Notes under the pieces: generated by a model | Told to the model about the DNA's origin: nothing | Database searches by the model: none | What the model saw: only the letters and a program-made list of their open reading frames with translations | Made by a program: the position numbers and the translations under genes | Shown here: piece after piece, positions 1 through 64,000 of the stretch | Layout: every line of letters starts with the position of its first letter | Numbering within the stretch: the first letter of the stretch is position 1 | Origin: Microcystaceae cyanobacterium | GTDB lineage: Bacteria; Cyanobacteriota; Cyanobacteriia; Cyanobacteriales; Microcystaceae | Direction of reading: 5' to 3' | Length of the DNA stretch: 64,000 bases | NCBI GenBank assembly: GCA_041746575.1 | Contig: JBGTGT010000011.1 | Location: forward strand, 92,660 to 156,659

Positions 1-476
1 TGGGATATCAAGGATTAGGCGAAATAATTTGCTTTATTTGTTTTGGACCCCTAGCGATCGCTGCGGCCTATTATTCCCAAACTCAAGCTCTCGATCCTTC
101 TATTTTGGCAACAGGAACATTCATGGGAATTAGTACTTCAATTATCCTTTTTTGCTCCCATTTCCATCAAGTCAAAGAAGATTTGGCGGCAGGAAAAAAA
201 TCTCCCATTGTGCGTCTAGGGACGAAACGGGGATCTCAGGTGTTAACGCTATCAACTCTTAGTTTATATGGATTAACAATTCTTTTTGTTATCTTGAAAG
301 TATTCCCTCTGGGCACGTTACTCATTTTCTTCAGTTTTCCCTTTGCTTGGCAACTTATTCGTCATGTTCAAGCCAACTATGACCAACCTGATTTAGTCAG
401 AAACTGTAAATTTATTGCCGTTAATTTGCATTTTGTCAGTGGAATGTTATTGGCATTGGGATTAATTTGGATTTAG
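1..476 (+). CDS. menA: DHNA (1,4-dihydroxy-2-naphthoate) phytyltransferase, UbiA family; 3' part only, the gene starts before the window
   Basis: Frame is open from base 3 (GYQGLGEIICFICFGPLA...). SHFHQVKEDLAAGKKSPIVRLG is typical of cyanobacterial MenA; hydrophobic helices. Confidence 0.85.
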   Translation, partial: GYQGLGEIICFICFGPLAIAAAYYSQTQALDPSILATGTFMGISTSIILFCSHFHQVKEDLAAGKKSPIVRLGTKRGSQVLTLSTLSLYGLTILFVILKVFPLGTLLIFFSFPFAWQLIRHVQANYDQPDLVRNCKFIAVNLHFVSGMLLALGLIWI

Positions 477-497
477 AATTTTAAACTTGACTGATCG

Positions 498-1478
498 TCA
501 ATTTCCGACGCCTTGACGCTGTTGCTGTTGCATGATGGAATCTAAACCAAAGAAATTTTCTGCCATTTTTGCGCCAAAATCATTCACTTTTTGTTGAATT
601 TGATCTAAAAACTCATGCAAGCCAAACTCGATAATATCATCTATGGTGGTATAACCCAGTTCGCCGCATAACCGTCCTAGAGACCGTTCAGCCGCATTAT
701 GCCAAATCCCTAGAGGCGTTCCCGTGATTTCATGAAGCGATCGCTGAACTTGTAACAGGCAAAAATAGATAGAACGAGGAAATTCACGGTTCAAAATCAA
801 GAATTCTGCTACACAATTTGGTGTAATCCGTCGCTGACATTTGCGATACATTTCATAAGCACTGGCTGAACGCAACAAAGCAATCCATTGAACTTGGTCA
901 AGGGGTGTACCAATCCATTCGGCTGAAGGAAGCAGATAGTAATACTTTACATCGAGAATACGGGCAGTTTTATCGGCTCTTTCCTGTAAACGTCCTAATT
1001 CACCGAAATGCCATCCCTCATTGTGGGTCATTGTTGCATCCATTACCCCGGCAAAGCGATGACTAGATAGTTTGACTTGGGTAAAAAAATGAGGTAACGT
1101 CTTTGGGGGACGGTGATTAGCCGCCTCTATGACCATCAGATAAAAGGCATTGACCTGTTCCCACATTTCTGAGGAAATAATTTCCCGAATCGAACGAGCA
1201 TTTTCTCTGGCTTTTTGCAGGCAAGAAAGGATAGAATTTGAATATTCTGGGTCAAAGGTGAGAAATTGAATAACGTTGTCGGGCTTTGCTTCCCCATAGC
1301 GTTTTTTAAATAGCTCTAAGTCCCCCGTTGTCCATACTAAGGGATCCCACTGTTGGGTGACTCGTTGGGGCAAGTCTAGCATTAAATTGAGATTGACATC
1401 AACGAAACGGGCTACATTATCGGCTCTTTCAATATAACGATTTAACCAGTAAATGGAAGCAGCAACACGACTTAACAT
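498..1478 (-). CDS. Alpha-E domain protein (DUF403)
   Basis: N-terminus MLSRVAASIYWLNRYIERADNVAR, ARENARSIREIISSEMW, second ER motif (LQERADKTARILDVKY), FPRSI. Confidence 0.9.
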   Translation of the reverse strand: MLSRVAASIYWLNRYIERADNVARFVDVNLNLMLDLPQRVTQQWDPLVWTTGDLELFKKRYGEAKPDNVIQFLTFDPEYSNSILSCLQKARENARSIREIISSEMWEQVNAFYLMVIEAANHRPPKTLPHFFTQVKLSSHRFAGVMDATMTHNEGWHFGELGRLQERADKTARILDVKYYYLLPSAEWIGTPLDQVQWIALLRSASAYEMYRKCQRRITPNCVAEFLILNREFPRSIYFCLLQVQRSLHEITGTPLGIWHNAAERSLGRLCGELGYTTIDDIIEFGLHEFLDQIQQKVNDFGAKMAENFFGLDSIMQQQQRQGVGN

Positions 1479-2177
1479 ATAAGGGAATAAAGAATTATTG
1501 AAAATGAATACTTACGGTTATTATAAACATTCAGTTAAGCTTTGAGTGGTTAATATCCGTCACAATTCTACCTTTCCCTCGAATATAAAACTGTTTCATC
1601 CTTGAGACGATGCAAAAATAGCAAAACGAAAGGTTTTTCAATTGAGACTTTGTTTATCCTAAGTTTCTGATTTTGTCAAATGTTAGTTCTCGTGTTCTTA
1701 ATAAAAAGATAAACTTTTTTCTTAAAAAAAGATTAAATTTAGGTAAATTTAAGATTATCTTCTTTTTGAATAACGACGTTATGGGGGTTTTGCGTTTCGC
1801 TCAATATTTGCAAAGAGTTCTCCAATTATGAAAATATAGCAAATCCCTGAAAAGATTGCAACTTCGTAGACAAATAGAAATTATTCTCAATTAATGCTTA
1901 AGCGAATCTTAAATTTTAAGATTTGTTAAATCAGAAATATAAAATTTTCTTTATAAACTAATTAACAAAACTTATCTTAAAAAACAAACTGAGTTATTCT
2001 GATTTTTGGGCTTAATTTGTTGATTTATTGAATTTTTTATTTATCTTCCAATAGAATGAGCTTGAATTCTTCTATTTGATAGATGAGAAAATACACCCCA
2101 AAAATTAGGATAAAAAGGTGATAAATAAAATCACGACTCCATCAACCTCCATCAACAAATTTGAGGAAAAGTCCTTA

Positions 2178-2366
2178 ATGAGTATTTTAATGGAAATGTC
2201 TAGTGCTGCGGCAACTTCCCATTTTCCCGTATCGGCAACGCTCGTTTTAGTTGTGGGATTTATTGCTGCTACCGTCATCGGTTCAATTGCGTGGTTCAAC
2301 TCTAAGCGTCCCCTTGGCTGGAAAGACAAAGAACGCCCAGACTATGTCCCTGATATTGATAAATAA
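2178..2366 (+). CDS. psb35: Photosystem II assembly protein Psb35 (single transmembrane helix)
   Basis: VVGFIAATVIGSIAWFNSKRPLGWKDKERPDYVP matches the Psb35 family as I recall it. ATG 2178 follows GAGG; the ORF track start at 2118 is probably too early. Confidence 0.75.
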   Translation: MSILMEMSSAAATSHFPVSATLVLVVGFIAATVIGSIAWFNSKRPLGWKDKERPDYVPDIDK

Positions 2367-2447
2367 AGTCGAAAATCCCTCTATTGCTAGAATCACTTTT
2401 GCTAAAAAACTTAAACTTAACAATTAATAAGGAGGAACGAACCCATT

Positions 2448-2759
2448 ATGTCTACCCAAAATAAAAATAACACCGAGTACGATCCCCATATCGTCCCAGC
2501 CGAAACTGCCGCCAGGATGGAAAGAGAAGGAAAGGACTTTAAAGAAATCCCTGTCCGTGAAACGGAAGGCACGTTAGACAGTACTAGCGGTTATACAATG
2601 GATAAAGAAGGCTTGTTAAATAACTATCCTATCGAACCTGAAATGTACGTCAACGAACCCGGTGACATGAAGGAACAAGAGGAAGCCGAAAAAGCAGAAC
2701 GAGCCTTAGAATTGAAGGAAATTAACGAAGAGGGCGGAAAAGGTCCTGGTATCATCTAA
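2448..2759 (+). CDS. Small acidic soluble protein with a Psb34/Hli-like motif (YTMDKEGLLNNYPIEPEMY)
   Basis: Strong RBS AAGGAGG; 103-aa ORF; no transmembrane helix. Confidence 0.7.
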   Translation: MSTQNKNNTEYDPHIVPAETAARMEREGKDFKEIPVRETEGTLDSTSGYTMDKEGLLNNYPIEPEMYVNEPGDMKEQEEAEKAERALELKEINEEGGKGPGII

Positions 2760-2912
2760 CTTAACGGGTAGCCTTTAGGCATAAAGTGCTTTAAAAGTTG
2801 AAGAACGAACCCTCTTCCCTCCAAAGATTTCAACTCTTTATCTTTTCTACTGCATTGAGTTACATTACTCCTCTCTAACCTAAGTCTGTATTGATTTGAT
2901 TCATGAGTTCAA

Positions 2913-2939
2913 GCCTAGCCTCAACGCTAGGTTTTTTTT
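2913..2939 (+). terminator. Intrinsic terminator
   Basis: CCTAGC-ctcaac-GCTAGG followed by T8. Confidence 0.75.
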
Positions 2940-2968
2940 GTCTTCAATGATTGGGAAAATGATCTATA

Positions 2969-3463
2969 GTGTCAATAGGGATAATTAAAATCTCCGCAAT
3001 GAACGAACCAGATTGGCAAAGCGTACAAGGAATCATTCAAGGGGGACATAAGGTGGCTTCCGGTCAAGCCTTGAATAGTCCTTATCCCAATGGTACAATT
3101 GCCATGCAAATCCCTTTTTTTCGAGCTTTAGGCTTAAATTTAGGCGATTTGTTTAGGGGAACACTTAACGTTTCAATTCAGCCATTAATCTGGGAAATGA
3201 CTCATCCTGCTTTAACATTTTCTCAAGTGATGTGGACAGATAAACACCCTCCTGAAGATTTTTCTTTTTCCGCTTGTCTGCTTCTTTTTAATCAAATTCG
3301 CTACCCTAGTTGGATTTATTATCCTCATCCTAAAACCAAAAAACGCCACTTCCAAAATCCCTCAGTCATCGAAATTATTGCTCCTTTGATCAAGGATATC
3401 AAAGAAGGACATCCCGTCATTGTTGAGTACAACTCCTTAGAAATTACGGTCAAGGGATTGTAG
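2969..3463 (+). CDS. Conserved hypothetical protein, weakly resembling the CTP-dependent riboflavin kinase fold (start possibly ATG 2999)
   Basis: GIIQGGHKVASG...FRGTLNVSI pattern; 164-aa ORF. Confidence 0.55.
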   Translation: MSIGIIKISAMNEPDWQSVQGIIQGGHKVASGQALNSPYPNGTIAMQIPFFRALGLNLGDLFRGTLNVSIQPLIWEMTHPALTFSQVMWTDKHPPEDFSFSACLLLFNQIRYPSWIYYPHPKTKKRHFQNPSVIEIIAPLIKDIKEGHPVIVEYNSLEITVKGL

Positions 3464-3571
3464 ATTGACTGCGATGACTTCTTTTTAACGCTCAATCAAA
3501 AGGCTCAAGTCCCTTATCTCGAACTTGCTGAGGGATTTTGTCAATATTATGCCGATTTTAGCCCAAAACCC

Positions 3572-4675
3572 CTAAGCATTTGACGCATAAGTGGGAAAAT
3601 CGATATACCCCTCTGCGTCGGGAGAATACCAATCTTTCATCTCTGCTTCGGGATTAAGCGGCCAATTGTGGCGAAATCGTGCTACTAAGTCTGGATTGCT
3701 AATAAAAGGACGCCCAAATGAGATTAAATCAGCATTTTCCTCTGTAATAACCTCTTCTGCACTCTCTTGGGTATAACTGCAATTTCCCATCAATGAATTT
3801 TGGAAAAGGGGACGAAATTCCGCCAGCGTTAAGGGTTCTCCTAAACCATGAAAGCCGAATCCTAGCCCATCTATGACGTGAAGATACGCTAAGCCAAATT
3901 GATTTAATTGTTCAGCCACATAAAAAAAGGTTTCTTGGTAATCTGGCGATCCCATGTCATTATAAGCCCCATTAGGAGATAAACGAACACTTATTCGATT
4001 AAAGGGTAATACTGTTCCGATAGCTTCCACAATCTCCTTGAGAAAGCGATAACGATTTTCTAAAGACCCCCCATAGCGATCGCTCCGATGATTGGTTTTA
4101 GACTGTAAGAAGGTATCAATGAGATAACCGTTAGCAGAATGGATTTCTACTCCGTCAAATCCAGCAATCTTGGCTTTTTCTGCCGCTTTTCGATAATCTT
4201 CTACAATTAAAGGGATTTCTTCTGTTTCCAAAGCGCGAGGGGTTTCGTAGGGTTGTTTTCCTTTAGGGGTGTGAATATAGTCGCCATTAATTTTGATAGC
4301 GGAAGGGGCAACGGGTAATTGTCCGTTATTCTGAAAATCACTGTGAGAAGCCCGTCCACAGTGCCATAATTGCATAAAAATAGGTGTTTCTTGTTGGTGA
4401 ACTGCTTCAACCACCTGCTTCCATCCTTGCATCTGTTCATTAGTATAAATACCGGGGGTTTGCTGCCAGCCATTGGCTTGAGGCGAAATTACGGTTGCTT
4501 CTGTGATTAGGAGTCCGGCTGATGCCCGTTGTTGATAATATTGTGCCATCATTGGATTGGGAACTCGTTCGATTCCAGCTCTAGCGCGGGTCATAGGGGC
4601 AAGAACAATCCGGTTTTCTAGGATTAAATCCCCTAATTTGAAGGAAGTGAACAGATTTTGAGAAATGGCATTCAT
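3572..4675 (-). CDS. Old yellow enzyme / alkene reductase (NemA family)
   Basis: NRIVLAPMTRARA, GFDGVEIHSANGYLIDTFL, RSDRYGGSLENR, FGRPFISNPDL. Confidence 0.92.
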   Translation of the reverse strand: MNAISQNLFTSFKLGDLILENRIVLAPMTRARAGIERVPNPMMAQYYQQRASAGLLITEATVISPQANGWQQTPGIYTNEQMQGWKQVVEAVHQQETPIFMQLWHCGRASHSDFQNNGQLPVAPSAIKINGDYIHTPKGKQPYETPRALETEEIPLIVEDYRKAAEKAKIAGFDGVEIHSANGYLIDTFLQSKTNHRSDRYGGSLENRYRFLKEIVEAIGTVLPFNRISVRLSPNGAYNDMGSPDYQETFFYVAEQLNQFGLAYLHVIDGLGFGFHGLGEPLTLAEFRPLFQNSLMGNCSYTQESAEEVITEENADLISFGRPFISNPDLVARFRHNWPLNPEAEMKDWYSPDAEGYIDFPTYASNA

Positions 4676-4782
4676 ATTAGGCCTAGATGTGTAATTTTAT
4701 TCTTTTATATGGGATATCAGTAGTCAAAAATAAAGTCAAGTATCAAAGGGTAGAATAGTCCTATAGAATGCAAAATTTTTGC

Positions 4783-5274
4783 TCATTTATCAATAATCAA
4801 CTGTTTTCCAAATGGCTGACTGCTTAATAAGTTTAATACTTTGTTCGGTGCAATATTAAATAATAAAAGGCTGGGATAAACAGCTATTTGCCAAAGAGGA
4901 TGGTCTAAAACTTTGCACCCTTCTGGTGTCTTATAATAAGGAAAACCTAATAATTGATGAACCACTTCAATCACATCAAAATTAACTTTTCCTTGGGTTT
5001 TATTAAAAGCATAGCCATCTTTTGGGTCAATAATTTCGCTTAAGCTATCTTGAGTTTGACAATGCCATTGAATATTTTGTGCTAAGGAAATAAAATGTTG
5101 TCTCAATCGCTGTTTTTCCTGCTCAATGAGTATATTATCGTCTCTTAAAGATAACTGGGATTTTAATAAAATAATAATAACTGATTCCGGCATTGATGAC
5201 CAGTCCGGTAATAAATCGAGATAATGATTCTCGATAAAAGATGTCGGAGATTTTATATAAATTTCTGTAGTCAT
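4783..5274 (-). CDS. MMADHC/CblD-like (methylmalonic aciduria type D) family protein
   Basis: EIIDPKDGY...LLGF...GCKVLDHPLWQIAVYPS pattern of cyanobacterial MMADHC-like proteins. Confidence 0.7.
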   Translation of the reverse strand: MTTEIYIKSPTSFIENHYLDLLPDWSSMPESVIIILLKSQLSLRDDNILIEQEKQRLRQHFISLAQNIQWHCQTQDSLSEIIDPKDGYAFNKTQGKVNFDVIEVVHQLLGFPYYKTPEGCKVLDHPLWQIAVYPSLLLFNIAPNKVLNLLSSQPFGKQLIIDK

Positions 5275-5349
5275 AGAAATATTTTTTAAATGAAGAAAAA
5301 AGGATTACATCAGCAATCAATCGGCATTATTGGGTGGCGATCGCTCCCC

Positions 5350-5940
5350 TTACTTTGAGTGAAAACCCACTTTATCTATGGGTTGTTTTTTAATAAAAAT
5401 GGGAGAAGAGGGTTTATCAAAATTCAGTTCAATTAAATTATTTTGAAAATCATTTCCGACTTGATTTCCCGAAAATAAATCTAATATTTTTCGACCTGAT
5501 TTAAAAACCATTAATGAGATACCACTTCCTTGTCCTGTTGCTTCAGAGATATAGTAATTGAACTCTCCAACCCTAAAAAAAATCAGATTTTCTCCTGTGT
5601 GAGGACTGGTTGAGCGGCTAAATATCCAGAACGGATTTGAACGGGTAGCAATTTTTTCCATTTCAACCTTGCCAATTGCGCCATATCGGTAAACCATTTT
5701 TCCGAAAGGTTCTTGCTGTTCGTCTGTGCAAAGCGACAAGATTTTGCCATTTTTAATTAAGTTATATCCTCTCCTATTTCCTGTTCCATAATATTCAATC
5801 TTCGCCATTTTTGCATTAAGATAAGCAAATTCCCCCGATTTACAATGGGTGGGAAAATCGCGACTTTCCTGTGAAAATAACGGTTGGCTCCCAAAAATAC
5901 TTAAAATTAGTGTAATCGAAAAAGGTAATGTATTTTTCAC
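5350..5940 (-). CDS. Hypothetical exported protein
   Basis: 196-aa ORF with a signal-peptide-like N-terminus and two Cys. Confidence 0.6.
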   Translation of the reverse strand: MKNTLPFSITLILSIFGSQPLFSQESRDFPTHCKSGEFAYLNAKMAKIEYYGTGNRRGYNLIKNGKILSLCTDEQQEPFGKMVYRYGAIGKVEMEKIATRSNPFWIFSRSTSPHTGENLIFFRVGEFNYYISEATGQGSGISLMVFKSGRKILDLFSGNQVGNDFQNNLIELNFDKPSSPIFIKKQPIDKVGFHSK

Positions 5941-5944
5941 CTTA

Positions 5945-7519
5945 TTAACTTCTCCATTGTTGTAAAAGGTCTTTTAAGCGATAAAAAGATTTCTTAGGTT
6001 TTCCCTCAGTATTGAGTAACCCTCCATGGGGCCAAAAATGATTAATTTGATCTGATAAATCCCACCAAGTAATCGCTTCAATGTAGGGTTTACTATAACA
6101 AAGGGTATAAAACTGCTCAATCCAGTCAGCTTGAATCGTTTCCGACCAAGGTTTGTGCCATAATCCAAAAGGAGTTTTCATGAAAGAATTTTCATCTTCC
6201 GTTGTTGCAGAAGGCACCCCTAATTCAGTGAGGTGAATCGTTTTTCCCAACCTGCCAAATCGTTCCAATAAGCGGTCAATTTCCAATAAATCATGATTAG
6301 GATAATAAAGTTGTAAACCAATCGCTTCAAAGGGAACTTCTGCGTCTAAACAGGCTTTCATATATTGATAAGGCGTATCCGGATTTGTGGTTTCATTCGT
6401 TCGATATCTGGCCCACAAACAACAATTATTAATAATTCGAAAGGTATCAGGATTCCCTTGATGACAGGAAACCGACGCGATTTTGGTTAATTCAACTAAT
6501 TCTTCAACGGTATAATTGGGTTGATTGGCAAAAGATAACCCACTCCCTTCATTGATCACATCATAATAAGGCAAGCGATCGCCAAAATATTGAGTAACTT
6601 CTCTAATATGATCAGCAATTTTTACCTGCATTGAACTAAAACTTTGATCTTGCAACCAATCGGGCAATCCATATTCTGCAAACCAAACTAAAGGATGACC
6701 TTTGGGCGTAATTTGGTGCTGATTTAACCAAGCAATCGTTTTGTCTAAATCTTCATATTTTTTCTGTCCTTTTTGTGGTTCGAGACTCTGCCAATATAAT
6801 GGAATCGTCGCAAAATCAAATAACTCAGTAAAATAGGTTCGGTAAGATTTATCTGCTTCAGAAAAGCCAAAAAAATTACAGCCAAAGTGGAAATCAGGAC
6901 GCTTTCCTCGATGTTGAATCTCCCATTTCGCTTTTCCTAAAACGGCTTCTTCCCCTGCCCATAAACTTTCGTACAGACTTTGTTGACACCAACCAACTTG
7001 TTCTGAAGAATCAAGACTATTTTTGGCGTTATTTAAATAAATTTGGGCTCGGCGTAGACGTTGAGATACCCTTACTGGTAACAGAAACCCTGACCTTTTC
7101 CAAGATTTAATCACCGTCCGAACGCGAAATAAGCGTGTTTCAGCGAGTTCTACATTCAAATTCAGAGGAAAATCCGAAGCAGTATAACCTCTGCCTTGAT
7201 TATCAGCATATAGCGTTACTTCGCCAAAACCGTATACCTGAAGTCCCATTGCAATAACAACAGGAAAGTTTGGTAAAGCTGTCTGTAATTTTCCTTTTTC
7301 TGCCTGACGAAGGGGATTTAAAATCGGGTTTTCTTCCTTGTCTAAAAAATAAAGTCCTCCCCAATCTGAAGCACTAAGAGGATTACTCCGAAAATCAAAG
7401 CCTTCAATAATAACCATTGTGTTTGACATTGTTGCCCAAAGTGAGTGGACACAAATCGTTTCAATCAGTGAAAAAAGGGTTAATGCCCCTGTAAATTGCA
7501 AAAAATGACGACGACGCAT
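5945..7519 (-). CDS. Glycoside hydrolase family 10 (xylanase-like) with a probable Tat signal
   Basis: KGHPLVW, YDVINE, IHLTELG, ITWWD motifs. MRRRHFLQ twin-arginine start at 7519 (ORF track start 7621). Confidence 0.85.
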   Translation of the reverse strand: MRRRHFLQFTGALTLFSLIETICVHSLWATMSNTMVIIEGFDFRSNPLSASDWGGLYFLDKEENPILNPLRQAEKGKLQTALPNFPVVIAMGLQVYGFGEVTLYADNQGRGYTASDFPLNLNVELAETRLFRVRTVIKSWKRSGFLLPVRVSQRLRRAQIYLNNAKNSLDSSEQVGWCQQSLYESLWAGEEAVLGKAKWEIQHRGKRPDFHFGCNFFGFSEADKSYRTYFTELFDFATIPLYWQSLEPQKGQKKYEDLDKTIAWLNQHQITPKGHPLVWFAEYGLPDWLQDQSFSSMQVKIADHIREVTQYFGDRLPYYDVINEGSGLSFANQPNYTVEELVELTKIASVSCHQGNPDTFRIINNCCLWARYRTNETTNPDTPYQYMKACLDAEVPFEAIGLQLYYPNHDLLEIDRLLERFGRLGKTIHLTELGVPSATTEDENSFMKTPFGLWHKPWSETIQADWIEQFYTLCYSKPYIEAITWWDLSDQINHFWPHGGLLNTEGKPKKSFYRLKDLLQQWRS

Positions 7520-7677
7520 AAAGAATAAATGATAAAAAAGGCTGAATGAATGATCTAAAATGAAGAGCAAAAATTCTGTGCAAAATCCCCTACAATAAAG
7601 ATTCTTTAACAGAATTAACAAAGTTTAAGATAACATATCAACTAAACGGTGTGTGCGGTGAACGGGAGTCACTAACC

Positions 7678-9624
7678 ATGAATCAATCCTCTAACTCGGT
7701 AGCAGGTGCATTTGCTCAGAAATTTGGCTTCTGGGCCAAAAGAAATGCTAATAACTGGCAACTATGGGCAGTTCTCATCATTATTCTCTCTGGCAGTGCG
7801 GGATTTATGGCGACAACGGCTTTGTTTAAACTACCCAAAACCCCCCAATGCGCTCGCATTTTTTGGCCAATTGCCTCCGCCTCTTTACGATTTTATTGCG
7901 CCGATTTAGAAGCCGAAAAAGGAACCGCCGAAGGATTATTAACCGCTATCAAGCTCGTAGAAGCCCTTCCTGCCAATCATCCCCTTCGTCACCAAGTAGA
8001 TCTTCAAGCCGAAGAATGGGCAGAACAAATTTTAGTCCTTGCGGAAGAAGAATTTCAAGCCGGCCAATTTAGCCAAGCCATGGAAAGTGCGCAAAAAATT
8101 CCCCAAAAATCCAAAGCTTATGCCCTTGTTGCTGAAAAAACCGAAAAATGGCGCAGTATTTGGCAAGAAGCGAAAGATGTCTTTGCCGATATCGAAGAAC
8201 AACTACGGGAGAGCAATTGGAATTTAGCCTTTCGCTATGCCGTTAAACTCTTAACCCTCGATAATCAATATTGGGCAACGACGAAGTATGACGAAGCTGT
8301 CGATAATATTCAGGTGGCTAGGGAAGAAAGCCGCAGAATGGACGATGCTTTTGTGGTCATGGAGCGAGGCGGAGTAGATAATTGGTTAAAAGCGGTAGAA
8401 GTTGCTGAAAAAATCGCCCCCGAAAGTTACGCCTATCGACAAGCCCAAAAATTAATCACCACCGTCAAAGAAAAAATTACCACTCACATTATAGAATTAC
8501 TCGATAAACGAGACTGGAATGCCATTGCTAACGTCACCAGTCGGATTCCGAATAGTCTAGACTTAACCAAAGAATTGATCTCATGGCGTACTATTGCCAG
8601 TGCGGGATTAGATGCCGATTTAGGCACCGTAGAGGGACTCAAAGCCGCTATGGTCAGTTTAGAGCAACTTGAACCCTCCGACCCCTTTTACAGTGATGCT
8701 CAAACCCTCATCAGTCGCTGGAAAATGGAAATTGAAGATGTCACCCACCTTGCGCAAGGACGTGACTTAGCCAGAGAAGGCAATATTGAGGGCTTACAGG
8801 CGGCCATTACCGAAGTTCGCCAAATTCCGCAAGGCAACCCTCGTTACTCAGAAGCCGTGCAGGAAAGCCGCGATTGGAATCGCCAAATTCAAATTCTTGA
8901 AGATCAGCCCATCTTAGATCAAGCCCGCGCCTTAGCCGTTGGCGGCAATATTAACGACTTACAAAAAGCGATCGCTCAAGCCAATCTGATTGGTGCTAAT
9001 CGAGCATTACATCAGGAAGCAAAAGAGAATATCTACACGTGGCAACGCAAAATCGAACGCCAAGAAGACCAGCCTATCTTAGATCAAGCCATTGCGCTGG
9101 GGAATATTCAAGATTATCCTACTGCCTTAAAGACGATTGGACAAATTGCCCAAGGAAGAGTGCTTTATCCGGAAGCTCAAACCCACGCGAAACGCTGGCG
9201 CAGGGAAATACAAGCACAGCAAGATTTAGCCCAAGCCTATCAACTTGCCAAAGCCAATACTCCAGAAGCCCTACTGAATGCTATGGATATCGTACGACGG
9301 ATTCCCAACAGTACAGATGCCCGCAGTCAAGCCGCTGCCGCCGTGAATCGTTGGAGTTATCAGGTTCTTAATACCGCCCGACAAAAGGGAGATTTAGGAC
9401 AATATCGAGAAGCGATCGCCCTTGCCCGACGAATTCCCTCAGAAAGTGATGCCCATTCTTCTGCGGCAAACCAAATTGATCTCTGGAAACGCTTAATTAC
9501 CCCTCCCCCTGTTGCATCCGAACCCCTACAACCCTTTCCTGCTGCTGTGCCTACCCCCAGTCAGCCCCCAGAAGCCACCCAAACTCGCTATGATGAATCT
9601 GAGGCTACTGCGCCTGCTCCTTAG
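7678..9624 (+). CDS. Conserved cyanobacterial membrane-anchored helical-repeat protein (often labelled 'chromosome segregation ATPase')
   Basis: One N-terminal TM helix, LPKTPQCARIFWPIASASLRFYC, repeated EDQPILDQA / AI..A..IP units, Pro-rich tail. No P-loop seen. Confidence 0.75.
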   Translation: MNQSSNSVAGAFAQKFGFWAKRNANNWQLWAVLIIILSGSAGFMATTALFKLPKTPQCARIFWPIASASLRFYCADLEAEKGTAEGLLTAIKLVEALPANHPLRHQVDLQAEEWAEQILVLAEEEFQAGQFSQAMESAQKIPQKSKAYALVAEKTEKWRSIWQEAKDVFADIEEQLRESNWNLAFRYAVKLLTLDNQYWATTKYDEAVDNIQVAREESRRMDDAFVVMERGGVDNWLKAVEVAEKIAPESYAYRQAQKLITTVKEKITTHIIELLDKRDWNAIANVTSRIPNSLDLTKELISWRTIASAGLDADLGTVEGLKAAMVSLEQLEPSDPFYSDAQTLISRWKMEIEDVTHLAQGRDLAREGNIEGLQAAITEVRQIPQGNPRYSEAVQESRDWNRQIQILEDQPILDQARALAVGGNINDLQKAIAQANLIGANRALHQEAKENIYTWQRKIERQEDQPILDQAIALGNIQDYPTALKTIGQIAQGRVLYPEAQTHAKRWRREIQAQQDLAQAYQLAKANTPEALLNAMDIVRRIPNSTDARSQAAAAVNRWSYQVLNTARQKGDLGQYREAIALARRIPSESDAHSSAANQIDLWKRLITPPPVASEPLQPFPAAVPTPSQPPEATQTRYDESEATAPAP

Positions 9625-9717
9625 TGAGGGAAAGTCGGCAGATTTTACAGTTTAGCGTTAATGGTTTCCGATTCCCCTCTTTTACTTAATCTTCTTATCC
9701 CGAATTCAGGTTGATTT

Positions 9718-9936
9718 ATGAGAAAATTTACCAATTTGCTCAGTATTTTACTGATATCGGTTTGGATCGGCTCAATCGCTATTTTTTCGATTCAAAACAT
9801 TCAACTCGTTTCCCTGCAGTTTTTGGCTTGGCAATCGCTTCAACTGCCAATTGGGGTATTATTAGCATTTTGTTTGGTATTTGGCTTAATTTTCTCAGCT
9901 CTGTTACCTCTTTTTTGGACAGGCGTTAAACGATAA
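9718..9936 (+). CDS. Small membrane protein, LapA/DUF1049 family
   Basis: AIFSIQNIQLVSLQFL...LPIGVLLAF, two-TM pattern. Confidence 0.7.
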   Translation: MRKFTNLLSILLISVWIGSIAIFSIQNIQLVSLQFLAWQSLQLPIGVLLAFCLVFGLIFSALLPLFWTGVKR

Positions 9937-9946
9937 TCGGAACGGA

Positions 9947-11440
9947 TTACGAATCAACCTGATAATCATCTTTGCAAGATTCGGCCGCTTTTGGCGTTTT
10001 TTGAGCGGTTTGATACTTAATCGGCGAAGGTAATAGTTCTAACTGACGAGATGTATTATGATCAGCGTCTTTCTTATCTCCTCGTCGTCGCTGAGCGGTT
10101 CTCTCTTCTGTCGTATCTTCAGCAATCACTTCATACATTACGGCTAATTTTCGACCCTCTTTACTTTTGCGTAAAATACGGCCTAATCGTTGCACAAATT
10201 CTCGTGTTGAGCCTGTTCCCGATAAAATAATGGCATACTTAACGGCCGGAACATCCACCCCTTCATTTAAGACATGGGACGTGACAAGGGTCGTATATTC
10301 TCCTAAGCGAAAACGAGTTAAGATAGCGTGACGTTCTTTAACAGGGGTTTGATGGGTAATCGCCGGAATCAGAAAGGCTTGGGAAATACGATACACTGTC
10401 GCATTGTCATTGGTAAAAATCAAAAGAGAGTCAGGATGATGTTTTTCGATCAAATCAGCTAAAATACGCAATTTTCCAGCCGTTCCTGCTGAAATATCCT
10501 TTGCTTCTCGATGCGCCAACATAGCACGTCGTCCGGCGGCACTTCTAGCACTCGCTTGCACAAATAACTGCCAACCATTGAGACTACTTAAGGAAATATT
10601 GGCACTGCGCAGAAAATCATTACGGGTTTTAATGGCTTGATCGTAGCATTCTCGTTCTTCTGGCGATAATTTAACCTTAATTTGGACAATCTGATGCTCT
10701 GCGAGGGTATCTCCAGCTAATTCATCTACTCCCTTACGATAAATCACCTCACCAATCAAACTATCCAACGCTTGATGACTCCCATCACTGCGATCGGGCG
10801 TAGCCGTTAATCCTAAGCGATAGGGAGCGATCGCATATTCAGCAATCACTCGAAAGAAATCAGTGGGTAAATGGTGACATTCATCGAAAATCTGCAAGGC
10901 GTATTGATTACCCAAGGTTTCAGCATGAATTGCCGCACTATGATAAGTTGATATCAAAATCGGGGTTTTATCCTTTGATCCTCCTCCTAATAAACCAATC
11001 TCAACCCCTCTAAAAGCGTCACTGAGTTGGGCAAACCATTGGTGCATCAAATCAAGTGTCGGCACCAAAATGAGAGTGGTACGGGGGGTAGATTGCATCG
11101 CCATCTGTGCTAAATAGGTCTTTCCTGCCGCCGTTGGCAGAACAATAACGCCGCGACGGCCAGCTTTTTTCCATGCGTTTAAGGCTTCCGTTTGATGGGG
11201 ATAAGGATCACGCTCTTGGCTGAATTGAAAGTCTAAGGCGGTAAATTCCTTAGCCTTATCGATAAAAGCGGTATCAGTGGACTGTAACGTTTCAATAAGG
11301 GTGCGATAGTGCATCGCAGGAATCCGAAATTTCTCAATGCGATCATCCCAGGTGGCTAAGTCAATCCATGCTTTTCCTTTGGGGGGGGGATGGAGAATTA
11401 ACGTTCCGCGATCGTATTTTAGAATGGGATCACGAGGCAT
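9947..11440 (-). CDS. SF2 DEAD/DEAH-box helicase (XPB/Ssl2-like)
   Basis: LPTAAGKT, DECHH, LGLTATP, NEGVDVP, QRLGRILR. Confidence 0.9.
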   Translation of the reverse strand: MPRDPILKYDRGTLILHPPPKGKAWIDLATWDDRIEKFRIPAMHYRTLIETLQSTDTAFIDKAKEFTALDFQFSQERDPYPHQTEALNAWKKAGRRGVIVLPTAAGKTYLAQMAMQSTPRTTLILVPTLDLMHQWFAQLSDAFRGVEIGLLGGGSKDKTPILISTYHSAAIHAETLGNQYALQIFDECHHLPTDFFRVIAEYAIAPYRLGLTATPDRSDGSHQALDSLIGEVIYRKGVDELAGDTLAEHQIVQIKVKLSPEERECYDQAIKTRNDFLRSANISLSSLNGWQLFVQASARSAAGRRAMLAHREAKDISAGTAGKLRILADLIEKHHPDSLLIFTNDNATVYRISQAFLIPAITHQTPVKERHAILTRFRLGEYTTLVTSHVLNEGVDVPAVKYAIILSGTGSTREFVQRLGRILRKSKEGRKLAVMYEVIAEDTTEERTAQRRRGDKKDADHNTSRQLELLPSPIKYQTAQKTPKAAESCKDDYQVDS

Positions 11441-11656
11441 TTTAGAATAGGTTGCTTGATGTTGACAGTAAAAGCATTAGGGGCTACTTTGGCAAATTCT
11501 GGGTTCACCGAGTCCATTTAATCCACAGAGGGTGTTCTCTGCCTAAGCGTTACATTGCTTCTATCCTACGATGGTATGAACTAAACACAAAAATAAATAC
11601 CGATATGTAATATTCAGAGTGACAGACTTATTTCTGTAAAGTTATGAAACATTAAC

Positions 11657-11694
11657 TTGACAGAGTGTTTTTTTATTTTGTAACTTTTAATACA
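11657..11694 (+). promoter_or_regulatory. Sigma70-type promoter overlapped by an NtcA box
   Basis: TTGACA at 11657-11662 and TAACTT at 11681-11686. Perfect TGTA-N8-TACA (TGTAACTTTTAATACA) at 11679-11694. Confidence 0.7.
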
Positions 11695-11864
11695 GACAGA
11701 TCGCATTTTTTGTATGGCACTTCCTCAAAAGAGAAGATGCGTTGATGCCCAAATCCTCAGCTATTGTTAAGGTTTCTAGGTGGCATTTTTCACGCTGCTT
11801 TCTGTCGTCAATTGCAATTCAGGGTCATTTATAACGATTTTGAGATTTTTTGTCGGAGTTTAAT

Positions 11865-12116
11865 ATGGTTAGCACCTCAAATTTACCGAAAGTTTCCCGT
11901 ATTCGTTGGTGTTCTTTACCGTCCAATGGACAAAGACCAACGCCACCGTCCTTAGAAAGAAATACATGGGTTCAATTACTCAAACCTCTAACCCCTTATT
12001 GTCACTCGGAAGCATTGCTCTTGTGTCCCCTCTCAGACAGTCAATGGGTTGCGTGGATTCCCGATCATGGAGAAACGATTCTGAATCTGGATCAAGTCTG
12101 TTTACTGGCCGCCTAA
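11865..12116 (+). CDS. Small conserved cyanobacterial protein (83 aa), tentatively NirP1-like
   Basis: GGAG RBS; WVQLL...SEALLLC...WVAWIPDHGE motif; upstream NtcA box in a repressor position. Confidence 0.6.
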   Translation: MVSTSNLPKVSRIRWCSLPSNGQRPTPPSLERNTWVQLLKPLTPYCHSEALLLCPLSDSQWVAWIPDHGETILNLDQVCLLAA

Positions 12117-12229
12117 GATGGGATTGAGCCTATTTAGGGGGTACGATCATGAGATTTGTTGAACCCCCCCACGACAAGCTAGATTGATCGCCCTACGCTA
12201 ACGCATCACGGTCTGAAGATACCCCCCGT

Positions 12230-12859
12230 TTAATCAAACCAACCAATATCACTATCTGAGAGGGTCGGTGTTGATTTGGGGGCAACATAGCGTGTGGGCC
12301 GAGATGGAGCTTTCAAAGTCATCATAGGCGGTTTATTTGCTTTTTTCGGCTGTTCTTCCTCTTTTTCAAAACGTTGAAGTTTACCGTAGAGGGTTTCGAC
12401 CAGTTTTTGTTCTGCCGCTAACTGAGACTGCAATGCTTGATAATCTTCTAATTGAGCCGTTAATTGTTGAATTTCTCCAGAGCGATCGGCTAATCCGGCT
12501 TTTTTTTGCTCTGTTGTGTCTAATTCGCCTTGAAGGTCTTGAATCGCTTGATCTTTCTGCTGAAGAGTCGTTAATTGCTCATTTAATTGATATTCTAAAG
12601 ACTTGATGTGATTATTTTGGTCTTCAATGGTTTTTCCTAAATCGGTCATCTTAGCAGTGGCTTCTTCTTCACTTTTTTGAGCTTCTGCTAAGGCTTGAGT
12701 TAAGTCTAATACTTGTTTTTCCAGTTCTGCCTTGGTCAGACGAGAACGGGAGGAATCGCTAGGAAAAGATGGGTCTTTTCCGACAACATCAGGAGATACT
12801 AAGGGATTTTCTGGGTTAACTCCCTCTTTTATAAGGTCTGACATCCGTTTTCTTGTCAT
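12230..12859 (-). CDS. mcdB: Carboxysome positioning protein McdB (type 2)
   Basis: Directly downstream of a ParA ATPase. Charged N-terminus (MTRKRMSDL), Gln-rich coiled coil, Trp within the last four residues (IGWFD). Confidence 0.78.
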   Translation of the reverse strand: MTRKRMSDLIKEGVNPENPLVSPDVVGKDPSFPSDSSRSRLTKAELEKQVLDLTQALAEAQKSEEEATAKMTDLGKTIEDQNNHIKSLEYQLNEQLTTLQQKDQAIQDLQGELDTTEQKKAGLADRSGEIQQLTAQLEDYQALQSQLAAEQKLVETLYGKLQRFEKEEEQPKKANKPPMMTLKAPSRPTRYVAPKSTPTLSDSDIGWFD

Positions 12860-12864
12860 GGCAT

Positions 12865-13506
12865 TTAACTCCAGTCTCTTTGTAACTCTTCTACGACTCG
12901 GCGATAGTCCGCTTCGGCTTCTCGTGCATTTTTGCCTTTCCATTCACTAATCGGTTTTCCATCTAAGACGGCACGTTCATGCGCTTTATAATTGCGTACA
13001 AAAGCGTGACAAGTAGGAATTCCCAACGCTAGTAAGGTATTTTGCGCTTCTAGAGTTTCTTTTAGGCTACGGGGATCAACTTTGGTTAATAACACCCGAT
13101 GAGCGATCTTTAAAGGAATCACGGTCTGTTTAATCGTGTCAATCAACGCTGTTAAATCCATCGGTGCGGCAGGGGTGGGCAACAGGACATAATCTGAAGC
13201 TGTGATCACCGCCTTGAGGGCTTCTGAACGAAGGGCAGGGGGCGTATCTACGATAATAAATCGATAATCCTTAATTTTGCGTAAATTGCTTAAAACAGAG
13301 GCTTCTATTTCTTGCGTTAAATCAAAGTTAAATCCTTTGTCACTGCGTTCTACCCACCAAGTGGCCGACCCTTGAGGATCAGCATCAACTAATAAGATTT
13401 CTTGTTTTTCTGCTAAAATTGACGCCAAATTAACGGCTGTCGTGGTTTTCCCCACACCCCCTTTCCCATTCACTACAGCGAGAACTTTCGGACTCTCCAG
13501 ACTCAT
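12865..13506 (-). CDS. mcdA: ParA-type ATPase McdA (type 2)
   Basis: Deviant Walker [20 protein letters not shown] (double Trp), DTPP; paired with an McdB-like gene. Confidence 0.8.
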
Positions 13507-13581
13507 GCTTGTTTTGTGACCCCATGACCGAATCGTTCTTACGATATCATGTTTTATTCCCCTCTTGCATCCATTAGGAAT

Positions 13582-13613
13582 CCCTCTCCCGAAGGAGAGG
13601 GGTTAGGGTGAGG
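13582..13613. repeat. REP-like palindromic element, possible terminator of the porin gene
   Basis: CCCTCTCC-cgaa-GGAGAGGG followed by GTTAGGGTGAGG. Confidence 0.5.
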
Positions 13614-13637
13614 ATTTTTTTGAGGAGCGAACAAACC

Positions 13638-15287
13638 TTAAAAACTAAAGGTGGTGCGAATTGTTCCAATCACAAGGGTCGAATTATTGTTGTTGTAATC
13701 AGGCGAGGTAATGATTAAAATGCCCGGCGTTAAGCTAATATTGTCGTTGATTGCGTATTGATAAAAGGCTTCAATATGAAAAGAAGTATCTCCATCATTC
13801 GCTCGTCCATCATTCGGTAATAAAGGAGTTGAGTTGGACACCCACGGTTGCATCCCGAAGACAATTCCCGCGATACTCCCTTCTTTGAAAGCGTCAGGAA
13901 AAGCAAGGGTGACTGCCCATTGCCAAATGTCTAATTGACCTCTGGATAACGTCCCTAAATCTTCATTTTCCACGGCATCTAAGGTTGAAGCATTGGTATA
14001 TCCCCCCCATCCGCCTAGAACAAATTGCTCCGCTAATTGCCAAGAAAAGGTCAATCCGTAGGAATTGTGGGAGGTTGAGACACTTTCTCCGAAAATATCT
14101 TCGCTGAGGAACTGAAAGTTCGACTGACGACTCCCTGTTCCTGTATCCAAAGTATTATAACCATGAGTATAGACCAAAGCCACCCCAAAGGTTTCATTGG
14201 GAACATAACCTACTTGAGCGATCGCTCCATAAGCCCCATTGAACAAGCCGTTTCCTTCACTGGGATCGGCTCCATCTCTGGCTAAATAGCCCGCACTCAG
14301 TTCAAATGCGCCAAAATTTCCTTGAAGGCCTAAGCCTGTTCCTTCTCCTTGATAATAAAGGGGATTACGTGTACCGAAGGCAGAAATCGCCCCCGTTGCC
14401 CCATCTCCATCCAGAACATTCAAAGTATTGGTAAAGTCATCAAAAGCACCTCCTGCCGCTAAAACCCAAGCATTGACGTTATCACCAATGGAAAAATTAT
14501 AATACAGCACTTCTAGAGCTAAATCACTATCATCGGGCTGAGAAAAAGCCAAAGTCCCTTGGAATGTTCCTACTTCTTCAGCTAGGTCGGGGATTGTCCC
14601 CGTAGCAAGACGAGTGTATAGATTATCTTCTCCGGTAAAGCTGGTATTTAATTCTAAGCGAGTTCGATGACCAAAAGTAGGAATTTGGGCAATATCTTCT
14701 GTTCCATTGTTTTTATCACCCGAAGCGACTCCCGATAAGCCTAAAACCACTTCTCCGGTCAATTTTGTGGTGGTAGAAAAGGAGTGATCTTCGATAAAGG
14801 CAACTCTCGATTCTAAATTATCAATTCTAGTGCCTAAAGCGGCGAGTTCAGTCTGAAATTCTGCAGCTAACCGTTTTAGTTTATCAATATCTTCCTGTGA
14901 AACGGCAACATTTTCTTGTAGCAGTCGTTCCATCGTATTTAAACAAGCATTTAGCCCGGCGGCGAATTCCCAGCGAGTCAAGGCTCGATTTCCCCTAAAT
15001 GTACGGTCAGGATAGCCAACAATACAGCCATAGCGTTCCACAAGGCTTCTGAGGGCTTCATACGCCCACGCAGTCGGTTCAACATCCCTTAATTCAGAGA
15101 CGGAGGTCACTTGATTGGCAGAGAAGGAATTGCCCTGAGAAGGACGAAGGTAACCGTCGCCCAATGAGTTCTTTTGAGAGGCGACGATGGGCAAAGCCCA
15201 AACACCTTGAACGGGTATAAAAGAAAATCCTAACGCAATTAGGCTTAAATAAGCCCATTTTTGTCTATATTGTGACATTTGATTCAC
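13638..15287 (-). CDS. Cyanobacterial outer-membrane porin (SLH + OprB-like), probable iron-uptake porin
   Basis: VTSVSELRDVEPTAWAYEAL...YGCIVGYPDRTFRGNRALTRWEFAAGL SLH domain, FSTTTKL, C-terminal RTTFSF. Confidence 0.92.
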   Translation of the reverse strand: MNQMSQYRQKWAYLSLIALGFSFIPVQGVWALPIVASQKNSLGDGYLRPSQGNSFSANQVTSVSELRDVEPTAWAYEALRSLVERYGCIVGYPDRTFRGNRALTRWEFAAGLNACLNTMERLLQENVAVSQEDIDKLKRLAAEFQTELAALGTRIDNLESRVAFIEDHSFSTTTKLTGEVVLGLSGVASGDKNNGTEDIAQIPTFGHRTRLELNTSFTGEDNLYTRLATGTIPDLAEEVGTFQGTLAFSQPDDSDLALEVLYYNFSIGDNVNAWVLAAGGAFDDFTNTLNVLDGDGATGAISAFGTRNPLYYQGEGTGLGLQGNFGAFELSAGYLARDGADPSEGNGLFNGAYGAIAQVGYVPNETFGVALVYTHGYNTLDTGTGSRQSNFQFLSEDIFGESVSTSHNSYGLTFSWQLAEQFVLGGWGGYTNASTLDAVENEDLGTLSRGQLDIWQWAVTLAFPDAFKEGSIAGIVFGMQPWVSNSTPLLPNDGRANDGDTSFHIEAFYQYAINDNISLTPGILIITSPDYNNNNSTLVIGTIRTTFSF

Positions 15288-15304
15288 GCTCCTTTCACCA
15301 AAAT

Positions 15305-15345
15305 AAAAATGATTATCATTATAAAATATAATGATTTTTTGTCAA
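15305..15345 (-). promoter_or_regulatory. Porin promoter with a Fur box over the -10
   Basis: Minus strand: TTGACA (15345-15340)-N16-TATAAT (15323-15318). TATAATGATAATCATTTTT matches the 19-bp Fur consensus at 16/19. Confidence 0.8.
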
Positions 15346-15382
15346 GAATGGGGGAGATTAAGCCGTTTACTCCCCTTCATCC

Positions 15383-16159
15383 TTAAAGTTGGGCTTGTTC
15401 ATCAATTTTTGATACCAATTGAGAGACTTGATCCGGGGTTACCTTAACAGAAGGGGGGGGTTCAACAGACGGCCAAGCTTGCTTCAAGGCAGTCAAATGG
15501 TTAGAAACCGCTTGGTCAATATCAGGTTTTTCTTGACTCAAAGAAGGGGCAATGGTTTGATACAGTTGCTCAGCGTAAAGAACAAATCCTCGTGAGTCTT
15601 GATATTCTAATAATTCTACAACTTTTCCATCAGCAACGGCCGCTGAATATTCTTCTTGAGCAGTGTCTAATAAATGGGTAATTACCATCAAGACGAAAGG
15701 CGAAGATTGGCGATCTGTTTCAGGGATGGCGGCGATCGCTGTGTCGATTCCGGCTACGGCTTCTTGGTACTTTTGGGGAATTTGAGCATTATTAGGATTC
15801 GTTTTTAGTAAGTCGTGCAACTGCGTTAGAGTGGCTTTAAATTGAGGGACATTTCGTTCGGTCAATTCGGCTTCAATGTCGCCATAAAGCTCTTCAACGG
15901 GATGACCGACGTGAGGTTCAGCGGCTTGAGGTTTTCCTTTATCTAGTAGCTCTTTCGCAACAATTAAATGACCTTTCATTAAGCCCAAACTGGTCATATA
16001 ATCAACATTCTTATTTTGCATTTTTGAAACTGAATCCTGACTTTGTTCGGTCTTTAGGTTGGTTTCAGAAACAGAGGTTTGATTAGGACGACCACAGCTA
16101 CTTAGGGTCATCAGAAGTGTGGTTAAACTCAAAATAGAAACGAGACGGAAAGTGTTCAT
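15383..16159 (-). CDS. Lipoprotein of unknown function with candidate metal-binding His/Glu motifs
   Basis: Lipobox LSSC; MKGHL...HVGHPVEELY and EYQDSRGF motifs; predicted all-helical. Confidence 0.75.
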   Translation of the reverse strand: MNTFRLVSILSLTTLLMTLSSCGRPNQTSVSETNLKTEQSQDSVSKMQNKNVDYMTSLGLMKGHLIVAKELLDKGKPQAAEPHVGHPVEELYGDIEAELTERNVPQFKATLTQLHDLLKTNPNNAQIPQKYQEAVAGIDTAIAAIPETDRQSSPFVLMVITHLLDTAQEEYSAAVADGKVVELLEYQDSRGFVLYAEQLYQTIAPSLSQEKPDIDQAVSNHLTALKQAWPSVEPPPSVKVTPDQVSQLVSKIDEQAQL

Positions 16160-16199
16160 GGACTTTTCTCCTTAAATGAATCAAAGAATAAATCGAAGT

Positions 16200-17213
16200 T
16201 TAAACGGGAACTATTTGAAACTTACCCATACACCCATATTCTGCAATTGAATCTTGATGGGGATGGAACATATATTGACCGGGATAAGGATAGGAAAACT
16301 CTAGAATATGGCGTTCTGCTGTTCCCATTGTCACTACATCGCTTTCTTCATCAGGGGTTAAACTTCTACCCGTTCGATAAAGTTTAAATAAATTGCCGTG
16401 AATATGAAAAGTTACCGCCGCATCAAATTCAATCATATTTAAAAGATAGAGCCTCACTAATTGATTTTGATAAATAGGAATGGGATGATCTCGATAATAA
16501 TTGGGAATGCCATTAAAAGCATATAAATCATTACGTTGTCGATTCTTTAAATCATACCCTCCCATCACCATAATTATTTCATCGGCAGGAGGGCGATCTT
16601 GAGGTGGATCGATAATAAATAAACCATACAATCCTTTACTAATATGACGAGTTACTGGGGCAACATGACAATGATATAAATGAACGCCATAGGGGTAGGC
16701 ATCAAATTCATAAACAAAGGTTTTGCCATGACGTATGCCTTGCACACCATCCATTTCGGCCGGATGATTTCCGTGAAAATGTAAGCTATGGGAATGGCCG
16801 TCTTCGTTATGAAAAATAACCCGAATTCTATCTCCTTCTTTTGCCCTTAAGGTGGGAGCAGGCACTTGATTATTAATGTTCCAGCTAATGTAAGAAATTC
16901 CTGAGTTGAGGTGTAAAAGACTGCTGTTTGCCGTCAGTTCATATTCCCGAATCGTTCTGCCATTTTCTTGCTTAATTTTTCCAGCATTAAATGTCCTTAA
17001 AATCTGCATCGGATCAAAAGGATTTTTGAGGGTAGATTTTGCAGAATAAGGAGGCATCGATTCTACTTCAGCTCTGGGAATTTTAACAGAAGAGGAAGCC
17101 GATAAAAGATGGTGAATTCCCATGATTCCTAATCCGAATCCTAAGCCAGTCCCTCCAATCAGGAATTGACGACGATGCCACAATTTAGGAGAATTGAACC
17201 GATTAAATGTCAT
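16200..17213 (-). CDS. Two-domain multicopper oxidase with Tat signal
   Basis: RRQFL; HSLHFHG; YHCHVAPVTRH; TFHIHG; MFHPHQ. Confidence 0.88.
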   Translation of the reverse strand: MTFNRFNSPKLWHRRQFLIGGTGLGFGLGIMGIHHLLSASSSVKIPRAEVESMPPYSAKSTLKNPFDPMQILRTFNAGKIKQENGRTIREYELTANSSLLHLNSGISYISWNINNQVPAPTLRAKEGDRIRVIFHNEDGHSHSLHFHGNHPAEMDGVQGIRHGKTFVYEFDAYPYGVHLYHCHVAPVTRHISKGLYGLFIIDPPQDRPPADEIIMVMGGYDLKNRQRNDLYAFNGIPNYYRDHPIPIYQNQLVRLYLLNMIEFDAAVTFHIHGNLFKLYRTGRSLTPDEESDVVTMGTAERHILEFSYPYPGQYMFHPHQDSIAEYGCMGKFQIVPV

Positions 17214-17533
17214 TAAAATACCTTTCCTTCTTGAACCGTTTCAATACATAGCGCATCTGCTTCTGGCCGACTGAGTTGAATTAACTTTCCTTGCACCTCA
17301 ATAACATAGGAAAAAGGGTCGGGAAAATGAGGGCGAATCATGATAAAACGGGTTTCTGGTGCTAATCCTAATTGCAATAATCTGCCGATGTATCCTCGAA
17401 ACGCTTTATCGTAACCCACAATATAGCCTTGAGAGCCGATCGCCAAATCCTTGAGGTGAGTTGCCATTTCTAGATTCATAAAACAAACAGGATTAACAAC
17501 AATAATTAAAAGGTCAACGTTACGGCTAATCAA
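17213..17533 (-). CDS. feoA: FeoA-domain protein (true start probably internal, e.g. MNLEM/MATHL)
   Basis: HLKDLAIGSQGYIVG...RLLQLGL.P...IEVQGKLIQLSRPEA; stop overlaps the oxidase start. Confidence 0.75.
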   Translation of the reverse strand: MISRNVDLLIIVVNPVCFMNLEMATHLKDLAIGSQGYIVGYDKAFRGYIGRLLQLGLAPETRFIMIRPHFPDPFSYVIEVQGKLIQLSRPEADALCIETVQEGKVF

Positions 17534-17578
17534 TTAGATCAGGCAAAAAAAATTCACCTGATCTCTATTGAGTTGAAT

Positions 17579-18631
17579 TTACTTCCACCCACTGCGGTTC
17601 ATTACTTGTACGGCTTTCCCTAAATTGGGTCCATAATCCGCTACACTGGCGACATCTGACTTAAATGCACCAAATTTCTGTAGAATAGGATCAAGCGTAA
17701 CGCCTGAAACAACCGGATATTCTAAGTTTCCTTGGGCAAAAAAAGCTTGAGCAGAAGGGCTGACTAAGTATTCTAAGAACTTAATTCCTGCTTCTTTATT
17801 TTGAGATGTCTTAACGATTCCTGCTCCGCTAACGTTAACTTGCGCCCCTCTTCCCTTTTGATCGGGGAAAAAGAGTCCTACTTTCTCAAAAATCGCTCTT
17901 TTGACGGGATCTTTATCATCACCAAGTTTAGCTAAGTAGTAGCTATTGGCTAGGGCTAAATCCCCTACTCCTGCTGCGATCGCTTCAATCTGTGCTGTAT
18001 CGTTTCCCTGAGGCGGACGGGCAAAATTACTAACCAACCCCCGACACCACTGTTCAGTCGCTTTTTCGCCTCTGGTATCAATAAACCATGCTACAAAAGA
18101 CTGATTGTAGATATTGCTGGAAGAACGGACTAAAATCTTGCCTTTCCATTTAGGATTGGCTAAATCCTCATAGGTTGAAAGTTGAGAGGGGTTAATCCTG
18201 CCCTTATTGTACATAATCACTCTCAAACGTTTACTAAAAGAAAACCATAATCCTTTAGGATCTCTTAGATAAGCAGGAATTTTTTGATTGAGAACCTTAG
18301 AATTCACTGGCGTAAAGATTCCTTCCTGTGCCGCCCGCCACAATCGTCCAGCATCAACGGTGATTAGAACGTCAGCCGGACTGTTGCGCCCTTCACTCTT
18401 GATCCGTTGAATTAAGGGATCAGCTTCCCCTTCAATCAGATTGACTTTAATACCTGTTTGTTGGGTGAAATTGTCATAAAGTCGTTTATCTGTGTTGTAA
18501 TGACGAGCAGAATAAAGATTAAGGGCTTTTGTTTGGGCTAAACTCTGTTTGACGTGTAAAATCGGACTCACCGCTACAGTAGCGGCCGCAACCCCTGTCC
18601 CTAAAAAGATGCGTCTGGTGATTTTGCTCAT
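17579..18631 (-). CDS. futA: Fe(III) ABC transporter substrate-binding protein FutA/IdiA (Tat signal)
   Basis: TRRIFL; LNLYSARHYNTD; SPADVLITVDAGRL; RSSSNIYNQS; ANSYY; NLEYP. Confidence 0.92.
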   Translation of the reverse strand: MSKITRRIFLGTGVAAATVAVSPILHVKQSLAQTKALNLYSARHYNTDKRLYDNFTQQTGIKVNLIEGEADPLIQRIKSEGRNSPADVLITVDAGRLWRAAQEGIFTPVNSKVLNQKIPAYLRDPKGLWFSFSKRLRVIMYNKGRINPSQLSTYEDLANPKWKGKILVRSSSNIYNQSFVAWFIDTRGEKATEQWCRGLVSNFARPPQGNDTAQIEAIAAGVGDLALANSYYLAKLGDDKDPVKRAIFEKVGLFFPDQKGRGAQVNVSGAGIVKTSQNKEAGIKFLEYLVSPSAQAFFAQGNLEYPVVSGVTLDPILQKFGAFKSDVASVADYGPNLGKAVQVMNRSGWK

Positions 18632-18691
18632 TGCGTATTATTATCAATAGTGCCTTTGGCATTGTATCACTATTAGGAATTATTCTTAATA
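18631..18691 (-). promoter_or_regulatory. Probable Fur boxes upstream of futA
   Basis: Near-palindrome TATTAGGAATTATTCTTAATA (18671-18691); TGATAATAATACGCA next to the start codon; TACAAT -10 at 18666-18661. Confidence 0.55.
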
Positions 18692-19190
18692 AATTTTCGA
18701 GCTAGAGTCTTTTAGGGGCGAGTTTCAAGGTCAGCGATTTTTGAAAAGCTTTACAGTGTAAGTATTCTAGCTTTGCCTTCAATGGGGGTACGCTTATCTG
18801 TTATTTGTCTTGATTACAGAAGGGATGACTGAACGAATCAAGGATTTAAAGTTTGAGGAAGGCAGGTGCTAGAGTTACCTTAGTTACTATAATTGACGAT
18901 AAGTCCTACTTAAGATAAGCTTTATTTTTATTTTATTTTATTTTTATTTTGTCCCCTCCTCAACCACTCAATTGCTGATAAAGCTTTTCGATAATGTTTA
19001 TTCAAATGAGCCTTAGACTGACAATCAATTAGCATTTACCTCAACCATCAATCGTCATTTATCATACTGCTAGACCCGACGCTTGTCGTCTGCTTAGGAA
19101 TTCAGGAATTTATGACTTAATATTGCAAACATTTGTTACAAATAGTAAACTAGCCATTTAAGCCCTTATCAAACGACCTTTAACCCAAAG

Positions 19191-22145
19191 ATGCCTAACT
19201 TGGATATTGCCGCAAATCTTGACAGTACCACCTACCAAATAGCAGAATCCTTTAATAATATACTTTCACCTATGGATTCCTTTGCTCATCGCCATATCGG
19301 ACCTAATACGGATGAAATTGAGCAGATGCTCAAAATCTTAGGGGTTGCCACCTTAGATGATTTAATTGACAAAACCGTTCCAAGTGCTATTCGTCTACAA
19401 AATCCTTTAAATTTACCCCCTGCACAAAGCGAATATACTGCTTTATCCAAATTAAAATCTATTGCTTCTAAAAATAAAGTTTATCGTTCCTATATTGGCG
19501 CAGGGTACTATGATTGTATAACCCCTCCCGTTATTCTACGCAATATTTTAGAAAATCCAGGTTGGTACACCGCTTATACTCCTTATCAAGCAGAAATTGC
19601 TCAAGGTCGTCTTAAAGCTTTGCTTAACTTTCAAACGGTAATTATAGAGTTGACTGGCTTAGAAATTGCCAATGCGTCTCTCTTGGATGAAGGTACGGCG
19701 GCGGCAGAGGCGATGGCGATGAGTTATGGGCTGTGCAAGAATAAGGATGCTAACGCCTTTTTTGTTTCCTGTCACTGTCACCCCCAGACCATTGAAGTGA
19801 TTAAAACTCGTGCCTATCCTTTAGGTATTGAGGTAATTGTGGCAGACTATCGCTTATTTGAGTTTGATATACCTATATTCGGTGCATTATTACAATATCC
19901 TGCGACAGATGGAACTTTGTTTGATTATCGCACCTTTGTCGAAAATGCGCATAACAGGGGTGCATTGGTAACGGTTGCCGCAGATCCCTTAAGCTTGGCG
20001 ATTTTAACCCCTCCGGGGGAATTTGGGGCAGATATCGCCGTCGGCAGTACCCAACGCTTCGGTGTACCGATGGGATATGGGGGACCTCATGCGGCTTACT
20101 TCGCTACGAAAAAAGACTATCAACGGCAAATTCCGGGGCGAATTGTCGGCGTTTCTAAAGATAAAAATGGTAATCCTGCTTTACGCTTGGCATTACAAAC
20201 CCGTGAGCAACATATTCGACGAGATAAGGCAACCAGTAACATTTGTACGGCGCAGGTATTATTAGCGGTGATCGCATCAATGTATGCAGTGTATCATGGG
20301 GCTGAGGGAATTAAAAATATTGCTCAACGGGTACACCAATTAACCGTAATTTTAGCAGAAGGCTTAAAACGACTTAATTATTCTCTTAAATCTGAAGTTT
20401 TCTTCGATACTCTTCATATTGGAGTTGGCGAAGCCAGTGTTAGTGCGTTGATGCAAGCGGCACAACAACAGAAGATTAATCTACGCTTAATGGATAGGGG
20501 AGCAGTGGGAATAAGTCTAGATGAAACGACGACTATCGCCGACATTGTAGATTTATGGCAGATTTTCGCCGCAAAAGATGAACTACCTTTTACAGTAGAA
20601 GAAATCGCCAAAACCGCTAATTTTGACATTCCTATCTTCTTTAAGCGTACCAGTGCCTATTTAACTGCTCCCTTGTTTAACCAAAATCACTCAGAAACCG
20701 AATTACTCCGTTATTTGCATCAATTAGAAAGCAAAGATTTAGCCTTGAACACATCCATGATTCCGCTAGGGTCGTGTACCATGAAGTTGAATGCGACGGC
20801 TGAAATGATTCCCGTGACTTGGCCGGAATTTGGCAAATTGCATCCCTTTACACCGTTAGAGCAAGCAGAAGGCTACCAAATCTTATTTCAACAACTAGAA
20901 GCATGGTTAAGCGAGATTACAGGCTTTGAAGGTATTTCTCTTCAACCCAATGCCGGTTCTCAAGGGGAATATGCTGGATTGCAAGTGATTGCCAAATATC
21001 ACGAAAATCGAGGGGAAACTCAACGTAATGTCTGTTTAATTCCCGAATCTGCTCACGGAACGAATCCCGCTAGTGCGGTTATGTGTGGCATGAAGGTTAT
21101 TGCCGTAAAATGTGATACACAAGGAGATATTAACCTTGCCGACTTAAAGGCAAAAGCAGAGAAACACGCAGATAACTTAGCCGCCTTGATGGTGACGTAT
21201 CCTTCCACTCATGGCGTATTTGAAGAAGGAATTACAGAGATTTGTGACATTATTCATCAATATGGTGGACAAGTCTATATGGATGGAGCAAATATGAACG
21301 CACAAGTCGGTTTATGCCGTCCTGCTGACTTTGGCGCAGACGTTTGTCACTTGAATTTACATAAAACCTTCTGTATTCCCCACGGGGGAGGTGGCCCCGG
21401 TATGGGTCCGATTGGAGTAAAATCTCATCTAGTTCCCTTCTTACCCGATACTAACTTAATCTTATCTCAGTTATCTACCGAAAGCAACGGCAAACAGTTA
21501 GATACGATTGGTGCCATTTCTGCCGCACCTTGGGGAAGTGCCAGTATTTTGGTCATTTCTTGGATGTATATTGCCATGATGGGAGCGGAAGGGTTAACCG
21601 ATGCGACTAAGGTGGCGATATTAAATGCAAACTACATTGCTAAGCGATTAGAACCCTATTATCCTGTTTTATTCAAGGGTAGCAACGATTTTGTCGCTCA
21701 TGAATGTATTATTGATTTACGTCCCCTCAAAAAGCGCGCTGGGGTAGAGGTAGAAGACGTCGCTAAGCGATTGATGGACTTCGGTTTCCATGCACCGACG
21801 GTATCTTGGCCGGTTATTGGTACAGTGATGATAGAACCGACCGAAAGCGAATCTCAAGCCGAATTAGATCGTTTTTGTGAGGCGATGATTGCCATTTACC
21901 AAGAGGGAGAAGCAATAGGAAAAGGCGAAATTGATGCAACGAATAACCCTTTGAAAAATGCACCTCATACCGCACAAAGTGTCGTCTGTGGAGAGTGGAA
22001 TCATCCCTATTCTCGCGAACAGGCGGCCTATCCTGCGTCATGGACAAAGGAACATAAATTCTGGCCGGTTGTAGGACGAATTGATAATGCTTATGGAGAC
22101 AGAAATTTAATTTGTTCTTGCGAAGGAATGGAGGCTTATCAGTAA
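19191..22145 (+). CDS. gcvP: Glycine dehydrogenase (decarboxylating), P protein
   Basis: [59 protein letters not shown]. Confidence 0.97.
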
Positions 22146-22345
22146 AAATTAATTCATTTTGGGGTGGTTTTCATTACTCACCCTCTTTCTATTACTACAG
22201 CAAGATGAAATCCAAGCTTTAATTAATTACTATTAAAGAGACTGAACCCCGTGCAACGGGAGGACGAAAATAAGGGGGTTTACAAGAGCGGATTTAGTAT
22301 TAAATATTTAGATAACTGAGTCAAATTCATCAAAACTAATCTTGG

Positions 22346-23158
22346 TTGAAGGTTGGCACTAACAAGAAGAATAATAAGGAGAATAACTTGATAAACCATT
22401 CATTTTTGTTTTACAGTATTACGTTTTTTGGAATTATTTTGGCACGATATTTTTTGGTAGCAGGGGGAACTTATTTGTTCTTCTATTCGCTCTTTAGCCA
22501 GTCTTTTGCTAATCCTAATCTCCCCCATCACTCTCCCTCACGGCGAGCCATTCAACGTGATATTAAACTCTCCGTTCTCTCAGCAGTAATATTCGCATTG
22601 GCAGGGGAATTTATCTTGTCAGCCTACAGTAGAGGCATGACTCGTTTATACCATCAATCTGACCTCTATGGACTGTGGTATTTAGGGATTAGTTATGGCG
22701 CAGTCTTAATTCTTCAAGATACTTATTTCTATTTTACCCACCGCTGGTTTCACCATCCGTCCCTCTTTCGATGGTTGCATCAAGGGCATCATCAATCCCG
22801 TTATCCCACCCCTTGGACTTCTTTTGCTTTTGATCCCTCGGAGGCGATTGTTCAGTCTCTTTTTCTGGTAGGTATTGTCTTTATTCTTCCTTTGCACTTC
22901 ATCACATTAATCGCGGTACTGATAACGATGACCGTTTGGGCTGTATTAAATCATCTAGGGATTGATCGTTTGCCCCTTTCATTTCCTCATCATTGGCTTG
23001 GTCGGTGGTTTATTGGTCCGGCTCATCATTCGATTCATCATATTAATTATACTGTACATTATGGTCTATATTTTACGTTTTGGGACCGACTGCTTGGCAC
23101 CCAACATCCTAGCTACAAAAAGCAGTTCTCAGATTCAACTCATTCAACAACAACCTAA
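22346..23158 (+). CDS. Sterol desaturase / fatty-acid hydroxylase family (start probably TTG 22388)
   Basis: His boxes YFTHRWFH, HQGHH, LNHLG, HHSIHH, YGLYFTFWD. Confidence 0.85.
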   Translation: MKVGTNKKNNKENNLINHSFLFYSITFFGIILARYFLVAGGTYLFFYSLFSQSFANPNLPHHSPSRRAIQRDIKLSVLSAVIFALAGEFILSAYSRGMTRLYHQSDLYGLWYLGISYGAVLILQDTYFYFTHRWFHHPSLFRWLHQGHHQSRYPTPWTSFAFDPSEAIVQSLFLVGIVFILPLHFITLIAVLITMTVWAVLNHLGIDRLPLSFPHHWLGRWFIGPAHHSIHHINYTVHYGLYFTFWDRLLGTQHPSYKKQFSDSTHSTTT

Positions 23159-23306
23159 CTTGCTTATTGTTTAAGCCAAAATCAAAATAGATTAACTATC
23201 TTTTTAACCTTACATTTTAAACTTAGATAAAAAACCTTTTGCCATAATATTTCCTCTTAACTGAGAGAACGAAAATAATTTTAATAGTCGGAATCATTTT
23301 GCTTTT

Positions 23307-24338
23307 TCAATTCATCATTGAAATAAAGTCTAGCACGCGATTCCATGCCCACCAGCGATCGCTATCGGTTTCTCCCTGTTTGCTAATATAACCCACATGA
23401 CCCCCATGTTGCGTTAGACCCAGCGTAATTTTAGGGTTTTTTTGGCAAGCTGATTTCAAATCTGGGATAATACTCGGATCAAATAGGGGATCATCACTAG
23501 CATATAAAATTAAAGTGGGTTTATTCAATTTACTCAGAAAAAGTAACGGACTACTGGCGGTGTAATAATCGTTAACGGTCGCAAATCCTAAGCAAGGAAT
23601 CACCAATTCCCGATCAAAACCCATAATACTCTCTGCCCGTTCAATGGCGGCCGAATCGAACTGATTAGGGTGATATTTCTGCAATTGCCACGCTAATTTC
23701 TTTAATTCCTTAGCGATGGATTGTTCAACGTATCTCCCTAAAGGGTGGTGCATTAAACGAGTTAGAGAGCGGTTTGCATCCAAATTAGGACAAATAACTG
23801 TACATCCACCTATATCTTCCCATTTTAATCCTTTATAATCCGGTTTATCTCGTAAATTGATCACTTCTCGTCCTCCCCATAAGGCGAGTTGCCCCCCCAA
23901 AGAATAACCCGTAAACCAAAAAGGAGCAGGATAGCCTAGTCTTTTGGCAATAGCCGCAATTTCAAGAAAATCTTGCCCTTCATAGATCCCATCTGAGGTT
24001 AAAACAGGAGATAATTCCGCCGTTTTGCCATGGCCACGCCAATCAAACAAAATAACAGCATATCCTCGTCCATAAGCCTTCCGTCCTAAAAGGGAGAGAA
24101 ACCATTGATTTGCCAGATTCCCCGTAATGCCATAGGTTCCGATAATTGTTCCTTTCGGTTGGCGAGGACAAGCCATGATTCCCCACAGCGGAATCGCTCC
24201 TTCAAAAATATGGGATTGATAAGGAGGTCTTGGACAAGAAATAGTGGTTTCCCAATGCTTACTGGCTACCCATACGGTATAAAGCGTCATTAAATAGCCA
24301 TTTTTCAACCAAAAAGGTGGATTAAAATTGGAAAACAT
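23307..24338 (-). CDS. Alpha/beta hydrolase, YheT family
   Basis: FNPPFWLKNG, DWRGHG, GYSLGG, DDPL, GGHVGY. Confidence 0.88.
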   Translation of the reverse strand: MFSNFNPPFWLKNGYLMTLYTVWVASKHWETTISCPRPPYQSHIFEGAIPLWGIMACPRQPKGTIIGTYGITGNLANQWFLSLLGRKAYGRGYAVILFDWRGHGKTAELSPVLTSDGIYEGQDFLEIAAIAKRLGYPAPFWFTGYSLGGQLALWGGREVINLRDKPDYKGLKWEDIGGCTVICPNLDANRSLTRLMHHPLGRYVEQSIAKELKKLAWQLQKYHPNQFDSAAIERAESIMGFDRELVIPCLGFATVNDYYTASSPLLFLSKLNKPTLILYASDDPLFDPSIIPDLKSACQKNPKITLGLTQHGGHVGYISKQGETDSDRWWAWNRVLDFISMMN

Positions 24339-24357
24339 GGATAGCAGGGCTTGATTA

Positions 24358-24513
24358 TTTACATTTCTTTACAGTCATTATGTCAGAAAGTCCTAATTTT
24401 TGAGAAAATATTCAATTAAATTAACCCTTACTTCGCAATCATGCTTATAATCGGTACAGTAATCTTTATATTTCCCCTACAGTTCTTAGTGAACTGTTAC
24501 AAAACGTTATAAA
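24358..24513 (+). promoter_or_regulatory. Two HLR1 (RpaB-type) direct-repeat sites upstream of rpaA
   Basis: TTTACATT-TC-TTTACAGT (24358-24375) and GTTACAAA-AC-GTTATAAA (24496-24513), each one mismatch from KTTACAWW-N2-KTTACAWW. Confidence 0.55.
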
Positions 24514-24528
24514 TCTACCCCCTTACCG

Positions 24529-25278
24529 ATGCCTCGAATACTCGTAATTGATGACGACCCCGCCATTGCTGAATTAGTCTCCATTAACTTGGAGATGGCC
24601 GGATACGATGTCAATCAAGCTGAAGATGGTATTAAAGGCCAAGCCTTAGCCGTTCAGCTACAACCGGATTTAATCATGCTGGATCTAATGTTACCGAAAG
24701 TAGATGGATTTACCGTCTGCCAACGCCTGCGACGGGATGAACGGACAGCCGATATTCCGGTCTTGATGCTAACGGCTTTAGGACAAACCCACGATAAAGT
24801 CGAAGGATTCAATGCTGGGGCAGATGACTACCTCACCAAACCCTTTGATGTAGAAGAAATGTTAGCGAGGGTGCGTGCCTTGTTGCGTCGGACAGATCGC
24901 ATTCCTCAAGCGGCCAAACATTCAGAAATCCTCAATTACGGACATCTAACCCTTGTTCCTGAGCGATTTGAAGCAATTTGGTTTGAAAAGACCGTTAAGC
25001 TAACTCACCTCGAATTTGAGTTATTGCATTGTCTGCTGCAACGTCATGGTCAAACGGTATCACCGAGTGAAATTCTTAAAGAAGTCTGGGGATACGACCC
25101 TGATGATGACATTGAGACGATTCGGGTACATATTCGCCATCTTAGAACCAAATTGGAGCCAGATCCTCGCCATCCTCGCTATATCAAAACCGTTTATGGG
25201 GCGGGTTACTGTTTAGAATTGCCTTCTGCTGAACAAAGTCAATTCGATGCGAACGAACCCATTGCAGAAGGAGCCTAA
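24529..25278 (+). CDS. rpaA: Circadian output response regulator RpaA (OmpR family)
   Basis: [42 protein letters not shown] and [14 protein letters not shown] are characteristic of RpaA. Confidence 0.93.
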
Positions 25279-25448
25279 GTAAGGTTTTAAGTAAGGTTTG
25301 TTGCAAAAAAGTCTTTAGTTAAAGAGAGAGACTAGAAAATGAGCAATAGGCAAGGATTTTAACCGTTTCAGTTGCTTAATTCTTCTCATCACGAGAATAA
25401 ACCCCAAAATACTCTCCTCATTCAGCAACTCGATACACAACCGTTTAA

Positions 25449-26627
25449 TTATTGGGCATAGTGGTAGAGTAACCAACCGCCTACCCCTAAACCCAACATG
25501 ATCGGTAGCCAGCCCGCCATCATCGGCGTTAAAAAGCCAATCATCCCTAAACTGCCAATAAAAAAGGACAAAAGATAGTAACCAAAAATGAGGACAATGC
25601 ACAGTCCGAAACTGGTAGCACGACTGAAAGCTTGGGGACCTGCCCCTAAAACGGCCCCTCCTAAACCGAAAACAAAACAAATGAAAGGAAAAGATAACTT
25701 TTGTTGAGTTCTAACCTGAAAAATAACCAATTTTTTTTCGTCACCACTGAGTTTCAACAGTTTCATGTATTTTTGTGCTTGTATAATATTCATTTCATAG
25801 GGATCTCGTCCCTGTAGGGCAAATTCAAAGGGGGTTTTCGGTAAAGGTAACTGACGATGTTCAAAGGCATCCGCTTCACTGTAGGACGCATCCGGCGCAA
25901 TTTCATAAATCGTTCCCCGAAAAAAGTCCCAAGTGTCTTTTTGGGCGTTCCAAGTGGCGGCATCGGAAATCACGATTTTTTCTAAACCCTGTCCTAACCA
26001 TTGCAAGACGGTTAACGTTTTCATCGTTTGACCATCAAATTTTTCGGCATAAAAAAGACTTTTTAAACGTCTGATGGTTTCCCCACTGGGTAGGGTAACT
26101 TCTTCGTAATCAGGATAAAAAATGTCCTTTGTTTGCCAAAAAGGATGGTCTTCATTGAGAGATTGCACCAAAATCTCAGTGGCTCTGTAATTAGCTTCGG
26201 GAACAACGCATTCGTTGAAAGCAAAGGTAAGACCTGTCACCACCAGACTTAACAGGAGTCCGGGTATCACCAAGCGATAAAGACTAATGCCACAGCTTTT
26301 CATGGCGACTAATTCAGAGTCATGGCCTAAACGACCATAGGTCATTAAAGTTGCTAATAAAACCGAGACAGGTAAAGCATAAGCCACAAATTCTGGCACT
26401 TTTAGCAATAAAATCTCTGCCGCCTCGATTAAAGGAAGATTGGATTCCACCATCTTGTTCGCTAAATCCGACAAATAACCGATCGCTACCCCTAAAGAGG
26501 CAAAAATGCCTACACTTAGCCCAAAAGGGGGAATTAACTCCGTCAAAATGTAGCGGTCAAGCAAAGATAATCTTAGACCTTCTTTTCCTAATCTGATAGG
26601 TTGGCTCAACCGTTTAAAAAACTGCAT
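25449..26627 (-). CDS. LptF/LptG (YjgP/YjgQ) family permease
   Basis: LDRYILTEL, ALPVSVLLATLMTYGRLGHDSELVAMKSCGISLYRL; multi-TM layout. Confidence 0.9.
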   Translation of the reverse strand: MQFFKRLSQPIRLGKEGLRLSLLDRYILTELIPPFGLSVGIFASLGVAIGYLSDLANKMVESNLPLIEAAEILLLKVPEFVAYALPVSVLLATLMTYGRLGHDSELVAMKSCGISLYRLVIPGLLLSLVVTGLTFAFNECVVPEANYRATEILVQSLNEDHPFWQTKDIFYPDYEEVTLPSGETIRRLKSLFYAEKFDGQTMKTLTVLQWLGQGLEKIVISDAATWNAQKDTWDFFRGTIYEIAPDASYSEADAFEHRQLPLPKTPFEFALQGRDPYEMNIIQAQKYMKLLKLSGDEKKLVIFQVRTQQKLSFPFICFVFGLGGAVLGAGPQAFSRATSFGLCIVLIFGYYLLSFFIGSLGMIGFLTPMMAGWLPIMLGLGVGGWLLYHYAQ

Positions 26628-26719
26628 CGACGAATGACCGAAATTGGCACTAGGAATGATGATACCAAATGGAGAGACGAGAGAGACGAGAAAGAGGAGA
26701 AGAACAGAATGAAAACGTT

Positions 26720-27856
26720 TCAGGTTAAGGAGTCAAAGCCATAAAACGCAAATACATCGGGCATCATTTCATAGAGACGTTCTCGACTTAAGCCAAATTG
26801 TTCGGGGGAATAGTGATGAGTGCTTTGATAGGGTTTCTGGGTGATTTGCTTCAGTTGGTGTTGAACTTTTGGACTCATTGTCAAGTTAAATTGAGCATAA
26901 ATCTTTTCGATTGTCTGATAGGGATCACCCATTAATTCTTCATAGCGAATTTCGATGAGTTGACTTTGCTTATGTTGATCCATTTCCTGAAAAATCTGTA
27001 TTCGCCGCCGATAGTATTCCGCATAAAGTTGGGCAAGGGATTCATGAACATGGGGCTGATTTCGGATTTGAGGACAAAATTTTTGCCAAGGCACAGCATA
27101 CATACTTAATAAAGATGGAATTGCTTCATAAGGATGACGAATAATGTGAATCACTCGCATATCCGGCAGTGTCTCCAACATTGAAGTCAGTCGTCCCGTT
27201 AAAGTCGTATTTTTAATGAGTAACGTTTTATGCGTTCCTGTTGCATATAGATGACGCTTCAAAAAATCTTGATAGTAAGTCATTAATTGATCACGCGTTT
27301 CTTGAGGCGATTGATCGACCCAAGTGGCAGTCGGTAATTGATGGGGAAAAGGAAATAAAAGGGTGATCACTGGGGTTAATAACGACCAGACAAAAACGGT
27401 TTCATCTTCTTCGTATCCATTTAATTGGGTATTATGAATGCTCTGCCAACCGCCAAAGCTTCTTTTATCAAGCCATTCTAACCAACGATTCCAACGATTC
27501 CTATGGCGACTGGTTAACCTTTTAATGGTTTCAAAACATCGATAAAAACTAATTGCTGGAAAAATGGTTTGGTATAGTTTTGTACTGCTAAATTGTGGAT
27601 CGTTAGCCAATAAATGATGAAGAAAGGTTGTGCCACTTCGAGGATTACCTGTAATTAAAATAGGCTTAGTAATCGGTTGTTTCTGGTAGTAAGGATAAAA
27701 AACTTTATCAGAAAATTGTCCTAAAGAAACAAAGGATCGGGCGAAAAAATAGAGGCTTATGAACAGAGTGACATAAGCGATATGAAGCGGATGAGCATTT
27801 TTAGATAAGTACGTTTTTTGTAAAAGTTGATAGAGGGTTTGATGATCAAAATACAT
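26720..27856 (-). CDS. PAPS-dependent sulfotransferase
   Basis: PILITGNPRSGTTFLH (5'-PSB), IHIIRHPYEAIPS (3'-PB), IRYEEL. Confidence 0.88.
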   Translation of the reverse strand: MYFDHQTLYQLLQKTYLSKNAHPLHIAYVTLFISLYFFARSFVSLGQFSDKVFYPYYQKQPITKPILITGNPRSGTTFLHHLLANDPQFSSTKLYQTIFPAISFYRCFETIKRLTSRHRNRWNRWLEWLDKRSFGGWQSIHNTQLNGYEEDETVFVWSLLTPVITLLFPFPHQLPTATWVDQSPQETRDQLMTYYQDFLKRHLYATGTHKTLLIKNTTLTGRLTSMLETLPDMRVIHIIRHPYEAIPSLLSMYAVPWQKFCPQIRNQPHVHESLAQLYAEYYRRRIQIFQEMDQHKQSQLIEIRYEELMGDPYQTIEKIYAQFNLTMSPKVQHQLKQITQKPYQSTHHYSPEQFGLSRERLYEMMPDVFAFYGFDSLT

Positions 27857-27879
27857 GGCACAAAAAAATTGAGGCAGTT

Positions 27880-28317
27880 TTAGTATTTAGACGTTTTTTT
27901 AAAAACAATGTAATTGCTAATCAAGTAATTAATCATTGTTCCAATTAACATTCCAATAAAGGTATTGACAATGTAATTAACTGCCAACCTATCTAAAAGG
28001 GGAAAAATAATGAAACTACGGGCTACGAGTGCTGCTCCCCCTGCTAAATGATACAAGGGAAGTTGCTGAAAGAAAATTTTTCGTAATGATAATTGTCCTC
28101 CTTGCCATATCCAAGTGCGATAAATAAAAAAACTAACGATTAATCCCGCTTCAATGGCTATAATATTGGCAAAATTGCGCAAAATTGGCGTATCGAACCC
28201 TAATTTTTCCACCAGATAAGCCATTAAAACGAAGTTAACTGCCGCCGCTACAATGCCACCCATCAGAAATTTAATGACTTTAGGGCTAACCATCGATTTT
28301 TGTATCAGTCTCCTCAT
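27880..28317 (-). CDS. GtrA-family membrane protein
   Basis: IKFLMGGIVAAAVN...ANIIAIE...NYLISNYIVF. Confidence 0.8.
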   Translation of the reverse strand: MRRLIQKSMVSPKVIKFLMGGIVAAAVNFVLMAYLVEKLGFDTPILRNFANIIAIEAGLIVSFFIYRTWIWQGGQLSLRKIFFQQLPLYHLAGGAALVARSFIIFPLLDRLAVNYIVNTFIGMLIGTMINYLISNYIVFKKTSKY

Positions 28318-28476
28318 TTTGGGTTTTATAGGTTTAATTCGTCTAATATAAATTAAAATTTGCCAAAACAGTAACAGTGATAACCTCGCTTCGTCAGGGC
28401 GAATCTTGACAATCGATACAGTAATCTTATATTAAGAACTGTAAACTAGATGGGTGCGATCGCTTAAGGATTAACC

Positions 28477-29826
28477 ATGTCTGAATCTAAAACCCCTCAA
28501 GTTGTTATTATCGGTGGAGGATTTGCGGGATTATATGCCGCTAAAGCCCTCAAAAATTCCCCTGTTCAAGTCACCTTGACTGATAAACGCAATTTTCATC
28601 TATTTCAGCCCCTCCTTTACCAAGTAGCCACAGGAGCTTTGTCTCCGGCGGATATTTCTTCTCCCCTCCGTCTTGTGTTACGCGGTCACGATAATACTCA
28701 AGTTCTACTCGATGAGGTGATTGATATTGATCCCAACCTTCAACAGGTCATTCTCAAAGGCCATGCTCCCCTTACCTATGACTTTCTGGTGGTGGCGACA
28801 GGGGTGAGTCATCACTATTTCGGTAATGATCAATGGGCAAATTTTGCTCCCGGTCTAAAAACGATTGAAGATGCCCTTGAAATTCGTCGTCGTATCTTTA
28901 TGGCCTTTGAATCTGCTGAAAAAGAAACCAACCCAGCTAAACGCCAAGCCTGGTTAACCTTCGTTATTGTCGGAGGAGGACCGACGGGGGTTGAACTCGC
29001 TGGAGCGATCGCAGAAATTGCTCACAGTTCTTTACAAGGGGATTTTCGGCAAATTAACACGACTGAAGCCCAAATTATTCTACTGGAGGGCATGGATAGG
29101 GTTTTACCTCCTTACAAACCCGAATTATCAGCAAAAGCCCAAGAGGACTTAGAGCATTTAGGGGTCACTGTACAAACCAACAGCTTAGTGACGAATATTG
29201 ACAACCACATTGTCACCGTTAAGCAAGGGGAAACCACTCAGCAAATTTTCGCTCGAACAATTCTATGGGCGGCAGGGGTTAAAGCTTCAAAAATGGGTCA
29301 AGTTTTAGCGAATCGTACAGAGGCAACTTTAGATCGCTCGGGACGGGTCATGGTTGAGCCAGACTTAAGTTTACCGCATTATCCGAATATTTTTGTGATC
29401 GGGGATTTGTCCCATTTTTCTCATCACGGCGATCGCCCTTTACCCGGTATTGCCCCAGTCGCGATACAGGAAGGGGAATACATTGCCCGTTGGTTGCCGA
29501 AAAAGATCGAAGGGGCTAAAATTCCGGCTTTCTCCTATATAGATCGGGGAAATTTGGCGGTTATTGGGCAAAATTCTGCCGTTGTTGACTTAGGGTTCGT
29601 GAAGTTAACGGGTTTTATTGCTTGGGTTGTTTGGGTTTGGGCGCATATCTATTATTTAATTGAATTTGACAATAAACTGGTGGTGATGGTGCAGTGGGGT
29701 TGGAATTACTTCACCAGAGGCCGAGGCGCGCGTCTGATCACAGGGGAAGGCATGATTCACGAGCCGACTGAAGAAGATCCCCACACCACAAATGCCACGC
29801 CTGTATCCTCAACCTCGAAACTATAA
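28477..29826 (+). CDS. Type II NADH dehydrogenase (NDH-2, NdbA-like)
   Basis: GGGFAGL, NFHLFQPLLYQVATG, GGGPTGVELAG, WAAGV, IFVIGD. Confidence 0.92.
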   Translation: MSESKTPQVVIIGGGFAGLYAAKALKNSPVQVTLTDKRNFHLFQPLLYQVATGALSPADISSPLRLVLRGHDNTQVLLDEVIDIDPNLQQVILKGHAPLTYDFLVVATGVSHHYFGNDQWANFAPGLKTIEDALEIRRRIFMAFESAEKETNPAKRQAWLTFVIVGGGPTGVELAGAIAEIAHSSLQGDFRQINTTEAQIILLEGMDRVLPPYKPELSAKAQEDLEHLGVTVQTNSLVTNIDNHIVTVKQGETTQQIFARTILWAAGVKASKMGQVLANRTEATLDRSGRVMVEPDLSLPHYPNIFVIGDLSHFSHHGDRPLPGIAPVAIQEGEYIARWLPKKIEGAKIPAFSYIDRGNLAVIGQNSAVVDLGFVKLTGFIAWVVWVWAHIYYLIEFDNKLVVMVQWGWNYFTRGRGARLITGEGMIHEPTEEDPHTTNATPVSSTSKL

Positions 29827-29843
29827 CGCTGATTGTAAATGGT

Positions 29844-30932
29844 TTACTGTTTAACACGGCTTAAAAAGCGACGAGAAAGAGGGATTATACCCAAAATTGC
29901 TATCCCCAAAAGACTGATGGGTGAGGTTGATTCGGGAACGGAAGTTTGTGTCGGATTAGGGGATGATTCATTCAGAAGAGATTCTACTGAATCCGCAATT
30001 CGTTGATGAACGGCCGTTGTAGGGTGGGCAGAATCCCACCAAGCAAAAGTCTCCTGAACCGATAAATCATCACTACAGCCTGGCTCAAACAAATCATTGG
30101 GCGCGGGAAAGGGGGAAATGGGATCGTAGAGGTTTATTTTAGTACATCCTTGAGTAATGTTGACCAATCCTGAGGCGACTGGATTGGCGAAAAGCTCCTC
30201 GTAAAATTGATAACTGTCAAACCCGATAAATTGAGTATTCGTATAGGACTTGCCTAATGCTTGAAGTTCTTGAGCTAATGATTGGTTATGAAGATCAATA
30301 ATATTGGTTAGATTCGCTTGGTTTTCGGGGGAACTACCGACGGCCAGAGGCGTTAAATTTAAGCTAGGTAAGTTAGGTACAATAATATGTCCTGCACCAG
30401 CATTAGCGAGGGTAGTTAAAGCTGATGATAAGTTACTAATCGTTGTGTCAACCAATTGTTTTTGGGCGAGAGAGTTACTAATATCCACGATAGGAGCCAG
30501 ATAATCATTAGCCCCCACCCATAATGTATAAAGCGCATTTGAATCTAACGTAATGGATTGACCCAACAAAGTCTGTCCATATTGAAAAGCACCAATTTGT
30601 TGTTGTAACCCGATGGGGATAAAGGAAACATTGCTATAATCTGTTCTCGCTCCTCCTACTGCATAATTAATCGTATTAGATATGCCTAAATTTTGGGCTA
30701 AATAATCTGTCCAAACTTTACCATTCGAGAATCTACCCGGCGCATAATAAGGATAATTCGGTAAAAGTCCCCTCGTAAACGTTAATGAATTATCTGTATC
30801 AGAAAGACTATCGCCAAAAACCACCATTTGACTAAACGTTGTTGCATTGACGGAGGGTGCGTAAAGTGGAGCTGTTCCTAGCGTTAAACCAAGGGTGACA
30901 ACAACGGTTGAGATTTTAGAGTTAAACATCAT
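29844..30932 (-). CDS. SGNH/GDSL hydrolase with PEP-CTERM sorting signal
   Basis: FGDSLSD, GRFSNG, GAND, WDSAHPT; C-terminal VPE + TM + RR. Confidence 0.9.
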   Translation of the reverse strand: MMFNSKISTVVVTLGLTLGTAPLYAPSVNATTFSQMVVFGDSLSDTDNSLTFTRGLLPNYPYYAPGRFSNGKVWTDYLAQNLGISNTINYAVGGARTDYSNVSFIPIGLQQQIGAFQYGQTLLGQSITLDSNALYTLWVGANDYLAPIVDISNSLAQKQLVDTTISNLSSALTTLANAGAGHIIVPNLPSLNLTPLAVGSSPENQANLTNIIDLHNQSLAQELQALGKSYTNTQFIGFDSYQFYEELFANPVASGLVNITQGCTKINLYDPISPFPAPNDLFEPGCSDDLSVQETFAWWDSAHPTTAVHQRIADSVESLLNESSPNPTQTSVPESTSPISLLGIAILGIIPLSRRFLSRVKQ

Positions 30933-31385
30933 CTTTCTATCAGTGTTACTAAGGAGCTAAATCGATGTCTCGATGGTATCACGCCCGTATAAGTGCGACA
31001 AGGGAAAATAACAAAAATCAGTAATTATTCGGAATAAAACCCAAAAAATCCGTAAATATACATATATATGTAAATAAAAAAATGTAAAGTTATTGCCCTA
31101 ATTCCGTGAATACACTTACAGTGTTTTGCGACTTGATAAGGTACATAATTGAGGGTAAAGGGGCAAGGCTTGCGCCCAAAGGTGTATTACTTTAACTCGC
31201 AATTTGCTGTAAAGGGGGTTTTGAGATAGTTTTTATCTATTTAAAGAGAACAGTAATTGTGCTGAGATTTCGCTGAGAAACAACCTAACATTTTCTCAGG
31301 AGATTTTGAGCAAATCTTTCAGCTTATGGGTCTAGGGTAATGAAGGATTTAAACACGACCTTTCATCAGTAAAGAGGGACTTATC

Positions 31386-32246
31386 ATGAGAAAATTCGTT
31401 TATTTATTAGCCACTTCGGGAATTTTAGCGACGACTTACCCTGCTGAGGCGGCATTTTTACGAGTAACCGTCGAAAGTCTTGCACCCAATAATGGGGTTT
31501 ATTTTACGCCGGTTTGGGTGGGTTTTCATAATGGCAGTTTTGATAGCTATGATAATGGTTTAGCGGCAGCAGAAGGATTAGAGAGGCTAGCAGAAGATGG
31601 CGATACCAGTGTAATTTCTGCTGATTTTACCAATAATCTAACCTATGTTAATACTGGATTAACTCAAGGGGGCATAAGGGTAGATGGCACGATCGGCTCG
31701 GCTCCCATTGCGCCGAATCAAACCGTTTCCCAGTTATTTGAAATTAGTGAAGATGAATCGAATCGCTATTTTTCTTATGCTTCTATGATTTTACCAACGA
31801 ATGATTACTTCATTGCTAATGGGAATCCGACTGGCATCGATTTATCGCATTTATTTAATAATATTGGAGGGTCAATTTCTTTTGATATTGGTAACAGCGT
31901 TAATGAAGCAGGAACGGAAATTAATGATTTTGATTTTTCGGCAGGTAATCCTCTTTTTGGTATTGCAGGAGGTCAATCAGGCGGTAATCAAGGAAATGAG
32001 CAAAATGGCGTAATTACAAATGTGACGAATCCAACTGATCCTTTTACAGATTTCCTCAATCGTCCGGCAGGATTTGATTTTAATCCCCTTAATTTTAACA
32101 ATGATACTCTCTATCCCAATGGTATTGCTAGAGTTACGATCACTTCGGTAAATGTACCTGAATCTTCACCGATTAACGGCCTATTTTTGTTAGGGGTTTT
32201 AGGGATTTTAGGCAAAATGGGTCAATCTAATAAGGGGAAGTCGTAG
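31386..32246 (+). CDS. Spondin-domain protein with PEP-CTERM sorting signal
   Basis: FTPVWVGFHNG, LERLAEDGD, SMILPTNDYF, AGTEIND; C-terminal VPESS + TM. Confidence 0.85.
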   Translation: MRKFVYLLATSGILATTYPAEAAFLRVTVESLAPNNGVYFTPVWVGFHNGSFDSYDNGLAAAEGLERLAEDGDTSVISADFTNNLTYVNTGLTQGGIRVDGTIGSAPIAPNQTVSQLFEISEDESNRYFSYASMILPTNDYFIANGNPTGIDLSHLFNNIGGSISFDIGNSVNEAGTEINDFDFSAGNPLFGIAGGQSGGNQGNEQNGVITNVTNPTDPFTDFLNRPAGFDFNPLNFNNDTLYPNGIARVTITSVNVPESSPINGLFLLGVLGILGKMGQSNKGKS

Positions 32247-32400
32247 ATTAATTTTATCACCCCCTATTTTTTGTTTACTGATAGCTTAGGTGGCAGTTAC
32301 ATGACGTCGAAGCATTAACCCCAAGCGTCTTTAACCACCACCTTTATTCGTTTCAATTGAGTCAAAAAGCGAGAACTACGTTAAATATTTCCCGACTTTT

Positions 32401-33114
32401 TTACTCTGCAGTTGCTAATTCTGTGCTACCTTGCGCCCGACGTCGGGTTAAGGTATTAAAGAGCATAATGCCGATCGCTTTGATTAGATTTCCTTCTAAT
32501 TCGTTAAACAACTTCATATTCATGCCAAAAGCGGCGTTTGCTTCGTCTACAATTCGATCTGCGGTTGCTTGATCGATGGGAAGCTCATTTAAGGCCGCAC
32601 GATAGCGATTTTTGAATTCTTTCTCATCGGGAATGTCTTTAAATTGGTAGAAAGCTGTGCCACCTTCCCCTAAATTCATCGCTTTTTGAGCAATTTTCAT
32701 GAGAATTTGTCCCCCTGAAAGATCACCCAAATAACGAGTATAAGAATGCGCCGCTAATAATTCTGGAGAATTAGCCGCCACCTCATGAATCCGTTGCACA
32801 TAGGCTTGTGCCACTTTAGAAGGAGCAATTTCATTACGCCAGTTAACCCCGTAATAAAAGGCTAAATCCTGTTCTAGAGCTTGTTTACGATGAAGTTGAG
32901 GGAAATAGATCTGGGAAACAATGGGGTGATTTTTGAGTTTCTCCATTTCTTCTTCCATCGCTGAATAGACGTAGTAGAGATTCGCCACTAATTTGCGATA
33001 GGAAGTCTTTTCTACCACTCCTTTTAAGAAGCATTTGACAAAACCGACGTTTTCGGCCATGGTATGGGATTTTTTCGTCCCTTCTCGTAACATGGTTGCT
33101 AAATTAACACTCAT
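32401..33114 (-). CDS. ho1: Heme oxygenase 1
   Basis: MSVNLATMLREGTKKSHTMAENVGFVKCFLKG, HSYTRYLGDLSGGQIL. Confidence 0.95.
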   Translation of the reverse strand: MSVNLATMLREGTKKSHTMAENVGFVKCFLKGVVEKTSYRKLVANLYYVYSAMEEEMEKLKNHPIVSQIYFPQLHRKQALEQDLAFYYGVNWRNEIAPSKVAQAYVQRIHEVAANSPELLAAHSYTRYLGDLSGGQILMKIAQKAMNLGEGGTAFYQFKDIPDEKEFKNRYRAALNELPIDQATADRIVDEANAAFGMNMKLFNELEGNLIKAIGIMLFNTLTRRRAQGSTELATAE

Positions 33115-33278
33115 ACTATACAGTCCTATTCTTTGAGGGTATGATCGAAGTTTGTAACAAACACTTCAAATTTTTCTGCCTAATTGGTTAGATTAGACTG
33201 AAATGATGAGAATTTATATTAAGAATTCTTACGAAATCGAGATGGCGTAATGGATAATACGAAAAATTAATCTGCTTC

Positions 33279-34430
33279 ATGGCAACGAGGAATAAACTTT
33301 TGATAGACCCCCGCTCTTACTGGTTAGCATGGTCAAAAATCCCTAAAATTGGACCTGTTTTACTCAAACGCCTTTGGCAACACTTCGGCACGTTACAGCA
33401 AGCGTGGCACGCCTCTGCTGACGCATTGAATGAAGTCGAAGGTGTTGGGGGGAAGTTAGTTGAAATTATCGTTAAAGAGCGATCTCATCTCGATCCTGCG
33501 CAATTATTAACTGAACATTGGCAAAAAAATCCAAATTTCTGGACTCCTAGTGATCAAGATTATCCTCAGTTACTCTTAGAGATTCCTAGTCCGCCACCTT
33601 TGTTATATTATCGGGGGAGGGTGGATTTAGGGGAAAATCAGGGGATCACGCCTTTGGTGGGAATTGTGGGTACACGCAGTCCGACAGATCATGGACGACG
33701 CTGGACATGGAATATTAGTTCTGCACTGGCTAAACGGGGGTTTACAATTGTTTCTGGTTTAGCGTTGGGAATTGATCGGATCGCTCATGAAGCCTGTCTG
33801 AAATCAGGAGGGCGCACTATTGCTGTATTAGGCACGGGGGTAGATGTAATTTATCCATCAAATCATCGTCCATTGTATGAAGCGATTCAAGAAAAGGGAA
33901 TCATTTTGAGTGAGTATCCGTCGGGATCTCCGCCTGATAAGACAAAATTTCCGGCCAGAAATCGCATTATTGCAGGTTTATGCCGAGCAATCTTAGTGAT
34001 GGAAGCTCCTATGCAGTCTGGTGCCTTGATTACGGCGCGTTATGCGAATGAATTTGGCCGAGATATTTACACGTTACCCAATTCGCCAGATGTGGTGGAG
34101 GCAGAGGGATGTTTACGGTTAATTCATCAAGGTGCGGAAATGATTATTAAAGAAGAAGAATTATTGGAGATGTTAGGGGCAATTCCTCAGTTAGATCAAC
34201 CTCAACAAGTATCGTTGTTATCGGAAACAAAAGCGGTAGTTGAGGTTAATTTAGATTTAGATCCCAAATTAATTCAAGTTTTACAGAGAATTTCTGCTCA
34301 ACCGACGCTATTTGATACCATTGTCAGTCAAAGCCAATTGCCGGCTTCTGAGGTATCAGGCTTATTATTACAATTGGAATTGGAGGGATATATTATGCAG
34401 TTACCGGGGATGCGATATCAACGAAAATAA
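33279..34430 (+). CDS. dprA: DNA-processing protein DprA
   Basis: GIVGTR, IVSGLALGID, FPARNRIIAGL, SGALITA; C-terminal winged helix. Confidence 0.95.
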   Translation: MATRNKLLIDPRSYWLAWSKIPKIGPVLLKRLWQHFGTLQQAWHASADALNEVEGVGGKLVEIIVKERSHLDPAQLLTEHWQKNPNFWTPSDQDYPQLLLEIPSPPPLLYYRGRVDLGENQGITPLVGIVGTRSPTDHGRRWTWNISSALAKRGFTIVSGLALGIDRIAHEACLKSGGRTIAVLGTGVDVIYPSNHRPLYEAIQEKGIILSEYPSGSPPDKTKFPARNRIIAGLCRAILVMEAPMQSGALITARYANEFGRDIYTLPNSPDVVEAEGCLRLIHQGAEMIIKEEELLEMLGAIPQLDQPQQVSLLSETKAVVEVNLDLDPKLIQVLQRISAQPTLFDTIVSQSQLPASEVSGLLLQLELEGYIMQLPGMRYQRK

Positions 34431-34554
34431 TAGGAATGATCAATTTTGTAGCGTTTTATAATGAAGGCGATCGCTTTTTTCATTCTTCAACTCGCCATTT
34501 ACCGATCCCCCGACTAAGATAAAATTGAACTTAAGATGAGTGTAGGTTAAGTGA

Positions 34555-34899
34555 ATGACCGATAATAACAAAAGTGGTGTCTTTGTCGTCGGAATGATCG
34601 TCGGTAGTTTAGTGGGTGCGGCGACGGGATTGTTAGTTGCGCCGAGATCAGGCCAAGAAACTCGTAAAATTTTACGAAAATCTGCGGAAGCATTGCCAGA
34701 AATGGCTGAAGATGTCTCAGCAACAGTACAGATTCAAACAGATCGTCTGTCAGCATCTGCGCTCAAAAATTGGCATGAAACCCTGACTCGTCTTAAAGAA
34801 GCGATCGCCACTGGAGTAGAAGTGAGCCAACAACAAGCGCAACATCTTCAGTCTAGCAATGATAGGATCTCAGAGGGACAGGAATCTGATTTAAGTTAG
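34555..34899 (+). CDS. YtxH-domain protein
   Basis: GSLVGAATGLLVAPRSGQETR. Confidence 0.85.
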   Translation: MTDNNKSGVFVVGMIVGSLVGAATGLLVAPRSGQETRKILRKSAEALPEMAEDVSATVQIQTDRLSASALKNWHETLTRLKEAIATGVEVSQQQAQHLQSSNDRISEGQESDLS

Positions 34900-34910
34900 G
34901 ATAAAATAAC

Positions 34911-35315
34911 GTGACTGAACCCCTTTTTTGGTTAGGACTTTCATTATGTTTAGTGGCTGTGAGTTTAACGGCGGTATTAATTGTCGCTTTACCTGCTTTG
35001 CAAGAATTAGCAAGAGCCGCTCGCAGTGCAGAAAAACTCTTTGATACCCTCAGGCAGGAATTTCCCCCCACCTTAGAAGCCATTCGTTTGACAGGATTAG
35101 ACATTAGTGAATTAAGCAATCATTTAGATCAAAGTGTTCAACAAGCAACAGGAGTAGTGAAACAGGTGGATCAAAGTTTAACAGGTGCAAAACATCAGAT
35201 TCAACAAGCACAAATCGGCAGTAAAAGCGTTTTGGCGGGAGTGAAAGCGGCGTGGAAAGTATGGCGTCGTCCTACGGTTAATTCCCCTCAACAGACGGAT
35301 TATAATAAAGATTAA
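34911..35315 (+). CDS. Conserved membrane-anchored protein (DUF948-like), partner of YtxH
   Basis: PLFWLGLSL.LVAVSLTAVL...ELARAARSAEKLFDTL. Confidence 0.75.
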   Translation: MTEPLFWLGLSLCLVAVSLTAVLIVALPALQELARAARSAEKLFDTLRQEFPPTLEAIRLTGLDISELSNHLDQSVQQATGVVKQVDQSLTGAKHQIQQAQIGSKSVLAGVKAAWKVWRRPTVNSPQQTDYNKD

Positions 35316-35494
35316 ATAGGGTTAGTCATTCAATAAAATTAAATTTTTGAATATCAGTTTTTAGCTTGTACAAATATCACTGTATTATTTTTTACGAATA
35401 AGTGAGTTTAGTTAGACAAAATGTTTTTCATCTCAACCCCAAAATTGAACTCACGGTGTGATATAAAATAAGTCAGTCTTTTACTCCTTAAACG

Positions 35495-37981
35495 GTGTCA
35501 ATGAAACCATTATCCTTACCAAAATTACCTTCATTTGCGTGGCTTTTCCTATTTTGGATATTAAGCATTATCAGCGATCGCCTATGGCTGAGTTTAGATC
35601 AATATCCGCCAGCATGGGATCAAAGTAATCACCTCAATTTATCGCTTAAATATCTGGATGCTTTACAGAATCCTCAATTTTTGAGCGGGGAATGGTGGCA
35701 TAATTTTTGGATGATTTCGACAAAATATCCTCCTTTGACTTACCTTTTAACGACACCCATTCAGCAGGTTTTGGGGACAGGTGCCGACCAAGCTTTATGG
35801 GTAAATAGCGTCTGTAATGGTATTCTAATTTTAAGTCTATATTATTTAGGGAAAATCTTATTCAATGCTCAAGTTGGGTTATGGAGTGCAGGATTGTTCT
35901 TATTATTTCCCCGTTTATATAGTACCCGACTCCACTATCTTTTAGATACACCGATGATGGCGTTAACCATTGCAGGTTTTTGTGCATTAACCTATTGGAA
36001 ATTAGCCAAAAATCGTCAACATCAATGGCTTTGGACAGGGCTTTTTGGTGTCAGTTTAGGCTTAATTTTATTAACGAAACAAAGCGGCTTATTTTTCTTG
36101 TTTATTCCGTTACTATGGCTGGGAATTAGTCAGCTATGGCAACGAAAATGGGAAAGACTATTACAATTAATAGTTAGTTTGTTAATTTCAGGAATTCTCT
36201 GGTTTCCTTGGTATCGCACGAACTGGATTTATTTATTTAGTACCGCCCAAAATTCGGTGGTTATTCCTGCAACCGCAGAAGGCGATCCTTCTTTAAATAC
36301 CCTTGCCGCATGGACATATTATTGGCAAGACTTACCCTTAGCAATTACTTGGATTTTACTCTTGATTCCGTTAGTCGGATTTGCTTTGCATTTTTTAAAG
36401 CAATTTCCAGTTAATAAAGAAAAAATTGAATCTCAAAAAATAAAACAAAGTAAGGTGTGGCTGGGGTTATATCTAATTGCAGGATATTTGATTTGTTCTG
36501 CTAATTTTAATAAAGATAGTCGTTATATCATGCCTTTATTACCCATATTGGGAATGGTCTTAAGTTATGGTTTATTATTATGGCGGGGTCGTTGGCAATG
36601 GGTACGTTGGGCAACTGTCAGTCTAGCAATTTTAGTCATGATTGGTAAATTATATGCTATTCCAGTCTTAAGTCCGGTGGCGAATCTTTTAAGTCCAGAC
36701 GTTTCTTATTATCCGCAAATTAATTATCCCAATCCCAACCCCAAAATGATTCAATCGGTCATTAAAAATGCACCCTATCAACGGATAAATTTAGGCGTTA
36801 TTCCTAACGTAGAACAGATTAATCATAATACAATGAATTATTATGGTGCCTTACAAGATTTTCAAGTTTACGGGCGGGAATTAGGCTCAAATGACGAGAA
36901 AGTAAGTCAAGATAGTCGTTCAATGGATTGGTTTGTCACAAAAGAAGGCGGCGATAAAGGCTTTACAAAAGAGGCTCAATTTACCTTTGCTGAAACCCTA
37001 TCTAGTGATGATGATTTCCAAATATTAGAAACTGCAACTTTACCCGATCAAAGTATTATTAAACTCTATCGTCGTAAAACCCCAACTGTTCAAGTGTTTC
37101 CCAGTAATTTTACGCAAAATAAAGTGAAATTAGAGAAAGTTATTGTCCCTCAAAGCTTTCCTGCTAGCCAACCTGTACCCATTACGTATCAGTGGATAGG
37201 TTCAGGTGAACACTTAGAAAATGGACTGGTTTTGTTAAACTGGAAATTACAAGATTCTCCTGATAATCAATCTTTTTGGCTGCATGATCATGGGTTGGGA
37301 ATGGGAATGTTAAAGATGGATAAGAATCAAAATCAAATCTTTCAAGTGATTGAAAATACAGCGATGTTACCCGATCAGAATTTGCCTTCCGGAAATTACA
37401 CGTTAGAAGCCATTTACCTAAATCGTGAAACAAGGGAAACCTACCCTATTGAAACCCCTAAAATCACCATTACTCTTGATCCAAATTCATCTTCTACTCC
37501 TGCGCCTCCTCTCGATTTTGTGACTCAATTACGTCAGTTATCTAAATACTTACCCCAAGGTGTTAAAGAATTAGATCCGATTTTCGCTCAAGTGGATCGC
37601 ATTAATCAATATGATCCCTTACAAGACTATCTCAAACAAGCAGAAATTGCCTTAACCTATCGTTTACAAAATAATCCCCAATTACGGGAAATTCCTTGGT
37701 TATATAATTTAGCGTTATCTTATGTTTTACAAGAAGATCCTCAAGGTGCGATGAAAACCCTAGAAACCCTTGTGCAACGAGATAAAATGAACCCTTATGC
37801 TCATGCTTATCTGGCGTTTATTCATCTCTATCAGTGGCATCCTAAAGCCGCCGAAAAGGTGTTACAACCTGCTTTAACCCTTGCACCAGAAGTTGAAGAA
37901 ATTAAAGGTTTAGAAGGAATTGCCACAGCAATGCAGGGAAATCTGTTCAAAGCATGGCGAATTTTAAAACCGATTCTCTAA
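35495..37981 (+). CDS. GT-C fold glycosyltransferase (ArnT/PMT-like) with C-terminal TPR-like domain
   Basis: PPAWDQSNH, KYPPL, LLDTP, LLTKQ; many TM helices. Confidence 0.85.
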   Translation: MSMKPLSLPKLPSFAWLFLFWILSIISDRLWLSLDQYPPAWDQSNHLNLSLKYLDALQNPQFLSGEWWHNFWMISTKYPPLTYLLTTPIQQVLGTGADQALWVNSVCNGILILSLYYLGKILFNAQVGLWSAGLFLLFPRLYSTRLHYLLDTPMMALTIAGFCALTYWKLAKNRQHQWLWTGLFGVSLGLILLTKQSGLFFLFIPLLWLGISQLWQRKWERLLQLIVSLLISGILWFPWYRTNWIYLFSTAQNSVVIPATAEGDPSLNTLAAWTYYWQDLPLAITWILLLIPLVGFALHFLKQFPVNKEKIESQKIKQSKVWLGLYLIAGYLICSANFNKDSRYIMPLLPILGMVLSYGLLLWRGRWQWVRWATVSLAILVMIGKLYAIPVLSPVANLLSPDVSYYPQINYPNPNPKMIQSVIKNAPYQRINLGVIPNVEQINHNTMNYYGALQDFQVYGRELGSNDEKVSQDSRSMDWFVTKEGGDKGFTKEAQFTFAETLSSDDDFQILETATLPDQSIIKLYRRKTPTVQVFPSNFTQNKVKLEKVIVPQSFPASQPVPITYQWIGSGEHLENGLVLLNWKLQDSPDNQSFWLHDHGLGMGMLKMDKNQNQIFQVIENTAMLPDQNLPSGNYTLEAIYLNRETRETYPIETPKITITLDPNSSSTPAPPLDFVTQLRQLSKYLPQGVKELDPIFAQVDRINQYDPLQDYLKQAEIALTYRLQNNPQLREIPWLYNLALSYVLQEDPQGAMKTLETLVQRDKMNPYAHAYLAFIHLYQWHPKAAEKVLQPALTLAPEVEEIKGLEGIATAMQGNLFKAWRILKPIL

Positions 37982-38012
37982 GATTTACAAAAGTTGTAAA
38001 AAGGACAAGAAA

Positions 38013-38594
38013 TTAATAATCACTGTCTGCAACACATATTCCCTTGCACTTAATTCCGTTACTAGCGGTTCGTTGACAATGGGGACAGAGTATTGGATTA
38101 TTCTCTTGTTGAGTATCAAAACAGCGATCGCTTGGTTGTGAATTAAGGCGACATTTATTGTCTGGTTGTCCGTTGAGCTTTTTTTGACGTTCTACTATTA
38201 AAATTTCAAGTTCTGGTCTTCCTGCCAATCTTAAGCGTAAATTAGCCCAAATTCTATAAATTATGTTGGCTATCTTCTCAATTAAAGGATTTCTGGTAGC
38301 CGCATACATCCATCCTATGCCTAAGATTTCATAAACCTGACGAAATACCTCAATATCCGTGATTACCGTACCATCGGCTAGAATAGCGTGAATACGTCCC
38401 ATTGCCGTCTCATAGTCAATGTTTTTGTGAGCAACAGGTTGGTAATTTTCGTCAGAAATGTCAATAAAAGCAATCAAACCTTGGTTCCTATCCTTTTTCT
38501 TAAGAAAATTGACCTCTCGTAAGCATAGAGGACATTCGCCATCGTATAACAGCTTAATTCGCCAATGAGATTTAGGAAGAGAGGTAAGAGGCAT
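38013..38594 (-). CDS. DCC1-like thiol-disulfide oxidoreductase (DUF393) with a Cys-rich C-terminal extension
   Basis: LLYDGECPLCLREV, MGRIHA; tail CPHCQRTASNGIKCKGIC. Confidence 0.85.
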   Translation of the reverse strand: MPLTSLPKSHWRIKLLYDGECPLCLREVNFLKKKDRNQGLIAFIDISDENYQPVAHKNIDYETAMGRIHAILADGTVITDIEVFRQVYEILGIGWMYAATRNPLIEKIANIIYRIWANLRLRLAGRPELEILIVERQKKLNGQPDNKCRLNSQPSDRCFDTQQENNPILCPHCQRTASNGIKCKGICVADSDY

Positions 38595-38720
38595 CGCCAG
38601 TTAAAAGATCAAGTAGAGGATATGCTCTAGATATTTTAACAAAACTTAATGTTTTGTGGGAACCTCAATTTTAAGGAGATGACGTAAGAAATAATAAAAA
38701 TATTAAATTATAAAAAATGA

Positions 38721-39782
38721 ATGATAAAATTTATATGTTCTTCAAAAAGAGAAAAGAGCGTACACTGTCTTCAATCTTTGATTTATACTGATATTTTGAA
38801 ACGCTTAAACACGCCCCTAACAATCGGTTCGCTCACCCTTAACAGTCGGGTTTTACAATCGCCTTTATCAGGGGTAACCGATCAGGTTTTTCGTCGTCTT
38901 GTACGGCGTTATGCTCCCCATTCTATGATTTATACTGAGATGGTTAGTGCGACGGAAATTCATCATCTCAAACACCTTCCTCAGATTATGGAAATTGATC
39001 CTAATGAGCAACCTATTAGTATTCAACTCTTTGATTGTCGTCCCGATTTTATGGCAGAAGCCGCCCAAAAAGCAGTCTTAGAAGGAGCAAAAACGATTGA
39101 TATTAATATGGGATGCCCAGTGAATAAAATTACAAAAAAAGGAGGGGGATCCAACTTATTACGCCAACCTGAAATTGCTGAGGCTATTGTTAAAACGGTT
39201 GTGCAATCTGTCGATGTTCCTGTCACCGTTAAAACCCGTTTAGGATGGGATGATCAAGAAATTACAATCATTGACTTTGCTAAACGTTTGGAAGATGCAG
39301 GAATTGCTTTATTAACACTTCATGGCCGAACCCGCGCTCAAGGTTATAATGAATCTGCCCAATGGGATTGGATCAGGAAAGTCAAAGAAACTTTATCTAT
39401 TCCGGTTATTGCCAATGGAGATATTTTTTCAGTCGAATCAGCGATCGCCTGTTTGGAGCAAACCCAAGCCGATGGGGTTATGTGTTCGCGGGGAACGTTG
39501 GGTTATCCTTTTTTAGTGGGGGAGATTGACACTTTTTTAAAAACGGGAGAAAGACTGACACCACCGAGTTTAATTGAACGTTTAAATTGTGCTAAAGAAC
39601 ACTTACAACAACTGTGGGAATATAAAGGAAAGAAAGGCATTTATCAAGCACGGAAACACTTGGCTTGGTATTGTAAAGGCTTTGAAGGCAGTGCTAGTTT
39701 ACGGGCAAAACTATTTACCATTGAAACCGTAGAAGAGGGGGAACAACTTCTCGATCAAATTATTCAAAATCAAGATAAATGA
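38721..39782 (+). CDS. dusB: tRNA-dihydrouridine synthase B (true start may be slightly downstream)
   Basis: QSPLSGVTD, DINMGCPVNK, VTVKTRLGW, LHGRTRAQ, IANGDI. Confidence 0.92.
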   Translation: MIKFICSSKREKSVHCLQSLIYTDILKRLNTPLTIGSLTLNSRVLQSPLSGVTDQVFRRLVRRYAPHSMIYTEMVSATEIHHLKHLPQIMEIDPNEQPISIQLFDCRPDFMAEAAQKAVLEGAKTIDINMGCPVNKITKKGGGSNLLRQPEIAEAIVKTVVQSVDVPVTVKTRLGWDDQEITIIDFAKRLEDAGIALLTLHGRTRAQGYNESAQWDWIRKVKETLSIPVIANGDIFSVESAIACLEQTQADGVMCSRGTLGYPFLVGEIDTFLKTGERLTPPSLIERLNCAKEHLQQLWEYKGKKGIYQARKHLAWYCKGFEGSASLRAKLFTIETVEEGEQLLDQIIQNQDK

Positions 39783-39944
39783 TTAATTTCGATTTGAATA
39801 TATTTAACTTCATTCTGTTACAGGGAATTAAATTAAACGGGTGCTTATGATCTGTTCCTTAAAAAGTAACAACTTTATCCATCATAACGCCCTAAACTGC
39901 TGTATATTGTAGATAAATCAAAGTTTATTATTTAGATAATTTTC

Positions 39945-40516
39945 ATGACAAAAAAAAACGTTTAATTGTCGGAATTAGTGGCGCGACAGGTATTATTTAC
40001 GGTGTTCGTCTATTAGAATTACTCAAAAAAACGGATATTGAAACCCATTTAATTGTCTCCCGTGCAGGAGAATTAACGCGTACCCATGAACTTGATATTA
40101 GCGCAGAAGAATTGCGTCAATTTGCATCTGTATCTTATAATATTAACGATGTGGGAGCGGCTATTTCTAGTGGATCATTTCGCACCATGGGAATGATAAT
40201 TGCACCCTGTTCGATGAAAAGTTTAGCAGAAATTGCCCACGGTACCACCACGAATCTGTTAACTCGTGCGGCAGATGTTGTCTTAAAAGAACGTCGTCGT
40301 TTAGTGCTATTAGTGAGGGAAACCCCTTTACACGCTATTCATCTCAAAAATATGTTAGCGGTCACTGAATGCGGTGGTATTATTATGCCCCCTGTTCCGG
40401 CTTTTTATGCTCTCCCAAAATCAATTGATGAGATGGTGACCCATACTGTCGGACGGGTGTTAGACTTATTTGAAATTGATATCCCTGATGGAATGCCCCG
40501 ATGGGGAGAAGACTAG
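39945..40516 (+). pseudogene. ubiX: Flavin prenyltransferase UbiX/Pad1, frameshifted in an A9 run after codon 2 (pseudogene, slippage site or sequencing error)
   Basis: RLIVGISGATG from 39959 is in frame with SSGSF...APCSMKSLA...RAADVVLKERR..RETP. ATG 39945 is out of frame by one base, and no in-frame start lies between the TAA at 39914 and the motif. Confidence 0.85.
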
Positions 40517-40589
40517 GGTGGGCGATTTCCTTAACCTAACTTAGTATTTAGCTAAATAATCCAATATTCAGCATTTGCCCACCTTGTCA

Positions 40590-40892
40590 TTACCAACTAG
40601 ATTTGACAACCCCCGGCAAAAGTCCTTCGTGAGCCCATTCCCGCAAAACGTTGCGAGATAGTCCAAAATCGCGGTAATATCCTCTAGGACGACCTGTTAA
40701 CCAACAACGATTTCGTTGACGGCTGGGCGCGCTATTTCGGGGTAATTGCTGAATTTTGCGATGAATTTCCATTTTTTCATCAAAATCTTCACTTCCATGA
40801 AATGCTTCTAATAAAGCTTCCCGTTTTGCTTGGTATTTGTCAGCCAGTTTTTTGCGCTTTTTTTCGCGCTCAATCATCGATTTTTTAGCCAT
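40590..40892 (-). CDS. rpsN: 30S ribosomal protein S14
   Basis: [10 protein letters not shown]...[12 protein letters not shown]...PGVVKSSW. Confidence 0.98.
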
Positions 40893-40953
40893 AAAACCTC
40901 AAAAGTTCAAAAGACACCATTTCTAATGATACCATACGATAGAACGTCTCTGA

Positions 40954-41517
40954 TTAAGGTTTTTGAGGTTTATCTAAATACCAGCGTCGCCATGCCGTAG
41001 AGCTTCTAATCACAAGCCACAATAATATTAAGGCAATTAATCCCCCATTTTGAGGCGCATTGAAGGCAAATAACACCAGAATAATACATAAAATATCTTC
41101 TGCGCAAATAAACCAGATAGGCAAACGACGCAACCGGAAAAACCATCCGACTTGCACTAATTTAATCGCAAATGCCAAAATTCCCCCCACTAGCCCCATA
41201 ATCCACACCGGGCTAAAGTCAATCTCAGTAATTTCAATAACCGTAACTGCCAGCAAAGAACCAACGAGAGGACTAAAGATTAGTTGAATTAATTGGTTTA
41301 TTCTTTGACCTAATACGTTTTTTGAGCCAAATAACTCAAATAATGACCAACTAATTAAAATTGCCAAAATAACTTGTGGATGAATCTGAGAGATAATTGG
41401 TAAATTCTGCCAAACTTCCCGATAAAGTAAGCCAATAATCAGCAAGGGAACGCCGATTCTCATTCCTGCTGCTGCTGAGGCTGATAATGCCGCTAAGACT
41501 GCCAGCAACGTTACCAT
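40954..41517 (-). CDS. DUF4126-family membrane protein
   Basis: ALSASAAAGMRIGVPLL, ICAEDILC; hydrophobic. Confidence 0.7.
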   Translation of the reverse strand: MVTLLAVLAALSASAAAGMRIGVPLLIIGLLYREVWQNLPIISQIHPQVILAILISWSLFELFGSKNVLGQRINQLIQLIFSPLVGSLLAVTVIEITEIDFSPVWIMGLVGGILAFAIKLVQVGWFFRLRRLPIWFICAEDILCIILVLFAFNAPQNGGLIALILLWLVIRSSTAWRRWYLDKPQKP

Positions 41518-41653
41518 AGTTAACTAGATATGCTCCGATTAAGTCAGTAAATTATCTAATACACGGGAAAAGAAACAAACGTTTACTTTCTACTGGTTTT
41601 TATCAAGATATTTTTGATTTTACTGGAAGCCGTCCACCTTGAGGACGAGAAAA

Positions 41654-41669
41654 TGTAACGAATTATACA
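41654..41669 (+). promoter_or_regulatory. NtcA box between the divergent DUF4126 gene and gdhA
   Basis: TGTAACGAATTATACA = TGTA-N8-TACA. Confidence 0.6.
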
Positions 41670-41752
41670 ATTTACTCCCAGACGGGCTGACTCAACTCAG
41701 ATAATGAAGATAGGAACTTGTCAAGAATTCATCACTTTAGGAGTAACGAACG

Positions 41753-43048
41753 ATGTCCCAAACCCTTTTAGCGGATGCGAGTAGTCGCCTAGAATTGGCG
41801 TTAAAATACGTTAATGTTTCTGATGATGCCATAGAACGCTTAAAATATCCTAAAACCAGTTTAGCGGTTTCTATTCCCGTCAGAATGGATAATGGCTCTC
41901 TCCAAATCTTCCAAGGATATCGGGTTCGCTACGATGATACCAGAGGGCCGGGGAAAGGGGGGGTTCGCTATCATCCCAATGTCACAATGGATGAAGTGCA
42001 ATCTTTAGCCTTTTGGATGACCTTTAAGTGTGCCTTGTTGGACTTACCTTTTGGGGGTGCGAAGGGGGGAATTACTCTAAATCCGAAGGAATTGTCTCGT
42101 GCTGAACTTGAACGCCTCAGTCGGGGGTATATTGAAGGAATTGCTGACTTTATTGGCCCAGATACCGATATTCTTGCACCTGATGTCTATACCGACGCGA
42201 TGGTGATGGGGTGGATGATGGATCAATACAGCATTATCAGGCGCAAAAGTAGTCCGGGAGTAGTAACGGGTAAACCCTTGTCAATGGGAGGCAGTCAAGG
42301 CCGGAATCAAGCGACAGGAACGGGGGCTTATTATGTTATTGTGGCGATGATGGCGAAATTTGACCAAAAGCCAGAGGAAACCACTGTCGCCGTTCAAGGA
42401 TTTGGCAATGCGGGTTCAGTCGTTGCAGAACTCTTGTTTAAGGCAGGTTATAAAATCGTTGCAGTGAGCGATTCTAAAGGAGGTGTCTATGCAGCGAAAG
42501 GCTTAGACATTCCGAGTATCCATCATTATAAACAGGAACATCGAGGGATTAGTGCCGTTTATTGTGAAGATAGTGTGTGTGATATTGTAGAGCATAGTTG
42601 TATAAGTAACGAAGAATTATTGAGCTTAAATGTTGATATTTTGATTCCTGCCGCCTTAGAACGCCAGATTACTGCTGAAAATGCCCACAAAGTTCAGGCA
42701 AAATATATTTTTGAAGTCGCAAATGGCCCTATTACATCAGATGGCGATCGCATTTTAGAGGAAAAAGGGGTTTATGTCTTCCCTGACATTCTGGTGAATG
42801 CCGGAGGGGTAACAGTGAGTTACTTTGAATGGGTACAAAACCGCAGTGGATTATACTGGCGATTGAGTGAGGTAGAAGAGGGTATGAAAGGCAAAATGGT
42901 GTCAGAAGCCCGAGAAGTTTGGCATATTTCCCGCGAATTTGGTACTTCTTTACGAACATCGGCTTATATTCATAGCTTAAACCGCTTAGGGGAAGCCCTT
43001 GATGCCAAAGGGACAAGAGATTATTATCTCAATGGGGGACATCATTAG
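41753..43048 (+). CDS. gdhA: Glutamate dehydrogenase (Glu/Leu/Phe/Val dehydrogenase family)
   Basis: GPGKGGVRYHP, LPFGGAKGG, VQGFGNAG, EVANGP, NAGGVTVSYFEWVQN. Confidence 0.93.
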   Translation: MSQTLLADASSRLELALKYVNVSDDAIERLKYPKTSLAVSIPVRMDNGSLQIFQGYRVRYDDTRGPGKGGVRYHPNVTMDEVQSLAFWMTFKCALLDLPFGGAKGGITLNPKELSRAELERLSRGYIEGIADFIGPDTDILAPDVYTDAMVMGWMMDQYSIIRRKSSPGVVTGKPLSMGGSQGRNQATGTGAYYVIVAMMAKFDQKPEETTVAVQGFGNAGSVVAELLFKAGYKIVAVSDSKGGVYAAKGLDIPSIHHYKQEHRGISAVYCEDSVCDIVEHSCISNEELLSLNVDILIPAALERQITAENAHKVQAKYIFEVANGPITSDGDRILEEKGVYVFPDILVNAGGVTVSYFEWVQNRSGLYWRLSEVEEGMKGKMVSEAREVWHISREFGTSLRTSAYIHSLNRLGEALDAKGTRDYYLNGGHH

Positions 43049-43115
43049 GCTTTAGGGATGAGGTTTTCAGAGTGAATCGTCTAAAGTTAATCGTTAGAAA
43101 GATAGCAATTTACTA

Positions 43116-44762
43116 TTATCTGTTTCCTATTCCCTTTTTTCGAGAGAATACACTGATTAAACCCACTGTGAACAAGCTTAAGATAGCAGAGGGTTCAGGA
43201 ACTTGCGTAATGCCAAAAATACTGGTAGAACCACTGATTTCGTTGGCAACTACTAATAAAGGAGAACCGTTGGGACTATCCTCAGCGTCAATGAATAATA
43301 CCCCTTCTGGCCCTAAATCTCCCGCCAAGAGGCTACTAATAGGTTGCGTAAAATCCCGATTATTAGTGTAGGTGACAAAGGAAGGATTATTAGGATTCGT
43401 GATATCGTAAACCATCACGCCGCCAATGCGCTCAAGTCCGATAAACCCATAGACTTTACCCCCTATTCTGCCAATCGTAACGCCTTCTGGTTCGGGGCCT
43501 TTATCATCGCTGCGATTGTCAAAGGTATTATTATCATTACTGGCGTTAAAAAAGGTCGGTAATAATTGGGCTAATAAGACCTCAAATTCATTGCCACTAT
43601 CCCATACCAAAATTCCGTTTTCGTCCCAAATACTAAAGGAACGTGCGCCAAAAGCATAAAGCTGATCAAAGTCGCCATCATTGCCATTATCGCCTGATGT
43701 ATTGGTAATTGTTAAGCGACCAAGTCGAGCATTATTTTGAATGGTAGCATCAGGAAAGGCGGTTGGATCTAACATTAGACTGTTCACCCTTGCTTCTTCA
43801 CTGAAACCATCATAATCTCTGGCATCTCCTTCATTAGCTGTTACCAAATAGGTTTGATTATTAACGACGTAAGAAGCGATCGCATCGGGTTGATACATTC
43901 CAAAAAGATGGGTATAATTCTGAAGATTAATCATGCCATCTTGATTACTAGCATCTAGAGAATTTTTGGGTAAACTATGATCTTTAAATCCTAACGCCAC
44001 AATATCAGTAATGGTTTTACGATTGAGATCCAAAATGGCGATCGCATTATTTTCTTGTAGGGTAATCCAAGCCGTTGAACCATCATTATTAATCGTAATA
44101 TATTCGGGTTCTAAATCTTGCTGAATCGTTGCATTAAGTCCAAAAATTCGTACATTAGGATCGAGATTACTGCTATTAAAACCACTAAAATCAGCCGTCA
44201 TAACCGATGCCGCACCCACTCCCAAAGATAAATCAATGATACTAATTGAACCTTCAGGATCAATGGTATAATCGTCATTAGGTTCTCCTTCATTCGCTAC
44301 CAAAACGGCCATACCTGAGGGGGTAAATGTAAGCATATCAGGTAATGCACCAACGGTCACACGATTTAAGAAATTACCATTTGTATCAAAGAAAGAAACC
44401 ATCCCTGGCTCAGTCTTAACTAATGCTTGTTCAGCAACAGCAATAATGCCATTTTTGGCCGCAACACTATTAACGCCTCCTCCCATTAAACTAATAGGAG
44501 AAAGTGCCATCGGATTCCTTGGATTGCTGATATCTAAAACGGTTAATTGATTGGCACTTCCATTGACAACAAATAATCGTTGACTGACGGGATCATACGC
44601 CGAAATTTCCGCCGCACCCTCATCAAAAATTCCTGTTGTATGTGTTCCTAATAATTCTAGGGAAAGGGTCATGGCAACGGCAGAAGATGAAGAAGCAATG
44701 AAAAAGCCAACAACTGATAAAGAAAGTGTTATTATTTGTTTAAGGTTTGGTAAAGACATCAT
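43116..44762 (-). CDS. Choice-of-anchor I / alkaline-phosphatase-associated beta-propeller protein with PEP-CTERM
   Basis: GAAEISAYD, VGALPDM, ANEGEP, GMYQPDAIA, RSDDKGPEPEG, VANEISGS; VPEPS + TM + RKK. Confidence 0.88.
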   Translation of the reverse strand: MMSLPNLKQIITLSLSVVGFFIASSSSAVAMTLSLELLGTHTTGIFDEGAAEISAYDPVSQRLFVVNGSANQLTVLDISNPRNPMALSPISLMGGGVNSVAAKNGIIAVAEQALVKTEPGMVSFFDTNGNFLNRVTVGALPDMLTFTPSGMAVLVANEGEPNDDYTIDPEGSISIIDLSLGVGAASVMTADFSGFNSSNLDPNVRIFGLNATIQQDLEPEYITINNDGSTAWITLQENNAIAILDLNRKTITDIVALGFKDHSLPKNSLDASNQDGMINLQNYTHLFGMYQPDAIASYVVNNQTYLVTANEGDARDYDGFSEEARVNSLMLDPTAFPDATIQNNARLGRLTITNTSGDNGNDGDFDQLYAFGARSFSIWDENGILVWDSGNEFEVLLAQLLPTFFNASNDNNTFDNRSDDKGPEPEGVTIGRIGGKVYGFIGLERIGGVMVYDITNPNNPSFVTYTNNRDFTQPISSLLAGDLGPEGVLFIDAEDSPNGSPLLVVANEISGSTSIFGITQVPEPSAILSLFTVGLISVFSRKKGIGNR

Positions 44763-45179
44763 AGGATAAAATCGAGCCTTGAATGATTGGAATAATTATC
44801 TCTAAGCTACCCAAATTATATGCTTAAAACCTTTAAAATTATCTTTATTTTTTGCCTTTAAATCTTAAAGTTATCTTCTGTTTTCTCAAAGCCCATTTTT
44901 TGATAATGTTCATCACGCCTGAGGATTTATACAAGTCAATCAGGAGACATATCCTTTTTTCGTCCCCCACAAACTTAATTAATCTTAACAAAATTTAAGG
45001 ATAGAATAGAATAAAGAATATCCAAAGAAGGAAGAAAGAAGCTTTAGTTTCTTGTTACGCTGGTTGAGAGAATAAGGTCTGTAAAGTAAAAGATGACCTC
45101 CCCTATCAGTCTTAGTGCTGACCGTCATTAAACAAAATTACTCCTTATGGCTCAAAGTTTCAAAAGCAAGGAGATAAAA

Positions 45180-45401
45180 ATGGCTAACGATTCCCAAAAA
45201 CCTAAAGTTTGTTTAGTTGATTACTATTTGGATGGCTACTACCATCATTGGGAAGAAATCGATGGAAAAAACTTTCCAGTAGTAGGTAGTCAACATAAGT
45301 TACTTGACCCAGAAAAGGGAGAGAAAGAATTTAAAGTAATAAAAATTAGCCCTATTAGTGAAGATGAGTATCATGTGATGTTGAGCAGTGAAACAGAATA
45401 A
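45180..45401 (+). CDS. Small hypothetical protein
   Basis: AAGGAG RBS before ATG 45180; 73-aa ORF. Confidence 0.55.
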   Translation: MANDSQKPKVCLVDYYLDGYYHHWEEIDGKNFPVVGSQHKLLDPEKGEKEFKVIKISPISEDEYHVMLSSETE

Positions 45402-45583
45402 CTTTTCTGCTCAGTCTTTTTACTAATTTACTTCAATTTTCAATTAAGACGCGTTGCTAATTTTAGGATGAATCTATTTCTATTTTGTCAATTTGAGAGC
45501 AATAAAAAAGGATTCATCCAGCAACGTTCTATTTTGAATTTTTGGGTAATTAAGCTACAAAAAACTTTAGTTATAAAAAAAAG

Positions 45584-46987
45584 CTATTGTTCTAAATATT
45601 CCTGTATATTTTGGACAATCCAGATGGCTTCTTCGTCGGTTAAGCCATAGCCAAAGGTGTCGCAAATATTACCAAGTATGATTTTAACTTGAGAAATACC
45701 TTCCGATTGATCCAATATAACACTTTGAATGTAATTTTTATGAATGACTTTGGATTTAACTTTCCATAAATTACCTAATATCCGATGATCAATAATAAGA
45801 TGCTTGTCCGTTAATTCTAAGCGATATTCCATCAATAAATGCCCCACAACACTCGTAATAATAATAGCCATTAAATAAATAGATAAAATTGGATTGATTA
45901 TAACCGACAAATAACCTAGAATTGCCAACATTCCTAAGAAAGGCAACATCATACCGACAAAAAAGATACTTCCTGCATTCAGAAGAAAAATAATTAAAGC
46001 AATTGTCCCTCCCTTTTTCATTAAAGTGTACCAGAGATGTTGACGTGCCTTTTGTTCAAATTCTCTGGCAGGAATAATGATCTCAAGTTTATGGGGTGTC
46101 TTTATCATTTTAATATCTGTTATTTTAGGAGAAAATATTGCCTCAGTAGGAATTATTTTCTCTGACGATTGAGCCATAATCTTAGGAGATTCTAAAGTCT
46201 TTAAAGCAATAGACGCTTTACTAAATCGTTTCTCAAGGGTATCCGTCATCTTCTGTAACCAACGCAGAAAATGAGGCTGAATAGTTACTTTATCAGCAAA
46301 TTGAAGACGATAATCTTGATGGGGTAAATTGGCCGGCGAAATTCCCGTTAAAAGATGAATTAAAGTTGCGCCTAACCCGTATAAATCCGAGGCAAAAACC
46401 GCTTTTCCCCAGAATTGTTCTAAAGGCGCATAACCACTGGTTCCAACGACCGTAAACGTGACTCCTGTTACAGATGCTTGTGCTTGTACTGCTCCAAAAT
46501 CTACTAAATAAATTTTATCATCTTCCCCTAAAATTAAATTACTGGGTTTAATATCTCGATGCAAAACGGGGGGACTTAAACCATGAAGATAAACGAGAAT
46601 TTCTAAAACCTCAATGGCAATTTGCCTTACTTGATTTTCGGTAAAGCGATGCTGTTTATCGAGTAGCGCTTGTAGGGACTGTCCTGCTATATAATCCTGT
46701 ACTAAGGCAAACCAATGAACCCCCCCCCCTATCGTTTTATCAATGTTAAAATAATCTCGATAACGAGGGATTCTTGGATGATTCAACGCTTCTAAAACCT
46801 GTGCTTCCCGTTCAAATAATTTTAATTCTTCCCACTGCATTTCTGGGCTAAAGGCCAATAATTTTAAGGCGACTTTTTCTTGGGTAGTTAAATCCAGACA
46901 TAACCAAGTGTGACGCCCTTTAGCGGTTTGTCCTAAACGGTCTTTCAGTTGATAGCGATCGCTTAAAATAATCTCAGATTCAAACAT
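45584..46987 (-). CDS. Hanks-type Ser/Thr protein kinase with C-terminal membrane domain
   Basis: VALK, FEREA, VLHRDIKPSNL, DFG, GTSGYAPLEQ, SDLYGLG. Confidence 0.92.
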   Translation of the reverse strand: MFESEIILSDRYQLKDRLGQTAKGRHTWLCLDLTTQEKVALKLLAFSPEMQWEELKLFEREAQVLEALNHPRIPRYRDYFNIDKTIGGGVHWFALVQDYIAGQSLQALLDKQHRFTENQVRQIAIEVLEILVYLHGLSPPVLHRDIKPSNLILGEDDKIYLVDFGAVQAQASVTGVTFTVVGTSGYAPLEQFWGKAVFASDLYGLGATLIHLLTGISPANLPHQDYRLQFADKVTIQPHFLRWLQKMTDTLEKRFSKASIALKTLESPKIMAQSSEKIIPTEAIFSPKITDIKMIKTPHKLEIIIPAREFEQKARQHLWYTLMKKGGTIALIIFLLNAGSIFFVGMMLPFLGMLAILGYLSVIINPILSIYLMAIIITSVVGHLLMEYRLELTDKHLIIDHRILGNLWKVKSKVIHKNYIQSVILDQSEGISQVKIILGNICDTFGYGLTDEEAIWIVQNIQEYLEQ

Positions 46988-47166
46988 TAGAGAGTAAGGT
47001 GTCTATAGACCAGAAGAAGAATACCCTAACTATACCCATTCTTCCTAGCGGAATTGTCATTAAATAAAGATTTTAAATTCGCTAAACATTGTCACAAATT
47101 CCCTTGAATAGGCAAATTCTCTCTCCCTAATGACTTGAATCTCTCCCGCTCAATCAGTTACTTAGG

Positions 47167-47403
47167 TCAAACAGAGATCGTTTCTTTTTCTTCGGAATAG
47201 GACAAATGATAGGATTTTTCAAGTTGAACGACCTCTTCACAGCATTCCCAAGGTGTTTTAAAGGCGTGCGTCGCTAAAGCACAAGCTTTCCAGTTTGCTT
47301 CTACAGGAACATCAAATTGCTGACAAACTCCGCCCCGTCGTCCTTCCGTGTTAAAGTAGCGGCAGTAGCGACAGGATGAGGTGAGAAAATTAGCGGTTTT
47401 CAT
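47167..47403 (-). CDS. Small conserved Cys-rich cyanobacterial protein
   Basis: SCRYCRYF..EGRRGGVCQQ..VPV...WKACALA motif. Confidence 0.7.
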   Translation of the reverse strand: MKTANFLTSSCRYCRYFNTEGRRGGVCQQFDVPVEANWKACALATHAFKTPWECCEEVVQLEKSYHLSYSEEKETISV

Positions 47404-48253
47404 AAGACACGCTCTAATAAATTTTTCTTAAAAAGTAAAACCTTAAATGTCAGGTTCTCATTATATTTTCCTATATATCTATCTCAACCTTGATCATCCA
47501 TAATGATGATTCTCCATAAATTTCAGCGATTCCTCATCCCCTGAAGTCTTTATTATCTCTTAAGATTCTAGTTACAAAGCGACACAAAGACAGAAGGATT
47601 TAATTTTGCACCTACGATAAACCGACTGATTTTGCAGTTCATCCTACGGGGATCATGCTTAAGAGTGATTTTAATGAGCGAATGACTATATTTAACAAAG
47701 TCTTAATAGTTCAGGATTCCTTAGAAAAATACTCCGCCACTGAGACTAATAAGTATAAAAGCTTATTGACGCTTTATGATTTTTGGATGCTGGAACTTAT
47801 TTTAACGCTCCCAGTCTGACGGAAGAGATCCAGATAAAGCAGGGTTATTCAATCGGATTCAAGATCAGCACAGGAATTATTTCGACCGATTGGGGCATTT
47901 TTTGAGACCAAGATAAAAATTAAAACTAGATAAAATGAGTTAATTTTATCCATAAAAATTGAAATAAACGAATAATGTAAAAATAGGCACTTATTTAAAA
48001 AACTGCTCGAAAATATGTTATGATTTTTAGTATGAGAAAACAAACTGCATCAATAACCGTTGTCACTCCTGACAAATACGAATTATCTTGGGCTTGATAG
48101 AATAATCTTTGTGTGAGATATCGTACTTTTTGATTTTTGAGAAGATAAAATTAACAATCCTTCTTTTGAAAAGCAGGACTGAAGAATACAAAGAATTTAA
48201 AAATTAAATTCTTTGAAGTATTGTTTACTCATTTATTTAGTAGAGGCATCATT

Positions 48254-48361
48254 ATGGCTGAGCGAAAAGGCAATAAAGAAGTGAAAAAAGCAAAAAAGCC
48301 ATCGGATGGCACAAAAAAAACTAAAAAAGATCCCAAACGATATGATGGACTCTCATCATAG
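48254..48361 (+). CDS. Unannotated 35-aa Lys-rich small protein
   Basis: AGAGG RBS; translates as MAERKGNKEVKKAKKPSDGTKKTKKDPKRYDGLSS*. Confidence 0.55.
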   Translation: MAERKGNKEVKKAKKPSDGTKKTKKDPKRYDGLSS

Positions 48362-48428
48362 TAATCGCTTATCAACTTCGTTTAAACCGAGGGGTCAGGA
48401 TAATTTTACGTTCAAGAGATTAATAAAC

Positions 48429-48647
48429 ATGGCTACTCGCTATAATCCTTCCGTTTATCAGGAACTTCGATATCAAGCTCTTCCCATTATTCCATTTCGA
48501 GAAACAGAACCGCTCTTAAGTTGGTTAAAACGAACGGGACGATTACAAAAACGCCAAATTGATCCATCAGTTGCTAATAAAATTCCAGAAGAACTAGATG
48601 ACATTATAGAGACAGAACTTTATAGTCGACTAGAAGAAGAGGAATAA
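48429..48647 (+). CDS. DUF3134-like small protein
   Basis: YNPS...IIP...LLSWLKRTGRL with acidic tail; ATG 48429 preferred to 48306. Confidence 0.6.
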   Translation: MATRYNPSVYQELRYQALPIIPFRETEPLLSWLKRTGRLQKRQIDPSVANKIPEELDDIIETELYSRLEEEE

Positions 48648-48864
48648 AAAGCAACTTTGCCTAAGTTCAATCTCTTAAAAACAATCGAGCGTGGCGGAAA
48701 AATTTATAATTTCGTCCCTCGTCATTTTGCTTCTTGTTTCCTGACTGCTAAGAGAATATTAGAGTCCCCTATATTTTTAGTTAAATCTGATCCCCTCTTT
48801 CAATCTTACAAAAAAACGCTATTTAATCGTAAAAAAAAAACTTAATTTAAAAAAATTTGATGAC

Positions 48865-50010
48865 ATGAAACACAAAAAAAAAACAGCTTTAATCTATTGT
48901 GAAAATCAGTTTGGACTGATGGATGGAAAAACGGCGGCTGGATTGGTTCGACACTCTGAGATTTACACCATTGTCGGTATAATCGATAGTTCTTTAAGGG
49001 GTAAAGATGCAGGAGAAGTATTAGACAATCAAAAGAATAATATTCCGATTTTTGAAAATTTACAGGACGCGTTAGCAAATCTAGCAACCGTTCCCCATTG
49101 TTATATTTATGGAAAAGCTCCCCTAGATGCTTTTCTTTCTCCAGAAGAAAGATTTCTGATCTTAGAAGCCATGGAACAAGGAATGGATATCATTAATGGT
49201 CTTCACGAATTCTTTTCAGACGATCAAGAATTTATGCATAAAGCGGTGCAGTGTGATATTCAAATCAGAGATATTAGAAAACCTCCCAAATTAAAAGACC
49301 TTCATGTTTTTACTAATCAGATATCAAAGGTTAACGTTCCGGTTATTGCCATATTAGGAACAGATTGTGCTTGTGGCAAAATGACAACCGCCGTAGAACT
49401 TAATAAAACCTTAAATCGCTTAGGCATTAAATCTGTGTTAGTGGGGACAGGGCAAACTAGCTTAATGCAAGGGGCAAAATACGGAATATCAATGGATGCA
49501 CTCGTTTCTCAATTTGTGATTGGTGAAATAGAAAATGCCGTTGTTCAAGCGTTTGAAAATGAAAATCCCGATCTGATTTTAGTCGAAGGACAAAGTGCCG
49601 TCAGTCATCCCGCTTTTATGAGTTCTCTGGGAATTTTAAAAGGAAGTATGCCCGATGGAATTATTCTGCAACATCCGCCTGCTAGAAAATTTCGCTGTGA
49701 TTTTCCCCATTTAGTGATGCCAACAATTGAGGGTGAAATTCGACTCATTGAAGCAATTTCATCGGCTCAAGTCATCGCTATCACCTTAAGCCACGAAAAC
49801 TTAACTGACGCAGAAATCTTAGCGATTATAGACGAGTATGAAGATCATTTTCAATTACCGACGACCGATGTATTAAAATATGGATGCCAAAAACTGATTC
49901 AAGCATTAAGCCATCATTTTCTTAAGCTCAAGCCAAAAGTTACAGCCGATCATTTAGCAAAAGTTCCCCTCTTAACAATGAGACAACCACAAATAGTAGG
50001 GAAGTCATAA
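48865..50010 (+). CDS. DUF1611 family P-loop protein (DgcN/D-glutamate N-acetyltransferase-like)
   Basis: GKTAAGLVRH, IINGLHEF, GTDCACGKMTTA, GTGQT, VEGQSAVSHP. Confidence 0.88.
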   Translation: MKHKKKTALIYCENQFGLMDGKTAAGLVRHSEIYTIVGIIDSSLRGKDAGEVLDNQKNNIPIFENLQDALANLATVPHCYIYGKAPLDAFLSPEERFLILEAMEQGMDIINGLHEFFSDDQEFMHKAVQCDIQIRDIRKPPKLKDLHVFTNQISKVNVPVIAILGTDCACGKMTTAVELNKTLNRLGIKSVLVGTGQTSLMQGAKYGISMDALVSQFVIGEIENAVVQAFENENPDLILVEGQSAVSHPAFMSSLGILKGSMPDGIILQHPPARKFRCDFPHLVMPTIEGEIRLIEAISSAQVIAITLSHENLTDAEILAIIDEYEDHFQLPTTDVLKYGCQKLIQALSHHFLKLKPKVTADHLAKVPLLTMRQPQIVGKS

Positions 50011-51108
50011 GTGTTGATGCCAAGGATAGAAATATCTTTAGACAAAATACAGCATAATACTCAATTTCTCTGTCATCTTTATAAACAAAGAGGAATTTCT
50101 TTAATGGGGGTTTCTAAAGGCGTATTAGGAGATCCTTTGGTTGCTAAGGCTATGGTTCAAGGGGGGGTAAAATTTATTGCTGATTCTCGCCTCGAAAATA
50201 TCCAAAAAATGAGAAAAGCGGGAATACCGACACCGTTTGTCCTATTACGCACTGCCTTAAGTCAAGCAGAATCAATCGTTAGAAGTGCGGATATTAGCCT
50301 AAATACTGAACTTGAAACCATCAAAGAACTCTCTTATTATGCCCAAGCACAGCAGAAAACTCACCTAATTATCATTATGGTAGAGTTAGGGGATCTCCGA
50401 GAAGGAATACTGCCCAAAGATCTTTCTCAATTTGTTGCAAAAACCCTTTCCTTTCCCTTTATCAAAATTATCGGCATTGGCTGTAACTTGGCTTGTTACG
50501 GAGGAGTCAAACCCGATGAAACAAAAATGCAGGAATTATCCGCCCTAGCTGAGCGGATAGAAACGGAATTTTCGCTCAAATTAGCCCTTATTTCTGGGGG
50601 GAATTCAGCCAATCATGAATGGTACCAATCCGCAAAAACGGTGGAACGGATTAACAACCTTCGTTTAGGAGAATTAATTCTTTTAGGTCGTGAAACTATC
50701 AATCGTAAAGCGATTTCTGGCTTATATACCAACGCTTTCCAGCTAATTGCTGAAGTAATCGAGGCGAAAGAAAAGCCCTCTTTGCCTTATGGTGAAATCG
50801 GTCAGGATGCCTTTGGCGATGTTCCTCACTTTTTAGATCGAGGTATTCACCAGAGAATTATTATTGCTTTAGGTAGGCAAGATATTGGAGTATCTGGTTT
50901 AAGATTAAGTTATCATTTTACCGTGCTCGGTTCTAGTAGCGATCATTTAATTCTCCATAGCCAGCATGATCATTTAAAAGTCGGCAATGAAGTCAATTTT
51001 AACCTCAATTACGGCGGACTTCTTTCAGCGATGACTTCTCCTTTTATCAAAAAGAATTATATAACCAATACAAAGGGATTTTATGAAAACCTTATTACTT
51101 TACCCTAA
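50011..51108 (+). CDS. PLP-dependent alanine/ornithine racemase family protein
   Basis: GVSKG (PLP Lys), ADSRLENI, MVELGDLREG, ISGGNS, INNLRLGE, GSSSDHL. Confidence 0.88.
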   Translation: MLMPRIEISLDKIQHNTQFLCHLYKQRGISLMGVSKGVLGDPLVAKAMVQGGVKFIADSRLENIQKMRKAGIPTPFVLLRTALSQAESIVRSADISLNTELETIKELSYYAQAQQKTHLIIIMVELGDLREGILPKDLSQFVAKTLSFPFIKIIGIGCNLACYGGVKPDETKMQELSALAERIETEFSLKLALISGGNSANHEWYQSAKTVERINNLRLGELILLGRETINRKAISGLYTNAFQLIAEVIEAKEKPSLPYGEIGQDAFGDVPHFLDRGIHQRIIIALGRQDIGVSGLRLSYHFTVLGSSSDHLILHSQHDHLKVGNEVNFNLNYGGLLSAMTSPFIKKNYITNTKGFYENLITLP

Positions 51109-52702
51109 GTTTCCCCAGTCTTTCTGGTCTTATGACCGCTTTATGGAAATCGCCGGACTGAAAGCCGCTATTCCTCCCCTTGGTATTATTACCGTCGCCG
51201 CCCTCCTCCCCCAAGACTGGGAAATCCGATTTTATGACCGCAATGTTAATCTTGAAACCGAAGCAGATTGGGACTGGTGTGACTTAGTCATTCTCTCCGC
51301 CATGTTGGTACAGAAACCAGATTTTCAGTTTCTGATTCAAAAAGCCGTTCAGTTAGGCAAAAAAGTGGCAGTTGGTGGACCTTATCCTACTTCTGTTCCC
51401 CAAGATGCCCTAGATTGTGGGGCGCATTATCTCATTTTAGACGAAGGAGAAGTCACTATTCCCCTGTTTTTAGAAGCGATCGCTCAAGAAAAAACCACTG
51501 GCACCTTTCGTTCCCTCGAAAAACCCGATGTTACCTTTAGTCCCATCCCTCGCTTTGATCTCCTTCAGCAAAACGCTTACTTAATGATGGCGGTTCAATT
51601 CTCGCGCGGGTGTCCCTTTAATTGCGAATTTTGTGATATTATTTCCCTCTACGGACGTAAACCCCGCACCAAAGAACCCAGTCAGATTTTAGCTGAGTTA
51701 GAGACCCTTTATGATTTAGGCTGGCGTGGCTCGCTGTTTATCGTCGATGACAATTTTATTGGCAATCAGCGCAACGTCAAACGCTTTCTCAGAGAATTGA
51801 TTCCATGGATGAAGGAACATCACTATCCTTTTACCTTCATTACTGAAGCCTCTGTCAATTTGGCAGAAGATCACGAATTACTGCACCTCATGGCTGATGC
51901 TGGTTTTTATGCCGTTTTTCTGGGAATTGAAACCCCCGATCAAGATAGTCTGCACATCACCCGCAAAGTACAAAATACTCGCAACCCATTAGTAGAAGCT
52001 TGTCGCCAGATTAATGAGGCAGGGTTATTGATTTATGCGGGATTTATCCTCGGTTTTGATGGAGAACGGACAGGAGCAGGGCAAAGAATTCAAGCCTTTA
52101 TCGAAGAAACCAGTATTCCTCAGCCGATGTTAGGGATTCTCCAAGCGCTACCGAATACAGCACTCTGGACTCGCCTAAAACAAGAACAGCGTTTAGTGGA
52201 GGGAGACAGTAGTCATCTGACAGGAGATCAAAATACCCTGATGAATTTTATCCCCACGCGTCCGCTTGCCGAAATTGCGAAAGAATATGTTGAAGGCTTC
52301 TGGACACTGTATGAACCGACTCATTATCTCCGACGCTGTTTCCAGCAATGTCTCAGTCTGGGTTCGTCGTCAAGATCTCAGCAAACAATGCAATTTCCTA
52401 TCAATAAGGGATTACGATTATTGACTCAATTAATCTGGCATCAGGGGATTCGCCGACCTGAAATTCGGGTACAGTTTTGGCAACAATTATGGACTATTTT
52501 GCGAAGAAAACCTCAAGTTCTCAATCTGTATTTAGGGCTATGCGCTGCGGGAGAACATTTTTGGGAATACCGAGCTTTAGCCAGAGAACGGATTAGTCAA
52601 CAGCTAGGCTATGATCCGATGCACTTATCTTTGGATTCTGTGGCAAAAACAAGTTTTGAAGAGCAAAATACCGCCGATAGTATTCTGAATTTTAAGGCTT
52701 AA
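51083..52702 (+). CDS. Cobalamin-binding radical SAM protein (HpnP-like, DUF4070)
   Basis: YPKFPQSFWS, PPLG, GGPYPT, SRGCPFNCEFCDI, VDDNFIGN, TEAS. Confidence 0.9.
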   Translation: MKTLLLYPKFPQSFWSYDRFMEIAGLKAAIPPLGIITVAALLPQDWEIRFYDRNVNLETEADWDWCDLVILSAMLVQKPDFQFLIQKAVQLGKKVAVGGPYPTSVPQDALDCGAHYLILDEGEVTIPLFLEAIAQEKTTGTFRSLEKPDVTFSPIPRFDLLQQNAYLMMAVQFSRGCPFNCEFCDIISLYGRKPRTKEPSQILAELETLYDLGWRGSLFIVDDNFIGNQRNVKRFLRELIPWMKEHHYPFTFITEASVNLAEDHELLHLMADAGFYAVFLGIETPDQDSLHITRKVQNTRNPLVEACRQINEAGLLIYAGFILGFDGERTGAGQRIQAFIEETSIPQPMLGILQALPNTALWTRLKQEQRLVEGDSSHLTGDQNTLMNFIPTRPLAEIAKEYVEGFWTLYEPTHYLRRCFQQCLSLGSSSRSQQTMQFPINKGLRLLTQLIWHQGIRRPEIRVQFWQQLWTILRRKPQVLNLYLGLCAAGEHFWEYRALARERISQQLGYDPMHLSLDSVAKTSFEEQNTADSILNFKA

Positions 52703-52719
52703 TTTTTGTTTAAATCTTC

Positions 52720-53268
52720 CTACACTCCTACAGAATTTTCTGAAATTTGACAGGAGTGGCAATAACCACACATCGACCACCGTTTTTCTTCCAAGGGTAA
52801 CAGAGGAGACTGACAAAGGGGACAAAGGGGAAATTGGTGGCTTCTTTGACGAATAATCTCAGCCCAGCCTTGAAAAGCTTCCTCTGGCGTTGCATTACAT
52901 CTTTTTATGTCCTCAATTTCAAAAAGAGGACTGGAAGGGAACTGTTGGTTTTCTAAATTCGTTTGAGGGGGGTTTACAGTCCAATAGACTGAAGAGAAGT
53001 GAATATCATTTAGCGGCTCATCGAGAAGGCGATTTAATGGCTTAAGGATAGTATAGCGTTGTAAGGTTAAATGTTGTGCGATCGCCGCACTTTCCGTTCC
53101 TACCCAAAGAATTTGACGACGAATCCCCATCGGTCGGGTTTTAGAGGCAAATTTAGCTGGAACAACAGTTTTCCAATGGGTTACGATGGCAGAATAGCGA
53201 TGATAGTTTTGCCATGCCGGTTTACGCTGAATCTGATTTAAGAGCGTTGCAAGGGTGGTAAAAGCCAT
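52720..53268 (-). CDS. DUF721/DciA-family protein with C-terminal Zn-finger
   Basis: W..VV......TRP.....L.V..S...AQHL; CPLC...WSMCGYC. Confidence 0.8.
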   Translation of the reverse strand: MAFTTLATLLNQIQRKPAWQNYHRYSAIVTHWKTVVPAKFASKTRPMGIRRQILWVGTESAAIAQHLTLQRYTILKPLNRLLDEPLNDIHFSSVYWTVNPPQTNLENQQFPSSPLFEIEDIKRCNATPEEAFQGWAEIIRQRSHQFPLCPLCQSPLLPLEEKRWSMCGYCHSCQISENSVGV

Positions 53269-53352
53269 ACTAGGGTCAATTGCGATAGAATATAATCATT
53301 CTTATCCTTCCTTTAATATTTTAGACCTTTAATTCAATCGAGTGAACAGATC

Positions 53353-53607
53353 ATGACTCAAAGACTCAAACGATGGGAATCCCCCCGCCGTCAAGGGCGT
53401 AACGACAAAGGTAAAGGCGGCTCAGCCCGACAAAGACAACTGAAAAAACGAGAAAAACAGCTACGCAAAAAACTGAAAGACTCATTAGAAAACCAAAATA
53501 ACAACCTCTGGGAGAAGAAACTAAACTTCTCCCTCTTTTTTGGGCGTCAGCGAAAAATCAGCGACTCGATAAGCCACCTTCGGATTTTGGTAGAGGTCGT
53601 TTTCTAG
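53353..53607 (+). CDS. Small basic protein; candidate ArfA-like alternative ribosome-rescue factor
   Basis: RWESPRRQGRNDKGKGGSARQRQLKK, very Arg/Lys-rich; internal terminator before the stop. The CDS is likely real; the function is inference. Confidence 0.6.
   Translation: MTQRLKRWESPRRQGRNDKGKGGSARQRQLKKREKQLRKKLKDSLENQNNNLWEKKLNFSLFFGRQRKISDSISHLRILVEVVF
53510..53541 (+). terminator. Intrinsic terminator located inside ORF 53353-53607
   Basis: GGGAGAAG-aaactaaa-CTTCTCCC (8-bp stem) followed by TCTTTTTT. Confidence 0.75.
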
Positions 53608-53610
53608 AAA

Positions 53611-53870
53611 TCAATAGGAATAGATAACGCCATCTACCTGCTTATTATGCCAATCGGGAACAGCAGATGGGAGACTTTTGACGATTAATAGACGAGCTTG
53701 GTAATACTTGGCCAGTTTTTCAGTATTTGAGTCATTTATGACAGCAATACGCATATTTTTTTAGATCTTGAGGCTTGGGTAATTGGATAGCGATCGCCCC
53801 AGCTAATCCAACTTTAAGGGCGTTTTTTAAAGGTAAAAAAAACGTGGAAGATAATACGGTTAAAAGTTGT
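53611..53870 (-). pseudogene. Fragment of an amino-acid-binding (GluR0/SBP type 3-like) gene
   Basis: ...PKPQDLK, then a frameshift in an A run, then MRIAVINDSNTEKLAKYYQARLL.VKSLPSAV...NKQVDGVIY, resembling a GluR0-type ligand-binding lobe. Confidence 0.4.
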
Positions 53871-54059
53871 CATTTTTCTACTTATTTTTTTAGGGTGTCA
53901 TATAATTGGGATTCATTGGCAGAAATTAACGAATTGCGAAGAAGCGTCCCCTCAAATTTTTCGAGATGGCTCATCACTTTATCGGGATCGAATTTAGGCG
54001 TTGGTGAATGTGAAATGTTATGGAGTCTAGAATAAGAGTTAAAAAATTCTTGTGAAGTA

Positions 54060-54505
54060 ATGGACTGTCCTAACTGTAAATCATCACAAAAGAAGAAGAA
54101 TGGTTTTCGTCGAGGAAAACAATCATTCAGATGTAAGCCTATTTCTAGTTATTCCTTTGTCAGATTAGAGAAAGCTGGAGAAGAGGAAAACAATCATTCA
54201 GGTGTAAGCCTATTTCTAGAGCAGATCCAACAGAAGTTAAACAACTTTGTTTAAAAATGTATCTCAATGGAATGGGATTTAGAGCGATTGCCAGAGTAAC
54301 TGAGACCAACCATACCACAATGATCAATTGGCTAAAAGCGGCTGAAGAATCTTGATCTGACGACCCCCAAGAGAATAAAATACCAGAAATTACAGAAATA
54401 GATAAGCTACTCACTTTTGTTGGCCACAAAAAGAACAAACTTTGGATTTTGACAGTCGTTAATCACAAAAACAAGGGGATTTTACTGGGGAACATTGGCG
54501 ATCGC
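54060..54505 (+). mobile_element. Degraded IS1-family transposase
   Basis: MDCPNC...KKNGFRRGKQSFRCK zinc-finger start; EVKQLCLKMYLNGMGFRAIARV HTH; PEITEID..TFVGHKKNKLW. Contains an internal stop, frameshift and truncation. Confidence 0.88.
54112..54219. repeat. 37-bp direct repeat (1 mismatch) flanking a 34-bp unique insert
   Basis: GAGGAAAACAATCATTCAG(A/G)TGTAAGCCTATTTCTAG at 54112-54148 and 54183-54219. Confidence 0.9.
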
Positions 54506-54978
54506 TATTAGCAATGGCATAGAAGTTCGCGCTCAACACTGAGCGTTTTCTATTTAATTCTGCCTAGCTACTTATTATAATACATAATTAAATAATTAAA
54601 AAAAGACAAGTGAAATTGAGTAAATATTTCTCGGGACAAATCCGACGAAACCTGAATTTTTCTGAACTTTTTCCTAATCTTACCTGAAAAAAACCGTATT
54701 TTTTTGCTGAGCATATCAGACATACTAGGATTATCAAAAACAGATTAACTTTCGAGAAGTTGCAAAAGATTATGCTTACTTAGGTTAGCTTTATCTTGTC
54801 AAAAGTGATCGAAGACACTCCAAAAAGTGATGAGTATCATGGGATTTTATAGCCTCAATACCTATAACAGATCATAGTTGGTGTTGAACCAACATTGATT
54901 AAAAATGGTGATTTTTACCAGTAAATATCATCATTGCAAAGCAGTTTGTGTTAAATCGTAATATTACTTAGCGAAAAG

Positions 54979-55398
54979 ATGCCTAACAAAAGAAGCCGAC
55001 ACAAAAAAAGTCAAAAGTTTTATTGTCCTTGCTGTCAACGTCGTTTGTGGCGAGTCGGTAGTCCGAAGCATTATATTTTTTATGAAGGAAGGGAAGAAAT
55101 TCAGAAAGGATTTAAACTGCCTGCCTTAACAGCCGCCTTGCTAGCTGCCCAAAATAACGTCTGGGTAGATCGACAAGTTTGGCTAGAAGAGTTTTTTTGT
55201 GAAGAACATGGCAAAATGTGGATGCGCCTCTTTCCCTCGCCAGAAGGACTGCTGTGGGCGCAACTCGCTAAACAAGAAGACTGGCAAAAAACAATCTTTA
55301 CCCTTAATCCTGACCACCCTCAATGCGGGGTAAGTGAATTTACTTACCGTTCCAGCCGTCGTAGTCATCCCAATTTAAACAAAAAGTATTATGAGTGA
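54979..55398 (+). CDS. Conserved cyanobacterial hypothetical protein with a putative Zn site
   Basis: Basic N-terminus, FYCPCC, WLEEFFCEEHG, NP....VSEFTYR.SRR. Confidence 0.7.
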   Translation: MPNKRSRHKKSQKFYCPCCQRRLWRVGSPKHYIFYEGREEIQKGFKLPALTAALLAAQNNVWVDRQVWLEEFFCEEHGKMWMRLFPSPEGLLWAQLAKQEDWQKTIFTLNPDHPQCGVSEFTYRSSRRSHPNLNKKYYE

Positions 55399-55597
55399 AA
55401 CAACTTTTTTAAAAACTTGCGCCTAGTTTGCAGAAAATCATGATTATTATCAATTTTCCCAATTCTCGAAAATCAAAGACTTTGTACCTCAAAAATAAAA
55501 AAATGACCCTCTTATTAAACAAAATAAAAGGGCTTGTTTGAGCTTTAAAAAAGGATTGAAGGGGCAGGGTTAAGGCGATCGCAATCTAAATGTTTTC

Positions 55598-55942
55598 TTA
55601 TATTCCTCTAGCAAAACGATTCACCAAAGAAGAAACAATTGATAAGACAATTGCACCAATCACGGCTGGCCAAAACCCCTGAACGACTAATCCGGGAGTC
55701 AAAAAAGCGGCCAACGATAAGGAGATTGCATTAACAACTAATAAGAACAAACCCAGCGTCAGAATCGTTAAAGGCAACGTCAAAAGGGTTAGAAGGGGTC
55801 TAACCGTCGCATTGATAAAACCAATCACAATCGCCGCAATTGCCGCCGCTAAAATACTATTAACCACGACACCGGGGACTAGATAAGCTGTAATTAATAC
55901 TGACGCCGTTGCTAATAACCAAGTTAATAAGAAACCAAGCAT
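55598..55942 (-). CDS. YvlD/DUF360 ('phage holin family') membrane protein
   Basis: INATVRPLLTLLTLPLTILTLGLFLLVVNAI. Confidence 0.88.
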   Translation of the reverse strand: MLGFLLTWLLATASVLITAYLVPGVVVNSILAAAIAAIVIGFINATVRPLLTLLTLPLTILTLGLFLLVVNAISLSLAAFLTPGLVVQGFWPAVIGAIVLSIVSSLVNRFARGI

Positions 55943-56101
55943 ATTCGTTCAGAGAAAGATTTTTAAAAGAGCAAAATCGTTTTACATTTTAACCTATATT
56001 CCGCCGTTGGTCTACTGACTAATATTTACCAATTTAAAGCTTTATTATCAAAAAATGATTAGGAAGGAATGACCTCTCCCGATTGATCGAGAATCAGCAA
56101 T

Positions 56102-56338
56102 AATCCCGAATTATTTAGCTAAACCTGCTAAAATGGCAAGAATTAATCCAAATAACACACTTTAATTAATAAACACTTAATTATCCAGTCGTTTGCCTAA
56201 TTAATCAACTTTTTATTTTATTTGAGCTTGTCCTACATTGAGATCGGCAACGTCTCCTTGTAGGTTGTCTATCTTTTGTTCTGGTTGGACTAACACTGTC
56301 TTAAGAGAATAAGTAACAGTAGTAGGTTCTTGACTCAT
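56102..56338 (-). pseudogene. Decayed small coiled-coil protein with C-terminal TM helix (common cyanobacterial multicopy family)
   Basis: MSQEPTTVTYSL...KIDNLQGDVADLNVGQAQIK*KVD*LGKRLDN*VFIN*SVLFGLILAILAGLAK*FGI: one frame, five TAA stops. Confidence 0.7.
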
Positions 56339-56460
56339 GGGCTAAACTCCGCAGGATATTATATGATTGTCGAATTTGTCCGCTATGATAAAAAGAGGAG
56401 CTTCAGTATTTTGCTATTAACCCTTTAACAGTCTTTGTTAACAATGACAAATGAATATTA

Positions 56461-58428
56461 ATGAATATTAAAGAAAAATTGCAATCTCCTCTGGTCACTT
56501 TCCTGTTATTCATGGTGGGGTCGTTTTCCCTGTTTTTTCTTTTCTCCAATCGTTCCAACAATCAACCGAACCCTCGTCCCTATAGCGAATTTCTTAAGCA
56601 AGTTGAAAACGATAATGTTTCTCAGATTATTTTAGGAAATCGCTTCATTTTATACCGACCTAAAACGGAAATCACTGAAAAAGAGCAAGCCGCCTGTGTA
56701 TTTTTGACGCCTTCTCCGTCTGTCTCCCCTGTTTCCGACAATTCGAGTAACCCTTTCCACGCCCCTACGGAGTCTTTCTCTGCCATTCCTTCAACGGTTT
56801 ATCCGTCTTCTTCACCTGTCTGTTTTCTGACAACTGTCCCGATTAATCATCCCCAACTCATCGAGACCTTACAAGCCAAAAATATTACCTTTGAAGCCCC
56901 CCCTGTCAAGAGTAGTTGGTTTCAAAATATTTTAAATTGGGTAATTCCTCCGATTATTTTAGTTTTAGCGATGCAATTTTTGTTTTATCGTAGCGAAGGT
57001 CGACAATCTTTAGCTTTTAGTAAAAATAAAGCCAAAGTTTATGTAGAAGGGGAATCAGAAAAAATCACCTTTGCCGATGTGGCAGGTGCAGATGAAGCAA
57101 AAACTGAATTAGTCGAAATTGTTGAATTTCTAAAGCATCCTGAGCGATTTAGTCAAATTGGTGCAAGAATTCCTAAAGGCGTGCTTTTAGTCGGACCTCC
57201 CGGTACAGGGAAAACCCTACTTGCCAAAGCGGTAGCAGGAGAAGCAGGCGTCACTTTTTTTAGTATATCTGCTTCTGAATTTGTAGAATTATTCGTCGGG
57301 ACGGGAGCAGCCAGAGTACGGGATTTATTTGATCAAGCGAAGAAAAAAGCCCCTTGTATTATTTTTATAGATGAATTGGATGCCATTGGCAAATCCCGCA
57401 GTGGAGGCAACTTTCATAGTGGCGGCAATGATGAAAGAGAACAAACCCTCAACCAACTATTGACAGAAATGGATGGTTTTAGTGTAGGAGATGCCACTGT
57501 CATCGTACTAGCCGCAACCAATCGCCCAGAAACCCTTGATTCTGCCCTTTTACGCCCCGGACGCTTCGACCGTCAGGTTTTGGTTGACCGTCCTGACTTA
57601 AGTGGACGAATGGCGATTTTGGAAATTTATGCAAAACGAGTCAAATTAGCAGAAAATATTAATCTTAAAGAAATTGCAATGAGAACGCCCGGTTTTGCAG
57701 GGGCAGAGTTAGCAAATCTTGTTAATGAGGCGGCTTTACTAGCGGCCAGAAGTCAACGGGAGCAGATCACTCAACAAGACTTTAAAGAAGCGATTGAACG
57801 AGTGATTGCAGGATTAGAGAAAAAAAGCCGCGTTTTATCGGATAAAGAGAAAGAAATTGTCGCTTACCATGAAGTTGGCCACGCGTTAGTGGGAGCAGTG
57901 ATGCCGGGTGGAGGAAAAGTATCAAAAATTTCTATTATTCCCCGTGGTTTATCTGCGTTAGGATATACTTTGAAAATGCCGACAGAAGACCGATTTTTAA
58001 TGAGTGATCTAGAATTTTGTGAACAAATTACCATGTTACTCGGTGGCAGGGCGGCAGAAGAAATTACCTTCGGCAGTGTGACCAATGGTGCGTCAGATGA
58101 TTTACAAAGAGCGACCCATATTGCAGAGTTAATGGTCACCACCTATGGCATGAGTAAGATATTAGGGCCATTAGCCTACGATAAAACCCAAAGTCGTAAT
58201 TTTTTAGGCAATAATGGCGGCAGTGTCCGTCGTTTAGTATCTGAAGAAACGGCAAAAGCGATTGATGAAGAGGTGAAACAGATTGTAGAAAAGGGTTATA
58301 AGCAAGCCGTCGCAATCTTACAATCAAACCGTGAGTTATTAAAAAAAATTGCCCAAACGCTGTTACAAAAAGAGGTGATTGAGGGAGAAGAATTAGAGGC
58401 TTTCTTAAATCAAGTTGAGAGCAAGTAA
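56461..58428 (+). CDS. ftsH: ATP-dependent zinc metalloprotease FtsH (FtsH4-like paralog)
   Basis: [40 protein letters not shown]. Confidence 0.95.
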
Positions 58429-58453
58429 GGAGTTAGATTTAATTTATCTAAGT

Positions 58454-59227
58454 TTAAGCTTTAAATTGCTTTTCAACCGCATTCAACAGAATTTCACGCG
58501 GTAAAAAACGAGAAATATTGGCAACAATTTGATTCTCTAAACCACCTGTTACTAAGGAAGATTGATTCTTTGCAACTGCTTCTAAGGCCGCTTTAACGAC
58601 TGTTTCTGCGGAGACAAGTTTACCATTGCCTGACATTTTTTCTGGAAATTCTGCTTTTTCAAAAAAGTTGGATTCTGTGGGGCCAGGACATAAAGCTAAG
58701 ATTTTGATCCCTTTATTTTTATTTTCTGCCCATAACGCTTCACTAAAGCTTAGTACAAAGGCTTTTGTTGCACTATAAACTGAGAGATAAGGTAAAGCTT
58801 GAAAGGCAGCTATCGAGGAAACATTGATAATTTTTCCTTGTCCTTTTTGTAGCATTTGTGATAAAAAAAGATGGGTTAATTCCACCAAAGCTGTGATATT
58901 GAGTTGGATCATTTCCACTTGCTTACTGAGGGGACGTTCTGAAAAGGTACCATAATCTCCAAAACCGGCATTATTAATCAAGAAATTAATGGTTAATCCT
59001 TTTTCGGCGACCTGATTGAAAACCGTTTGACTAGCATTTGCTTGTGTCAAATCCTGTACAATAACATTGGTTTTAATGCCATAACTTTCTTGTAGTTGTT
59101 GAGCGAGTTGGTGTAATTTATCTTGAGAACGAGCAACTAGAACTAAGTTAAAACCATTAGCCGCTAGTTCTTGAGCAAACGCTTCACCAATTCCTGAAGA
59201 TGCACCTGTAATTAACGCTGTTTCCAT
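58454..59227 (-). CDS. Short-chain dehydrogenase/reductase
   Basis: TGASSGIG, NNAG, YSATK. Confidence 0.92.
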   Translation of the reverse strand: METALITGASSGIGEAFAQELAANGFNLVLVARSQDKLHQLAQQLQESYGIKTNVIVQDLTQANASQTVFNQVAEKGLTINFLINNAGFGDYGTFSERPLSKQVEMIQLNITALVELTHLFLSQMLQKGQGKIINVSSIAAFQALPYLSVYSATKAFVLSFSEALWAENKNKGIKILALCPGPTESNFFEKAEFPEKMSGNGKLVSAETVVKAALEAVAKNQSSLVTGGLENQIVANISRFLPREILLNAVEKQFKA

Positions 59228-59279
59228 GCCTAAAATTGCTTATCCTGAGTGTTTATTAAAAATTGTAACACTTCTGGGC

Positions 59280-59621
59280 TTACTGCTCAAAGGTCACTTC
59301 AAGCTCATGGCGCAACGCTTCAAAATTAATGACTCTTGCCACCAGAATGCTATCTTTTTCTGCTTTTTCAAGATGATTTTGCCAGTAGCGAATATCTGCT
59401 TCTTTTTTCAGCCAAAAATCAATCATTGTATTGATCACTTCATCCCAATCCCAATCGGGTTTTTTGGAAATCAGTTGAGTTGAGTCAATAAACCCATCGA
59501 GAGTACAGGCAAAACTTCCCAAATGTGCTTTACTGCGACGAGGATTTTGTTCCATTTGTTGCTGATAACTAAAAAAAGTCAAAACAGGCGTAATGTCAAT
59601 AATACTAAAAGAATAGATCAT
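59280..59621 (-). CDS. Hypothetical protein (start uncertain)
   Basis: 113-aa ORF filling the gap between the SDR and dacB. Confidence 0.55.
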   Translation of the reverse strand: MIYSFSIIDITPVLTFFSYQQQMEQNPRRSKAHLGSFACTLDGFIDSTQLISKKPDWDWDEVINTMIDFWLKKEADIRYWQNHLEKAEKDSILVARVINFEALRHELEVTFEQ

Positions 59622-59739
59622 AAACTTCTCCTAATTCCTTCTATTAAGATTTCTGTATCTTTTGTTATCCCTTATTTAAGGGTAGGATTGGAAAAAGACT
59701 GTCTAGCTTGTTACAATTTTATAAACGTTTTAATATTTC

Positions 59740-61299
59740 GTGATGCTCAAACTGCGCTCTTTAGTTCTTTTCAGTTCTTTTTTATTATTTCTAGAAAATA
59801 TTGCTTGTCCTTGGCAAGGTTTAGCAAATTCTGCTAATTCTCCGTCTTCAGTTGTTCAATCTATATCAGCTTGCAAAAATCAATTAAACGCTCAAATTAA
59901 TTATCTCATAGAACAGCCCAATTTAAAGCGATCGCATTGGGGTATCCTCATTCAAAACCTTCGGACTGATGAAGTTATTTATGCTTTAAATGAAGACAAA
60001 TATTTTATTCCTGCTTCTAATGTAAAATTAATCACCAGTGCGGTTGCTTTATTGAGTTTAAAAGAAACTTATCGCATTCGCACTTCTTTTTGGGCAAAAG
60101 GTTCAGCCCCTTATTTAGACCAGTTAAGGATAGTTGGTAAAGGCGATCCAAGTTTAACGACCGAACAGCTTAAAACCACTGTTCAAAAGTTAAAGCAATT
60201 TGGGATTAAACAAATTAATCAGTTAATCATCGACGATAGTTATTTCAATAATGCAGGGATTAATCCGACTTGGGAATGGGAAGATATTCAATATGAATAT
60301 GCGCCAACCATTAGCAGTTTAACCTTAAACGATAACAAAGTTGACTTGATCTTAAAACCGCAACAAATTGGTCAAACTTTAACCATAGAGTGGTCTGATG
60401 AAATCGCTAGCAAACAATGGCAAATTGTCAATCAAACAAAAACAGTTCCTCTGGGAGAAGATAATAATATTACCTTGCATTTTCAGAGAGGAAACAATCG
60501 TCTCGAAATTAAAGGACAATTAACAACAGATGCTCAACCTAATATTACAGGTTTGTCTATTCTAGATCCTACTGTCTATTTTTTAGAAGTGTTTCAAGCT
60601 TTATTACAACAAGAAGGAATTCGAGTTTTACAGTCTAAAATTACTCATGATTCATCGAAAGAAAATAAAAAAGAAATCTTGAGCATTGATTATCCTCTGT
60701 CAGATTTTCTAAAAAAAGTCAACCAAGATAGTGATAATTTATATGCGGAGAATCTTTATCAAATTGTGTTCAAAGAAGTCTCGAAAAAAGATTTAGCTAA
60801 AATTATTGATTTAGAAGAAATACAATTAAGAGATGGTTCGGGGTTATCCCGTTATAATCTCATAAAACCTTTAACTTTTGTTACTCTTTTAAAATCAATC
60901 TACCATCGCTCAAATTCGAATTATCTGGCTTATAAAAATACCTTAGCGATCGCTGGTGTAAATGGTACACTTAAATCTCGTTTTCTTAACACGACTATTG
61001 CGGGCAAGCTATGGGGGAAAACGGGCACTTTAACAGGAATTTCTGCCTTATCAGGTTACCTCGAATTAGACCATAAGAATCCCATGACTTTTAGCATTAT
61101 GGTTAATCATTCTCCCCAATCCTCAGCCATTCTTCGACAAGGAATTGACGATATAATTGTCTCTCTAAACGACTTTTCTCAATGTCAAATTAATTCTCAA
61201 TTACGTCCAGTCTTTGATATTAGTTTACTAACGAACGAATTTGCTGTTGATAAGCTTGAGAATTTAAACCATCTCCTTGATAAGCAATCGTTGGATTAA
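59740..61299 (+). CDS. dacB: D-alanyl-D-alanine carboxypeptidase/endopeptidase (PBP4, S13 family)
   Basis: PASNVK (SxxK), GDPSL, SDNLYAE, DGSGLSRYN, GKTGTL. Confidence 0.92.
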   Translation: MMLKLRSLVLFSSFLLFLENIACPWQGLANSANSPSSVVQSISACKNQLNAQINYLIEQPNLKRSHWGILIQNLRTDEVIYALNEDKYFIPASNVKLITSAVALLSLKETYRIRTSFWAKGSAPYLDQLRIVGKGDPSLTTEQLKTTVQKLKQFGIKQINQLIIDDSYFNNAGINPTWEWEDIQYEYAPTISSLTLNDNKVDLILKPQQIGQTLTIEWSDEIASKQWQIVNQTKTVPLGEDNNITLHFQRGNNRLEIKGQLTTDAQPNITGLSILDPTVYFLEVFQALLQQEGIRVLQSKITHDSSKENKKEILSIDYPLSDFLKKVNQDSDNLYAENLYQIVFKEVSKKDLAKIIDLEEIQLRDGSGLSRYNLIKPLTFVTLLKSIYHRSNSNYLAYKNTLAIAGVNGTLKSRFLNTTIAGKLWGKTGTLTGISALSGYLELDHKNPMTFSIMVNHSPQSSAILRQGIDDIIVSLNDFSQCQINSQLRPVFDISLLTNEFAVDKLENLNHLLDKQSLD

Positions 61300-62047
61300 C
61301 TGATTGTTTAAGGGCAATCACTCGTTGAGAAGCGGCTGGATGGGTACTTAAAAGAGTAGCAGAAGATGGAGATTGACTAGCTAATTTCTGCATAAAACTA
61401 ATCATTCCAATGGGAGCATAACCCGCCTTGATCATATTTTTTAAACCTAATTGATCGGCTTCTCGTTCAGCTTCACGACTGTAGGGAAGATTAAAGGCTA
61501 ATTCTACCCCTAATCGTACCATCGTATTGGTATCTATTCCGGCGGCAGACATTAATCCTTGAGAAATAGCCACATTCCGCATTTGGTTAACGGCGTGTCG
61601 AGCAGTAACATGAGCAATTTCGTGTGCCATAACCCCCGCTAACTCCGCTTCGTTTTCTGCTTTAGCAATCAATCCTGTGTTAACGTAAACATAGCCCCCC
61701 ATCGTCGCAAAAGCATTTACTTCGGGATTGTCGACGACTGAAAAAGTATAAGGGATTTGAGAACGAGAACTTCGGGCGGCTAATCGCTGACCAATGACAT
61801 TAATTTTTTGCTGAAGTTGACGGTTAGAAGAGAGGCGAATTTTGCGAGAATTAATTAATTGTTGATGAATTTGTTGGCCAATTTGAACTTCTTGACGATC
61901 AGACATCGCAGAAAGTTGAATCACTTGTAATCCTTGAAATAACCAAGGTAACCAAGCTTGACTACTGGCGGGTGATGGTGTGGTAACCAGAAAAAGGCTT
62001 GCTAATAATAAAGAAATAAAAGTAGAAATTTTAGAAGACAACATCAT
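61220..62047 (-). CDS. M48 family metallopeptidase
   Basis: VNAFATMGG, ELAGVMAHEIAH, SREAEREAD, LSTHP. Confidence 0.92.
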   Translation of the reverse strand: MMLSSKISTFISLLLASLFLVTTPSPASSQAWLPWLFQGLQVIQLSAMSDRQEVQIGQQIHQQLINSRKIRLSSNRQLQQKINVIGQRLAARSSRSQIPYTFSVVDNPEVNAFATMGGYVYVNTGLIAKAENEAELAGVMAHEIAHVTARHAVNQMRNVAISQGLMSAAGIDTNTMVRLGVELAFNLPYSREAEREADQLGLKNMIKAGYAPIGMISFMQKLASQSPSSATLLSTHPAASQRVIALKQSVNPTIAYQGDGLNSQAYQQQIRSLVN

Positions 62048-62230
62048 TTCTAAATCCCAAAGGTGTTACGCTATATTCTTACGATACAAAAATCTGTGAT
62101 GGGATGTCAGTCCCAAAACAAGTAGAAGCTTAGGGATAATTTCTTTTTCTTTTCGCTATTGAAGGAGAAAAAAGTAGAAAAGAATATTTAAATTATTGTT
62201 AAATTATGGGCGATAAACCTTAAACCAGTC

Positions 62231-62653
62231 CTAATTATGTGCTAAATAAAAAGAATAATTATTATCATTCTGATCTTTTAAATATAACTCATACAACCCA
62301 CTAACTAAATTATTATAATACCAATGAAAAACAATCTCTTTTTTTAATGACGAATGACCCGTTTTTAAAGATCCTGAAACCAGTTTTCCGTCTCGACGAA
62401 TTTGAGCCGATGTTACGTTTGTTTCGGTTGAACGGATGAGTATTACATCATAATAACTTGTCGGTTTTTCAAAAACAATAGGAAAATAAATAGGTCTAAA
62501 CTGTTGCCAAATTATTGCATTCCCTCGCAAACTTTGAGGCGGAATTCCTGCCTTTTGTAAAACGGTTACTGTATTTAGACGAAAGCCAAAATCTTGATGA
62601 GTTGCTTGCAGTTTAATTTCGTCTAAAAGATAATTTTTAATCGCTGAGCGCAA
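62231..62653 (-). CDS. Hypothetical protein, possibly 5'-truncated by adjacent IS remnants
   Basis: 140-aa ORF with TTG start directly beside IS debris. Confidence 0.4.
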   Translation of the reverse strand: MRSAIKNYLLDEIKLQATHQDFGFRLNTVTVLQKAGIPPQSLRGNAIIWQQFRPIYFPIVFEKPTSYYDVILIRSTETNVTSAQIRRDGKLVSGSLKTGHSSLKKEIVFHWYYNNLVSGLYELYLKDQNDNNYSFYLAHN

Positions 62654-62776
62654 AACTCCAGATAGTCCCTACAAAACAGTGGAGGTCGTGAATTGATAAG
62701 CTTTTTCGGGAATCGGAGCCAGAATCAAATCACGCCATGTCAGTTGAGTTGTAGTTAGTCCCATTTTCATTCCTGG

Positions 62777-62993
62777 GGCTTGATTTTTGTTTAAGTCCCA
62801 CTAGGTAATTTCTAAACCCAGTTTTCTAAGCTTTAGTTGAGAAGCAATCATCGAAACGCTTACACCATTTTTCAAAGCAGGGTGGCATGGCTTCAGGAGT
62901 CGTCTCTCTCATGGGGGTTATCTCGACGTGAAATTATGATCTGACAACGATTATACCCTAATTTTACTCTTGTTATCGTTTAAGTCCCATTAG
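62777..62993 (-). mobile_element. IS701-family remnants: one end with transposase N-terminus, plus a second end at a CTAG
   Basis: MRETTPEAMPPCFEKWCKRFDDCFSTKA*KTGFRNYL from ATG 62912; GTTTAAGTCCCA(C/T)TAG at 62789-62804 and 62978-62993. Confidence 0.8.
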
Positions 62994-63237
62994 TTCGTTG
63001 AGGAACATTTGGAGCTTTACTCAATTCAAATAGTGTTCTTTCTTCTTCAGACGTTAAAAAGACCCTTAATCGTGGAGATGACATTTGTTAATCTTTAATT
63101 GTTGTCAATCTAATTAAACTCTATTAACATATTTTTGGGTCTTTTTTGGGCGATCACGGCTAATTTCTTAACATAAATTTACATACTGCTGATTATTTAC
63201 GTCCGACTACTTAGTGTCAGGGTTAAGCGTTTGATCC

Positions 63238-63544
63238 GAGTTACCCACATATTGAGAAGCAAGACGATCAGCCTGCACGATTACAGCGATTGCCACGTAT
63301 TCGAGTTGCACAGATTGTATTGTCGTGGATTTATCTTGCCTACGGTTGGTCTGTAGAGGAGATATGCCGACAGCACATTTACTTAAAGCCAGCCGAAGCT
63401 CATGCAGCAATGGGCTACTATTTTGACCATCAGGAAGAAATTGATCGAGAAATCTCTCAGGAATGGGAGCAGGTGCAAGTCGGTATAGCGCGAGCAGTTA
63501 GATCACCTTTTTACACTAGGATGAAAGCTAAAGGGCTGCTGTAA
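63238..63544 (+). pseudogene. DUF433-family antitoxin, native start codon lost
   Basis: SYPHIEK...PRIRVAQIV...AYGWSVEEICRQH.YL..AEAHAAMGYYFDHQEEID; in-frame TAA immediately upstream. Confidence 0.75.
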
Positions 63545-63712
63545 GTGGCTATTGCTTTGTATATGGATGTCCATATTCCCCAAGCTATTACTAATCAGTT
63601 GCGTCGTCGGAGTGTAGATGTATTGACGGCGTTTGATGATGAAAATCAAGAACTACCTGATGCTCAACTTTTGTTAAGGGTGACTCAACTTAATCGAGTC
63701 CTCTTTACCTAA
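63545..63712 (+). pseudogene. DUF5615 PIN-like toxin, truncated by an insertion
   Basis: GTG start: MAIALYMDVHIPQAITNQLRRRSVDVLTA...LPDAQLL......NRVLFT*. It stops where T.D and the second half of the domain are expected. Confidence 0.8.
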
Positions 63713-64000
63713 CGTGAGTTCGACAGAGGAAAAAAACCACTTCTGTTCTCCCAAAATAAAATCAAGCCATGAGGATTTTAAGCGATCGCTTAATTCTTGG
63801 AGAGTAGCATCGTTATCTTCTTCTACCAATTCTTTCACAATTTCAAGTTGTTTTGAGTAAATCAAAGGCGGTTTGCCACCACCATGAGGTAATGGCTCTA
63901 CACTTTTTGTAACTTCATAACGTCTGAGGAGACGATTAACGAAACTATAACTTACTTGAAAACGATCTGCCAGTTGTTGAGTTGATTCATTGGTCTGATT
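63710..64000 (-). mobile_element. IS630-family transposase N-terminal fragment plus an IS-end-like sequence (TAACGTGAGTTCGA)
   Basis: STQQLADRFQVSYSFVNRLLRRY...VEPLPHGGGKPP...LVEEDNDATLQEL; continues past the window end. Confidence 0.82.

Follow-up and report, generated by a model that had tools for sequence, protein, structure and literature searches.

A family of small, strongly basic cyanobacterial proteins is encoded by genes in which a terminator hairpin and U tract precede the stop codon. Taking the analysis as a whole, we consider it highly probable that these genes are expressed from non-stop mRNAs and repressed by tmRNA. The complete proposal, i.e., that the conserved core protein is made in this way and works as a release-factor-recruiting ribosome-rescue factor, is the reading we lean towards, with modest confidence. 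The member described here is the ORF at 53353..53607 (+ strand) of the window, by which we mean the whole stretch of 64,000 nucleotides of Microcystaceae DNA that was analysed.

The ORF has 84 codons and runs from ATG to TAG. Residues 1-43 (53353..53481, +) form a conserved basic core with 80% mean column identity among 37 diverse cellular cores. The core holds 18 K/R against 4 D/E and has a pI of 11.9, and the basic region includes NDKGKGGSARQR. The 84 codons and the very basic N-terminus had been pointed out in an earlier reading of the bare DNA (the sequence-only reading), and both are confirmed. At its N-terminus the core is extended and carries the ESPR and GRN motifs. A Gly/Lys turn follows, then a predicted basic helix at about residues 24-42, and the core as a whole is probably the entire functional protein. 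It is followed by a polar linker of variable length without in-frame stops (53482..53509, +), rich in N, Q, K and D (linker composition N 27, Q 15, K 13 and D 9 percent). The terminator hairpin (53510..53533, +) covers codons 53-61, inside the ORF. It reads GGGAGAAG-N8-CTTCTCCC and has 8 pairs between a purine 5' arm and a pyrimidine 3' arm, with an 8-nt loop. The 66-nt fold at the hairpin has an energy of -16.6 kcal/mol (z -2.92), and 1 of 200 shuffles was equally good. At the U tract TCTTTTTT (53534..53541, +), the mRNA is predicted to end without a stop, having coded for about 63 residues. The tract ends at codon 63, and the stop codon lies downstream of the terminator, 63 nt further on. 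Scan and folding thus both recover the terminator at 53510-53541, ending near codon 63, that the sequence-only reading had proposed. The remaining read-through tail (53542..53607, +; residues 64-84 and the stop) is unconserved, and the GRAVY of residues 64-84 is +0.12, compared with -2.28 for the core.

Upstream, a TATAAT at 53291..53296 (+) is a candidate -10 element, 57 nt before the start codon, in the gap to a divergent gene; it is absent from the promoter-scan list, a scan that demands a -35 match. The divergent neighbour (52720..53268, -) encodes a DciA-family protein (Pfam PF05258, E 5e-17) and is not among the 12 largest neighbour clusters listed for the core family. Rfam gave no match within 52600-54300, and the ORF product matched no Pfam, NCBIfam or PHROGs family at cut-off.

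At E <= 0.001, 1378 homologues of the protein were retrieved. The names listed among the best 120 of these are hypothetical protein, except for one predicted transcriptional regulator. In order to avoid selection on the tail, residues 1-43 alone were searched in 251 genomes of the phylum. The core is present, with one match each, in 74 of them, i.e., in 74/111 genomes of the window's class and in 0/140 genomes of other classes. With a broader profile, none of the 37 genomes of the class that lack the core gave an acceptable match. A marginal profile match (E 0.048) inside a 262-residue frame was not accepted as a family member, and two fragments (E 0.11 and 0.16), from a set of five core-less genomes, were not counted. 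The core is missing in all 11 genomes of one family with genomes of 1.6-2.7 Mb (f22), which by this size may be picocyanobacteria, and it is patchy within genera. Since 25 of 154 loci were missed by a regular-expression locator, the loci were placed by local alignment.

Differences from the window core fall on codon positions 1, 2 and 3 in the ratio 694/318/1294, and this pattern, together with the 80% column identity, shows that the core is selected as a protein. The invariant residues are K6, E9-S10-P11-R12, R16-N17, A25, Q29 and K32. A profile search of 1.84 billion representative sequences returned 454 matches, 389 of them below 1e-10; the 150 listed among the 454 all cover the whole core, and no bridge to another family was seen among them. 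At 50% identity, the random tails divide a single 80%-identical core into 454 clusters, and it is this fragmentation that hides the family from annotation. In the ESM Atlas, two queries (P0001 and L201) both retrieve unnamed clusters of 37, 44 and 46 residues with scores of 0.87-0.91.

A single hairpin of this kind is weak evidence, as a consensus scan finds 4 terminator-like sites per 3 kb here against 2.5 +/- 1.9 in shuffles. It is the family that lifts the terminator above chance, as it recurs inside the ORF in 70/74 homologues compared with 24/1187 background ORFs. The detector accepted a site if its stem had 6 or more pairs, 3 G-C pairs among them, its loop spanned 3-14, its energy was -7 kcal/mol or lower and 5 T stood within 8 nt; the first such site in the 400 nt past the core was taken, ignoring the position of the stop. 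Among the 74 loci selected on the core, the first terminator lies inside the ORF in 70, past the stop in 1, and was not found in 3; the U window is entirely upstream of the stop in 66. All 70 detected loci have at least 5 T in the 8 nt after the stem, which is a requirement of the detector. For the background, 1187 long ORFs were drawn at random from 2488 in the same genome and run through the same detector, and 24 of them (2.0%) have a terminator in their last 130 nt. In the 130 nt after the stop, terminators were detected in 88 of the 1187 background ORFs and in only 4/72 family members.

The exceptions among the 74 are of two kinds. L091 is cut by the end of its contig, and L099 has, by eye, a bulged hairpin inside the ORF. 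The true exceptions are L118 (698-853) and L131 (161-292), in which the stop lies 8 and 0 codons past the core and no hairpin was found. These two may have lost the regulation or may be copies of the phage type described below. L135, from the same genus as L131, retains an in-ORF terminator.

Two further samples give the same result. In GTDB genomes, 76/80 loci (the best 80 of 291, ranked on the full protein and overlapping slightly with the core-selected set) have the terminator inside the ORF. In metagenomes (the best 80 of 420, with 200 nt scanned) this holds for 64/67 distinct loci, and the remaining three end at most 28 nt from the core. The check proposed in the sequence-only reading, a collection of homologues, has therefore been run, and it finds a conserved core, divergent tails and an in-ORF hairpin in 70/74, 76/80 and 64/67 loci. 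The case that it had named as speaking against the idea, homologues with a stop before the hairpin, was not seen as a pattern in any of these sets. As far as genome sequences can tell, its suggestion of a built-in non-stop design is strongly supported by the family-wide in-ORF terminator, the conserved core and the divergent tails.

None of the 66 distinct loci has a frame-0 stop between core and hairpin, whereas 45.8 of them would be expected to be open after shuffling; this openness follows from membership in the in-ORF class, but only 1/71 detected loci falls outside that class. In frames +1 and +2, 12 and 45 of the 66 linkers contain stops. The hairpin itself is spread over the three reading frames (phase 26/17/23) and lies from -6 to 89 nt from the core. 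As phase and distance vary in this way, what is conserved is an RNA structure and not a peptide. The ORF length is 58-148 in the core-selected set, and the median length predicted for the non-stop product is 64 residues.

The hairpin is maintained with changing sequence. There are 99 distinct 5' arms among 146 loci, and cognate arms pair at -16.9 kcal/mol, compared with -11.5 kcal/mol when arms are swapped between loci. Folding z-scores below -2 are found in 84% of 73 loci after the core, versus 15% within it. No consensus structure, and hence no formal covariation, emerged from RNAalifold when 47 hairpins were aligned with MAFFT; the purine runs are out of register in this alignment.

Beyond the hairpin, nothing of the protein appears to be shared. 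Tails aligned to tails have a median score of 14 versus 13 for shuffled tails, while cores score 166; 4.8% of tail pairs score above 40, and these we take to be close kin. In-frame tails are 37% hydrophobic. The sequence-only reading had called the tail of the window ORF arbitrary and partly hydrophobic, and it was right as far as the lack of sequence conservation goes. The tails are not wholly neutral, however. In frame, they are longer than off frame, with a median of 19.5 codons versus 10 and 17 in the other frames (p 0.0013), and beyond 30 nt the effect has p 0.017 in the core-selected set and p 0.12 in both sets combined; all of these p-values overstate the effect, as related genomes are not independent. 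The longer in-frame tails could possibly reflect selection that keeps stops off heterogeneous 3' ends, or that destabilises the read-through product.

The genes surrounding the core vary. No downstream gene is conserved across the loci of the family. Of 70 loci, 35 have a convergent ORF as the longest one downstream, 18 have one on the same strand, and the other 17 have no long ORF there. An A run precedes the hairpin in 28/70 loci and is absent in 42/70; the hairpins with an A run could act in both directions.

These neighbourhoods bear on the idea that the gene simply makes an ordinary small protein, or the read-through protein at full length. Its hairpin would then terminate only weakly within a translated region, or would mainly serve a convergent gene or the upstream tRNA-Leu, or be an RNA stabilising or cleavage signal. 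The 35 convergent arrangements, the 28 A runs and the longer in-frame tails (with the caution about kinship given above) would all agree with this, and where transcription and translation are coupled, terminators can be masked by translation (PMC7858274). Yet 42 of the 70 hairpins have no A run, and the hairpin accompanies the gene through unrelated neighbourhoods. A terminator shared with another gene would not keep the linker free of stops (66/66 against 45.8 expected), the tails have no sequence in common, and cleavage at the hairpin would likewise yield a non-stop mRNA. We therefore regard this explanation as improbable.

An ORF running through a terminator is also the anatomy of a leader. 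In such an attenuator, the ribosome translating the leader ORF blocks the terminator and transcription continues into the downstream gene, as in the E. coli pyrBI leader. The same-strand downstream ORFs in 18/70 loci would fit this arrangement. It is disfavoured because the downstream genes vary, with a convergent ORF or no long ORF at all in 52/70 loci. In addition, the core is under purifying selection as a protein, and phages keep the core without an internal terminator. An attenuator is thus very improbable, even compared with the read-through explanation.

The neighbour that does recur lies upstream. A tRNA-Leu(CAA) gene is found on the same strand, 21-142 nt upstream, in 20/74 and 25/77 loci of the two sets, i.e., in 45 cellular loci. 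Examples of the linkage are L001, L083, L092, L134 and L153, and it is also seen in distant families. In 13 further loci the tRNA-Leu(CAA) lies 530-1121 nt upstream, and for some loci just 700 nt of flank were available. The core gene may be the 3' trailer of the tRNA-Leu(CAA) precursor, in which case tRNA processing would yield an mRNA that lacks a stop and has a processed 5' end.

A second tRNA gene is seen on the other side of some loci. In L101, L102, L111, L119, L120, L126, L132 and L133, a tRNA-Gln(TTG) gene follows on the same strand, 31-150 nt past the stop, and in L110 the read-through tail extends into tRNA-Gln(TTG).

Homologues of the core are also found in phages. Scans of IMG/VR gave 7, 25 and 23 loci; the set of 25 included three duplicates and one weak match, and 21 distinct loci remained after their removal. 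A 13-residue match (L194) and a weak match inside a 414-residue frame (L216) were dropped, as they are not family members. In 18/21 distinct phage homologues, the stop lies at most 6 codons from the end of the core, giving proteins of 40-47 residues, and 5 of these 18 carry a terminator after the stop. As phage copies stop right after the core, the core is a complete product and the non-stop design is a separable control. The remaining 3/21, all of one clade, retain the terminator inside a longer ORF. In this clade (L204, L205, L213, L214 and L215) the terminator lies in an ORF of 82-86 codons and close relatives stop at 43 residues; from the gene anatomy, non-stop control appears to have been kept or regained in these phages.

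A tblastn search of cultured phages with the cellular core gave no match, while a phage-type query found 8 records. The cyanophage S-SSM4 has a copy of 41 residues directly before a tRNA-Val gene, and copies of 43, 44, 47 and 52 residues are found in S-CREM1, DSL-LC02, P-SSM7 and A-HIS1, respectively. The homologues in S-SSM4, S-CREM1 and DSL-LC02 are unannotated (L299:1301-1426, L300:1501-1632 and L301:1501-1635), and the annotation of A-HIS1 ORF039 records a similarity to Acaryochloris AM1_2888. Neighbouring phage genes encode tail, baseplate, HNH, anti-repressor and 2OG-Fe(II) oxygenase proteins, and phage copies adjoin tRNA-Cys, tRNA-Thr and tRNA-Val genes. One 119-kb viral contig (IMGVR_UViG_3300003878_000001) contains two divergent copies, L190 and L193, about 7 kb apart, one behind tRNA-Cys and the other ahead of tRNA-Thr and tRNA-Leu.

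The phage copies also speak to a darker role for the protein. It could be a toxic alarm peptide that tmRNA keeps in check; once trans-translation is saturated by infection or RNA damage, the peptide would be set free and halt the cell. Tight post-translational repression would suit a toxin, as would the patchiness of the family within genera. But lytic cyanophages carry stop-ended copies, and two cellular copies are likewise free of the control, so we regard a toxin as the most remote of the explanations considered.

Known genes built in this way include arfA and brfA. The core family shares with them a conserved hairpin before the stop, a conserved N-terminus, an unconserved tail and a host that has tmRNA and SmpB. 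As predicted for the core family, ArfA (YhdL, PF03889) is made from a non-stop mRNA with an internal stem-loop, and it has a poorly conserved, partly hydrophobic tail (PMC8012679). The truncated ArfA lacks 17-18 of 72 residues, and the active BrfA has about 62 (PMC8012679). The two sequences can be aligned over an N.KGKG stretch. However, the motif lies at residues 17-22 of the core with a helix behind it and is followed by G, while in ArfA it is near the functional C-terminus and followed by S-Y. BLASTP of the core protein against E. coli ArfA gives 9/28 identities with E 8.5, and there is no match to the PF03889 profile. N.KG[KR]G is kept in 72/74 cellular cores but in only 7/21 phage cores. 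The likeness to the ArfA motif on which the sequence-only reading had drawn is thus weak. With no profile match and the motif lost in 14/21 phage cores, the family is not counted as ArfA, and if the core protein acts in rescue, it represents a new solution and not a distant ArfA.

BrfA (YqkK) of B. subtilis, which depends on RF2, is likewise small and basic, with an intrinsic terminator within the coding region, a truncated product of about 62 residues, a dispensable tail and tmRNA control (PMC6881298). It is confined to Bacillus, whereas the core family is found in cyanobacteria and cyanophages. BrfA has N-terminal helices, a beta-strand, Arg25 and a KH motif, in contrast to the predicted C-terminal helix and the lack of a conserved KH in the core. 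Searches for a match to BrfA by profiles and structures found no PDB sequence match with two profiles and 0 Foldseek hits, the latter being weak evidence for a 43-residue model. The PDB sequence searches returned 0 matches and one match with E 1.5 to an unrelated protein. ArfA and BrfA both add a beta-strand to RF2, where it augments domain 2/4. The two AlphaFold models of the core show a helix at about residues 24-42 and no strand; as the N-terminal half is of low confidence (pLDDT 56-72), the missing strand counts weakly against an adaptor of this kind. A predicted complex of RF2 (26-row alignment) and the core (37 rows) scored 0.00, which gives no usable verdict.

ArfT of Francisella has about 40 residues and is basic, with a KKGGS-like stretch and a charged helix; it has an ordinary stop codon, as the phage copies do, and lacks an internal terminator (PMC6299226, PMC6514570). 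The family searches linked the core to no such factor. The ArfT motif lies near the C-terminus, and we judged the likeness to the core by eye from the motif quoted in the paper (PMC6299226). KGKGGS of the core recalls KGKGS of ArfA and KKGGS of ArfT, for which binding in the empty mRNA channel is known or has been proposed (PMC6299226). The helical tail of SmpB enters the same channel (PMC8012679). The tails of SmpB and ArfB resemble the core in having a KGK turn followed by a basic helix, but the core lacks the SmpB barrel and the GGQ domain. An alignment of the core with the host SmpB tail has 5/16 identities (E 8.3, not significant). No GGQ peptidyl-tRNA hydrolase domain was found in the core protein, which sets it apart from ArfB (NF006718). 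Being short and basic with no GGQ of its own is a trait that it shares with rescue factors that depend on a release factor.

A small, basic, cyanobacterial protein with one helix and disorder is also described as cS24 (Ssr3189, COG5794), an abundant ribosome-associated protein (PMC13640635). Its helix lies in the first 26 residues, it is present in picocyanobacteria and algae, and the description covers no non-stop design (PMC13640635). In Stanieria, the cS24 genes are Sta7437_3204 and Sta7437_1591 (PMC13640635), while the core-family member is Sta7437_4311. Going by that description, the core family is not cS24.

The comparison leaves room for the same non-stop, tmRNA-repressed expression of a protein that is no release-factor adaptor and binds ribosomes or RNA in some other way. 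It might, for instance, be a brake on initiation, an aid to hibernation or ribosome splitting, or a partner in RNA decay, which would reduce the load once trans-translation is saturated and with which phages would steer host translation. All the regulatory evidence would fit equally well, and what is invariant in the core is ESPR, RN, A, Q and K, not an ArfA-like motif. No strand is predicted, the occurrence is independent of ArfB (see below), and cS24 shows that other small, basic, ribosome-associated proteins exist in cyanobacteria (PMC13640635). Against it, the conserved non-stop genes described in the papers covered, arfA and brfA, both encode release-factor adaptors (PMC6881298, PMC8012679), and a brake would be hard to square with an unregulated phage copy. 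We hold this reading to be somewhat unlikely. In favour of the rescue factor, the main arguments of our analysis are precedent, size, charge and the tRNA linkage.

The host genome contains tmRNA, SmpB, RF1, RF2 and a gene of the RqcH family. In this genome (99.8% complete) no ArfA was matched and no ArfB above cut-off. A survey of 15,259 genomes found arfA in none of the 162 genomes of the cyanobacterial group, arfB in only 90 and an RqcH-family gene in 161/162 (PMC11633108, Table 1). As RqcH is present in the host and in 161/162 genomes of the group, the need for another rescue factor is not evident. A Synechocystis ssrA null is cited as viable (PMC5222879). The core family is present in 34/51 genomes of the class with ArfB and in 40/60 without (Fisher p 1.0), and 20/111 have neither. 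That the core stands in for ArfB is therefore rejected, as the two co-occur at random.

One member of the family has left a trace in the literature. In Nostoc PCC 7120, the homologue is tabulated as a candidate small RNA on the reverse strand (start 179863, end 179662; 201 nt, 8 reads, 42 homologues in 89 genomes), with the comment 'putative peptide according to RNAcode' (PMC4734099). The start was measured by dRNA-seq and the end is a predicted terminator (PMC4734099). By eye, the unit has an ATG 19 nt past its start, and the frame stays open as far as the hairpin. In the parts of the results covered, that paper does not take up the entry (PMC4734099). In the literature searched, in which subscription journals and supplements are thinly covered, no paper was found on the function of the core family or its non-stop design. 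The sections covered of PMC4235212, PMC6514570 and PMC11633108 do not name the family, those of PMC12873609 make no mention of rescue or non-stop mRNA, and motif searches in the supplements of PMC8155712 gave no match. The remark in the sequence-only reading that such a factor was undescribed in cyanobacteria therefore stands with regard to function and design, although the Nostoc locus itself had already been listed (PMC4734099). What is new here are the phage homologues that end right after the core and the tRNA-Leu(CAA) linkage of 45 cellular copies.

We suggest the following mechanism for the rescue factor. RNA polymerase would halt at the hairpin and U tract found inside the ORF; ends of this form act as intrinsic terminators in Synechococcus elongatus (PMC12642595). 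A ribosome would then reach the end of the mRNA after about 63 codons and stall. By analogy with arfA and brfA, tmRNA-SmpB would tag the chain, leading to its degradation. When trans-translation is missing or saturated, untagged protein would accumulate, and the gene would in this way sense the load of stalled ribosomes. The core protein would then relieve that load, most likely in the manner of ArfA, BrfA and ArfT. The basic turn and helix of the core could fill the empty mRNA channel, and the N-terminal ESPR-GRN segment might aid RF2 or RF1 in hydrolysing the peptidyl-tRNA. The phage copies, which end in a normal stop, would evade the control by tmRNA.

A more extended scenario can be speculated, and we put it forward tentatively, at clearly less than even odds. 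The core family would be a fourth, independently evolved, release-factor-recruiting rescue factor of oxygenic cyanobacteria, located ancestrally in the 3' trailer of tRNA-Leu(CAA). Phages (S-SSM4, S-CREM1, P-SSM7, A-HIS1 and others) would have captured it and freed it from control by a stop after the core, thereby keeping ribosomes recycling during infection. Possibly, the phage copies counter host defences that cut RNA. The capture would extend to phages of small-genome hosts, where the searches gave no copy.

Further small rescue factors that are invisible to sequence search are expected according to a review (PMC8012679). The core family provides a concrete candidate for such a factor, found as a single copy in two thirds of the genomes sampled from the class. 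Its phage copies are a natural experiment that defines the minimal protein, and they suggest an intervention in ribosome quality control by viruses that infect major primary producers. Should the protein be no release-factor adaptor, the family would still represent a conserved cyanobacterial gene apparently built to respond to the capacity for trans-translation.

Two other regions near the ORF were noted in the window. Three long ORFs of 381, 365 and 539 aa, overlapping or adjacent, occupy 48865-52702 (+); by their appearance they may encode a P-loop protein, a racemase-like protein and a B12-binding radical SAM protein. At 54060-54254 (+), a short ORF with a CPxC...C pattern has the look of a broken insertion-sequence gene.
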